From IMG/VR virus record IMGVR_UViG_3300032331_001791, positions 1 through 64,000 of that record: a stretch of DNA of 64,000 nt; one strand, 5' to 3'. Both the position numbers and the translations under genes were made by a program. This stretch comes from a virus. Shown here piece after piece: positions 1 to 64,000 of the stretch; the stretch's first letter is position 1, and each line of letters begins with the position of its first letter. Below the pieces are notes generated by a model. It made no database searches, was not told the origin of the DNA, and saw only the letters and a list, made by a program, of their open reading frames with translations.

Positions 1-9012: not shown

Positions 9013-10755
9013 ATGGCAGATTCCAATATTTTATTACAAACTTTAGATGCTAGTCTCAAAGCAACTGGGGCTGTATTTGATATTGGAACAAAAACACTAG
9101 GACTTGCGATTGACCAATTAAAAGATCAATTAAAAGAATTTGATGCTTTACAAGAACAATCTTTAGGTATAGGATTAACTTATACAGAAGCTTTAAATAA
9201 AAATAATTTAGCAATAGGTAAATTTGGAGCAACCCTAGACACAGCTTTTAATATAAATCTAAGTTTAGTAAAAAATAGATTAGAAACCAATACAGAAGGT
9301 TTAGTAAAACTTGCAGCCATTCAAGAAGCTCTAGGAATTTCTAGCAAAGAAACAATTTCAACATTTAAACAAGTAGGGATCATAGGAGGGCTGACAAATG
9401 ATCAACTTGGCAATCTAGCTAGAATTACAGCAGATTCAGCACTCATGTACAACACATCTACTGAGGTTCTAGTCAAGGCGTTAGACGCTTTAAAACCAGC
9501 AGTAGAAGGAGCAATGCTTGCAAATGGGGATGTTGCTGGATTAGCAGAAGCTTCTATGATGGCAGTTGCTGCCGCAGGGGAAGCTAATGCTGATAGAATG
9601 ATAGAAGTTATAAACTTCTTAGCTGACCCAAGTATTGAGGCTAGAGCAAAGAAAGCTCAGTTAGGTATTTTAGATAGCACTAATGGATTGCTTTTTGAGA
9701 GTTTAAGTGCAGAGCAAAAAGCTAAATTAGTATTTGATAATATTAATAAAGCTGCGGATACTCTAACTAAGAATTTTGGAAACAACATTAATACAAAAGA
9801 TATTTTAAAATCTTTAGGATTAGAGCAATTAGGAATTTCATTTATTGCTCTTTCTGAGAATGTTGGAGCTTTGAATGTATCAATAGATGAAACCCTTGCG
9901 TCTCAAAGAGCAAATGCTGCATTAAATAATGTTTTTGAAGGTATAGAATCAGCATTTAATAATCTAAAAAGATCTGTTGGTGAAAGAATTGAACCAATAA
10001 CACAAACAATAATAGATGTTGCTAATGCTATAGCTATAGGAATTGGAACTGCTCTTGATCCTATTTTTAAATATTTTGATGAACTTACTCAAAAGCTTAA
10101 AGGAGAAAATAGAGAAAAAATTCTCCAAGAAATTTCAAATACGGTAACACAAGTTACCGCATCATTTTTATCTTTTTTAATAGAATTTGGACAATTTGCT
10201 GTCACTGCTGGAAAGATATTAATTGATTCATTACCTTCTTTAATGGCTATAGCAATGAAACTTCCAGAGGCGATTAATTCAGCTATTAGTTTATATAATG
10301 CAGCCGTTCCAGGGGGAATGGAACTTCCAGAACTCAAAACTCTTAATGATGAAGAAAAAGCAAAACTACAAGAATCTATGAAAGGTCTTACTGATTTAAA
10401 AACTTCATTAGGAAATACTAGTGATAATTTAACTAAAATAAGAGAGTATATGGATAGAACAGCTTCAGCAACAGAACAAACAGCAGAGAATACTGTAAAA
10501 GAACCAGAGAGAAAAAATATATTACAAGATACTAATGATCTGATAAATTCCACATTTAGAGAATTTTTTAGAATTCAAAATGAAATATCTCAAGGAAAAA
10601 CTCTATCTCAAATAGAATCCCATTTAGCTTACGCTGGTATTCAACAAGAAAGAGTATTAGATGCAGCAAGAGAAAATAATAATTTAATGGGAATACAAAC
10701 TAATGCGATTCAAAATCAAGAAATTCCAGCAGTAGCCCCTGCTCCAGGAGATTGA
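9013..10755 (+). CDS. Tail tape measure protein (gp29-like)
   Basis: 580 aa, Ala/Leu-rich helical with hydrophobic stretches; precedes tube-initiator, LysM, hub and spike genes. Confidence 0.7.
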   Translation: MADSNILLQTLDASLKATGAVFDIGTKTLGLAIDQLKDQLKEFDALQEQSLGIGLTYTEALNKNNLAIGKFGATLDTAFNINLSLVKNRLETNTEGLVKLAAIQEALGISSKETISTFKQVGIIGGLTNDQLGNLARITADSALMYNTSTEVLVKALDALKPAVEGAMLANGDVAGLAEASMMAVAAAGEANADRMIEVINFLADPSIEARAKKAQLGILDSTNGLLFESLSAEQKAKLVFDNINKAADTLTKNFGNNINTKDILKSLGLEQLGISFIALSENVGALNVSIDETLASQRANAALNNVFEGIESAFNNLKRSVGERIEPITQTIIDVANAIAIGIGTALDPIFKYFDELTQKLKGENREKILQEISNTVTQVTASFLSFLIEFGQFAVTAGKILIDSLPSLMAIAMKLPEAINSAISLYNAAVPGGMELPELKTLNDEEKAKLQESMKGLTDLKTSLGNTSDNLTKIREYMDRTASATEQTAENTVKEPERKNILQDTNDLINSTFREFFRIQNEISQGKTLSQIESHLAYAGIQQERVLDAARENNNLMGIQTNAIQNQEIPAVAPAPGD

Positions 10756-10761
10756 TAATCC

Positions 10762-11670
10762 ATGACAAATAAGTATGTATATAATCGTGAACTACCATCA
10801 AGATCAAATCTTGTATTCATATTTCCAAATTCAAATGGAGGAACTCCCACTAGAGTAGTGTTACCTTTTTTAGAAAATATTACATTACAAGAAACAAAAG
10901 CTGCTAGATATCAAGATTTTAAATTATTTGGAAGATCTAGTGATCTATACGGATATATGGGAGCAGACTCAAGAAAGTTTAGTTTAGAGTTTTCTCTAAC
11001 ATTCCCACACATTCAGTATGAACATCCAGAATACAATGTTGATAATATAATAAAAGAAAAACAACCTAAAACCACAGAAGTTCCGACTAAGGAAACTATA
11101 CAACAAACACAAGCTGGAACTGCTACTAAAAAGTATCTTGAAAAAAGATCCCAACAATATAATTCTTTATTTACAGAACACATTGCAGATAAATTACCTC
11201 CAGTTCAAGTCTTAGGAGCACCTACTGATGTATCTATTCCTACAATTCAAATTCCAAATATAATAGGAAGTAAATCAGAAATAGATTACTTTCCAAAAAA
11301 TAAAGTAAGAACATCAGAATTAATGTTATATTGGACAAACATAGTAAGAGCTTCTGTAGTTAATGATTCTAAATCCCCTGTTCTAGGTCCACCAATAATT
11401 AGATTGACTCATGGAATTCTATATCAAGATATTCCATGTATTTGTAAAAATTATTCTTTTTCAATAGAAAAAGAATCAACATATGATCTATTTACTTTAA
11501 TGCCTCAAGTAATTAATTTTAGTATGGAATTAGAAGAACTGAGAACTGGGGATTATGGTGAATATGAAAAATCTAAAGTTGTAGTTAGAGACAACTTAGT
11601 TGGATATGAAGCATTATTTGAAAAAGATCGCAGTATGGATCCTGGATCTTTGGAGACACCAATAATATGA
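10762..11670 (+). CDS. Baseplate tube-initiator protein (gp48/gp54-like)
   Basis: GRS..Y.G..SR.FSLEF, PPIIRL.HG.LY..IPC; conserved position after the tape measure. Confidence 0.65.
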   Translation: MTNKYVYNRELPSRSNLVFIFPNSNGGTPTRVVLPFLENITLQETKAARYQDFKLFGRSSDLYGYMGADSRKFSLEFSLTFPHIQYEHPEYNVDNIIKEKQPKTTEVPTKETIQQTQAGTATKKYLEKRSQQYNSLFTEHIADKLPPVQVLGAPTDVSIPTIQIPNIIGSKSEIDYFPKNKVRTSELMLYWTNIVRASVVNDSKSPVLGPPIIRLTHGILYQDIPCICKNYSFSIEKESTYDLFTLMPQVINFSMELEELRTGDYGEYEKSKVVVRDNLVGYEALFEKDRSMDPGSLETPII

Positions 11671-11975
11671 TTAATAACAAAAAACTTGAAGGACCTTACT
11701 CAATAGATAAAGTTTTTTATAACCACAAAGGTAAAAAAACTACCAGTATTCTAAACTCTTCAAGATATGAATCTATAATTAAAGACATAAACATTATTTA
11801 TAAATATGATGTAGCTAGTGTTCCAGCTTCAATGAAAAATAGACCTGATTTATTAGCTAATTATTACTACGGTGATCCAAGTAATTGGTGGTTAATTATG
11901 TTTATAAATAATATCAATGACCCATTTGAATCTTTAAATCCAAATCAAAAAATAGCATTTCCTAAAATAAAATGA
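11667..11975 (+). CDS. Baseplate wedge gp53-like / LysM-like protein
   Basis: RPDLLANYYYGDPSNWWLIMFINNINDPF signature. Confidence 0.85.
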   Translation: MINNKKLEGPYSIDKVFYNHKGKKTTSILNSSRYESIIKDINIIYKYDVASVPASMKNRPDLLANYYYGDPSNWWLIMFINNINDPFESLNPNQKIAFPKIK

Positions 11976-14494
11976 CCACTACTTCGTTTGTTCCAACTCC
12001 TTATGTTTTCGTAGCTTTTAAAAAAGAAGCTGTGAATGAATTTAGAGATTTAGTTAGAGCAGGAACAGACGAAGGTTTAATAAAAAAATTTATTGGAAAA
12101 GAAGATTCTGTATTATTTACTAATTACGCGAATCCTAATTTTATTTCTTTTTCTCATGGAATAGCGGCAGGAGATGAATTGGTATGGACCATGAAATTAG
12201 AACTCATAGATCCAACAGAACAATTAGAAAATAGAATTACTAAAGCTTGCTTGTTTCCTAGTATAGTTCAAACTGATTTAAATAATAATCTACAAAAAGA
12301 TCAAAAAGAACTTAGAGCAAATCAAACAACTAATAGTCCAGAAGATTATAAAAACTTAGCTGATGCATTTGCAAAAAAAGTTGAAGATTATGCAAAAAAA
12401 GTAGATGTTAGAAAATATTACATAACTTATGGAATGGGTGCAAATATTGATACTTGGGCGGGAGTTTTTGAGGCTGTTTTGACGGGAGCGGAAATACAAT
12501 ATTCAGAATTTAAAAAGGTAGTGTTAACTCTTACTCCAACAGTACCTGCCTCAAATTCTATGAAAACAAATTCCAAAGCAACAGTAGAACAATACTCTAC
12601 ACCACAAACAGATTTAAGAGTTAGTATTACTGCTGAGTCTAAAGTAATACAGATAAATAAACTTTTAGATCCACAGAATAATTTTTTTAGTATTTATGAT
12701 TATGATGAAACAAGTAAATTTGATTTTGAAAAACCTTTAGTTACAGAAAAATATATGAACCCATTGTTTGATTTTCATTCAATGGTACGAGATCTAATAA
12801 AAAATTCTATATCATCAATTACAAAAAATAATAATGTTTTAGTATTACTTCCAGATTTAAATTATTTATTTTCCTTAACTGAAAAAGAAATATATACTGT
12901 AACTAAAAAAATAAAAGAAAGTAAAAATCAATCGTTATCTAAATCAAGGGAAATACTTAATCCAGAGATTGTTTTACTTGCTGATTCAATTTCTGAATGT
13001 TCAAAAATAGAAAGAATATTGAATATTTTTGCAAATAAAACTTCATTAAATCTATCTAAAATTGATACTACAAGATCTGAAGACATTACTCAAACTCAAA
13101 CTCCTTCAAATAGTACTACAACTCCGCATGAGACTGAATGGGATAGTTTAAAAGGGCCTTATACAGCTAGAAAAAGATACTATGAACAAAATGAATTTAA
13201 ATTATCTAAATCTTCATTAACAGAATACGATGATGGAAAGCCAGACTTTTTTAAATTAATAAAACAAACAGTAAGTGATATATATTATTTTTTACCTCAA
13301 AGAAAACCAAGAGTTAGATTGGTTCACGAATCTAATTTAGATATTTTAAAAGTATGGGAGAATAATTACAAAGATGATCCCATGTTTAAAGATTTAGATT
13401 TAAAAAATCCAGTTTTAATTTTTGGTGATGTTGTGATGATACAAAAATTATATGGATCAAAAAAAGCTAAATTAGAATCTTCCTCCGGGTATCCAAATCC
13501 TAATTCACATTATAATATTTTACATCCAAAAGATAAACTTTTGAATGATTCAAGTTTTCTTGCTAGGATGACCGGGGTAACAAAAAATAAATTTTCATCT
13601 GTAGCTGCTTATTCAAATTTAACAACAGTTCCTGATACTTTTGCGTATGCTCTGGAGAAAACTGGAATAACTAATAAAGATCTAATGGATCTCCCTGTAT
13701 TTAGATATAATTTAAAAAATCCAAATATATTAAAAATAAAAGCTTTTGCTAATACAATTTATTTTAGTGAACTTGCAGAGGGATTCCAAAAAGAAGTTAC
13801 TAGAAAAATTTCTAGACACTTAGCTGGTCCATACAACGAAGAAACAAAATTAAATCCATTCTTAAATGAGACTGCTGTTTTAGCATATATTCAAGATAGA
13901 CTAAGTAGAGAAGGATCATCACAAGCTACCATTGAAAAAATTTCCTCTGATTTAAAAGATAATTATACCGTAAATAAAGGACTCCCTGGAGTTCCAGCAA
14001 TAATTCCAGGAACTCCTGCAACTTTAGAATCAGGAGAAACTTTTTTTACTGAACCAGAAATTTTATCTTATTATATTACTGATTTAATACGACAAGTTCA
14101 AGAAACTAATGGATTTTTATCTAAAACTTATATTACTGATTATGATTTCCATGATCCATCTCTTTACCCACAAATAAATAGACAATTTGATATACTTAAT
14201 AGATTTTTTAGTATTCAGATAGAAACTCTTCCAATGTTTGCTTTATCAGATGTTTCTTTAATAAATTCTCCTTGTTTTATATTTGCAAAGTCCCCACAAG
14301 TAGTTAATTCTGATTTAGAAAATTCAACAAAGCAAAAATTAAAAAATAATTATTTAGATTTTGTCTCTAATAGTTATATCTTTATGGGATTTAAACATAC
14401 AATAAAGACAGGAAAGCTATCTTCAGAGTTTATGTTAACTAGAGATTTAGGAAAAACAGGGATTATCCAAAAAGATCAAGAGGATATAGAATGA
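11972..14494 (+). CDS. Baseplate hub protein (gp27-like by position)
   Basis: Lies between the LysM and spike genes; C-terminal 'Y...G.KH.I......SEF.L' hub-like ending. Confidence 0.55.
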   Translation: MTTTSFVPTPYVFVAFKKEAVNEFRDLVRAGTDEGLIKKFIGKEDSVLFTNYANPNFISFSHGIAAGDELVWTMKLELIDPTEQLENRITKACLFPSIVQTDLNNNLQKDQKELRANQTTNSPEDYKNLADAFAKKVEDYAKKVDVRKYYITYGMGANIDTWAGVFEAVLTGAEIQYSEFKKVVLTLTPTVPASNSMKTNSKATVEQYSTPQTDLRVSITAESKVIQINKLLDPQNNFFSIYDYDETSKFDFEKPLVTEKYMNPLFDFHSMVRDLIKNSISSITKNNNVLVLLPDLNYLFSLTEKEIYTVTKKIKESKNQSLSKSREILNPEIVLLADSISECSKIERILNIFANKTSLNLSKIDTTRSEDITQTQTPSNSTTTPHETEWDSLKGPYTARKRYYEQNEFKLSKSSLTEYDDGKPDFFKLIKQTVSDIYYFLPQRKPRVRLVHESNLDILKVWENNYKDDPMFKDLDLKNPVLIFGDVVMIQKLYGSKKAKLESSSGYPNPNSHYNILHPKDKLLNDSSFLARMTGVTKNKFSSVAAYSNLTTVPDTFAYALEKTGITNKDLMDLPVFRYNLKNPNILKIKAFANTIYFSELAEGFQKEVTRKISRHLAGPYNEETKLNPFLNETAVLAYIQDRLSREGSSQATIEKISSDLKDNYTVNKGLPGVPAIIPGTPATLESGETFFTEPEILSYYITDLIRQVQETNGFLSKTYITDYDFHDPSLYPQINRQFDILNRFFSIQIETLPMFALSDVSLINSPCFIFAKSPQVVNSDLENSTKQKLKNNYLDFVSNSYIFMGFKHTIKTGKLSSEFMLTRDLGKTGIIQKDQEDIE

Positions 14495-15588
14495 GAATAT
14501 CTTTAGCAGAAGTTACGGATGTAACAAATATTTCAACTTCATTTAAATTTAAAGCTAGAATTTCTTGTTTAGGAAATGTAGAATTAGATGTTTGGTATAC
14601 TTCCCCTTACTTTGGAAATAAGGGTGCTGGATTTGTTTTTATTCCTTCAGAAGGTCAGAGTATCTTAGTTTTACAACCAGAGGGAGAAGAGGAATTTTAT
14701 TATATTGGTACTGTCTTGGAGGAATCTGCTGCTGAATTAGTAGATGATCCCATTATACCTGTAGAAGAAAACATTCCTCCAAATGAGAGGGTGGATAGCC
14801 ATATGTATTCTGCTAGGGGTAAACCACAAAGACTTCTATTTAAAGACCCCTTTGGAAATAAACTATTACTTTCTCAAGAATATAATGATAGTTATTTTAA
14901 CTTAAAAAATGAATTAAAATCATCTGTAGGAAAGCAAGTTAGTTTAGTCGATACCCCTGGCATAGACTCTTTAATAATAAAGAATCAACATGGGGATGGA
15001 TTTGTAATCACCTCATCTCCAACCTCACAAGATCCCTCTAGAAGCATTAGAAGCTATGCCCACATCAGCCAGGAGCATAGAACAGCCTTAGGAAGGTATC
15101 TTGTTCATCTTGGGGATGGCAGGGATATTACCATAGTAAATACCTCAACTGGGCAATATAAAGAAGCTGGGGATGAGGATGATTTACGCTATGGTAATAT
15201 AAATCTAGAATCAAGAAATAAAGATATTAATATCTATTCCAGAGCTTCTAAAAATTTAGGTAAAATTCATATTGAGTGTACAGATCCAAACTCTTCTCAA
15301 ATAATACAAGTTAGGACTCGATCTGGAGATTCCACAATTCGGGTTGATTCAAACAACAAAATTGAGATAAGAAGTGCAAATGACCTACATATAGAAGTAG
15401 GAGGAAACTTAAATTTAAGAGTTGGAGGAAAACTTAGTATTGAAGCTGGAGGAAGAATAGATATGAAAACAAGCGGTCAATTTAATTTAGATGGGGCCAC
15501 CATAGATCTAAATTCCCAGCAAGCTGATCCAGATACACCAACAATGAACCCTGTAGAGAGTTCTTACCCAAATAGAGTTCAATCCTAA
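14491..15588 (+). CDS. Central spike protein (gp5/VgrG/gpV-like)
   Basis: OB-fold-like N-terminus (GFVFIPSEGQSILV...YYIG); C-terminal VGG beta-helix repeats ending GATIDLN. Confidence 0.8.
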   Translation: MRISLAEVTDVTNISTSFKFKARISCLGNVELDVWYTSPYFGNKGAGFVFIPSEGQSILVLQPEGEEEFYYIGTVLEESAAELVDDPIIPVEENIPPNERVDSHMYSARGKPQRLLFKDPFGNKLLLSQEYNDSYFNLKNELKSSVGKQVSLVDTPGIDSLIIKNQHGDGFVITSSPTSQDPSRSIRSYAHISQEHRTALGRYLVHLGDGRDITIVNTSTGQYKEAGDEDDLRYGNINLESRNKDINIYSRASKNLGKIHIECTDPNSSQIIQVRTRSGDSTIRVDSNNKIEIRSANDLHIEVGGNLNLRVGGKLSIEAGGRIDMKTSGQFNLDGATIDLNSQQADPDTPTMNPVESSYPNRVQS

Positions 15589-18326
15589 TGGCTATTTTTG
15601 ATTTAGATACATTTTCAAAAGTTACAGGGCAGACTGGAAACCCTTTCCAAGCTGTCGGATCCGCATTTGGAGTTCCCGACTGTTTGTTAGATTTAACAAA
15701 GGATGCTTTATCTTTAATTCCAGGGGACCTACTAGCTAATTTAGCTGGAGAAGTTGAGCAAGGTCAAGAACTAGCTGATACAATAATTAAAGAAGCGATA
15801 AACTATGCTTGTTTTAAAACAGGAATTATTGAGTTTGATACTGAATCTGGAACTCTAAAATTTGTTTCTAGTGCATCAAAAAATAAACTTGATAATAAAA
15901 CTTTACAAGGATTAAAAAATCTTCAAGGATTCTTAGGGGCTGCATCTAAATATCTTGCTACAGGGGCACAGTTATACTCTAATGTTCAAGGCGTAGTATC
16001 TCAAATTCAAGCTATCGGAGATTGCTTTGATACTTTTAATAGCTTTTTGAAATTTCAAAGTGGACCCTCTGTAATCTCAGCTAGTGTTCTAAGTCAAGCT
16101 GATTTAGATGAGTTAAATGATGCAGAGTTTGGATTATTATTACAAAGAATAGAACAGGCTAAAAAGTTCTCCGATAAATGTGATAATACATTACAAATTA
16201 TTGGTGAGATTTTATTAGAGAGAGCAAAAGATCCTAATAAAGAGCCAAGATTCACAGACTCCTCCGAATTTGATGATGTCTTGAGCGGAACTAACTATCC
16301 AAGATTTTCAGTTGATGATACTCCAGATGTACCAGACACTGAGGTTTCTGGAGAAGGAGTATTGAGATTAACCTATGGTCCTCCAATAAGCACAAGAGGT
16401 TATTTCTTACTCACAAAAGATGGATTGTATTACGACTCTCAATCTGGAGGATTAAACCCAATCTTCGTCGAGATAAATTCAAAAGTAATTCCTGACGGAG
16501 AAAAATGGAAATACGAACATGATCCAAGTTTAGGTGGAAAAGGTCAGAATGTATCTTTAGATAGATTTAAGGAATATAAAGATACTTTATTTGATCCAAA
16601 TATTATTGATGATAGTTCTTTTTTACAAGAACATTATTTAGCAGACCATTTCCTACAAAATATAACGGAACAAAGAGATAAACACCTTTGGGATTTATCA
16701 GCAGTTCTTGTAACTGAATTGGCTAACAGTTCTAATGTAGAAAATTCAATAACAAAAAACTTGAGATTAGGGATAGCATCAGAATTAGCCAATCATAATT
16801 CAAAAATAAAGAGAAGAAAAAAACAAATTGAAATTGCTATAAAAGCTCCTGGAACTTTTGATCCTATTAGAGGAACTCCAGAGAGATTCAAAAAAGGAGA
16901 AGTTCCTATAAATGATTTTTCCTATTTGAATGATTATAACTTTGGTGTTGAGATTGAGAAGCAAAGAGATTTGTTTTTCAAACAAGGAGAACTAGATGGA
17001 ATAATTCTTCCAATAGAAACTAAATATGCTTCTCCACCAGCAAGATCAACAGATGCTTTAACAATTAATGAATTGATAGTTCCAGAAATTGGTATTGGAG
17101 ATATAATTTACTCCCAAACTTCTAGTACTTCTACTATTCTTTCTTTAACTGATACTGTAGTTACAGATAAATTGTTTGGTATTTATAACCTACTCCAACC
17201 ATATGTTGTTCCTCCATCTTCTACAACATTTAGAATTACAAACACAATAACTAATGATCAATATAATAATATTCAATTAGTTGCTAACAATGCTAGTTCT
17301 GTGTTTGTTTCTGGTCTTTCCATCCCATATTTAGAAGGAATTGTAAAAAACAAATCTTCAAACACAGCATTAGCTTCTGCTCTTGGATCTTATCTAAGAT
17401 TACCTGATTCTAAAGAATTCAGAGAATTTTTGTATGATCCAAGAGGATTTACTTTTGAATGTTGGGTTCATGCTCCAAACCTAACAAATGCTACTACAGG
17501 ATGGTTGAGCACTACAACATCATCACTAACTAGAGCTATACTAGCAAATGAAAATACTGGATTAAAAGTAAATACCGCTGCAAGAACAACTGCTGGTAGT
17601 CTAGTAGATTTAGATTTCCTGCCATATGATACAGGTGATGCAACTGTTAGAGGAGTTATAGCAGGATTTACAAGAGATAGAAGAATAACTCAAGAACTCA
17701 CTGGATACAGTAATAACAATTCTGATAATAATCCAGCCTCATCATTAAGTTTCTTCATAGCTCCAACACAATCAAGAGATGCTAGTTCTTGCTCTTGGGT
17801 AAATAAAGCTAATTGTAATAATACTGAAAGTTTCTATAAGATGAAGGTTGATTGTTCAACCAGAGTTAATGGAAAGAGTTTTGGGGATGCATCAGGTCAA
17901 TTTATATTAGTAGATATCGTAGGAAGTCCAAGTTCCAATGAAATAAAATTCTACTGTGATGGACAATTGATGGCAACATCTTCAATAAGTGAAGTATTTG
18001 GAGTACCAATAAATGGAACAATTGATATTCCAAGTTTTAAGAAAGCAAATAGTTTTGAATATTCAAGTAGTTCTGTTGATGGTCCAAGAAGCCTCAAAAA
18101 CGGACCTAAACTAAATACATATTATACACCTTGGATAGTTGGAGGGGGATACACTGATGGAATGTATCAGTATGGTAACTTCATGGGAGGTGATCGAGGT
18201 GGTATCATTAGCGGATTAAGAGGATTTGTTGGAAGTTTAAAATTCTATAGTAAACCATTAACTTCCGAAGAAGTCTTAACAAATTATAAGGCTCAACAGA
18301 TTTACTTCAAGAATATTTTAACATAA
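15588..18326 (+). CDS. Baseplate-associated protein with C-terminal LamG/ConA-like domain
   Basis: FTFECWVH, FYCDGQL and LKFYSKPLTSEEVLTNY motifs typical of the ConA-like lectin fold. Confidence 0.6.
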   Translation: MAIFDLDTFSKVTGQTGNPFQAVGSAFGVPDCLLDLTKDALSLIPGDLLANLAGEVEQGQELADTIIKEAINYACFKTGIIEFDTESGTLKFVSSASKNKLDNKTLQGLKNLQGFLGAASKYLATGAQLYSNVQGVVSQIQAIGDCFDTFNSFLKFQSGPSVISASVLSQADLDELNDAEFGLLLQRIEQAKKFSDKCDNTLQIIGEILLERAKDPNKEPRFTDSSEFDDVLSGTNYPRFSVDDTPDVPDTEVSGEGVLRLTYGPPISTRGYFLLTKDGLYYDSQSGGLNPIFVEINSKVIPDGEKWKYEHDPSLGGKGQNVSLDRFKEYKDTLFDPNIIDDSSFLQEHYLADHFLQNITEQRDKHLWDLSAVLVTELANSSNVENSITKNLRLGIASELANHNSKIKRRKKQIEIAIKAPGTFDPIRGTPERFKKGEVPINDFSYLNDYNFGVEIEKQRDLFFKQGELDGIILPIETKYASPPARSTDALTINELIVPEIGIGDIIYSQTSSTSTILSLTDTVVTDKLFGIYNLLQPYVVPPSSTTFRITNTITNDQYNNIQLVANNASSVFVSGLSIPYLEGIVKNKSSNTALASALGSYLRLPDSKEFREFLYDPRGFTFECWVHAPNLTNATTGWLSTTTSSLTRAILANENTGLKVNTAARTTAGSLVDLDFLPYDTGDATVRGVIAGFTRDRRITQELTGYSNNNSDNNPASSLSFFIAPTQSRDASSCSWVNKANCNNTESFYKMKVDCSTRVNGKSFGDASGQFILVDIVGSPSSNEIKFYCDGQLMATSSISEVFGVPINGTIDIPSFKKANSFEYSSSSVDGPRSLKNGPKLNTYYTPWIVGGGYTDGMYQYGNFMGGDRGGIISGLRGFVGSLKFYSKPLTSEEVLTNYKAQQIYFKNILT

Positions 18327-18327
18327 T

Positions 18328-18792
18328 ATGGCATATAATCAAACAGTAAATGTGTATGGACCAGTAACACAAACTAAACTGGTTAATATAACCAAATCTA
18401 AACCTAAATTTTTTGGATTGAATTTTCCTGTTGGAAAATTTGCTAACTCTGGTGGATTCTTTAAATCAACAACTGGGGTAGAAACTATTCGTAGTGGAGT
18501 TCAACAATTATTACTTACAGAAAGAGGGGAGCGTGTTATGCTTCCTTTATTTGGTTGTAATCTTAGAAAATTTTTATTTCAGCAGTTGGATGATGTAACC
18601 TTTACTGAGATAAAAGAAGAGATTGCAACTTCTATAAGAAACTATACTTTGGATGTTGAATTAGTAAAATTAAATGTTTTTAGTTTAGATAATATTACTG
18701 AGACAGGTGGGCAAGCATTAAAAGTAATTGTATTACTTAGATTAACAGATGAAACTAGAACCCAGTTCGAAGTTGAGGTTATACTAGCATGA
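18328..18792 (+). CDS. Baseplate wedge gp25-like protein
   Basis: LLLTERGERVMLPLFGCNLRKFLF signature. Confidence 0.9.
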   Translation: MAYNQTVNVYGPVTQTKLVNITKSKPKFFGLNFPVGKFANSGGFFKSTTGVETIRSGVQQLLLTERGERVMLPLFGCNLRKFLFQQLDDVTFTEIKEEIATSIRNYTLDVELVKLNVFSLDNITETGGQALKVIVLLRLTDETRTQFEVEVILA

Positions 18793-20363
18793 GCTTTACA
18801 AATACAGCACAATCTGATTTTATGAAACTCGTTGCAATAAAAGACGAGAACAAAATAGATTTAATTAACTATGCAGCGACAGATTTTTTAAGTCTAAGAG
18901 ATTCACTGATTGAATATATTAAAGCTGTCTATCCATTAGAATATGATTATTTTGTGGAATCTGATTTAGGAATGATGCTAATAGAAGTTGTTGCTTACAT
19001 GGGAGCCGTAATGTCTTTAAAGGCTGATATGTTAGCAAACGAAAACTTTTTATTGACTGCTAGAAATAGAAACTCAGTTAAAAAACTTCTAGAGCTAATA
19101 GGAGTAAGAATGAAGGGGCCTTTGTCTGCTGCTGCACAAGCTTCTCTAACTATTGCTGATTACACAACTGGTGCAGTAGAAATCCCAATAGCAAATAGAA
19201 CTATAACTGTCACTTCGCCTGAAGACGGTAATCAAGTTGCTTACACTATTTACAAAGTAAATAATGGAGTAGTTGATACAGGAAATTCAACTGGAAGCAT
19301 TTACTTAGATTCACAGCCTGGGGTAACTCAGTTCACAAATTTAGTTTTACAAGAAGGGGCTTTAGTATCCGATGAGGGGTCATTTGCTGCAACAGAGTCT
19401 ATTAAATCAATTCCTTTAACACAATCCCCAGTTATTGAAGGTTCTGTTCAAGTATTTATAAATGACACAGATATAGGAAGTTCTGGAGTTTACAACGAAG
19501 TTCAAAATATATTCTATGCATCATCAACTGATCAAAGGGTATTCCAAATAGTTTATGATGAGGATTATAAAGCAACAGTTTTATTTGGTAATGGTATTGC
19601 TGGCGTAAGTCCACCAGACTCTGCTTCATATCTTGTAACCTACCGAGTTGGTGGTGGAAGTAGAGGAAATATAAACTCAAACTATATAAATTCTAATGTT
19701 CAAGTTACAAATGCTTCTGTTAGTAGAACTGGAGTTATAACGAATACAACTAAAGCAACTGGGGGTGCTGATGCAGAGACAGTAGAACACGCTAAAAAAT
19801 ACGCTCCACTAACTTTCTCAAGACAAGATAGAGTTGTTACTCTTGAAGACTACACTAATTTTGCTAATACATTCATAAGTGATTATGGAAGTGTAGGTAA
19901 AGCTACTGCTGCTACTAGAAAAGCATATTGTTCTGGAAATATAATTGATATTTATGTGGTAGAAAAAGCTTCTAATCTTCAAGTTCAGAAAGCAACTCCT
20001 ACATTTAAACAACAACTTATTTCTGCATTACAACCTAAAAAGATGGTGACTGACGAGATAGTTGTTGTAGATGGATTAGTTAGAACATTAGATTTAAATG
20101 TTACACTTCAAGTTGATAAACAATTTAAAACAAAAGAGCAACAGATCAAGGCGAAAGTTAGAAACGCTATATTAGATTTTATGTCTGTGGATAAAAGAGA
20201 GTTTGGAGAGACTTTAGTTTTGGCAGATTTAAATAGAGTTATTTTTGAAATAGATGAAGTTAGAATTTCTTCCATAGATAATTTAACTCAAAATGTTCAA
20301 GTTGATTTTAATGAGCTTATTCAATTAAATAATATTTCTATTTCAGTTCAATACTTAGACTAA
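18789..20363 (+). CDS. Baseplate wedge gp6-like (baseplate J family) protein
   Basis: DF.SLRDSL, ENFLLTA, FGNG..G..P, YRVGGG..GN, GGADAET, QDRVVT.EDY. Confidence 0.9.
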   Translation: MSFTNTAQSDFMKLVAIKDENKIDLINYAATDFLSLRDSLIEYIKAVYPLEYDYFVESDLGMMLIEVVAYMGAVMSLKADMLANENFLLTARNRNSVKKLLELIGVRMKGPLSAAAQASLTIADYTTGAVEIPIANRTITVTSPEDGNQVAYTIYKVNNGVVDTGNSTGSIYLDSQPGVTQFTNLVLQEGALVSDEGSFAATESIKSIPLTQSPVIEGSVQVFINDTDIGSSGVYNEVQNIFYASSTDQRVFQIVYDEDYKATVLFGNGIAGVSPPDSASYLVTYRVGGGSRGNINSNYINSNVQVTNASVSRTGVITNTTKATGGADAETVEHAKKYAPLTFSRQDRVVTLEDYTNFANTFISDYGSVGKATAATRKAYCSGNIIDIYVVEKASNLQVQKATPTFKQQLISALQPKKMVTDEIVVVDGLVRTLDLNVTLQVDKQFKTKEQQIKAKVRNAILDFMSVDKREFGETLVLADLNRVIFEIDEVRISSIDNLTQNVQVDFNELIQLNNISISVQYLD

Positions 20364-23300
20364 TGAATACATTCAATCCTACTCCTAATCAATATAATAA
20401 AAGAAACTTCTATGAAGTTTTGAAGATCATTACTCCTCTGATTTATGAACAGAAGGATATTGAAACTAGTGGAGTTGCGATTGATGAAGCCGACAATATC
20501 ATAAATTCACATATCTTAGCAGCAAACAAAATGAGTAGTATTTTGTTTGTTTCTGGATATAGTAATATATCTTCAATATCCCAGTACTTTATAAAACAAA
20601 ACGAACTTACTAAAATTACTTCTCAAACATTTAATGATAAAATATTAAAGCCTTTAGGAAGTGCAATTGATGATTTTGAAACCAATGAAGATTTTAGAGA
20701 TTGTATCTCATCTGTAATTTTACCAAAAATAAGAACTAACTCTAATACTTTATATTCAGATACTACTGGGGTATATGCAAATACAAATTCAGGAACTCAC
20801 TATTATCTAGCTGATAATTTAGGGTGGTTCTATTTCTTAAATCAATCTGGTTTAGGATCTTTAGTATATGAGCCATCTTCATATGTTCTAAGTCAGCTAT
20901 CAACTTTATACTTAGATAATAAATTAGAAACCTTAGAGGGTATAATAGGACTAACAAAATATCTATGGTATAACTATGGAACTAAGGCAATTATATCTTC
21001 TAATGGTTTAATTCCACAGAACTATGTTTCTGGGACCTCAACTTACACTAGTGGAACTCAACAATTAGATAAACTAGAAACTATGATTGAAGTTTTGTAT
21101 TCTAAGGCATATGCTGATAGGCAAGACTTTAGAATAAAAAATTCTTTTGATGATTATATAAATGGATTGGGATTAATTAATGATCTAGAATCTAAGGGGC
21201 CTTTTCATAAATTTTATAAAGCCATTGGATACTCAATGGCTGATATAAATAATCAAATTGAACAACTTCAATCTTTGTATGATATTGATTCTTGCCCAGA
21301 TGAATTCTTACCATACATAGCACAATTAATAGATTGGCAACTTTTAGGTCCAGACCCAGTTAAGTGGAGACACCAATTAAGAACTGCGGTAGATATTTAT
21401 AAAAAGAAAGGAACCACACAAAGCATTCAATATGCAATGAATGCTTTAATAAAAGGTATAAGTTTAGATGTTTCATCAAATGTTGAAGAACTTTGGGAAT
21501 CTTATTTACCATTCCTCCTTTGGTATTCCTTAGCTACAGAATCAATCCACTTTAAAAATTTAGAAACTTGGACTAGGCAAAAAGCTCAAGACGCTGGAAT
21601 ATACAATTATGATCAGGCAAGTTTAGAGAATAATATAAAAATAGCTGTTGATCATATTTTACTAGAAGCCTATAAGAGATTCCCTAGTAATTTTACTTAT
21701 CAAGGAAAAGAGTTCCCAGTATATCGCATGGTAACTCTAGACAATCAGACCGCAGAGCCAGGAGATATTTATGTCCTTCCTTTTGAGAAGTATACTCCAA
21801 TAGATTATCAACAACCAATCTTCCTTAAGAGTTGGTATTTCGATACTGATTATAGATATAATTATAATATGATGGAAGTTGGAAGATATGGGGAAACCAA
21901 TGCTTTCAATGCATCTTTCCATGAAGGACCTTCTGGACTAGGTATCTATTTAGGAAAGGTTGTTTCAGGAACAAATAACTCGCTAGAAAGACCAATTTAT
22001 CTTTCTTCTACTGGAGAATCATCATTCGTATTTAATTTTAGAAACTATACAAATTTCCCAATTCCACCTTTTGAAGAAATTAAATACTACAAATACTGTG
22101 ACATTACAAAAGAACTTTTAGATTTCCTTGTTGAAAAACTTAAGTGCTTAGGTGTGAATGATTCTTTTGCAAATTATTTTTCAAATTATGTAACTGATTC
22201 TGCTATAAATTCTAATCAAAATATAGCTGCAAAAAATAGTTTCTTAATGTTCTTCTCTGGAATGCAAATTCCTACAAATTACTTCCAAGTTTTAAATAAC
22301 AGAGATAGCATAGACAATGGAATATTTAGTTTATGGAATGGTAAATCGTCTCATGTTTCCGTTGGATTTTATGCCTCAAGTTTCGATTTTGTAAGTGAAG
22401 ATTATGAAGGGGACGGTAGGTATGCTCTTCAATCTACAAAAACTGTCTTAGACAAATTCCTCCCTGCTCACGCTATACCTAATATTAATTTAGAAGTATC
22501 TTCTTATGCTGATAATTTTACTGCTTCAAATACTGAGTTTGATTCAGTTAATTTTGGTAAGAGAGATACAATGTATTCTCTATCGGCTGGTATTTTTGCG
22601 GGAACAGAAGTTTCTGGATTATCAATGGGAGCTATTTCCCCAGGGACAGACTCAGGTAGAGGTGGACTAAATACTTTCTTAAGAACTGATGTTAATACAG
22701 TCGATGATCCTTTGTTTAGTGGAACAACTTATATACAGGTTCCTAGAAAAGCATTAAGACGAAGAAATTATAAATTTGTTCTTCCTCACGAACAATATTA
22801 CGACAGAACAGGATTTAATCAGCCTATAACTTTTGATCTTTCGGTTCTAGAGCGAAGCACAACAAACTCTAGTGGAATTCTACCTTTAGGATACATACCG
22901 TCATCAAATAGTTACTATCCAGTATATGATTTTAGAAACCCTTCTTCTGTTTGGGCATTTTGTGAAAATTTAGATTCAGATAATCAATATTTTGGAGTTT
23001 CTGTAAGCAATACTTTCCCAGCTAGAGGATTAAAAGTTTTAGGGTCTGATCTAAAAAATTATCCTACAAGTACTTCTTCTCACGATAAGTATGTTGATAG
23101 ATGTCAGGTTCATCCTTTATTTATAGTAATGCAAAATATAAAGGAGAAGGAAGCAATTTCTAAAGCTGAAATTGAGGTATCTGCTAATTACCAAAATTAC
23201 TACGGAACTATTTATAAAGAGGATCATGTTAGATCTTTAGCTAATGGATATTTAAATAGTGGAACTGTTGGGATAAATTCTTATAGGGATTATGAAGATT

Positions 23301-24721
23301 TCCAATTCGGTAGAGGAATACATTTACTATTTAAAGATTATAAAAAATACTTTAATCATTCCTTAGGGGCTTCAAGTCTAGAAAATACTGGAGCCAACAT
23401 ATTCTCTCATACCTTCGGACCTACCCTATACAACGCAGACTTCTCTATACAGGGCTCTGCTGTAACAACACAGGAAGGTACTTACATAGCATCATCTCTT
23501 GACAGAATCGTTCCTATTGCGTATTCAAACGGCTCAGGAGTTTTCTCTGTATGTGCCGTGCAGAATGGAGCGGCTTCAGGAACTTATGTTGCTTCTACAA
23601 TAGCTTCTATGGTTGTTCCTTTCAATGGTGTGTTTAGTGCAGGATCTAGATGTGTTGAATTAAGAAATCCATATATTCTTAGTGGAATTGAATTTGTACA
23701 AACATCTGGTGCTTCCACTAAAAATAAATTTGAGATTTTACAATTACAAGGATCTGGAGATTTTTATTTAAAAGATAGACCTGTAATTAAATGTTTTACT
23801 TATAACGGATTACCCAGATTAAGATTTGATTTATCCTCATACGGAACTAGAGCTAATACTTTAATTCCAGAACATAAATTTAGATTTACTTTCAAAGGCC
23901 AGGTAACTGATAGTAATTTAAATGAGATAGGAGGAGGAAAAATAGGAGTTTGGGTTCATACAGGTCTTATAACTGGAAATGATGGTAATTCCTATTTCTG
24001 GTCTTGGACCAATAGAAACAGATGGGAGTTGGTAAAATATAATTCTCTTACTATGCAAATAGTAAAAGAAGAACTCTCAATTCCTTATAATTTTAGTGCG
24101 AGGAGACCTGTAGACTCTACAATTAATATTAGAGAAGATATTAAGTGCTTAGGAAACAGAGTATATGATACGATTACTGAATCCTTTACAGAAAGAACAG
24201 TCGATAGTTTCTTAGATTTTAAAGAAGAATACTTAGATACTTTTGAATTTGATTTTGATACTAGAAATTATACAAACTATAATAACTTTGAATACTTAGA
24301 AATAATTCCAGTTCCTGACATCTATCACCAAATAAGAAAAAATGTTCACGGGTCTGACATAAATTATTTTGTAGAAGTGTTCTCGTATCCATTGAGCGAA
24401 GATAATAAGTTTGTTTTAATTGATACGATCTCTATTCAAGATTTAACTTTAAAACAAAATTCTGGATTACGAACAGGTTATGGAGTTCAAACAAGCTCAA
24501 TTCCCCTAGTTCCTTTTGTAGAAGAATATCAATACTATACAGATAAAGAAGAACTTAGAGTGATACTTAAGTTTTTTAACGGACTAACAACTAACTCTTA
24601 CACTAGTAGAAATGCATCAGATTCTTCTGGAATTCTAAATACTAGCGGTGGAGGAAGATTAAATTATAGATTACACCCAGGAACAACAGTTCCCTTAACA
24701 GGTGTGGATGTAAGAAACTAA
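20363..24721 (+). CDS. Large baseplate wedge protein (gp7 / P2 gpI-like core)
   Basis: LYDIDSCPDEFLPYIAQLIDW...YKKKGT and 'PAHA' motifs; follows gp6. Confidence 0.7.
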   Translation: MNTFNPTPNQYNKRNFYEVLKIITPLIYEQKDIETSGVAIDEADNIINSHILAANKMSSILFVSGYSNISSISQYFIKQNELTKITSQTFNDKILKPLGSAIDDFETNEDFRDCISSVILPKIRTNSNTLYSDTTGVYANTNSGTHYYLADNLGWFYFLNQSGLGSLVYEPSSYVLSQLSTLYLDNKLETLEGIIGLTKYLWYNYGTKAIISSNGLIPQNYVSGTSTYTSGTQQLDKLETMIEVLYSKAYADRQDFRIKNSFDDYINGLGLINDLESKGPFHKFYKAIGYSMADINNQIEQLQSLYDIDSCPDEFLPYIAQLIDWQLLGPDPVKWRHQLRTAVDIYKKKGTTQSIQYAMNALIKGISLDVSSNVEELWESYLPFLLWYSLATESIHFKNLETWTRQKAQDAGIYNYDQASLENNIKIAVDHILLEAYKRFPSNFTYQGKEFPVYRMVTLDNQTAEPGDIYVLPFEKYTPIDYQQPIFLKSWYFDTDYRYNYNMMEVGRYGETNAFNASFHEGPSGLGIYLGKVVSGTNNSLERPIYLSSTGESSFVFNFRNYTNFPIPPFEEIKYYKYCDITKELLDFLVEKLKCLGVNDSFANYFSNYVTDSAINSNQNIAAKNSFLMFFSGMQIPTNYFQVLNNRDSIDNGIFSLWNGKSSHVSVGFYASSFDFVSEDYEGDGRYALQSTKTVLDKFLPAHAIPNINLEVSSYADNFTASNTEFDSVNFGKRDTMYSLSAGIFAGTEVSGLSMGAISPGTDSGRGGLNTFLRTDVNTVDDPLFSGTTYIQVPRKALRRRNYKFVLPHEQYYDRTGFNQPITFDLSVLERSTTNSSGILPLGYIPSSNSYYPVYDFRNPSSVWAFCENLDSDNQYFGVSVSNTFPARGLKVLGSDLKNYPTSTSSHDKYVDRCQVHPLFIVMQNIKEKEAISKAEIEVSANYQNYYGTIYKEDHVRSLANGYLNSGTVGINSYRDYEDFQFGRGIHLLFKDYKKYFNHSLGASSLENTGANIFSHTFGPTLYNADFSIQGSAVTTQEGTYIASSLDRIVPIAYSNGSGVFSVCAVQNGAASGTYVASTIASMVVPFNGVFSAGSRCVELRNPYILSGIEFVQTSGASTKNKFEILQLQGSGDFYLKDRPVIKCFTYNGLPRLRFDLSSYGTRANTLIPEHKFRFTFKGQVTDSNLNEIGGGKIGVWVHTGLITGNDGNSYFWSWTNRNRWELVKYNSLTMQIVKEELSIPYNFSARRPVDSTINIREDIKCLGNRVYDTITESFTERTVDSFLDFKEEYLDTFEFDFDTRNYTNYNNFEYLEIIPVPDIYHQIRKNVHGSDINYFVEVFSYPLSEDNKFVLIDTISIQDLTLKQNSGLRTGYGVQTSSIPLVPFVEEYQYYTDKEELRVILKFFNGLTTNSYTSRNASDSSGILNTSGGGRLNYRLHPGTTVPLTGVDVRN

Positions 24722-25794
24722 TGAAAGGTTCAGTAGAAATTTATAGATGTGAGGGGGATAAAAAAACCTTAATACTTAAGGAAGATAACCTCATTGTTGA
24801 TGGAGCAGGAAAGACTATAGTTGATGCTTTAACTGTTTCCCCATCTCTAGCTTCAATTCCATCTGCATCAAGTATTTTAGATGCATCTAATTATACTATT
24901 AAAGCTATAACTTTCGGAGCAGCCTCTGGATCTTATACTAGAGATTTACATTCAACTCAATATTCACAAGTAGTTAGTGCATTAAGTAATACAACCTTTG
25001 TAGTTTTACAAACCAGTACAGTTCCTGGATATTATCCAAAAACGGATGTTCTTCCTAAAGCACCTAGTCCAATTGATGATAAGCTAGAACCAACTTGTAG
25101 TCCATCTGGGTCTTGGGGGCCTGTGACTTCAATATCACTACCTTATACTACAAGTGGTGGATATTTAATTGAAGATTTTGGACATCATTTAAATGTAGTT
25201 GGAACTTCAGCTATTTATAATGATTTTGGAGTTTCAGCCCCAATAGCAGTAGTTATTGGATCTTATTGTCCTAAAAAAAGGACAACAGACCTATCAGCTT
25301 ATGTAATAAGTTCTATCTCTCAAATAAGTCCAACTTCACAAGTATCCGCATCAGTAACTTCTTTGGTAGTAACTTCTACTACAAATACTTATAATGGAAA
25401 TGATAAAATAGATAGACATGGTTTTATACCATTAACTAATCAAGTATATACAACTACTCCAACTTTTTCTCCAGCTAATGGATTAGTTTTAAGTGCAATT
25501 TTAAATCCTGGGGTTTATTATAATGGAGAAATAGCTTATGGAACTAAAATAGGTTCTGTAGATGCTCAATTTTTAAATTTATATGGAGGAGTTTTTCACA
25601 TGGGTCTTTGGACATTAGACTTAAATAGGACTCTTTCAGCAGGAAATAATCCTCCTTATTCATTTAATAACCTAAATAATCCTATGAAGTATAGATTATT
25701 TTGTAAAAAATCATTTACTTCGAATCTAGTTGCCAGAACCGATTTATCAACTAGTCAGGATTTAGAAATTATTTGGAGAATTAAATTCTTATGA
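24721..25794 (+). CDS. Baseplate / fibre-attachment protein
   Basis: 'DNLIVDGA...I..ITFG...IIWRIKF' pattern; paralogous to the next gene. Confidence 0.5.
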   Translation: MKGSVEIYRCEGDKKTLILKEDNLIVDGAGKTIVDALTVSPSLASIPSASSILDASNYTIKAITFGAASGSYTRDLHSTQYSQVVSALSNTTFVVLQTSTVPGYYPKTDVLPKAPSPIDDKLEPTCSPSGSWGPVTSISLPYTTSGGYLIEDFGHHLNVVGTSAIYNDFGVSAPIAVVIGSYCPKKRTTDLSAYVISSISQISPTSQVSASVTSLVVTSTTNTYNGNDKIDRHGFIPLTNQVYTTTPTFSPANGLVLSAILNPGVYYNGEIAYGTKIGSVDAQFLNLYGGVFHMGLWTLDLNRTLSAGNNPPYSFNNLNNPMKYRLFCKKSFTSNLVARTDLSTSQDLEIIWRIKFL

Positions 25795-26363
25795 ATTTTA
25801 TTGAAGACTTAGGAATAAATGGTCATCTACAAATTGCCAAAAAAGATAAATTTGGTAACGAAGAGATTATCTTTGATGACCACAATATAATTGTTTCTGG
25901 TATGGGTCTAGTATTATCTTTATTATATGCTGTAGCTGGAAGTACTAAAATAACTGATTATCAAATTGATAGATGCCAAGTTGGAACAGGGGGGTCAGCA
26001 GGATTTGAAGTCACTGGGACTAATAAGGTTCAAACACCATTACCAAGTTATGGAACTGATACAGATATATTAACAGTTACTGGAAGCATAACAACAGTTG
26101 TAGGTACTAACATTCTTACTCAAACATTCTTAAAAATACCTCATAGTAAAATTACTAGAATAGGTGACAACTCAGTAAGATATACAATTGTATTAGATGA
26201 GGAAGCAGGAAATGGTAATACATTAAATGAAGTAGGATTATATTCAGCAAATCCATTTAATGTATCTCCAAGTAGATCTATTTTAGTAGCCTATAGATAT
26301 TTCAGTAGTATAGCAAAGACTAATGATTTCAGTCTTATTTTCCGTTGGACATTAAACTTCTAA
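25791..26363 (+). CDS. Baseplate / fibre-attachment (collar-like) protein
   Basis: HNIIVSG...VGTG...LNEVGLY...LVAYR.F..I.K...SL.FRWTL.F. Confidence 0.6.
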   Translation: MNFIEDLGINGHLQIAKKDKFGNEEIIFDDHNIIVSGMGLVLSLLYAVAGSTKITDYQIDRCQVGTGGSAGFEVTGTNKVQTPLPSYGTDTDILTVTGSITTVVGTNILTQTFLKIPHSKITRIGDNSVRYTIVLDEEAGNGNTLNEVGLYSANPFNVSPSRSILVAYRYFSSIAKTNDFSLIFRWTLNF

Positions 26364-26364
26364 T

Positions 26365-29300
26365 ATGGCATTCAATATAAACGATATTTATACTTCTAGC
26401 GGCAGCGCAAAACTTTATAATTCTTGGACTCCTACAGTAGCCAAGTTTGATACTAGTTCTTTCTATAACTGGGAACAGGACAATCTTCCAGTATATGATC
26501 TTGAGGAAAGAACATATGAGCTTTGGGAATACAATGGATTTACAACCTCTTCAGTTCCAGGAATTGCATTAACTGTGAGCGCAGATGCTCCTGCTGCATC
26601 TTTGTTAGCAAACAGAAATATCTTTACAACTGTTAGCGCAGCTATTGCAGCATTACCAAGAGTAATTCGTTGTCCAATACTAATTGAAGTTTGTAATTAT
26701 GGAGACATGGGTAAGTTAGAATTACATGATTTCCAAATTATGGAAAGAGGTTCTTTAGAAATCATAAATAGAACTTATTCTACAGTTTATGATGATAATA
26801 TTTCAACATCTGTGTCTGCAACAGCACAGCTAGTAACTTCTCCCATTGCTGGGCACACTCTCATAAGAAGAATAACAAGTTCTGATTTAAGTTCTACTTT
26901 AATTTCTACTTCAGCAGTAAACCTCGGTGTCCCAGTGTTTAGTTCTACAGCAGGAACAAGATTTTCTTCTGTTAATTCATTTTTATACCAATCAGTTCCA
27001 TTAAAAAAGGGGTGTTTATCTGTAGGAATAAAAAATAGTTCAACTTTAACAACAACTGCTAATACATTTATATTTGTACCTTATGAAACTGCTTATGCAG
27101 CAGCAGATTCTGTTACATCATTAGACTTTTCATCAATAGATGAATTTAATGGAGTTTCCATGGCAAGAGATGCTGCTGTAACTGGATCTCCTGTGTTAGG
27201 AGCAGTATATGGAAATAATTTTAAACAAATAAGCGTAAAAAATTGTTCTGGTAAAATATACATCAGAAATTTCTGTGTAATTGGGGATACTAGAAGTTAT
27301 GCTGGATTAGATAATGGAATAGAAGTTGTTAATGCTGATGTAGTTTTAGAAAATTGTGCAGCAGTAAACGCACTAGTTAATGGATTTTATTTTTCAAATT
27401 CTAAAGTAATATTATCTAGAATGGCATTTGCCTATAGAAATTATTATCTTACTGCTGCGTCAACTAGATCATCTAATCAATCTTGTGGATTTAGAGCAGT
27501 TAATAGTGAAGTAACACTGAGTTCCCTGCCAGGAGGATCTTCAACTACAGCTAGAGATTACCAAACCTCAGGATCAAATGCTTTCTTCTGTGCTTCTAGA
27601 AATAAAATTGGATTCTTACTTGAAAATTCAGTTTTAAATGGTGGACTTTCTAGAGTTGTAGCTGCTGAAAAAAATAAAAGTTCTTTAGCATTAGAAATAA
27701 ATGAGGAGTATGGTTTAAGAGCTATTAATTCTCAAATTAATATTAGAGGACTGCTAGATGTTTATGAGAATAAAGTAGGAATTGATCTTTTAAATTCTGT
27801 TTTATTAGCTGAAGAACTTACTTGTGAATTCAACCAAAAAGAAGGTTTAAGAGCTAAAAATTCTACAATAATAAGTAATGAATATTTAAAAACATTAGTA
27901 GCAACTATTGATAATGATTCTAGAGCACAAGTTCAATTTTATTTCAATGGTCAACATTTAAATTTAGATAATTCCACTTTTAACTTTAAGAAGACAACTA
28001 ATAATCCAACAGTTCATGGAGGAATGACATTTAAATATAATGTTGGATTAAGTTATACTGGGGATAGTGGGAATAAATTCCCTGTTCCTGGAATTAGATT
28101 AGTTAATAATTCAAAAGCAGAATTAATACATTCACAACATCTAGCCCCACAAGCCTATTGTGGTACAAATGTTTATTCTTATGGTAGATTAATTTCTGCT
28201 GATTCAAATTCTACTGTTTCTTTGTATGGAACAGGTGCTCACTGTACAGTTGTTAGAGGTCCTGAAGATTTTTTAAGACAAAAATATATGGCAGCAATTA
28301 GTGGGAAAAATGGGTCTGTTGTAAATTTATTTGGTCCAACAGTCATATCCCAAGCTGGTGTAGATGTTTTAGTAGAAGATAATTCAACTTTAAATATTTC
28401 TCCTCCTGTAGATTCAAATACTGGATTGTATGATGTTAGTGGATTTAATTTATCTACACAAGGAAATCAAACTGCAGTTGAACTTCACTCAACTAGAGCT
28501 TGTTTGGTTGCTAATAATAATTCAGTAATTAACATGGAAAATATTGGGGCTAATAATGTTAACTGGAGTAGGGGACCCCTTGGGCAGATTGCCAACAACA
28601 ACGCTCAAACAGACCTATCTGACTTAACTGGAGAACTTAGTAACTATATTGTTTATGGAAAAGTTCACTTCTATCCAAATCCATATGATGCTGGAGCAGT
28701 TGCTACTGGTGGCTTTGATGGAATGGCAGATCCAGGAACAAGTCCTCAATTTGCTTTAGATAGTGGAACTCAAACTCTATCATATATAAGCACTTCACCC
28801 ACAAGAGGAGGAGTTTGTGTAAGAGCACTAGGAAATAGTACTGTTAATGCTCATAATGTTAATTTCGGTCCAGGACCAAATACAGGACCTCTCGATGGTC
28901 TTTATTATGATGCTAGTGGTTCAACTTGTAATCAATTAATGATTTGGAATATTGCGGATGATTCTAAATTAAGAGCATCTTTACTTTCTGTGAGTAGTGT
29001 ATACGGAGCAGATTCCCCTTACTATGGACCTCCATCAGTATATGTTTCTAGTAATACTTATGGACAAAATGCTACTGGAACAAATGTAACTTATGGGGCT
29101 CCCATAGGAACTCCAGATACAGGTTCACTTAGTGTTTTAGACTCTTTTGGTGCAGGTGGATCTTCTGTTGCCACAGCATGGAAGCCTTTATCTGGAACTA
29201 CAATAAATAGTCCATTTGATTATTTCTTCCCGATAAAACTTTTACAGGCTTCCTCACTTTCAGCACTAGATTCTACATTAAATAAATCTGTATTAGCATC

Positions 29301-29913
29301 ATCTTTAACAAATAATGCTGGAATTGCAATCTCTGGAATAACCGTTACAGGAATTCAATATGGAACAAGTTCTACAACACATTATAAAAATAATGGAATG
29401 TTTAGAATTTACTTCTCACCAAATCCTGCTTGTAAGTATTTACAACATGATATAAGTGGTTATGCTTATGGCCCTAAGTACTGGAACTTGAGTGGATCTC
29501 CAACTAATTCCTTCTCAGGAACAGGCATCATCTATCAAATCTTTGCTCAGGGATATAATTTATCAGCACCAGTATCAGCAATAAATACTTATGGTGATGT
29601 AAGTGCTTATTATCCGCAACTACTAAAATTGAGCAGAGATGCGGATGGTGATGGAATTCCAGATACTATGCACCCATCAGGGTTCTATTATTGTACAGAA
29701 TTCTTACCTGATAATCCAACTCAAGTTATTCTAGATGAATCGGCGGCATATGTATTTGCAAATGCTAGAAATGCTTCGCTAGGATCTTCTGGAAGACCTA
29801 GAAGAGTTTCAATTTATACCGCTGGCTCTACTCCAGCTACTGGAGAGAGTAATGACGGGGATGTAGTAGGATTTATATCTACTAATGTATTTGATTTAAA
29901 GAGAAATAACTAA
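26365..29913 (+). CDS. Tailspike / right-handed beta-helix protein (possible depolymerase)
   Basis: FTTVSAAIAALP start of a pectin-lyase-like helix; repeated G(F/L/I)xxxNS coils. Confidence 0.7.
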   Translation: MAFNINDIYTSSGSAKLYNSWTPTVAKFDTSSFYNWEQDNLPVYDLEERTYELWEYNGFTTSSVPGIALTVSADAPAASLLANRNIFTTVSAAIAALPRVIRCPILIEVCNYGDMGKLELHDFQIMERGSLEIINRTYSTVYDDNISTSVSATAQLVTSPIAGHTLIRRITSSDLSSTLISTSAVNLGVPVFSSTAGTRFSSVNSFLYQSVPLKKGCLSVGIKNSSTLTTTANTFIFVPYETAYAAADSVTSLDFSSIDEFNGVSMARDAAVTGSPVLGAVYGNNFKQISVKNCSGKIYIRNFCVIGDTRSYAGLDNGIEVVNADVVLENCAAVNALVNGFYFSNSKVILSRMAFAYRNYYLTAASTRSSNQSCGFRAVNSEVTLSSLPGGSSTTARDYQTSGSNAFFCASRNKIGFLLENSVLNGGLSRVVAAEKNKSSLALEINEEYGLRAINSQINIRGLLDVYENKVGIDLLNSVLLAEELTCEFNQKEGLRAKNSTIISNEYLKTLVATIDNDSRAQVQFYFNGQHLNLDNSTFNFKKTTNNPTVHGGMTFKYNVGLSYTGDSGNKFPVPGIRLVNNSKAELIHSQHLAPQAYCGTNVYSYGRLISADSNSTVSLYGTGAHCTVVRGPEDFLRQKYMAAISGKNGSVVNLFGPTVISQAGVDVLVEDNSTLNISPPVDSNTGLYDVSGFNLSTQGNQTAVELHSTRACLVANNNSVINMENIGANNVNWSRGPLGQIANNNAQTDLSDLTGELSNYIVYGKVHFYPNPYDAGAVATGGFDGMADPGTSPQFALDSGTQTLSYISTSPTRGGVCVRALGNSTVNAHNVNFGPGPNTGPLDGLYYDASGSTCNQLMIWNIADDSKLRASLLSVSSVYGADSPYYGPPSVYVSSNTYGQNATGTNVTYGAPIGTPDTGSLSVLDSFGAGGSSVATAWKPLSGTTINSPFDYFFPIKLLQASSLSALDSTLNKSVLASSLTNNAGIAISGITVTGIQYGTSSTTHYKNNGMFRIYFSPNPACKYLQHDISGYAYGPKYWNLSGSPTNSFSGTGIIYQIFAQGYNLSAPVSAINTYGDVSAYYPQLLKLSRDADGDGIPDTMHPSGFYYCTEFLPDNPTQVILDESAAYVFANARNASLGSSGRPRRVSIYTAGSTPATGESNDGDVVGFISTNVFDLKRNN

Positions 29914-29915
29914 TT

Positions 29916-32399
29916 ATGGCTAATTATACTTTTGCAGATAGTTCCTATAGATTTATAAATCCAATCAGATATTATAAGGCTAATGATCCTTACTATTTTG
30001 AAGTGGATAATATTCCAATCAAACAATTGGAAGAAAATTGCTTGTGGTTAAGAGATCAATTAACTAAAGCTTTAGGGGATAGAGCAAGCGGAGAATCATT
30101 AGGAATTAAAAGAAAAGATTTAGATGAGTTAAGACCATATGCAACTGGTAGTGATAGAACTATCAGAGTTAAACCAGGGAGATTTACAGCTAGAATAAAT
30201 GATATTGGAAAAAGTCCTTTAGCTTTATATGAAAAACTTGCTGGGGATAATCTACAAGATACTGAATTATACAAACTTTTTGGAGCTAATGATTCTGCTG
30301 ATTCTAGAAATGATGCAGTTTTAGCAGCACTAACAAAACTAAAATCTAGCACTTCTACAAATGCTCTTTCAATGAATGGTTTAACAGAAAGAGCATTTAC
30401 TTGGGCAGTTAAAGATACAAGTAAACCATCTGATTTTGCTGGTCTAACTTCAGATCTTTTAGAATATACTGGACTAAATGCAAATTCAAATATAGGTCCT
30501 TTCATATATGCTCAAGTAATATTACCTTGGGCAATGTCAATAGGAACAGGATCAAGTTACTATGGTGTTGCTGCAACTTATGATGAGACAAGTCCTCAAG
30601 TTGGCTTTAGTAGACTCCCATTATTGGAAAGTGAATTTATAAAGAGATGGAGAGGAGTTGCTAGAACAGCTATTGTGGATGTTCCTGAAGAGTTAACTGT
30701 TGATGTTCCAGAGTTTAGTGCAGATGATTTTTATTACATAGATGAGAACGGAACTAGAGTAACTTTATCAGCACAAAGTAGAATAGATTTAGTATTTATT
30801 TATTCAAAATCAGTTGATACTTCAGCTACTACTGTTTATAAAAATGGAGCAGTTACACAGATAACGGCCCCAGCACTTGGAATTGTTCGTGGAGCAGGAA
30901 TAGGACCTAAGTTTCAACAAACTTCTTCTAGAGCAAACCAAACAGGATTAGACGGAAATGGTAATCCAATGATAATGGCTAGTGTTGGGGATTCCCAAAT
31001 GGCTAACAGTGGGTTTACACAATCATTAACAGGAACAGAGCAGACAGAAACTATGAAGGGATCATTCCCTTCTCCAGATGATTTACTGAACTTATCCCCT
31101 TTATTATGTAATGAATTAGAAGAAAACGCTGTTGAGTTAGTAGGGCAGTCTATTCTTCCTGTGGCTTATGTTTTTGTGAGATCAGTTCCTACAACAATAG
31201 CAGGAACAGAGGTTATAGATTCTGATGATGTTATTGATATTAGACCATTCTTTAGAACTGCTGAATTAAGTTATAATGAAAGAGCAGGAATTGCTGCTGC
31301 TGTTCCTCAACTATCTTTAGCAAATCCTGCTGTTGGAAGAGCAGAACTTGACAAAGAACTCTGGAGAGTGACTGGCTATGTTGATACAAGAGTAAATGAA
31401 CTTTTAAATCAAAATAATAGTAATGGGGCAGTTAGTTTTCTAAATAGCCCTAGAGTTGCAGCAACTGGATATGTTTTTGGTGGATATAATTATGGTCCTG
31501 AAGCTGTTCTATTAAAATTCTATAAAGATAAGTTCGCCTCAAATACGGATACAAGAGATGATTCAATATCTTATATTAAGAATTTTATTATATCAAAGTA
31601 TGGATACGGAAATGCATCTTTAACACCGATAGCAATTCCAAATTATCCAGACTGGGATATTGCTGAATGGTGTAAAATAAATACAACTATGGGATCAAAA
31701 GGTCTTTATCCAAATGACAGAATAACTCCAGTAGTATCCCATGAAACTGGTTCTGTAGATGAATTTATTAAAGCTGGCTCTTCTAAAGTTGTAAGCCTTC
31801 CTGGAGTTGTAGAGTCTTATTCATGGTTATCAAGTGATTCTCAGAAAAGATTTACAAATACAGAAGTTACTAATAGTGGAGAGCACGGGCAACATAAAGT
31901 ATCGTTCTACTATGTTTCAAAGAAAATAAAATTTACTCGTCCAGCATGGATGCTTGATTATCATGTCGATATAGAACTAGTAAATTCTATGTATTTGACA
32001 GATAGAGGAGCAAGTTTAGATAATGGGGCTGGTAATAATTCTGCTGCATATACTGGAATGTGGGTTGAAAAAGGTGCGTCTGAATTTACAGTATATGTAG
32101 CTTTCTCTGCTAGAGATTATAAAAATTCAACAGGAGCGCAAGCTTCTTTGCTTCCTGTAAATAATAGAGAAAGCGAAAACTTTGCAAGTTTCTTAGTTTT
32201 AGTAAGGGACATATTAACCTCTGAAACAGCAGCAGAAACTGAATGTGGTGCTGGATTCTTAGGTAATGTTAGAGTTGGAAAATGTACTTATCCAACAATA
32301 AAGTGGAAATTAACTGCAATACCTAGAGATGGGGCTGGAGATTTCCATTATACAAATTTAAATTCAGAAAATCCAACGATTACTTTACAAGGAGGCTAA
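29916..32399 (+). CDS. Virion (baseplate/fibre) protein
   Basis: 827 aa; shares the N-terminal DNxPxxxLEE motif with the upstream tailspike. Confidence 0.5.
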   Translation: MANYTFADSSYRFINPIRYYKANDPYYFEVDNIPIKQLEENCLWLRDQLTKALGDRASGESLGIKRKDLDELRPYATGSDRTIRVKPGRFTARINDIGKSPLALYEKLAGDNLQDTELYKLFGANDSADSRNDAVLAALTKLKSSTSTNALSMNGLTERAFTWAVKDTSKPSDFAGLTSDLLEYTGLNANSNIGPFIYAQVILPWAMSIGTGSSYYGVAATYDETSPQVGFSRLPLLESEFIKRWRGVARTAIVDVPEELTVDVPEFSADDFYYIDENGTRVTLSAQSRIDLVFIYSKSVDTSATTVYKNGAVTQITAPALGIVRGAGIGPKFQQTSSRANQTGLDGNGNPMIMASVGDSQMANSGFTQSLTGTEQTETMKGSFPSPDDLLNLSPLLCNELEENAVELVGQSILPVAYVFVRSVPTTIAGTEVIDSDDVIDIRPFFRTAELSYNERAGIAAAVPQLSLANPAVGRAELDKELWRVTGYVDTRVNELLNQNNSNGAVSFLNSPRVAATGYVFGGYNYGPEAVLLKFYKDKFASNTDTRDDSISYIKNFIISKYGYGNASLTPIAIPNYPDWDIAEWCKINTTMGSKGLYPNDRITPVVSHETGSVDEFIKAGSSKVVSLPGVVESYSWLSSDSQKRFTNTEVTNSGEHGQHKVSFYYVSKKIKFTRPAWMLDYHVDIELVNSMYLTDRGASLDNGAGNNSAAYTGMWVEKGASEFTVYVAFSARDYKNSTGAQASLLPVNNRESENFASFLVLVRDILTSETAAETECGAGFLGNVRVGKCTYPTIKWKLTAIPRDGAGDFHYTNLNSENPTITLQGG

Positions 32400-32405
32400 T
32401 AGCCT

Positions 32406-35400
32406 TTGGCAATTAATCCATCGTTTAACTGTGGCTACTTTGCTCCAGGTGATGGGCAAAGAATAGATCCACCTCCACCTGGAGGAGGGAGAAGACAGCC
32501 CCATGTAAGCCATAGGGAAAGAACGGACCCAAGAAGAACTCCAGGGGGTCCTATAATGCCCAGACCACCTGATGATGATAAGGGTGGAGGTAATCCAGAA
32601 AAGTTGTGCGTATATCCTAGTTGGACTTGTAATAGAAGACCTATCACTCAACCTTGGGATGATTCTTTTAATTGTACTGTAACTGGTATTAATGGGTTTG
32701 TTAGATTATGTAAATGTGCTTATACAGAAAAAACTTGGTGTAGTTACAAAGCAATAGAGGGACCATGTGATAATCCCCCTACTCTCGTCCCACCAGTTTA
32801 TGATGATTTATCAAAGTGTTTCCAGAATTGTAAACCTAATAAAATTTTTGACTGTGATAGAAATCCAAGAACTTTAGAACCTAATCCAGGCAATCCTACT
32901 ACTCCAAGTCCTGGTGGACCTTCTACTGGACCAAGCACATTTATTTTAATTCATGTGTGCAAGAAAAATCCAGGAACTGGTTATATAAATGCAGACTGCC
33001 CTCCCCCAGATCCTGGACAAATAGATTTATGTATTCGTTGTAGAAGACGAATAATAACTGTAGCTCGTTGTACAACTGAAGCTAGAACTGTAGATTTTGG
33101 GGAACAATATCAGTTTGGTCCTGGGGAATATGAATATGATTGGCAATGTACTGCTCAATGCAGACCAGAATTCGGACCATTAGAGTGTGAGTGGAGAAGT
33201 GTCACTGTTGATCCTAATAATCCAGCAGGTCCTTTTACACCAACTCCTGGAGGTGGAGGAGGTGGAATAACTCCAACCAATCCAAGTAACCCAGCAGGAC
33301 CCTTTACACCAACTCCAGGGGGAAGTGGTGGGAGTACAACCCCTACTAATCCAAGTAATCCAGCGGGAGGCTTGACTGGAACTGGTCCTCAAAGTGGAAG
33401 TCCAAGCAGAAGTAGAGAATGTACTATTGATATATGGACTTGTTTAAGAACTCCAATAGTTCCACCAAAAAGAATTTTTACTGGATGTCCAAGTTATTGT
33501 GTATGTACTATTTCAGAAAATACACAATGTGTTCAAAATTATCCTACAGGTAGACCAAAAAAATTAACTTGTCTACCTAATGAAACCTGTGATCAATGTA
33601 GAAATAGATACACTTTTGCATTAGGAGAATATAAAAGTCCAAGTCAATGTCAATCTAATTGTACTACTAGAGTTGAGACTGATTGCGGAAGTGTAATTCC
33701 AGATGTAAATGAACCAGGAGGAGGAGCTACTGGAACAGGAGAAGGAAATGGTAATGGTGGAGGGGGAATAATTATTCCAGGAGGAGCAGATACTCCAGGA
33801 GGTCTTACTTCAAGGCCCCCAAATTCTAATGGAGGAGGAATAATTTCAGGTAGAGTTATTACTGGACAAAGCAATAATTTCCCAGGGTTTTCTCCAGCTA
33901 ACCAAAATTCTAATAGAACTAGAGTACCTAATAGAAACACTTATTCAGGTGGACTATCTGATTTAGAGCCACCATCAGAACCTCAAGTTAGAGTTTATTT
34001 TAAATGTGTAAAAACTCCTCCTACTTCACCACAGACAGTACCTTGTGTAAATCCAAGAACAAAACAAAGAACTTGTCAATGCCCAATACTTTCTAAGGCT
34101 TCATGTACCCAAGAAGTAGTCATACAAAATTTAGATGGTACTTTCCCCCCTCCAACATTACCCTATGATTCTTTCTCAACAGACAGTGACTCTGTTTGTA
34201 ATGGGTGTGTGGATATAATTGGTGATTGCCCACTTGGGGCTATAACAGGCCCAACACAATTTGAAGAGCCTAATCAACCTAATAATGGAGGATCAACAGG
34301 GGGAACAGTCACACTTCCTGGAGGAACTGCTACTGGAACTGGGACATCTTTAGATCCTTTTGGTGAACTAATCATATCAGAAGAGCTAACACAAAACGAA
34401 ACTTTAGCCATAAACCAAGACTTTGATACTTCAATTTTATTTATGGATGCTGCTCCTTTTGATGGAAATATAGTAGCTAATGATAAATATTATTTAGATA
34501 TTTTTGGGCCTTATGTTCACAGAAGCATTCTTTATATTTTTGAGAAAGTTACTTCAAATGAGAATTGGGATTCCTTACCTTTATCTGATTTAACTTATGA
34601 TAACATAGAAAAAAGTTTAAACACAGAATTTTTAGATGCTATAAAAAATATTAAAGACTTAGATAATAAAAAAATACCTCATTATTATTTCCTAGATGTA
34701 ATAAAATCAAAATTAGTAAATGGTGAATTAGATTCTATTGATGCTGCTCACTTAAAAACATTAGCTAGTCAAGAGCTTTTAGATCTAAGAATTCCAACAA
34801 AAACTAATAATGATCAATTAAACATTTTAAAAGCTTTTGCATATTTAGAACAAAGATTAATTCCATTAGATCCTACTGTTGCTGCTGGGAGAACTAGAAA
34901 CTCTTCAATAGTTCCTTTATTTAAAACTTTTGCCACTGATTTAGAAAAAGCTATACCTGTTCGTATAGACGGAATAGATTATAAAGTTTATATTGATGAT
35001 AATGATACAGTTATTGGAAGAGCAGGATATAAGATAACTGATGGTGATTATGTAACCATAGGAACAGGTGCAGTCAGAAAAAGATTATATCTCTCAACAG
35101 AAAAAGATCATGCGTATGTCATAACTCCTTTTGATAAATTAGTTGCTTTAAATTTATTAGGAGGAGACCCAACAACTACACTATCAACTTCTAGTAATTA
35201 TTCTGGATTAGTAGAATTTACTTATGACCTAAGTACTCCCAGAGAAGACTTTTATTTCTTAAAGTTAGTAACTGATACTGTTTCTACTGCAAAGAAAACT
35301 CCATATATAGATACCACTATGGCTAGATATGATCTGCAAAAAGCAAGTACAGATGCAGATTTTTCAGCTATAAACGAGTATATAAAATTTAAATCTAATC

Positions 35401-36236
35401 ACGAAATTTATCATATTGCATATGATGATGTATTCTTAGATCATATGCTTAATAGTAGTAGTGTTTATCTTATGCAAGATGATGTTCGTTTTGATGGAAA
35501 TGCTAGAAAAACAAATAAGTCGGTTCCATTACTTGTTCGTCAAATGCCTTGGTATATAATATTATTTCCAACAGATAGACAAGATATGAATACTTTCTTA
35601 GGTAAATCTAAGATAACTACATTTAGGACTGGAAATAGTGGTATAGTAGAAAGAAGTTTAGTTTTCTCTTATCCTCTGAATAGAGACTTCTTTAATCCAA
35701 GTTTAGATTTACCACAATTTGTAAGTTATAAATTAAGTTTCCCAAATGAAAATGTGTATGGTGGATTAGATATACAAAGTAGAGAAATGTTTTTAGATAA
35801 GAATAATCCTATATTTAAAACTGGATATAAGGGTGATCAACCAATTCCAAGAAAGAAATCTGGATTAAGAATTGCTTACGATATAATACAAGAATTAACA
35901 AACAATTATATCGTTGATCGAGGAGTAACAACCTTTGATGTTTTCTCAAGAATGAACTTTGCTCAATTTAATAGTTTTAGTACAAATTTAAGTGAGGGGG
36001 TATTTGAACAAATTAAATCTGGAGCATTTGGATCTAGAATGTATAGCGTAACTAAATATTCAGGTGACCCATTCTTATTTAAAACTGCTTTAGTTCGTAG
36101 AAGAGCAAGCGGGGCTGCTACAGATAATTTTAGACAAATTAAATCTACAAATACAGGTTATTATGTAGATCCCCCAACACTTACTGAAAAATCAAAATTA
36201 ATTATATCTAGAAATTCTAGACCGTTGAGGACCTAA
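32406..36236 (+). CDS. Giant Cys/Pro/Gly-rich modular virion protein
   Basis: TTG start with GGAGG RBS; four Cys-rich modules with Pro/Gly linkers; Cys-free C-terminal half. Confidence 0.65.
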   Translation: MAINPSFNCGYFAPGDGQRIDPPPPGGGRRQPHVSHRERTDPRRTPGGPIMPRPPDDDKGGGNPEKLCVYPSWTCNRRPITQPWDDSFNCTVTGINGFVRLCKCAYTEKTWCSYKAIEGPCDNPPTLVPPVYDDLSKCFQNCKPNKIFDCDRNPRTLEPNPGNPTTPSPGGPSTGPSTFILIHVCKKNPGTGYINADCPPPDPGQIDLCIRCRRRIITVARCTTEARTVDFGEQYQFGPGEYEYDWQCTAQCRPEFGPLECEWRSVTVDPNNPAGPFTPTPGGGGGGITPTNPSNPAGPFTPTPGGSGGSTTPTNPSNPAGGLTGTGPQSGSPSRSRECTIDIWTCLRTPIVPPKRIFTGCPSYCVCTISENTQCVQNYPTGRPKKLTCLPNETCDQCRNRYTFALGEYKSPSQCQSNCTTRVETDCGSVIPDVNEPGGGATGTGEGNGNGGGGIIIPGGADTPGGLTSRPPNSNGGGIISGRVITGQSNNFPGFSPANQNSNRTRVPNRNTYSGGLSDLEPPSEPQVRVYFKCVKTPPTSPQTVPCVNPRTKQRTCQCPILSKASCTQEVVIQNLDGTFPPPTLPYDSFSTDSDSVCNGCVDIIGDCPLGAITGPTQFEEPNQPNNGGSTGGTVTLPGGTATGTGTSLDPFGELIISEELTQNETLAINQDFDTSILFMDAAPFDGNIVANDKYYLDIFGPYVHRSILYIFEKVTSNENWDSLPLSDLTYDNIEKSLNTEFLDAIKNIKDLDNKKIPHYYFLDVIKSKLVNGELDSIDAAHLKTLASQELLDLRIPTKTNNDQLNILKAFAYLEQRLIPLDPTVAAGRTRNSSIVPLFKTFATDLEKAIPVRIDGIDYKVYIDDNDTVIGRAGYKITDGDYVTIGTGAVRKRLYLSTEKDHAYVITPFDKLVALNLLGGDPTTTLSTSSNYSGLVEFTYDLSTPREDFYFLKLVTDTVSTAKKTPYIDTTMARYDLQKASTDADFSAINEYIKFKSNHEIYHIAYDDVFLDHMLNSSSVYLMQDDVRFDGNARKTNKSVPLLVRQMPWYIILFPTDRQDMNTFLGKSKITTFRTGNSGIVERSLVFSYPLNRDFFNPSLDLPQFVSYKLSFPNENVYGGLDIQSREMFLDKNNPIFKTGYKGDQPIPRKKSGLRIAYDIIQELTNNYIVDRGVTTFDVFSRMNFAQFNSFSTNLSEGVFEQIKSGAFGSRMYSVTKYSGDPFLFKTALVRRRASGAATDNFRQIKSTNTGYYVDPPTLTEKSKLIISRNSRPLRT
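33211..33370 (+). repeat. About 69-bp (23-aa) coding tandem repeat NPAGPFTPTPGG..TPTNPS
   Basis: Two full and one partial copies visible in both DNA and protein. Confidence 0.8.
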
Positions 36237-36238
36237 TT

Positions 36239-36808
36239 ATGCCAGGAGCAATGAGAATAAATGACAGTTCTGTTGGTATTGTTGAAGCTTTTTATCCTAG
36301 CCCAGCTACTGGAGGTAGTCCTAATGTCAAAATAAATACAAGGTTTGCTATGAGAGTAAATGACTCATATGAAGACCATATTCATTTACCACCATTAGGA
36401 ACTGTGCATACGGGTAGAGTTGCAGAAACAGGAAGTAGCACAGTTAGAATCAATGGATCCCCTGCCCATAGAGAGTTAGACCTAATAGGAGGAGGAAGAA
36501 GTTATACTGTCATACGAGAAGATGTACAAGAATTATGTGGTCAACAAAGACCTGGGTTTATAAGTTGGACTGCGCTTCCAGGTGGACCTTGTTATGTAAT
36601 TCAAAATGGAACAACAATTATTGATGATGATTGTTGTGCAACCCAAATAAATACTTATCAAGATCTTTATTTTGAACCTTGTAATGATATAGCTTTACAA
36701 GGTTCAAATAATGTTTTTATTGGGGGAAGTCCCACATCTCCAGGACAAAGCACTGGATCTGAGTTAATCTCTTCCACTTTATTAAGTACTCAAATAGTAG
36801 GAAGTTAA
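36239..36808 (+). CDS. PAAR spike-tip protein (gp5.4-like) with insertion
   Basis: GSPNVKIN..AMRVND, GSSTVRING.PAHRELD and GSNNVFIG repeats; His and Cys Zn ligands. Confidence 0.85.
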   Translation: MPGAMRINDSSVGIVEAFYPSPATGGSPNVKINTRFAMRVNDSYEDHIHLPPLGTVHTGRVAETGSSTVRINGSPAHRELDLIGGGRSYTVIREDVQELCGQQRPGFISWTALPGGPCYVIQNGTTIIDDDCCATQINTYQDLYFEPCNDIALQGSNNVFIGGSPTSPGQSTGSELISSTLLSTQIVGS

Positions 36809-36901
36809 TTTTAATTGAACAAAAAAATAAAAAAAATCAATATTTTTAATTGATCACCTACATATTTTTAGAGTTTAAAAAACTTTATTTGGAGAAAATT
36901 T

Positions 36902-37423
36902 ATGAACCATATTAAACTTAATGACGATTATCGTCGTATGTTGTTAGAATCAGCCTCATGGGGTAAGGTTGGTGTTGATGTTGTACCCCAAGAACAAGAG
37001 CAAGATCAAGTTGAAGAAGAAGGTGAAGAGCAGGAGATTTCTGAAGAGGCTGATGTTCATGTTTGCCCTCTTTGTGTTTCTCCTCTAGAAGAAGAGCTTG
37101 ATCGTGATAGAATCCTAGAGCACCTAGAAATAGTTGCTAATATTCTAGACCGTCTTGAACAAATCAATGAAAGCGAAGAGGCTGATTTAGAAGAAATCAT
37201 TTCTCAAGCTGTTGATGAAGTTCTACTTGAAAATGAAGTAGAAGAAGAAGGCGAAGAGGAATATATCGCTGAAGAAGAAACCGAAGAAGAAGAAACCGAA
37301 GAAGAAGAGGTTGTCGAAGAGGCTTACGGCAAAAAAGGAAAAATGCCTAAAGGACTAATGCCTAAGGGTAAGATGCCAAAAGGTAAGATGCCAAAAGGTA
37401 AGATGCCAAAAGGATCTTGCTGA
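36902..37423 (+). CDS. Acidic prohead core protein with CxxC and basic KGKMP tail
   Basis: Very Glu-rich; upstream of the prohead protease; LLE/INE/VEE motifs. Confidence 0.6.
   Translation: MNHIKLNDDYRRMLLESASWGKVGVDVVPQEQEQDQVEEEGEEQEISEEADVHVCPLCVSPLEEELDRDRILEHLEIVANILDRLEQINESEEADLEEIISQAVDEVLLENEVEEEGEEEYIAEEETEEEETEEEEVVEEAYGKKGKMPKGLMPKGKMPKGKMPKGKMPKGSC
37334..37414 (+). repeat. 15-bp tandem repeat encoding (KGKMP) x5
   Basis: aaaggtaagatgcca units; one copy is KGLMP. Confidence 0.9.
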
Positions 37424-37434
37424 TTTAAAAATTT

Positions 37435-37869
37435 ATGAACTCCCTTCGTGATATGGGACTCACCATGGGTGAGTATGCTGAAAAGCTTATAAATGAAGGG
37501 CTGGTGGCTCCGTCTAAAACTACGGCTGCACCAGCCCCAAAAGCCGAAGAGCCTAATTACAAGCAGTTAGATATTTCTAAAACTAAAGTTCCTGATTCAT
37601 TTATGAAACAGTTGCTTGGTGAAAGTTATGTATCTAAACAGCCAAATAAAGTTCATAAGAAGATTGTTAAGGAAGAGACTAAACCCCAACAACATTTTAT
37701 AAATGAAGAAAAAGTTGATGAGTTAATATCTCTATTAAGAGATGTTAAAAGTTTATTAATGGAAATGACAACTGTTGGTAATATAGGCACTAACTTAGCT
37801 GGCCCTGTTCAAAAACCTAAAACTAAAAAAGATGCTTTTAAAACAGCTCTTAGAAAAATTAGAAAATGA
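37435..37869 (+). CDS. Prohead core / internal head protein
   Basis: Head cluster; LINE, LLGE, FINE and LLME-MTTVGNIG motifs. Confidence 0.55.
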   Translation: MNSLRDMGLTMGEYAEKLINEGLVAPSKTTAAPAPKAEEPNYKQLDISKTKVPDSFMKQLLGESYVSKQPNKVHKKIVKEETKPQQHFINEEKVDELISLLRDVKSLLMEMTTVGNIGTNLAGPVQKPKTKKDAFKTALRKIRK

Positions 37870-38267
37870 ATTTAGTCAACATACTTGATCTATTAATTGA
37901 AAAAAAGCAAAGAAAAGAAAAGGAATTTGGAAAGGGAAAGAATGTTTCTAACCCTATCAAAAGCAGAGCTAAAACATATCCTTCAATTTCTAAAGCTTTA
38001 GGAGTTGCAAATTATGGGGACATATTTACTACTACCGCTGCAAATAGATTGTATGTTGTAACTAAAGGAAAATGGGGAGCAAAGAGTGGAAAGGGGAAGG
38101 TAGCTAAAGGATTTACTCCTGGAAGCTCCACCCCTTCCGCTGATTTCCCTTCTATAAAAAAACACGCAGTTAGAACACGACTCAGATATAATCCATCTAA
38201 CGCATCAAAAACATTGGCTAAAAAATATGGTAGCCGAAATCTCAAGAAAAAGTTTGGAGTAAAGTAA
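37866..38267 (+). CDS. Basic internal head protein
   Basis: Short leader ending LLIE, then a Lys/Arg-rich body. Confidence 0.55.
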   Translation: MNLVNILDLLIEKKQRKEKEFGKGKNVSNPIKSRAKTYPSISKALGVANYGDIFTTTAANRLYVVTKGKWGAKSGKGKVAKGFTPGSSTPSADFPSIKKHAVRTRLRYNPSNASKTLAKKYGSRNLKKKFGVK

Positions 38268-38268
38268 A

Positions 38269-39021
38269 ATGTTATTAACAGATGTATTCATAATTGAAAG
38301 ATTAGAAGTTCTACAAGAAGGAACTGGGAATAAGACCATGAAAGTTCGTGGAGTTTTCCAGAGAGCCGAAGAATCAAATAACAATGGAAGAATATACCCT
38401 ACTGGAATTCTTTCAAAACAAGTTGGTAAACTTCAATCAATGATTACTGAGAGAAGACTTTGTGGTGAGTTAGATCACCCACAAAATGATTCTGTCAAAT
38501 TATCAAACGCATCTCATCTTATTACCAAACTAGAGATGAAAGGTAATGAAGTTATTGGTGAAGCAGAAATTTTAAATACTCCTGCTGGTTTAACAGCCAA
38601 AGCTTTAATTAATGGAGGAGTGAAGATTGGAATTTCTTCAAGAGGAATGGGTACTCTATCAGAGGATTCTAAGGGTCAAAAGATTGTCAATGAAGATTTC
38701 AATCTAATAACATTTGATCTTGTTGCAGACCCTTCAACAAGAGGAGCACATCCAATGGTTTCTGAATCAAAAACACTTTCTTTTGTAAATGAATCTACAA
38801 CAAAACTAAAGAAAGAAGAAGTATTCCTCACTCTACTAAAGAATAAATTTAGCCAAGCATATGATAATTTTATAGATGAGGTTCATGGGGGAACTCATTT
38901 AATAGGAAACCAAGCAAAACTTGATGTAAATAAAAGTGGATCTTTAGATGCAGAAGATTTTAAAATGTTACGAAAAGGAAAGAAGGCTAAAAAAATATTA
39001 AGAGGCATGAGAAAGAAATGA
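38269..39021 (+). CDS. Prohead core protease (T4 gp21-like)
   Basis: N.NGRIYP, GELDHP, ASH.I, GISSRGMG, FDLVADPS. Confidence 0.95.
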   Translation: MLLTDVFIIERLEVLQEGTGNKTMKVRGVFQRAEESNNNGRIYPTGILSKQVGKLQSMITERRLCGELDHPQNDSVKLSNASHLITKLEMKGNEVIGEAEILNTPAGLTAKALINGGVKIGISSRGMGTLSEDSKGQKIVNEDFNLITFDLVADPSTRGAHPMVSESKTLSFVNESTTKLKKEEVFLTLLKNKFSQAYDNFIDEVHGGTHLIGNQAKLDVNKSGSLDAEDFKMLRKGKKAKKILRGMRKK

Positions 39022-39737
39022 GCTATTTAAATAAATTAAAATTAATTTCAGAAGCTCAACCTGCCATGCAACCTAATAAAAAAAAGGTTCCTGGATCAAC
39101 TAAATCCTCATCTAAAAAAGAGAAAGATTCTGAAAAAGATAAAGAAGATAAACCTAATTTAGTAAATACATTTAGCTCAAGCGCAAAAACCGCCTTTACC
39201 TCACCAGAAGAAATAGGAAGCAAACTTGGAGGGGGTGCTCTTGGACATACTCTTGGAACGGCAAGAACTTTAGCTGGAGCAGCGGCAGGGGTTGCAAAAC
39301 CTCTTGTAAGTGCTGGATTGAAAACTGCTGGTAAATATATTACAAAGGGATATAAGAGTTTATTTTCTAAGACTAAAGGAAAACCAGCCCCCACACCTAC
39401 CGAAAAGCCAAAAAAATTAAGTCCAGAAGAAATTAATAAACTTAAAAATACTCAACAAGCTCAAGAAAAAAGAAAACTTAGAACTCAAAGAGATCTTAGT
39501 TTAGGTTCTGATTTATCTACTATTGGAAAACAAGCTGGTGGAGTTAAAGCAATTCGTAAAACACAAAGTGATGATGAAGCACAAAATAGAATGCGGAAGA
39601 ATAAAGAAATATTAGCAAAAAGAAGATATGCAACTGCTTATGCTAATAAAGTTCCTGGGCTAGATAATTTTTCTGAAGGTTCAGAGATTAATAAAGCAAA
39701 ACTCGCTTATCTTTCTTTATTAAAATATATAAACTAA
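39018..39737 (+). CDS. Basic low-complexity internal head protein
   Basis: Leader ending LISE; Lys/Ala/Gly-rich; between protease and scaffold. Confidence 0.5.
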   Translation: MSYLNKLKLISEAQPAMQPNKKKVPGSTKSSSKKEKDSEKDKEDKPNLVNTFSSSAKTAFTSPEEIGSKLGGGALGHTLGTARTLAGAAAGVAKPLVSAGLKTAGKYITKGYKSLFSKTKGKPAPTPTEKPKKLSPEEINKLKNTQQAQEKRKLRTQRDLSLGSDLSTIGKQAGGVKAIRKTQSDDEAQNRMRKNKEILAKRRYATAYANKVPGLDNFSEGSEINKAKLAYLSLLKYIN

Positions 39738-39804
39738 TACATTTTTTAAAAAAAAATAAAAATCGTAGATATAGTTAGTATCTACTTAAAGGATCAGGAC
39801 TTAT

Positions 39805-40452
39805 ATGCAAAAAAAAATAAATAATATTGTTAGCCTTCTTCCTGAAGGTCTAGATGAGTCTACAGTAGAAAAAATCTTTCAGTTGGTTGATTCTACAATT
39901 ACAGAACAAGTAGAGAATAAAATAGGATTGCTCGAAGCAAAAGTTAATGCATTTTTAAGAACTAAAATAGATTCTTTAAAAGAACAAGCATTAAATGAGC
40001 TTTCAGAAGAAAATGAAATTTATAGAAATGCTAAACTATTTGAGTCAGTAAAAACTTTAATGACTCTAGAAATTAGCTCAAAGGATGAGAATAACTTAGT
40101 TCAAGAAATGAACACTCACCAAAAAGAACTTGATGAAGAGAATGGTGTTTTAACTTCACAGTTAAATAAACTAATAGAAGAAAATGAAAAGCTTCAAAAT
40201 ACCATCAAGGCTTTAAACAATAAAGTAAACCTTTCCGAGTCAAAAATAAAGAAACTTGAGAAAGGAAACACACTCTTAGTAGAAGAAATCGAAAATTTAC
40301 AGGCTGTCATTGATGAGCCTTTCGCTTCATCAGAGAAGGCTGTAATGATTTCTGAAGCTAATCGTGAGGTTAAACAAAAGAATGATTTTAACAATGCATT
40401 CTTATCAGAGGCAGTGATGAACTTAATGCCTTTCAGTAAAGCAAAAAATTAA
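39805..40452 (+). CDS. Prohead scaffolding protein (gp22-like)
   Basis: Acidic coiled coil immediately upstream of the major capsid gene. Confidence 0.75.
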   Translation: MQKKINNIVSLLPEGLDESTVEKIFQLVDSTITEQVENKIGLLEAKVNAFLRTKIDSLKEQALNELSEENEIYRNAKLFESVKTLMTLEISSKDENNLVQEMNTHQKELDEENGVLTSQLNKLIEENEKLQNTIKALNNKVNLSESKIKKLEKGNTLLVEEIENLQAVIDEPFASSEKAVMISEANREVKQKNDFNNAFLSEAVMNLMPFSKAKN

Positions 40453-40459
40453 GGAATAA

Positions 40460-42094
40460 ATGCTTATGGATTCAATGTATGTACATGATGAACAATTAGT
40501 ACAAAAGTGGGAGCCAGTTCTTGACGGCATTAAGACTGACTATGCCAAAAGAGTTACTGCTCAACTTTTAGAAAACCAAGCCAAAGCGATTGTCGAACAA
40601 AAGATGATCAATGAGGCTGATGCTCCAACTTCAGTTGGTAACCTTGGCACTTTTGCCAAGTTCGCATTCCCACTTATTCGTAGAGTCTATCCCGATCTGA
40701 TAGCTTCTAACTTCGTTGGCGTACAGCCAATGCAAGGCCCTGTAAGCCAAGTTTTCTATCTTGGTCACTCACGCCACCATGGAGCAGGTGGTAGAAGCGA
40801 AACTATTTATAGTAAGTTTAACATGACCCCCCTAGGCATGGCTGCTTCTGCAATTGGTTCAGCTTCTGGAAACGGATTTCCAATAAACACCTTTACTGGT
40901 ACAACAGGGGGTCTTGATGGAGATATAGCAGCATCAGGTGGATTTGATGTATCTAATGTGCTTGCATATGGAGTGGCTAATGGTTTTGCTAGTGGATATG
41001 GATGGCCTAGCTCAACAATGGGTGGCCGTTTAGCTGCATTCCCAAATGCCAATTCAACCATGGGATGGATTGTAAGTGCTGGTGAAAGACTTTCAGGAGA
41101 TCAAATTCCTGAACTCAGCATTCACATTGAACAGGAAGCTGTAATTTCAAGAACTCGTAAGATGCGTGCTCTCTGGACTCTTGAAGCTTCACAAGATCTC
41201 AAGGCTTATCACAATCTTGATCTAGAGCGTGAACTCACTGATCTTCTCTCAAAAGAACTTCAGCTTGAAATAGACCGTGAACTAATCGAAGATCTCCGTA
41301 TGATTGCATATGGATTTAATAGAAACAATTCTATAAATCAGATGGGTGGAGCTTCTCTAAAGAACATGGATAGCGATTACATTTCTTTAGGTTCCTTTGA
41401 AGGTCTTGCAACTGCTTCAACTGCTGCCACTGGTACATTCAGCCCTGGTCAGTTTAACTATTCTCAAACTGATGGAGTTGTAAGCTATAACATTCCAACT
41501 TCAGATGGTAAGAGATCAAATGTCTTTATTTGCGATTTAACAAACGCAGGAATTACATTTAATCCTCGCCATGTTGGTGAAGCTTATGCTAACCTCTTAG
41601 CAGTGATTAACCTTGCTTCACAGGATATCTATAAGACAACTCTAAGAGGTCCTGGTAGCTGGCTACTCACTTCACCACTAGTTGCTTCACTCCTAGAGAG
41701 TGCTGCCAAGCTCGAAGGTGGAGTTGCAAGAGAAGATGGCCCAACAAACATGGGCAATGCTGGAATCAGCTTCAAGGGTAAGTTCATGGGACGCTATGAC
41801 CTTTATGTTGACCCAATGTATCCCGATGATGAGATCATGGTTGGCTATAAGGGAGCTAATGCTATGGATGCTGGATTTATCTACGCTCCATACATCCCAC
41901 TACAGCAACTCCCAACAGTTGTTGATCCTGCTACCTTCCAACCCAGAAAGGGAATCTTAACAAGATACGGTAAGGTCCAGGTTGAACCTGCCTCAAGATT
42001 CTATAGAATCATCAGATTGGTTGGAGCTACTTCTCAGTATCTCTTCGTCAATGGTTCTCGTAATACTAGGGTCGCAAATACTCCTGTTATCTGA
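40460..42094 (+). CDS. Major capsid protein (T4 gp23-like)
   Basis: KWEPVL, LLENQ, GVQPMQGP, WTLEASQDLKAYH, EIDRE, YAPYIPL, FQPRKGILTRYG. Confidence 0.97.
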   Translation: MLMDSMYVHDEQLVQKWEPVLDGIKTDYAKRVTAQLLENQAKAIVEQKMINEADAPTSVGNLGTFAKFAFPLIRRVYPDLIASNFVGVQPMQGPVSQVFYLGHSRHHGAGGRSETIYSKFNMTPLGMAASAIGSASGNGFPINTFTGTTGGLDGDIAASGGFDVSNVLAYGVANGFASGYGWPSSTMGGRLAAFPNANSTMGWIVSAGERLSGDQIPELSIHIEQEAVISRTRKMRALWTLEASQDLKAYHNLDLERELTDLLSKELQLEIDRELIEDLRMIAYGFNRNNSINQMGGASLKNMDSDYISLGSFEGLATASTAATGTFSPGQFNYSQTDGVVSYNIPTSDGKRSNVFICDLTNAGITFNPRHVGEAYANLLAVINLASQDIYKTTLRGPGSWLLTSPLVASLLESAAKLEGGVAREDGPTNMGNAGISFKGKFMGRYDLYVDPMYPDDEIMVGYKGANAMDAGFIYAPYIPLQQLPTVVDPATFQPRKGILTRYGKVQVEPASRFYRIIRLVGATSQYLFVNGSRNTRVANTPVI

Positions 42095-42118
42095 TAACTA
42101 GTTAAACTTTAGTAAATG

Positions 42119-42153
42119 GGGGCTAGAGAATAAAAGTTCTCTAGCCCCTCTTT
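42119..42153 (+). terminator. Rho-independent terminator after the capsid gene
   Basis: 12-bp stem GGGGCTAGAGAA/TTCTCTAGCCCC, 6-nt loop, followed by TCTTT. Confidence 0.85.
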
Positions 42154-42179
42154 GTTACCTATATAATTTAGAGAACTTC

Positions 42180-42389
42180 ATGCTTAAATATAGATCTAAA
42201 TGTAAATGGAACTTACTTTTATACATAAATGATAAAGTTGTAGAAGTAAGACCAAATGAAGAATTTGTTTCATCCCATGAAGTAATTTCTAAATATCTTG
42301 AACTTATAATTGAAGAATCAGATATTCAATCCATAAAGAAAAAAAGTAAAGAAAAAGTAAATGAGCCTATCAATAATAGCGAAGCCTAA
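42180..42389 (+). CDS. Hypothetical protein
   Basis: 69-aa ORF preceding the neck gene. Confidence 0.55.
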   Translation: MLKYRSKCKWNLLLYINDKVVEVRPNEEFVSSHEVISKYLELIIEESDIQSIKKKSKEKVNEPINNSEA

Positions 42390-43236
42390 TATTCTTCTTT
42401 ATGGAGATACCTTTGGAAAGTATGGTGGTCAATTATTAACTGATACCATACCTTCAGGTGATTTAGATGTTAATGATTTAAATAAATCTACAGTTCTAGA
42501 TGGGGTAGAATTTAATAGATTTGAACTAGCTGTTAAAGATTATATTTTAGCTAGACTAGGGCATCCTGTAGTTAGAGTAGAGTTAACTTCATTCCAATTA
42601 AAAATTTGTATAGAAGAAGCTATAAATAAATTTGCATACCATGCCCCTTTTTGGAATAGACAATTTGCAGCATTTGATGCTTCTGCTGGAATTAATCAAT
42701 ATGAACTTCCCGCGCATATAGCACACAATTTAAGTTATGTTAACTATAGAAAAACTTTATTGACAATAAATGCTGCTGCTGGATCTTTAGAGTTTGATTT
42801 CTTCTTAAAATACTTCCAAGATAATTTTGTTTTAGGTGATTTTAGACTCGGAGATTATTATCTATTACAAAGCTATATGGAGACTGCTAGAAAAGTATTA
42901 GGACAAGAGGGATCTTTTGATTTAGTTAATGGAAAAGTATTACAACTGTATCCCGCTCCAGCGATTGATGGTGAACGAGTAATATTAGAATATAGAGCAG
43001 TTGATTCAAATACTATTCATCCTGCATATAGAAATTGGATTCAAAAGTATTCTTTAGCGATTGCAAAAGGGGTACTTGGAGAAATTAGAGGAAAGTATAG
43101 ATCTCTTCCTTCACCTGGTGGTGGTGCTATTTTAAATGGAGATGCTTTATCTCAAGCTAGTGTTAGAGAAAAAGAAGCTTTAGAAAAAGAATTAATGTCA
43201 GAAATAGAAGAGCCGCCAGTATTTACAATGTATTAA
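42361..43236 (+). CDS. Neck protein / head-tail adaptor (gp13-like)
   Basis: [15 protein letters not shown]...WIQKY.LA..K..LG.IRGKY..LP.PGG...LNG. Confidence 0.9.
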
Positions 43237-43237
43237 T

Positions 43238-44002
43238 ATGGCAGTAAAACAAGATAAACCTAAAATTTCAGCTAGTAGAAAACTAAAACAAACATTTTTA
43301 TCTCCTTTTGGATATGAAGATCCAGAGGCTATAGCTGCTGCCCCAAAAACTGTAGGCGATTCTGGGGCTTTAGGATTAGTTGCAGGTCCTATGGCTGTGG
43401 GGCAACTTGCTCCAGCAGCCACACAAATAGGAAAACAATTATTATCTAAAGGATCAAAATTAGGAAAAGCTTCAGATGCTTTAGATACAGCACAAGATGC
43501 TGCAAGCACTGCTATAAGTGTTGGAGGAAAAACTAGAGAATTAATGGGAAAAATAGGTTCTGGATTTTTAGATCTTTTTTCTAAAATATCAAATAGGGAG
43601 CCTAAGAAAAAAAAGAAATCATTTATGCGAGCCTCTTCTTTTAGGACTGAAAATCCAGAAGAGAAAGATAGTGGAGAAGTTTCAGAAGGAAAAAAATATA
43701 TGCCATTAAAATCAGGATCAAGTCAAAAAACTGTAAGTTCAAACATCAAAGAACTGATGCACGCTTATAAGAAAAAAGGAAAGATTGGAACTAGCATTCC
43801 TAAAGGAAGTAAAGCTGCTCAAAAACAAGCAGTTGCCATCGCTTTATCCAAAGCAGGAAAATCAATCAAAGAAGGTAAACTTTGTGCAAAAGGAAAATCT
43901 GCTGCAAAAAGAAAGTTCGATGTTTACCCATCCGCTTATGCCAATATGTACGCCTCTGCTGTCTGTTCAGGCAAAGTTAAGCCAGGAGGAAAGAAGAAGT
44001 GA
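43238..44002 (+). CDS. Basic multi-module protein (putative internal-head polyprotein)
   Basis: Modules MPLKSG..SNIKELM..QAVAIAL and [20 protein letters not shown] follow VSE and IKE motifs. Confidence 0.65.
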
Positions 44003-44652
44003 TCATAAACGAAGATCTTAGAAAGTGGGTTGCTGAAAAATGGGTTGATATAGGAGCACCTAAAAAAGGTGGAGGATTCAAACCATGTGGAAGACAAAAA
44101 GGTGAGAAGCGCAAAGGATATCCTAAATGTGTTCCTCTTGCTAAAGCTAATTCTATGTCAACATCCCAAAGAAGATCTGCGGTAAAAAGAAAAAGAGCAG
44201 CAGGAAATACTGGCCCAAAACCAACCAATGTTGCTACATTCAAAAAGAAAAATATTCAAGAAGCTTGTTGGAAAGGATATAAGACAAAAGGTATGAAAAA
44301 GAAAAACGGAAGAATGGTTCCTAATTGCGTTCCTATGACAGAATCATATATTAATACTTTTCTACTTATTATGGAAGCAACGCCAGCTTGGCAAAGAAGT
44401 GAGGGTAAAGATCCTAAAGGTGGATTGAATAGAAAAGGTATAGCTTCTTATAGAGCAGCTAATCCAGGTTCAAAGCTTTCTATGGCTGTTACTACTAAGC
44501 CTTCTAAACTTAAGAAGGGCTCTAAGGCAGCTAATAGACGCAAGTCATTCTGTGCCAGAATGGGCGGTATGAAGAAGAGATTAACTTCAGCTAAGACTGC
44601 TAATGATCCTAATAGCAGAATAAACAAAGCACTTAGAAAGTGGAATTGTTGA
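43999..44652 (+). CDS. Basic multi-module protein (putative internal-head polyprotein)
   Basis: GTG start; modules [30 protein letters not shown] and [22 protein letters not shown]. Confidence 0.7.
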
Positions 44653-44654
44653 TA

Positions 44655-45227
44655 ATGTCTGATCAAAATAAAAATTATAAAGTAACTACAAAGTTACCAG
44701 AGCTTCCAGATATAGATACTGGAGACTCTGAACTTAATTTATTTGATCAAAATAACCCAGACATAAATTTATTTAATTTAGTAGATGACGAAATAATTAG
44801 ATTATCAGGAAGTAAGATATATTTTTATAAATATAACCAGTCTGAAGATTATGATGAAGTATATTTAGAATCTAGAAACAAACCAATTTCTAAAATACCA
44901 ATCTTAGTTCATGGTCACTATGAGCCTGATGCTATTGCTGAAAACTTAACAAATTTTGGAATAGAATTAGTTAGTGATCAATTATTTACATTTAATAAAT
45001 CATATATTGAAAGAAAACTTGGTAGGCCAGTTATTCCTGGAGATGTTGTAAAACCAGTATTTCAAAATCAAAAATATGAAATCTATCAAGTAGTTGAAGA
45101 TTCATTTGAGGCATATGGTATTTATCACTTAGTCTGTAATGCCAAACTCTTAAGAGATAATCCGACTAATCAAGATGCTAGGCTCACTGATACATCAGAT
45201 CCATTGGGAGGATATGATAACAGATGA
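44655..45227 (+). CDS. Neck protein / head closure (gp14-like)
   Basis: E.I...G..IY.Y, D.VY.E, FGIEL, P..GD...P..YEI..V. Confidence 0.8.
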   Translation: MSDQNKNYKVTTKLPELPDIDTGDSELNLFDQNNPDINLFNLVDDEIIRLSGSKIYFYKYNQSEDYDEVYLESRNKPISKIPILVHGHYEPDAIAENLTNFGIELVSDQLFTFNKSYIERKLGRPVIPGDVVKPVFQNQKYEIYQVVEDSFEAYGIYHLVCNAKLLRDNPTNQDARLTDTSDPLGGYDNR

Positions 45228-45973
45228 CATCTGGAATTTTACCTGTGTACATTGCTTCTGAAGTTTTAGATACATCTATTGATCTAAGAACAGTTAGTAG
45301 TCTTAATGATACTTACAAAACAAGAGAAGCGCATATTAGAGCAGAGATTCAAAAATTAACACAACAAGAATCGAATGTGATAGGGGTCTATAAACAAATT
45401 TTAAGATCCATGATTCATTATTTTTCTAATATGGTTTGTATAGATTCAGAAGGGAAGATCTCTGAGGTAAAATGTATTTATGCAAATCCAGAAAGAATGA
45501 TTGCAAAAATAAAACAAGAAACAAATATAATACTTCCAATTATATCTATTGCACAAAATACATCTACAACTGATTTAAAAAGATCAAGATATAAATCTAT
45601 GCTAGTCCATGAGGTTGCGTATGATCGAGAAACTAACCGTGCAACTAGAATATTAAGTATCGCTCCAGTCCCAGTTGTAATTACTTATAATATTAATGTT
45701 TGGTGTAAGTACAAGGAAGATTTAGACCAACTTGTTGAGCAGATTAGATTAAAATTTAATCCAGATGCTGATCTAAGTATTGATGGACATGATTTAATTA
45801 AAGCTTATTTACAAGAGGGTGAGAGTTTAGAGGGGGGTAATTTTGAAGCTGGAAACCAAGAGGATAGGACTTTAAAGAAAATTTTTACTGTAAATGTAGA
45901 AACTTATATTAATAATCCTAAGTTTTTAATTACTTCTACTGGAGCTATTGAAAGAATAATGTTGGAATTTTAA
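45224..45973 (+). CDS. Tail sheath stabiliser / terminator (gp15-like)
   Basis: LPIIS...PVPV.ITY.I...K..ED..Q.VEQI...FNP. Confidence 0.85.
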   Translation: MTSGILPVYIASEVLDTSIDLRTVSSLNDTYKTREAHIRAEIQKLTQQESNVIGVYKQILRSMIHYFSNMVCIDSEGKISEVKCIYANPERMIAKIKQETNIILPIISIAQNTSTTDLKRSRYKSMLVHEVAYDRETNRATRILSIAPVPVVITYNINVWCKYKEDLDQLVEQIRLKFNPDADLSIDGHDLIKAYLQEGESLEGGNFEAGNQEDRTLKKIFTVNVETYINNPKFLITSTGAIERIMLEF

Positions 45974-46025
45974 AAAAATATTTCTAAAAAACATTAAATA
46001 TCTTATACATACAATAGGAGTTTAT

Positions 46026-46202
46026 ATGAAATTAATTAAAAATACAAGTCTACAATCTTTTACTATTTTTTTAAATGGTGATAAGGGATGTGTAGAGAAA
46101 TGGATTCAACCAGGGGAGGGCATTGTAGTTCCCGATTCTTGGGTTTCTGAGCAAGTAACTACAATGGCAAAGAAAAGAATACTAGTTGTCAGCAACGCTT
46201 AA
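46026..46202 (+). CDS. Small hypothetical protein (58 aa, not in the ORF track)
   Basis: AGGAG RBS at 46016-46020; MKLIKNTSLQSFTIFLNGDKGCVEKWIQPGEGIVVPDSWVSEQVTTMAKKRILVVSNA*. Confidence 0.7.
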   Translation: MKLIKNTSLQSFTIFLNGDKGCVEKWIQPGEGIVVPDSWVSEQVTTMAKKRILVVSNA

Positions 46203-46215
46203 TAGGAGATAAAAT

Positions 46216-48357
46216 ATGCCAAATTTCGTTAGCCCAGGTGTATATGTAATTGAGAAAGATATATCAGAGTACACGCCATCACTCAATAGCTCTATAGTAG
46301 GTATTGTTGGCTTTGCTTCAAAAGGTCCTACTAATAAAGCTACTTTGATAACTGATCAAGCCTCATTAGTCAGAATTTTCGGAGAGCCAAGTGAAGATAT
46401 TTATGGTCAAGGCTTAGAGGGGGCTTTAGAAATATTAGAAACTACAAATGCTCTTTATTTTGTTAGAGCAGCAAGCACAGACGCTGCTGATGCATCATCA
46501 ACTATTCGATTTGGTGCTTGCCCAGCAGTTATAGTTTCTGGTCCAACAACTGGTATTACAGGTTCTTTTGGAATAACAAGTTCTTTATATTTAACGATAG
46601 ATATTTATAATAATAATGGTGTTGCAGAATATGCATCACCAAAAAGATTTGCAATTCCTGCTTCAACCATAACTTCTACAGAGTCTGGAGCTTGTCAGGC
46701 CAGAGCATTAAAAAAAGTAATTGGGGGTGATTTAGATGCCGATGCTGTTGGAGTTTTTGATAATAATGAAACTACAACGGGCTTAGGATTATCAGGAGCT
46801 ATAGTTTCAAAATATGCAGGATCTGGAGCATACATGACTGTCAATGCGTATGCTAATTCTACTTATACTACAGGATTAGCTGCCTTAGTTGGGGTTGTTC
46901 ATGCTAGTGGTGGAAATGGCTACTTTGGAGCCTCAGGAGCGGTTGCATCTTCAGTTACTGTTTATGGAGCAAGTTTCACAACTGGTACTCTAAGCTATTT
47001 AGTAGAATCATTATATCCAGGTGCTGGGTATAATGCAGGAACAACTACTGCTGGAGATACTAGTGGAAATTCTATAACTATTAGAAATATCGGTGCTGGT
47101 GGATTCTTTGTAGATGTAAACCAAGATGGTGCTGTTGTTGAAAATTTCAAAGCGCAGCTTTTTGCTAGTGGAGCATTCTTAGAGGATGTTATTAACACTG
47201 GAGAAACTGATACTACTTCAGAATATATAAAAGGTAATTTACTAGCTACAGGTTCGGACATTGCTACAGTTACAAAACTTAATAACTTTGCAAGTGTTGC
47301 AAGTGCATTAGGAGCCGCTGCTATAACAGGAACTCAAGGTGGGGGCATTACTTTTACAAATCATAGTCCAGCAAGATTTGTTAAACCTTTAGCAGCAACA
47401 TATAATCTTGGTAATGGTAATAATGGAGTTCCCTCCACCGAAGCATTAAGAGCAACTGCTCTCATAGGAGATGCAGCTACAGAACCAAAAACAGGAATGC
47501 AAGCTCTTGATGATGATTTACTAAATATAGGAATTGCTTTAGTTCCAGGAGTTTATACTCAAAGTGTTCAAAATGCACTAATAACTCTTGCTGAAAATAC
47601 TCAAAACTTTATAGCCTTAGTATCCCCCCCTTATGGAATAGGAACTGTACAAGATGCTATAGATTGGACAAATGGTAAATCTTCAAGTACAGCAGGATCA
47701 AGAACGGCTGCTATCAATAGTTCTTACGCTGCTGTATACTTCCCCCATATTAAAGTATTTAGCACATTTGATGCTAAAGATCGTTGGTATGACCCAACTA
47801 TCTTTGCTGCAAGACAAATGGCATACACTGATTCAGTATCTGAAACTTGGTTTGCCCCTGCTGGCTATGTCAGAGGTAGATTAACTAAGCCAACTGATGT
47901 TGAAGTTAAACTAAATCAAGGGGATAGAGATGTGATGTACAGTGGTGGAAATGTCATTAACCCAATTGTTAACTTTGCACAACAAGGTATAACAATATTC
48001 GGACAAAGAACCACTCAAAGAGCATCCACAGCGTTAGATAGAATTAATGTTAGAAGACTAATGATTTATGTAAGAAAGATCATTCTAGCTTCAACAAGAA
48101 CTTTAGTTTTCGAGCCTAATGATGAATTCACTTGGGCCAAAGTTGAAGGTCTACTAAATCCATTCTTTGACGATATCAAACAGAGAAGAGGTATTACTGA
48201 GTTCAGAGTGATTTGTGATGCCACTACAAATACTCCAGTAAGAATTGATCGTAACGAAATGTGGTGTAGAGTTCTAATCAAACCTACTAAGACTGCTGAG
48301 ATTATAGTATTCGAACTTAACCTCACTAATCAATCAGCCCAATTAGGTTCACTCTAA
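46216..48357 (+). CDS. Tail sheath protein (gp18-like)
   Basis: SPGVYVIEKD, WFAPAG..RG, FGQRT, DRINVRRL, FEPND. Confidence 0.97.
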   Translation: MPNFVSPGVYVIEKDISEYTPSLNSSIVGIVGFASKGPTNKATLITDQASLVRIFGEPSEDIYGQGLEGALEILETTNALYFVRAASTDAADASSTIRFGACPAVIVSGPTTGITGSFGITSSLYLTIDIYNNNGVAEYASPKRFAIPASTITSTESGACQARALKKVIGGDLDADAVGVFDNNETTTGLGLSGAIVSKYAGSGAYMTVNAYANSTYTTGLAALVGVVHASGGNGYFGASGAVASSVTVYGASFTTGTLSYLVESLYPGAGYNAGTTTAGDTSGNSITIRNIGAGGFFVDVNQDGAVVENFKAQLFASGAFLEDVINTGETDTTSEYIKGNLLATGSDIATVTKLNNFASVASALGAAAITGTQGGGITFTNHSPARFVKPLAATYNLGNGNNGVPSTEALRATALIGDAATEPKTGMQALDDDLLNIGIALVPGVYTQSVQNALITLAENTQNFIALVSPPYGIGTVQDAIDWTNGKSSSTAGSRTAAINSSYAAVYFPHIKVFSTFDAKDRWYDPTIFAARQMAYTDSVSETWFAPAGYVRGRLTKPTDVEVKLNQGDRDVMYSGGNVINPIVNFAQQGITIFGQRTTQRASTALDRINVRRLMIYVRKIILASTRTLVFEPNDEFTWAKVEGLLNPFFDDIKQRRGITEFRVICDATTNTPVRIDRNEMWCRVLIKPTKTAEIIVFELNLTNQSAQLGSL

Positions 48358-48369
48358 TAGGAGATAACT

Positions 48370-48948
48370 ATGCCTCAAAATTATAAAAAGATAAGAGTTC
48401 AACAGCCAGTAACAGATAAAACAATACCTGTTATCTCTACTGGATTAGATTCCGTCAAGAACTATCAGTTTGAAGTTTATATGAACATTCCATCTCTTAA
48501 CAATGCTGATGGGACAAAGCCAGAACAAATAGTTTTGGCTGCACACAGAGTTCAAGCTCAAGGTATGGAGATGGATGTTATCGAGGTAAATAGAGTAAAT
48601 GATAAACTCTACTATCCTGGAAAGGCTAAGATGGATACTCTTCAAATTGATTTTGATAATCAATATTTGCAGAAAAATGCTGCTGGTCTTTGGAAATACA
48701 TGACTAAAATGTATGATCCAATTACTGGTGTACAGAACTCTGAAGTTTCACCAGGAGGATCATTTAAGATTACTAGTATGAAAATCATTCAATTAAAGAA
48801 TGATATGACCCCTTACAGTGAAACTACTCTGTATGGAGTATTCCCAGTATCTTGGAAGTCATCTGAATTAAACTATAATGGAACCTCTGCTTTCCATACA
48901 ATTACGATGACCTTCAGATATGATTTTATGAATCACGCTCTAGTTTGA
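48370..48948 (+). CDS. Tail tube protein (gp19-like)
   Basis: Follows the sheath; YPGK, LYGVFP, ELNY, TFRYD. Confidence 0.9.
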   Translation: MPQNYKKIRVQQPVTDKTIPVISTGLDSVKNYQFEVYMNIPSLNNADGTKPEQIVLAAHRVQAQGMEMDVIEVNRVNDKLYYPGKAKMDTLQIDFDNQYLQKNAAGLWKYMTKMYDPITGVQNSEVSPGGSFKITSMKIIQLKNDMTPYSETTLYGVFPVSWKSSELNYNGTSAFHTITMTFRYDFMNHALV

Positions 48949-48968
48949 TTATTATGATATAATTTAAT

Positions 48969-49004
48969 AACCCAACTTATCTTTGTTGGTAAGTTGGGTT
49001 TTTT
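48969..49004 (+). terminator. Rho-independent terminator after the tube gene
   Basis: AACCCAACTTA/TAAGTTGGGTT stem followed by a T tract. Confidence 0.85.
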
Positions 49005-49022
49005 CCTTACCTATAATAAGAT

Positions 49023-51578
49023 ATGAATTATTTCCAAGAACTGCTTGAGAGTTATGATAGGTTAAAGAAGAGAACCTTTAAATTAGTTTATATCAATGAA
49101 CAAGTTCCGCAAACTGGTAATTCAGCATTTGAAACTTTACTAAGTGCTTGGAATGGTGCTGGAAAAAAAGCATCTGAGGCTATTGATTTGGGAATTAATA
49201 ATCAATATGCGGCTTATGGATTTAAAACTGTAAAAGGGCAATCTACTCCTGTTCAAGCAAGAATGATTAGAAAAAAAGATGGGGGAATAATTCCAGGTTA
49301 TAACTCTCCTTACTTAGACTTAGATTCTAGTATATCTCCAGAACAAAAAGAAAAAATAGCAAATGCAATAATTGGTGGACAACAACCCTCACAACCTTCT
49401 CCTGAACAACAAGCTCAAAGGACTCCTGAACAGCCTCAAACGCCAGAGGAGTTAGCATATCAACAGGCTATAACTAAAGGATCACCAGAGTATTTACAGC
49501 AACTACAAAAACCACTAGAACCAGAGTTGCAAAGAGAACTTTTCTTTAGATCATATGAACTAAAGAAATTATGTAAGCCAGTTGAAAAAGGGGGCCCAGT
49601 TCCAGATTTTTGTGTTGAATTAGGCTTAGGTGGAGAATCCAGAGCAGGAACTTTAGGAATTGGATCTAGCCAAAAATCATTTGAAAAAAAGGTAGCTGAA
49701 GGTGCTGCCTTTGCTCGTAATGCAGAGACAAGATTGATAGAAAAAACTGAATCTCTTTCTTTAGAACAAAGAACCCAAGCTGTAGAGGGATGGAAAGATT
49801 TAACCCAAGTTTTAATTGATCCTAATTTAGTTGATTGTAATAAAATATTCAATAATATTAGAATAAATGTTCCAAGTGAAAAAGGGGGTAGATCTACCAA
49901 AATAATTTTTGGTCCTATTAATGAAGGATTAGAAAAATCTGTAGTAACCTCTGCTGGATCTTTAGAAAAAGAATCCATAAAAAGAATAAAGAAGCATTGT
50001 AAAAAAGATTTTAATTCAGCAAAACTTACAGTAGCAGCAGGAAATAAGTATTCAATCAGAGGAACTTTTTTTGAAAAATGTACAAATTTTGCTTTTAGAA
50101 TAAAATCTCTTCAAAGACTTCAACAAAATTGTGTTAGTGGAGATAAGAAATCTTGCAGTAATGCAGATGCTCGTAGAAAAGAATTAGCTTCTGATATAGT
50201 ATCACATATAGAAACTGTAAGAGCAAATGCTATAACAACTCAACTATCAGAGGATATTGTATCAACTACTGAATATACCGCAGTAATGGATATTCTTAAA
50301 GAACATCAAGAATTTGATACTCCTGCTGTATTACAATTCTTAGCTAGAGAAAATGCTTACGCTTCACAATTAGTTAATTCTTATTTTCCTAATGCTGTTG
50401 GTGTAATAGATTCTTCTTTAAATCCAAAAACAGGTAACAGAGCAGATAGAAAAGTTTTATATCTAGATCAGAAGTCAGCAGTTTCTGATATGTCTAAATT
50501 GGGTGGATCAGTAACTTCTGTTAAAATATCTGATTATATTTCAAAATGTTCTACTGATACTACTAATCCTGTGTGCTCTGAGCTAAAAGATCTTATGGAA
50601 GATTATAAACTAAATGAAAATTCAATAATACATTTAGGAGATTTAGGATTAAAGAGAGTTACAGATTTAGAAAGTGGAGTTACCGCTGGTTCTTTTAGTG
50701 GTGCTAGACGATTATATGATTTATTTAAGAGAACTCCCTTAGCAAAAATACAAAATGGAGATAGAATTGAAGAAGGATACATATCTAAAATAGATGAACT
50801 TCAAGAAGTTGTACCTAATAGTCCTAGAGATAAAAAAATGCAAGAAGTAGAAGATAATGTTGACAATATTTTATCTTCATTTTATTCTCATATATCTGGT
50901 AATGTAATAAATATTCCTAGTGGAAAACAAAAAGCCCTTGTTGATTTAAATAAACCAACTCAAGTTGTTGAATTACTAAAGAAAACTTTGAGGGAAAGAG
51001 TTAGTAATGATATTTTACAAAATAGTTCTTTAGGAAAACTACTTAAACCAAATAATTTTAAAGGGCAAGAGTCTAGAGAAGAGTCTGCTGGTTTACTGAT
51101 GAGATATGTTCGTCATCATATGTATAGAAAACAACTCAAAGAAAATCCAGAAGCAACAACAGATGCTCTACTTAGAAAATTATATATATGTGGAGCTAAT
51201 AAAACAGAGTTAGTTCAAAGTATAGTAGATGATACTGGTCAAAATTTAAGCTTTAATCATAATCAAGTTTTTAGAAATTTAGAACAAGCAAAGAAAGAAA
51301 ATAGAATTAGATTAGAAGTAAAAGATTCATCTGTAAAATATTTTGTAACTGAACCTTCTGGTCAAGAAGTTTTATATGCAGAACTAGGAGAAGATGTAAA
51401 AATTATAGGTACAGGGCAATCTACTCACAAGTTTGCAGCAGAATTTAGTACAGGGGCAGCTAGATCTGCTATAGTTCTGAATGAAGGAAAAGAAGCATCT
51501 TCTATAGATAAAGAAAAACTTATAGAAGAGTTTATTAAAATACAACAAAAACTATTAGAATGTTTTAGTTCAAAGTAA
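49023..51578 (+). CDS. Large hypothetical protein, possibly an internal/ejected head protein
   Basis: 851 aa; N-terminal LLE/INE and C-terminal LNE/LIE/LLE motifs; CTATAATA 5' of the start. Confidence 0.55.
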   Translation: MNYFQELLESYDRLKKRTFKLVYINEQVPQTGNSAFETLLSAWNGAGKKASEAIDLGINNQYAAYGFKTVKGQSTPVQARMIRKKDGGIIPGYNSPYLDLDSSISPEQKEKIANAIIGGQQPSQPSPEQQAQRTPEQPQTPEELAYQQAITKGSPEYLQQLQKPLEPELQRELFFRSYELKKLCKPVEKGGPVPDFCVELGLGGESRAGTLGIGSSQKSFEKKVAEGAAFARNAETRLIEKTESLSLEQRTQAVEGWKDLTQVLIDPNLVDCNKIFNNIRINVPSEKGGRSTKIIFGPINEGLEKSVVTSAGSLEKESIKRIKKHCKKDFNSAKLTVAAGNKYSIRGTFFEKCTNFAFRIKSLQRLQQNCVSGDKKSCSNADARRKELASDIVSHIETVRANAITTQLSEDIVSTTEYTAVMDILKEHQEFDTPAVLQFLARENAYASQLVNSYFPNAVGVIDSSLNPKTGNRADRKVLYLDQKSAVSDMSKLGGSVTSVKISDYISKCSTDTTNPVCSELKDLMEDYKLNENSIIHLGDLGLKRVTDLESGVTAGSFSGARRLYDLFKRTPLAKIQNGDRIEEGYISKIDELQEVVPNSPRDKKMQEVEDNVDNILSSFYSHISGNVINIPSGKQKALVDLNKPTQVVELLKKTLRERVSNDILQNSSLGKLLKPNNFKGQESREESAGLLMRYVRHHMYRKQLKENPEATTDALLRKLYICGANKTELVQSIVDDTGQNLSFNHNQVFRNLEQAKKENRIRLEVKDSSVKYFVTEPSGQEVLYAELGEDVKIIGTGQSTHKFAAEFSTGAARSAIVLNEGKEASSIDKEKLIEEFIKIQQKLLECFSSK

Positions 51579-52083
51579 AAAAGTAATCATCAGATAAGCT
51601 TAGTATTTTTTCTAGTAAGTTAATCTCATACTGGTCAAAGGTTATAGTATCCGAGAACCTAGAAAATAACCCGATTCTTGAAATTATTAAAGCTGGTTGT
51701 CTATCTTGTTGATAAACTATAACTGAAGTTTTTCCAGATACTTGTGAATCTCTTTCAGATTGTTTGATAAATTCCCAAAGCTCTGAACTATTATTAAATA
51801 TACTATTTATATTTACTTTATTATAACCTTTTTTACACTCAATAATATGTTTAAAGTTCTTTGGTGTGATAAGATCTCCATAAACTTTAAGGTAATCTGG
51901 CAGACTGTGCGTAGTGGCAAACGCACCAGAACCGGGGCTTCTGCAAAATTCTGTTGTATTGAACCTATCATTGAGTAGGGCACAGATCTTTCTTTCAAAG
52001 ATATTGCCCTTGGAGCGGCTGTTAACTCTTTTTTTCTTAGATAATTTTTCTTTTAACAATTTTGAATCGTAAGAATCTTTCAT
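51565..52083 (-). CDS. Holliday junction resolvase (Hjc-like PD-(D/E)XK)
   Basis: NSRSKGNIFERKIC...SGA...GDLI...IECKKG. Confidence 0.8.
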   Translation of the reverse strand: MKDSYDSKLLKEKLSKKKRVNSRSKGNIFERKICALLNDRFNTTEFCRSPGSGAFATTHSLPDYLKVYGDLITPKNFKHIIECKKGYNKVNINSIFNNSSELWEFIKQSERDSQVSGKTSVIVYQQDRQPALIISRIGLFSRFSDTITFDQYEINLLEKILSLSDDYFFTLN

Positions 52084-52100
52084 AAATATGAATCCTCAAG

Positions 52101-52111
52101 ACTATAATAGT
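52101..52111. promoter_or_regulatory. ACTATAATAGT near-palindrome, candidate bidirectional promoter
   Basis: Same core as at 4697 and 53128; located at a divergent junction. Confidence 0.5.
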
Positions 52112-52117
52112 TCGGAA

Positions 52118-52456
52118 GTGGATAAACCTACTTCTATTAAAATCAATATAAAAAATTGGAAAATCCGTAACCACATTCGTAAAGGTGATAAAGTGAGACT
52201 TACTGTAAATTTAGACAAAGATCAATCGGTAGCATGGAAAAACTTCAAGCAGTTCTGTCAACCAAAAGATTTATCTGATGATGAATTCTTGAAGGTTGTA
52301 TTTCTAACTGGAGTTGAAGCAATGAATAATGAACTCATCAGACTTATTAAAGAGTATAAGAAAGAAAATTCAGATGAGCTTGCAGCTTCAGGGATAACCA
52401 TTGTTGAAGAAGAAGATGGCAATATTACAATTTCCGAAACCGACGATAAAGAATGA
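52118..52456 (+). CDS. Hypothetical protein, possible ribbon-helix-helix regulator (start uncertain: 52088, 52118 or 52193)
   Basis: RLTVNLDKDQ..AW..F...LSDDEFLK resembles a beta-alpha-alpha pattern. Confidence 0.4.
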   Translation: MDKPTSIKINIKNWKIRNHIRKGDKVRLTVNLDKDQSVAWKNFKQFCQPKDLSDDEFLKVVFLTGVEAMNNELIRLIKEYKKENSDELAASGITIVEEEDGNITISETDDKE

Positions 52457-52460
52457 TACA

Positions 52461-52787
52461 ATGTTTAATTTAATTTTCTTATCAAAAGAAAATGATCTCA
52501 ACAAGATTCTAAGAAATCAAAAAAGAAATAAGGATACAATTAATATTTTATTTATATCCTTATGGGATGATTATTGCAATGAACTTGTAGATAAGATTAA
52601 AGAAAAATACAGCGCAGTATCGGACGCTAAAGAAGACTTATATATTGTAGATAGTTTCAATATGCCGCATAGTTTTGTAATATATGAAGTTACAAAAACT
52701 CCAGAGTTAGTAATCTTAAGAAAAGATAAGCCAGCGTTTATTGAATCCTATTTGCCGAAGATATATGATTATTTGAATATCAAGTAA
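52461..52787 (+). CDS. Thioredoxin-fold protein with degenerate active site (WDDYC)
   Basis: F.S.WDDYC..., Y.VD, Y.V.KTP.L: cis-Pro thioredoxin pattern. Confidence 0.6.
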   Translation: MFNLIFLSKENDLNKILRNQKRNKDTINILFISLWDDYCNELVDKIKEKYSAVSDAKEDLYIVDSFNMPHSFVIYEVTKTPELVILRKDKPAFIESYLPKIYDYLNIK

Positions 52788-53124
52788 TATTATCTTTATT
52801 TTTATCAATGTATCCTTGAATTTTTATATTATATCTCTTATTTTTAGAGTATAATAATTTTAGATTATTAAGGATAATTGTTGTAAAGTATGTAAAGGCT
52901 GTTCCTTTTTTTGCTTTAAAATTTTTCAGAGTTTTTAGTATTAAAAAGAAACAGTCTTGCTTTGCATCTTCTTTTTCTAATTTAAAATTAAATCCCTCTA
53001 TTATATTCTCAATTAAAAGGTCGAACATCTTCATAAGTTCGTCCTCATGTTTTTCGGGGTTCTTCTTATACTTGCGTATAAGAGCTTCAAATTCTTTATT
53101 ATTTATGTAATTTTTTTTTGCCAT
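52780..53124 (-). CDS. Late-transcription sigma factor (T4 gp55-like), minimal
   Basis: NYINNKEF N-terminus and AFTYFTTII region 2 motif. Confidence 0.8.
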   Translation of the reverse strand: MAKKNYINNKEFEALIRKYKKNPEKHEDELMKMFDLLIENIIEGFNFKLEKEDAKQDCFFLILKTLKNFKAKKGTAFTYFTTIILNNLKLLYSKNKRYNIKIQGYIDKNKDNIT

Positions 53125-53127
53125 ACC

Positions 53128-53136
53128 CTATAATAG
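53128..53136. promoter_or_regulatory. CTATAATAG element in the 16-bp gap between the divergent sigma and polymerase genes
   Basis: TATAAT 6 nt before ATG 53141; TATTAT on the minus strand 5 nt before ATG 53124. Confidence 0.55.
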
Positions 53137-53140
53137 TACA

Positions 53141-54157
53141 ATGGATTTAGAGAAGCTTTATAAAGGTGTTGATGTTGCTCCTGATAACCCTTTGTGTTCT
53201 GGCTGTAACATCTTAACTAAAACTAAACCTTTTTATTGTGGTCTGGATTATCTTAATCTGGAACAGAGTGATGTTTTATTTTTATCGGATTCTCTAAAGT
53301 ATAAGTTTGGGAAGTCTTACGCTTTTACAGACATTGAGGAAGAGTTAATTAAATCTGTCTTTCCTCACCAATATGCTACTGCTGCTGCGGTAAAATGTCC
53401 TTCTGTTAAAGAGGCCGATATTACTCCAGCCAGCATGAACATTTGTAGAGCGCATCTTATTCCTACGATTGACAAGGTTAAGCCTAAGCTGGTTTACGCC
53501 TGTGGAAATCTAGCTATGAAGATGCTTATCAAGAAGAGTGGGATTACGGATAAGCGGGGAAACTCGTATGATTACGAGACTCCTAATGGGCACAAGTGCG
53601 TTGTTGTTCCTATCTTCCATCCCTATGCAATCATAAATGAGCCTAGGCATAAGCCTACTTTTGAGTCTGATATTCTTAATGGATATGATAAACATATCCG
53701 TGGAAATACTAAGCAGACCAAAATGGATTATACTTTGGTAAGGGATTTAAAGACTCTTCAAGAACTCGCTGTCAGAATAAAGAATCATACAGGGCCAATA
53801 GCTGTTGATATTGAAACTACGGGTCTTAATTTCCTACAGGATAAGATTATGACTGTAGGTATTGCGACAGATGATATATCTATTGTAGTTCCTGTCGAGC
53901 ACAAAGAATTTAATTGGAACGACACTGGCTCGTCTGTTGTCAAGGTATGCGAATTAATTCAAGAAGCTTTGAGCGGTAACTCAATCAAGGTTCTTCATAA
54001 TGCCAAGTTTGATCTTAAGTTCCTGCATCGTTACGGTGTCAGCATCACTAATATTGCAGATACAAAGATCATGTCGCATATGATCAATGAAGAAGGTAAG
54101 AATAGTCTTAAGGATCTTGTCAAGCAATTTTTCCCTGAGTATTTGGAGAAACTCTAA
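53141..54157 (+). CDS. polA: DNA polymerase A part 1: family-4 UDG-like domain plus 3'-5' exonuclease motifs I and II
   Basis: CxxC...KC...C (Fe-S), PIFHP; DIETTG and HNAKFD. Confidence 0.85.
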   Translation: MDLEKLYKGVDVAPDNPLCSGCNILTKTKPFYCGLDYLNLEQSDVLFLSDSLKYKFGKSYAFTDIEEELIKSVFPHQYATAAAVKCPSVKEADITPASMNICRAHLIPTIDKVKPKLVYACGNLAMKMLIKKSGITDKRGNSYDYETPNGHKCVVVPIFHPYAIINEPRHKPTFESDILNGYDKHIRGNTKQTKMDYTLVRDLKTLQELAVRIKNHTGPIAVDIETTGLNFLQDKIMTVGIATDDISIVVPVEHKEFNWNDTGSSVVKVCELIQEALSGNSIKVLHNAKFDLKFLHRYGVSITNIADTKIMSHMINEEGKNSLKDLVKQFFPEYLEKL

Positions 54158-54651
54158 TGTTAGGTATTACTGATCCGGGTAAGTTTGATTGGGAAAACAT
54201 TTCTCTTTCAGCGTGTGCTAATGGAAACTACATGGACGCACACTTCACTCTTCAACTCTTTTACATCTTCCAAAAGAAGATGGAAGAGAAGAAGATGGAT
54301 AAAGTGTTCTTTAAGGTTATATGCCCAGCCCTGAATGAGTTTGCATTAATTGAATATAATGGTATTAATGTATCTACTGAAAAGCTAGACGAGGTTGGAA
54401 AGCAACTTCGTAATAAGAATATTGATCAGGAAGATCTTCTCTACGATTGTAAGGGAATTACCAAGGAAGACAACCTATCATCAAACAACGACTTGATCGA
54501 CATTCTGTATACCAGAGAGGGTGGTCTTGAACTTTATCCTCCTGATAAAACAGCTAAAGGATCTCCATCTGTTTCAGCACCAACACTAGAACTTCTTTTG
54601 GACTTTATTAATCAGGAGCTTGCATCCCGTGTCAAAGTGGAAAAATCGTGA
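54157..54651 (+). CDS. polA: DNA polymerase A part 2: ExoIII region plus thumb
   Basis: NYMDAHFTLQL, IEYNGI, NLSSNNDL..ILY, T.KG.PS; TAATG coupling and GGAG RBS. Confidence 0.8.
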   Translation: MLGITDPGKFDWENISLSACANGNYMDAHFTLQLFYIFQKKMEEKKMDKVFFKVICPALNEFALIEYNGINVSTEKLDEVGKQLRNKNIDQEDLLYDCKGITKEDNLSSNNDLIDILYTREGGLELYPPDKTAKGSPSVSAPTLELLLDFINQELASRVKVEKS

Positions 54652-55747
54652 AGAGAATAAGGACATTGCTAAGTCTGTTATTTCTAGCAAGTCCACAGAG
54701 GATCTTCGTGAGTCTAAGAAATTTATTGAGGGGTTGCTCAACCTCCGTAAGTCTGAGAAGCTAGAGAAGACCTACATTCAAGGAACTAAGTCCGCTATTG
54801 AATATAATGGTCTAGATAAAGTTTATGTTGATTTTCGCTTTGATGGAACAGCTACAGGGCGTTTATCTTGTGCTGCCTATTCAGCTAAGGAAGATATGGG
54901 TGTTTCTTTCCATACTCTGCCCCGTGAAACAGAGAACAACATCCGCTCGATCTTTGTAGCTCCAAAGGACCAAGCCTTCATCACTGTAGACTACGCAGCG
55001 ATGGAACTGCGTGTCCTTGCCCACATTGCCAAAGAGAAGGTCATGCAGAAGGCGTTCATTGATGGAGCAGACCTGCATACTTATACAGCCGAGCTTCTGT
55101 TTAATAAGAAGAAGATCTCGAAGGATGAGCGTCAGATTGCTAAGACAGTATCCTTCTTGATTGTTTACGGTGGTGGAGCGTACAATCTTTCAGAGACTAT
55201 GAACATTCCTCTTAAGCGTGCCGAGAAGATTATCCAGAACTACCAAAGAGTTTATCCTGGAATCTTTTCATACATGGAGTTTGTTAATCAGTTTATTCTG
55301 CAAAACCAGTATGCATATACCATCTTTGGTAGACGCAGGAATCTGGTGGATGTTACTTCTAAAGAGCAGTCAGTAGTTAATCGAGCACTGCGACAAGGAC
55401 TTAACTTCACTATTCAAAGCACTGCCTCCGATATTCTTCTTTGTGGAATGCTTGGGTGTTGCAACGAGTTTCGTAAGAATTTATTGAAGGCAAGACCTGT
55501 AGCAACCGTTCACGATAGTTTGGAAGTAGTCTGCCCTTATGATGAAGTAGAGAAAACTTTAGAGATTATCTACGATCAAATGGTGAATGTTCCTATAATA
55601 AAGGATACATTTAATATTAACTTCTCTGTTCCATTTAAGATCGACGCAGAGGTAGGACACTCTTTTGGTGATGGTAAAGAAGTTAACTTTGAGAATGGCA
55701 AACCCACAAATATGACAGAAATTTTAGGATATTTAAATGAAGGTTGA
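54629..55747 (+). CDS. polA: DNA polymerase A part 3: palm/fingers catalytic domain
   Basis: TATGRLS, motif A DYAAMELRVLAH, motif B RQIAKTVSFLIVYG, motif C VHDS; probable GTG start at 54629 with AGGAG at 54614-54618. Confidence 0.92.
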   Translation: MSKWKNREENKDIAKSVISSKSTEDLRESKKFIEGLLNLRKSEKLEKTYIQGTKSAIEYNGLDKVYVDFRFDGTATGRLSCAAYSAKEDMGVSFHTLPRETENNIRSIFVAPKDQAFITVDYAAMELRVLAHIAKEKVMQKAFIDGADLHTYTAELLFNKKKISKDERQIAKTVSFLIVYGGGAYNLSETMNIPLKRAEKIIQNYQRVYPGIFSYMEFVNQFILQNQYAYTIFGRRRNLVDVTSKEQSVVNRALRQGLNFTIQSTASDILLCGMLGCCNEFRKNLLKARPVATVHDSLEVVCPYDEVEKTLEIIYDQMVNVPIIKDTFNINFSVPFKIDAEVGHSFGDGKEVNFENGKPTNMTEILGYLNEG

Positions 55748-56417
55748 ATGCCTAGATAAAGGGTATGTAGAATTAATTACATATACTCCAGGGGGAGATT
55801 TACTTGTAGTTAATGCAGCTAGATGTTCTTTTGATAAGGAGCATAAAATATTTAATGAAGACAAAGATTCTAAACTTATCTCTTACCTTGCACGGCATGG
55901 GCATTTATTGCCATTTAGACACCCTCACGCTACCTTTCGTATACATTGCCCCATCTTTGTATTACGCCAGCTAGGGAAGCATCAGGTTGGTTTTAGTTGG
56001 AGCGAAGTTTCTAGACGCTATATAACTTCGGAGCCTGAGTTTTACACTCCAAAGGATTGGAGAGAGAAGGCTCCTAATGTAAAGCAAGGAAGTCTTCAAC
56101 AGGTTTCTGAATACAGCACTTTTGCTACTAGTGACCATAGTGATCTAATTAAAATGTCGTTAGGAATGTATAACGATTTATTAAATCAAGGGATCTGTGC
56201 CGAGCAAGCCCGTATGATTCTTCCTCAATCCATGTATACGACCACTGTAACAACTGGGTCATTGCTAGGCTGGCATCATCTTTGGGAGCAGAGAACGGAT
56301 TCTCATGCCCAGCTAGAGACTCAGGAGTACGCACAGGCAATTGGTCATATGATGAGTAAGCTTTATCATTATAGTTGGAAAGCACTTTGTGATGAGAAAA
56401 ACGCAGATAATCGGTGA
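55737..56417 (+). CDS. thyX: FAD-dependent thymidylate synthase
   Basis: VNAARCSF, H..PF.H, SEVSRRY, EQARMILP, HAQ.E. Confidence 0.93.
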   Translation: MKVECLDKGYVELITYTPGGDLLVVNAARCSFDKEHKIFNEDKDSKLISYLARHGHLLPFRHPHATFRIHCPIFVLRQLGKHQVGFSWSEVSRRYITSEPEFYTPKDWREKAPNVKQGSLQQVSEYSTFATSDHSDLIKMSLGMYNDLLNQGICAEQARMILPQSMYTTTVTTGSLLGWHHLWEQRTDSHAQLETQEYAQAIGHMMSKLYHYSWKALCDEKNADNR

Positions 56418-57387
56418 TATACATCTTGATGATCGGTATTTAGGTTATCTTGATTTCCAAATTCAAACTATTAAAAAATTAATTGATTCCGAAAACTGCG
56501 AAGATATAATATTCTTAGGTGATTTATTTGAGAAGCGGTCACCTAGCCCAAAAGTTCTTCTTGCTCTCCAGGAAATATTAGATTATGTTCCTAGAGACAA
56601 GAAGATTTATTTATTAAGAGGTAATCACTGCTCTCAAACCAAGGCTGATGATGGTCTAACAGCCTTATCATTATTTGAATACAAAAGAAATGTAACCGTA
56701 ATTAAACATACTAGATCAGTTAACGGATACACTTTTATTCCGCATTATGAGAATGAACGAACAATTATTGACGATCTCTGCCGTGTGCCTGACACTGATG
56801 TTTTGTTTGGGCATTTTGGCTATAATGGTTGTCTTAATCCCGCTGGCGATCCTGATTTTAGCATTTCACCTGATATGTTTACCAGTAGATCTTTTCTTGG
56901 ACACATACACCATTATAAAGAAAAAGATAACATAACGATTGTTGGAACTCCTTACACTACTTCTTTTCAAGAAGCAAACAAAGATAGTTATTACGCAGTT
57001 CTAGATTCAAAAGGTAATTATAAAATGAAGCCAATTAATTTTGGCATTCGTCATTTAATAATGAATCTAGAAGATCTGCCTAATCAAAAAGAGTTTATTG
57101 AGGATCCTAAGTATTTTACTTTATTGAGAGTAATGGTGGACACATTGGATAAGAACCAAGATAATATTAGAGAGATTATTGATCATGTCAAGCCCCAGTA
57201 TTTAGATATTAAATATAAGCCAGTGGTAGACGAGAAGAAACCACAGAGCACCTTTAATACAACTGAGGTTATTACAAAGATTGATGAGAGTTTAATTTTA
57301 GATTATATTAATAATACAAATACAACTCTTGGTAAGCAGGAATTGCTAGACGGTCTGAGATTAATAAATGAAAATCAATCGAATTGA
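56392..57387 (+). CDS. Mre11/SbcD-like nuclease (gp47-like)
   Basis: GDIH, GDLF, GNH and GHIH metallophosphoesterase motifs. Confidence 0.92.
   Translation: MRKTQIIGDIHLDDRYLGYLDFQIQTIKKLIDSENCEDIIFLGDLFEKRSPSPKVLLALQEILDYVPRDKKIYLLRGNHCSQTKADDGLTALSLFEYKRNVTVIKHTRSVNGYTFIPHYENERTIIDDLCRVPDTDVLFGHFGYNGCLNPAGDPDFSISPDMFTSRSFLGHIHHYKEKDNITIVGTPYTTSFQEANKDSYYAVLDSKGNYKMKPINFGIRHLIMNLEDLPNQKEFIEDPKYFTLLRVMVDTLDKNQDNIREIIDHVKPQYLDIKYKPVVDEKKPQSTFNTTEVITKIDESLILDYINNTNTTLGKQELLDGLRLINENQSN

Positions 57388-64000: not shown

What the first reader, a model, noticed from the sequence alone, without database searches (positions are those of the whole stretch)
53141..55747. Family A DNA polymerase encoded as three coupled ORFs, cut inside the exonuclease and the thumb
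Seen: ExoI and ExoII are in ORF1, ExoIII plus most of the thumb in ORF2, and the end of the thumb plus motifs A/B/C in ORF3. Junction 1 is a TAATG overlap with GGAG 8 nt upstream. Junction 2 has AGGAG 10 nt before GTG 54629, with extra non-canonical residues on both sides of the break. No intein or intron sequence is present. The ExoIII position normally Tyr (YxxxD) is Gly (GNYMD). Inference: an evolved heterotrimeric PolA whose proofreading site must assemble from two chains, in a T4-like replisome that normally uses PolB.
Basis: partly seen in the sequence, partly recalled or inferred. Interest (0 to 1): 0.75.

Follow-up and report, generated by a model that had tools for sequence, protein, structure and literature searches.

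The report
Three-gene split phage DNA polymerase
An uncultured tailed phage, like hundreds of related environmental phage contigs, encodes its only detectable DNA polymerase as three separate genes, cut inside the proofreading domain and inside the thumb, so the enzyme most likely works as a three-protein complex.

Summary
ORF1 (53141-54157) carries a UDG-like domain plus ExoI/ExoII. ORF2 (54157-54651) carries ExoIII plus most of the thumb. ORF3 (GTG 54629-55747) carries the rest of the polymerase with motifs A/B/C. This is not an assembly artefact, intron, intein or pseudogene. All 80 related viral contigs examined keep junction 2. All 77 with a detectable ORF1 keep junction 1. Synonymous sites are saturated while amino acids are conserved.

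In 33 of the 77 contigs, other genes (173-1735 bp, some on the opposite strand) sit between ORF1 and ORF2. In most of these ORF2 then has its own promoter-like motif. A start codon is always present at the homologous ORF3 position (GTG, ATG in about 10, four-base ATGA overlap in 7).

Syntenic relatives have only junction 1, and in a quick tree the three-part forms are one clade. Junction 2 lies in a lineage-specific thumb insertion. ExoIII Tyr is Gly in every split-clade member and Tyr in every unsplit relative hit.

Physical assembly and exonuclease activity are inferred, not shown. The "T4-like replisome" clause is unsupported. Multi-gene PolAs are known (S-SBP1, LUZ24), so this is a new variant. 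The scan has noted this family on other DNA.

The parts
53128..53137 (+). CTATAATAGT promoter-like motif 3 nt upstream of the ORF1 ATG; no Shine-Dalgarno fits in between
   Evidence: Related TATAATATATAG/TATTATATATAG motifs sit 2 nt before the ORF2 ATG in most relatives that carry an insert at junction 1.
53141..54157 (+). ORF1, 338 aa. Family-4 UDG-like domain (about residues 1-190; Cys19, Cys22, Cys86, Cys102) plus the N-terminal two thirds of the 3'-5' exonuclease domain (ExoI DIETTGL 53807-53827; ExoII HNAKFD 53996-54013)
54145..54159 (+). Junction 1: GGAG, 8 nt, then ATG overlapping the ORF1 stop (TAATG)
   Evidence: The same 1-nt stop/start overlap (TAATG in nearly all) occurs in 44 of 77 related loci; 33 of 77 carry inserted genes here.
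54157..54651 (+). ORF2, 164 aa. ExoIII helix (GNYMD 54223-54237, with Gly in place of the canonical Tyr) plus the start of the polymerase domain and most of the thumb. The last ~14 aa are the first half of a lineage-specific insertion
54614..54651 (+). Junction 2: AGGAG 54614-54618, 10 nt, GTG 54629 (ORF3 start), 23-nt overlap with ORF2, ORF2 stop TGA 54649-54651
   Evidence: All 80 related loci carry a start codon in the ORF3 frame overlapping the end of ORF2, with GTG or ATG at the homologous M-x-K-W position in every junction printed. L006 has an ATGA overlap.
54629..55747 (+). ORF3, 372 aa. Second half of the thumb insertion (about residues 1-33), TGRLS (54854-54868), motif A VDYAAMELR (Asp at 54989-54991), motif B RQIAKTVSFLIVYG (55130-55171), motif C HDS (55511-55519)
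55737..56417 (+). ThyX thymidylate synthase gene overlapping the end of ORF3 by 11 nt. This is context in the same tight gene string, not part of the polymerase

Best explanation
The window encodes a UDG-fused family A DNA polymerase whose gene has been broken, in evolution, into three separately translated genes. The three products are expected to reassemble without covalent joining into one polymerase/exonuclease.

In this window the genes most likely share one transcript that starts at the promoter-like motif just before ORF1. ORF2 would be translated by stop-start coupling at TAATG, with GGAG 8 nt upstream. ORF3 would start at GTG 54629, behind AGGAG and inside the end of ORF2.

ORF1 supplies the UDG-like domain and the ExoI/ExoII carboxylates. 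ORF2 supplies the ExoIII aspartate and most of the thumb. ORF3 supplies the rest of the thumb, the palm and the fingers with motifs A, B and C. The exonuclease metal site would therefore exist only in the ORF1-ORF2 complex, and the DNA-binding thumb only in the ORF2-ORF3 complex.

Likely history: the cut inside the exonuclease domain, in a variable surface linker, came first and is shared with two-gene relatives. A 35-45-aa insertion then arose in the thumb, and the second cut happened once inside that insertion.

Shown here: gene structure, its conservation, purifying selection, independent start signals and intact catalytic motifs. Inferred: physical assembly, stoichiometry and activity.
For: Structure and mapping.

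Conservation of both cuts: 8 close and medium relatives keep them. Stand-alone ORF2 homologues of 158-165 aa fill 335 clusters at 90% identity. In a library searched without length limits, the 96 hits at E<=1e-10 are, apart from a few short fragments and three ORF2+ORF3 fusions, stand-alone proteins of about 157-181 aa that match from residue 1. In 80 viral contigs, junction 2 is present in 80 of 80 and junction 1 in 77 of 77 where ORF1 was found.

Independent genes:
- 33 of 77 loci have 173-1735 bp of other genes between ORF1 and ORF2. Some are on the opposite strand, and cargo includes a GT2 glycosyltransferase and lipoprotein-like ORFs.
- In most of those loci ORF2 is preceded by a conserved TATAATATATAG-type motif.
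- The ORF3 start codon is GTG in most loci and ATG in about 10, always at the same M-x-K-W position. Meanwhile the last ORF2 codon varies (GGG/GAG/GGC/GTC/GGT) and the ORF2 stop position varies.

Selection: pN is 0.09-0.35 against pS 0.68-0.92 for all three ORFs.

History: the syntenic loci L010 and L011 have ORF1 plus a fused ORF2-ORF3 that begins with the same ML(T/S)I N-terminus. The fused P0229 carries the thumb insertion uninterrupted. In the quick tree the 34 three-part rows form one starred clade, with the two-part forms between it and unsplit outgroups. Junction 1 aligns with a length-variable linker of single-chain UDG-PolAs.

Catalytic residues: ExoI D/E, ExoII D, ExoIII D, and the motif A, B and C residues are conserved.

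Precedent for non-covalent split polymerases: PhiKZ PolB, split within an insertion and a stable 1:1 complex (PMC13648687); S-SBP1 exo|pol PolA (PMC10201439).
Against: There is no direct evidence that the three proteins bind each other or that the complex is active.

The ExoIII tyrosine that defines DEDDy exonucleases is replaced by Gly throughout the clade, so proofreading may be weakened or lost.

The GGAG/GAGGAG elements upstream of both internal starts also encode conserved residues (LE.L; EEL). Their conservation is therefore not clean evidence for ribosome binding.

The tree has very long branches for the two-part and unsplit rows, so the order of events is provisional.

All sequences come from metagenome assemblies. 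No cultured member was found in the phage collection.
Confidence: 0.85

Rival explanations
1. The three chains assemble, but the exonuclease part is only a structural scaffold, as in Taq or Bst Pol I. Loss of the ExoIII tyrosine together with the cut through the domain would have abolished proofreading.
For: Gly replaces the canonical Tyr in every member of the split clade, about 95 representatives. Every unsplit PolA hit keeps Y-x3-D apart from one with Phe. PolAs are reported to need the exo domain for stability even when it is inactive (PMC10201439).
Against: All four metal-binding carboxylates (ExoI D and E, ExoII D, ExoIII D) and the ExoII Asn/Phe are conserved across relatives down to about 33-38% identity. 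Vestigial exo domains usually lose them (my knowledge of Taq/Bst). An invariant Asn follows the Gly, and Tyr or His is common two residues after the Asp, which could partly substitute.
Confidence: 0.3
2. Junction 2 is bridged by a programmed +1 ribosomal frameshift. ORF2 and ORF3 would then be made partly or wholly as one polypeptide, giving a two-subunit enzyme.
For: ORF3 lies +1 relative to ORF2 with a short overlap. The commonest relatives read CGT GGG TAA G, with a GAGGAG upstream. Fused ORF2-ORF3 genes exist in relatives.
Against: A start codon (GTG or ATG) sits at the homologous position in all 80 loci. Seven loci and L006 have a plain ATGA stop-start overlap. The last ORF2 codon is not conserved (GGG, GAG, GGC, GTC, GGT), and in the window lineage the stop lies 15 nt further on. 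No fixed slippery site therefore exists. The GAGGAG lies about 10 nt before the GTG, a spacing that suits initiation rather than RF2-type +1 shifting (my knowledge of prfB).
Confidence: 0.06
3. The pieces do not form one enzyme. ORF3 would be a stand-alone, exonuclease-less polymerase, and ORF1 and ORF2 would have taken on separate roles such as a UDG-like or DNA-binding factor.
For: Many relatives separate ORF1 from ORF2 by other genes, usually with a separate promoter-like motif, so the expression of ORF1 and ORF2 can be uncoupled.
Against: ORF2 alone would be an ExoIII helix plus a thumb fragment with no complete domain. ORF1, ORF2 and ORF3 always co-occur in the same order, and each is under strong purifying selection. 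ORF3 lacks most of the thumb that PolA needs to hold duplex DNA (my knowledge of PolA structure).
Confidence: 0.05
4. The breaks are assembly or sequencing errors, or the gene is a decaying pseudogene.
For: In the window ORF1 and ORF3 share a frame, so two compensating indels were conceivable.
Against: The same breaks occur in more than 80 independent contigs from many samples, at up to about 50% divergence. Frame relations differ among them and genes are inserted at junction 1. pN is far below pS.
Confidence: 0.01

Closest known systems
Single-chain UDG-PolA polymerases of phages (SPO1, SP-10, SP-15 type and N4-like cluster 17; Czernecki et al. 2023, PMC10201439)
   Same: The domain order is the same: family-4 UDG-like, then 3'-5' exo, then PolA. 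The nearest unsplit hits to ORF2 (P0250, P0252, P0253, P0275, P0258) have exactly this architecture. The best cultured-phage hits include Bacillus SP-10 and SPO1-like phages at about 30% identity.
   Different: Those are one polypeptide (some with inteins) and keep Y-x3-D in ExoIII. Here the same layout is spread over three genes and the Tyr is Gly.
Two-gene exo|pol PolA of S-SBP1-like T7-like cyanophages (Czernecki et al. 2023, PMC10201439)
   Same: This is gene fission of a PolA by a frame change with a new stop and a new start. There is no intein or intron, and the pieces are predicted to reassemble.
   Different: That case has one cut, placed between the complete exo domain and the pol domain. 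The subfamily differs (T7-like) and there is no UDG domain. Here there are two cuts, and the first divides the exonuclease active site itself.
LUZ24-like Pseudomonas phages (Bruynoghevirus): gp25 'DNA polymerase exonuclease subunit', gp34 'DNA polymerase part II', gp36 'DNA polymerase'
   Same: A PolA encoded as three separate genes in a cultured phage, as annotated in NC_010325.
   Different: gp25 holds all of ExoI, ExoII and a canonical ExoIII YCLQD (read), so the exo site is not divided. The second cut lies late in the pol domain: gp36 matches Pfam profile positions 295-381. The three genes are dispersed among other genes, and no UDG domain was seen in the region examined.
MEP401-type OM43 phages (PMC10580990)
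   Same: A PolA in two ORFs, cut inside the polymerase domain, with a small unknown ORF between them.
   Different: There is a single cut, the exo domain stays intact with the N-terminal part of the pol domain, and the authors left an intron open as a possibility.
PhiKZ split family B polymerase DNAP-N/DNAP-C (PMC13648687)
   Same: A phage replicative polymerase in two genes, cut inside a lineage-specific insertion and shown to be a stable 1:1 complex. This is the best experimental precedent for junction 2.
   Different: It is family B, not family A. It has two pieces, and its exonuclease domain is not divided.

Membership tests
Family A DNA polymerase (Pfam PF00476) | Profile match above the curated cut-off | tested here: met
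   ORF3 scores 252.6 bits against a cut-off of 34.3, over profile positions 59-380 of 381. The own-genome search gives 252.3 bits.
Family A DNA polymerase (Pfam PF00476) | Catalytic motifs A (D-Y-x3-E-L-R), B (R-x3-K-x3-F-x3-Y-G) and C (H-D-x) | tested here: met
   VDYAAMELR, RQIAKTVSFLIVYG and VHDSLE are aligned to Bst Pol I and invariant in A3. Motif C reads HDS rather than HDE.
DEDDy (DnaQ-like) 3'-5' exonuclease of PolA (Pfam PF01612) | ExoI D-x-E and ExoII N-x2-(F/Y)-D carboxylates | tested here: met
   DIETTGL and HNAKFD are in ORF1 (PF01612 61.7 bits). The D, E and D are invariant in A2.
DEDDy (DnaQ-like) 3'-5' exonuclease of PolA (Pfam PF01612) | ExoIII Y-x3-D on the same chain | tested here: not met
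   The Asp is present, but the Tyr position is Gly (GNYMD). The motif lies on ORF2, a different chain from ExoI/II. Gly at that position is clade-wide, followed by Asn in all but two members.
UDG-PolA (family-4 UDG domain fused to PolA) | N-terminal family-4 UDG-like domain | tested here: met
   Pfam UDG scores 30.8 bits against a cut-off of 24.3, at ORF1 residues 75-175. PDB family-4 UDG chains match at 4.3e-5.
UDG-PolA (family-4 UDG domain fused to PolA) | Catalytic competence of the UDG domain (motif A and the motif B histidine) | tested here: inconclusive
   FHPYA keeps the motif B His. Four Cys are spaced as I recall Fe-S ligands to be spaced in family-4 UDGs. The motif A region is not matched by the profile. 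L010 and L011 lack the His, and L011 also lacks the Cys.
Naturally split (multi-gene) PolA, as in S-SBP1-like or LUZ24-like phages | Separate ORFs with their own stops and starts, conserved among relatives | tested here: met
Naturally split (multi-gene) PolA, as in S-SBP1-like or LUZ24-like phages | Same breakpoints or the same lineage as the described cases | tested here: not met
   S-SBP1 is cut between exo and pol. LUZ24 gp25 holds the whole exo domain. Here the cuts fall between ExoII and ExoIII and in the thumb.
Intein- or intron-interrupted polymerase gene | An intervening intein or intron sequence, or split-intein halves at the termini | tested here: not met
   The ORFs overlap, so there is no intervening DNA in the window. 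None of the three ORFs has an intein domain. The tails at junction 2 are colinear with an uninterrupted insertion in P0229. No RNA-structure search for introns was run on relatives' inserts, but these carry ordinary ORFs, some on the opposite strand.
T4-type replisome | PolB (gp43) with a gp45 sliding clamp | tested here: not met
   PF00136 and PF09116 find nothing in the 92-kb record, which is 82% complete. A DnaB-like helicase, SbcCD-like nuclease, RNR and ThyX are present.

The most novel reading that the evidence does not exclude
The cut through the exonuclease domain and the clade-wide Tyr-to-Gly change in ExoIII may be functionally linked. The proofreading site would exist only when ORF1 docks on ORF2, and would use a different residue to position the attacking water. 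Candidates are the invariant Asn next to the Gly, or the Tyr/His two residues after the Asp. Proofreading, and perhaps the UDG-like function, would then be a dissociable and separately expressed module. This fits relatives in which ORF1 and ORF2 are separated, with ORF2 behind its own promoter-like motif. The thumb insertion cut at junction 2 could likewise be a docking site for another replisome protein.
Probability: 0.15. Interest if true: 0.75.

Novelty: new variant of a known kind. Interest (0 to 1): 0.58.

Why it matters
Family A polymerases are the textbook single-chain polymerases and workhorses of biotechnology. A natural version that is abundant in marine and freshwater viral metagenomes works from three chains. 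One cut runs through the proofreading active site and one through the thumb, and both show where the fold tolerates fission.

It gives a ready-made system for testing how exonuclease and polymerase sites communicate, and whether the ExoIII tyrosine is dispensable.

It also matters for annotation. The 164-aa middle gene has no Pfam or PHROG hit, so these phages can be scored as having a truncated or missing polymerase.

The two-part and three-part relatives, and the repeated gain and loss of cargo genes at junction 1, document stepwise gene fission in a core replication enzyme.

Tried and rejected
- Complex prediction on the three chains with ORF2 as partner returned 'no answer'. The score was 0.91, but a control with chain 3 replaced scored 0.88, presumably because ORF1 was kept. 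It is not used for or against binding.
- AlphaFold2 of ORF2 alone with a 15-row alignment gave mean pLDDT 47. That is too poor for a fold search, so none was run.
Genomic context of the fused forms came from the search for related loci instead.
- I first thought the overlapping Bst alignments of the ORF2 tail and the ORF3 head meant a small duplication at junction 2. The colinear uninterrupted insertion in P0229 makes a duplication unnecessary, so I dropped the idea.
- I looked for homing endonucleases in the junction 1 inserts as the cause of the split. Pfam found none, only a GT2 glycosyltransferase and unannotated ORFs.
- P0244, P0247, P0277 and P0283 looked like ORF1+ORF2 fusions cut at junction 2. 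They are fragments of ordinary bacterial-type Pol I with a canonical ExoIII Tyr.
- DNA-level search of the phage collection found nothing.
- With one mismatch allowed, CTATAATAGT is no more frequent in the window than chance.
- No canonical -1 slippery heptamer lies before junction 1 (read).
Full report
**What is there.** Three + strand ORFs occupy 53141-54157 (338 aa), 54157-54651 (164 aa) and 54629-55747 (372 aa from GTG; an in-frame TTG lies at 54620). Pfam places a UDG-superfamily domain at ORF1 residues 75-175 and DNA_pol_A_exo1 at residues 197-331. It finds nothing in ORF2. It places DNA_pol_A (profile 59-380 of 381, 252.6 bits) in ORF3.

Against Klenow fragment, ORF1 197-329 aligns to chain positions 7-141, ORF2 13-150 to 164-298 and ORF3 34-321 to 302-584. 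The three ORFs are therefore colinear with one PolA. Cut 1 falls between ExoII and ExoIII. Cut 2 falls at about Pol I residue 621-625, or about Bst residue 561-566. From my memory of the Bst subdomain limits, that lies in the last third of the thumb.

ExoI (DIETTGL) and ExoII (HNAKFD) are in ORF1. ExoIII is GNYMD in ORF2, with Gly aligned to Klenow Tyr497 and Asp to Asp501. Motifs A, B and C are intact in ORF3. It missed the UDG-like domain.

**It is real and old.** Eight viral contigs at 70-99% (ORF3) identity keep the same three ORFs. The most distant of them, L006, has two minus-strand ORFs between ORF1 and ORF2 and an ATGA stop-start overlap at junction 2. Its frame relations differ from the window's. 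This excludes compensating assembly indels.

Stand-alone ORF2 homologues of 158-165 aa fill 335 clusters at 90% identity, from JGI, ENA, Tara and other sources. A search of 1.8 billion representatives without length limits gave 96 hits at E<=1e-10. Apart from a few short fragments and three ORF2+ORF3 fusions, these are proteins of about 157-181 aa that match from residue 1.

In 80 further viral contigs, ORF3 is always in a different frame from ORF2. It overlaps the end of ORF2 in 80 of 80, and an ORF1 homologue ends just upstream in 77 of 77 where it was found. Between the window and L002, L003 and L006, synonymous sites are saturated (pS 0.68-0.92) while pN is 0.09-0.35 in all three ORFs. All three are therefore under purifying selection.

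**They are separate genes.** In 33 of the 77 loci, 173-1735 bp lie between ORF1 and ORF2. These stretches hold diverse ORFs, often on the opposite strand:
- lipoprotein-like ORFs;
- small basic ORFs;
- a GT2 glycosyltransferase;
- none recognisable as a homing endonuclease.

In most of those loci the ORF2 ATG is preceded, two bases away, by a conserved TATAATATATAG or TATTATATATAG motif. This resembles the CTATAATAGT that sits 3 nt before the ORF1 ATG in the window. ORF2 can thus be expressed on its own.

At junction 2 the start codon sits at the same M-x-K-W position throughout:
- GTG with an 8-nt overlap in 59 loci;
- ATG in about 10, seven of them as a four-base ATGA overlap;
- GTG with a 23-nt overlap in the window's lineage (six loci).

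The last ORF2 codon (GGG, GAG, GGC, GTC, GGT) and the position of the ORF2 stop both vary. That pattern fits selection for a start codon and argues against a fixed frameshift site. No intein domain was found, and there is no room for an intron.

**History.** The syntenic loci L010 and L011 share the neighbouring genes: a PDDEXK nuclease gene (in L010), a small thioredoxin-like gene, a divergent sigma-like gene, and downstream Mre11-like genes (ThyX in L010, Rad50-like in L011). They carry an ORF1 homologue ending ...FPxxxxxL. It is followed by one 515-563-aa protein that starts with the ORF2 N-terminus (MLTI/MLSI) and runs on into ORF3 sequence. Junction 1 is therefore shared by two-part and three-part forms, and junction 2 is specific to the latter.

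The fused protein of L010 (P0229) carries an uninterrupted 35-45-aa insertion. It is colinear with the ORF2 tail plus the ORF3 head, and P0226, P0243 and Klenow lack it. Cut 2 therefore lies inside a lineage-specific thumb insertion. This is the same situation as in the PhiKZ split PolB.

A quick maximum-likelihood tree of concatenated exo, ORF2 and ORF3 sequence puts all 34 three-part rows in one starred clade. The two-part forms lie between it and the single-chain UDG-PolA outgroups. The outgroup and two-part branches are very long, so the order is provisional. On that tree, loci with and without junction 1 inserts are interleaved, so cargo was gained or lost repeatedly. Junction 1 aligns with a length-variable linker of single-chain UDG-PolAs, and no residues are missing.

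**The ExoIII change.** Every member of the split clade, two-part or three-part and about 95 representatives in all, has Gly at the Tyr position. Asn follows it in all but two. Every unsplit PolA hit in the same search has Y-x3-D apart from one with Phe, including the nearest UDG-exo-PolA single chains, which read YNxxDxHYT. The four carboxylates remain conserved. I cannot tell whether proofreading is retained with another residue helping or has been lost. I put about 0.3 on loss.

**Context.** The record is a 92-kb viral contig, 82% complete. It has a tail sheath, baseplate wedge, major head protein and head protease. It also has a DnaB-like helicase, a second helicase, an SbcCD-like nuclease, RNR and ThyX. 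There is no PolB and no gp45-type clamp. The split PolA is the only polymerase found, and 'a T4-like replisome that normally uses PolB' is not supported. No cultured phage in the collection has this gene family.

**Comparison with what is known.**
- UDG-PolA fusions are described, as is a two-gene exo|pol split in T7-like cyanophages, called the first in PolAs (PMC10201439).
- OM43 phages of the MEP401 type have a two-ORF PolA cut in the pol domain (PMC10580990).
- LUZ24 is annotated with three dispersed PolA genes. Its gp25 holds a complete ExoI-III with a canonical Tyr, and its last piece covers profile positions 295-381.
- I found no paper that describes a PolA cut between ExoII and ExoIII or this three-gene family. 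The searches were limited to the open-access library.

I therefore rate it a new variant of a known kind.

**Earlier notes of this scan.** The same family was noted on other genomes, and a two-gene relative as well. These notes agree with my reading but are not independent evidence. One of them gave the LUZ24 lead, which I tested.

**Limits.** The complex prediction gave no verdict. Assembly, stoichiometry and activities remain inferences.

Noticed in passing
Cys19, Cys22, Cys86 and Cys102 are spaced as I recall the 4Fe-4S ligands of family-4 UDGs, and FHPYA keeps the motif B His. The motif A region is not matched by the profile. The homologue in L011 has lost the cysteines, and both L010 and L011 have lost the His.
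   Followed up: partly
L012-L091, between the ORF1 and ORF2 homologues (e.g. L077 2321-3106, L021 2980-3477, L030 2487-3476; also L006 3499-4479 and L010 3729-4007): Junction 1 is a hotspot for cargo genes. 33 of 77 loci carry 173-1735 bp with diverse ORFs: a GT2 glycosyltransferase, lipoprotein-like ORFs with a signal peptide and Cys, and small basic proteins. These loci are scattered over the polymerase tree, so the inserts were gained or lost many times.
   Followed up: partly
window 53128-53137, 52102-52111, 4697-4706; relatives, 2 nt upstream of the ORF2 ATG: CTATAATAGT (window) and TATAATATATAG or TATTATATATAG (relatives) lie only 2-3 nt before start codons, leaving no room for a Shine-Dalgarno. 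This suggests phage promoters that give leaderless or near-leaderless mRNAs. A small sigma-like gene (52780-53124, minus strand; Sigma70_r2 at 2.1e-4, below the cut-off) lies next door. With one mismatch the motif is not over chance in the window.
   Followed up: partly
window 55511-55519: Motif C reads HDS instead of the usual HDE. The Ser is conserved in all relatives examined, including the two-part forms.
   Followed up: no
P0250 and P0252 (nearest single-chain UDG-PolAs): These unsplit relatives carry inteins inside the polymerase domain: LAGLIDADG in P0250 and HNH plus Hint in P0252. Related polymerase genes are thus targets of mobile elements, although none is present at the two cuts here.
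   Followed up: no
window 49023-51578: An 851-aa ORF directly upstream of the replication block has no Pfam or PHROG hit.
   Followed up: no
L092 (Pseudomonas phage LUZ24, NC_010325) 7147-7656, 10000-11181, 12025-12306: The LUZ24 PolA is annotated as three dispersed genes. gp25 contains complete ExoI-III with a canonical YCLQD. gp34 matches the early pol profile only weakly (22 bits). gp36 covers profile positions 295-381.
   Followed up: partly
window 55737-55747: The thyX start overlaps the end of ORF3 by 11 nt, and the Mre11-like, Rad50-like and RNR genes follow with overlaps. The polymerase genes are part of one tightly packed gene string.
   Followed up: no
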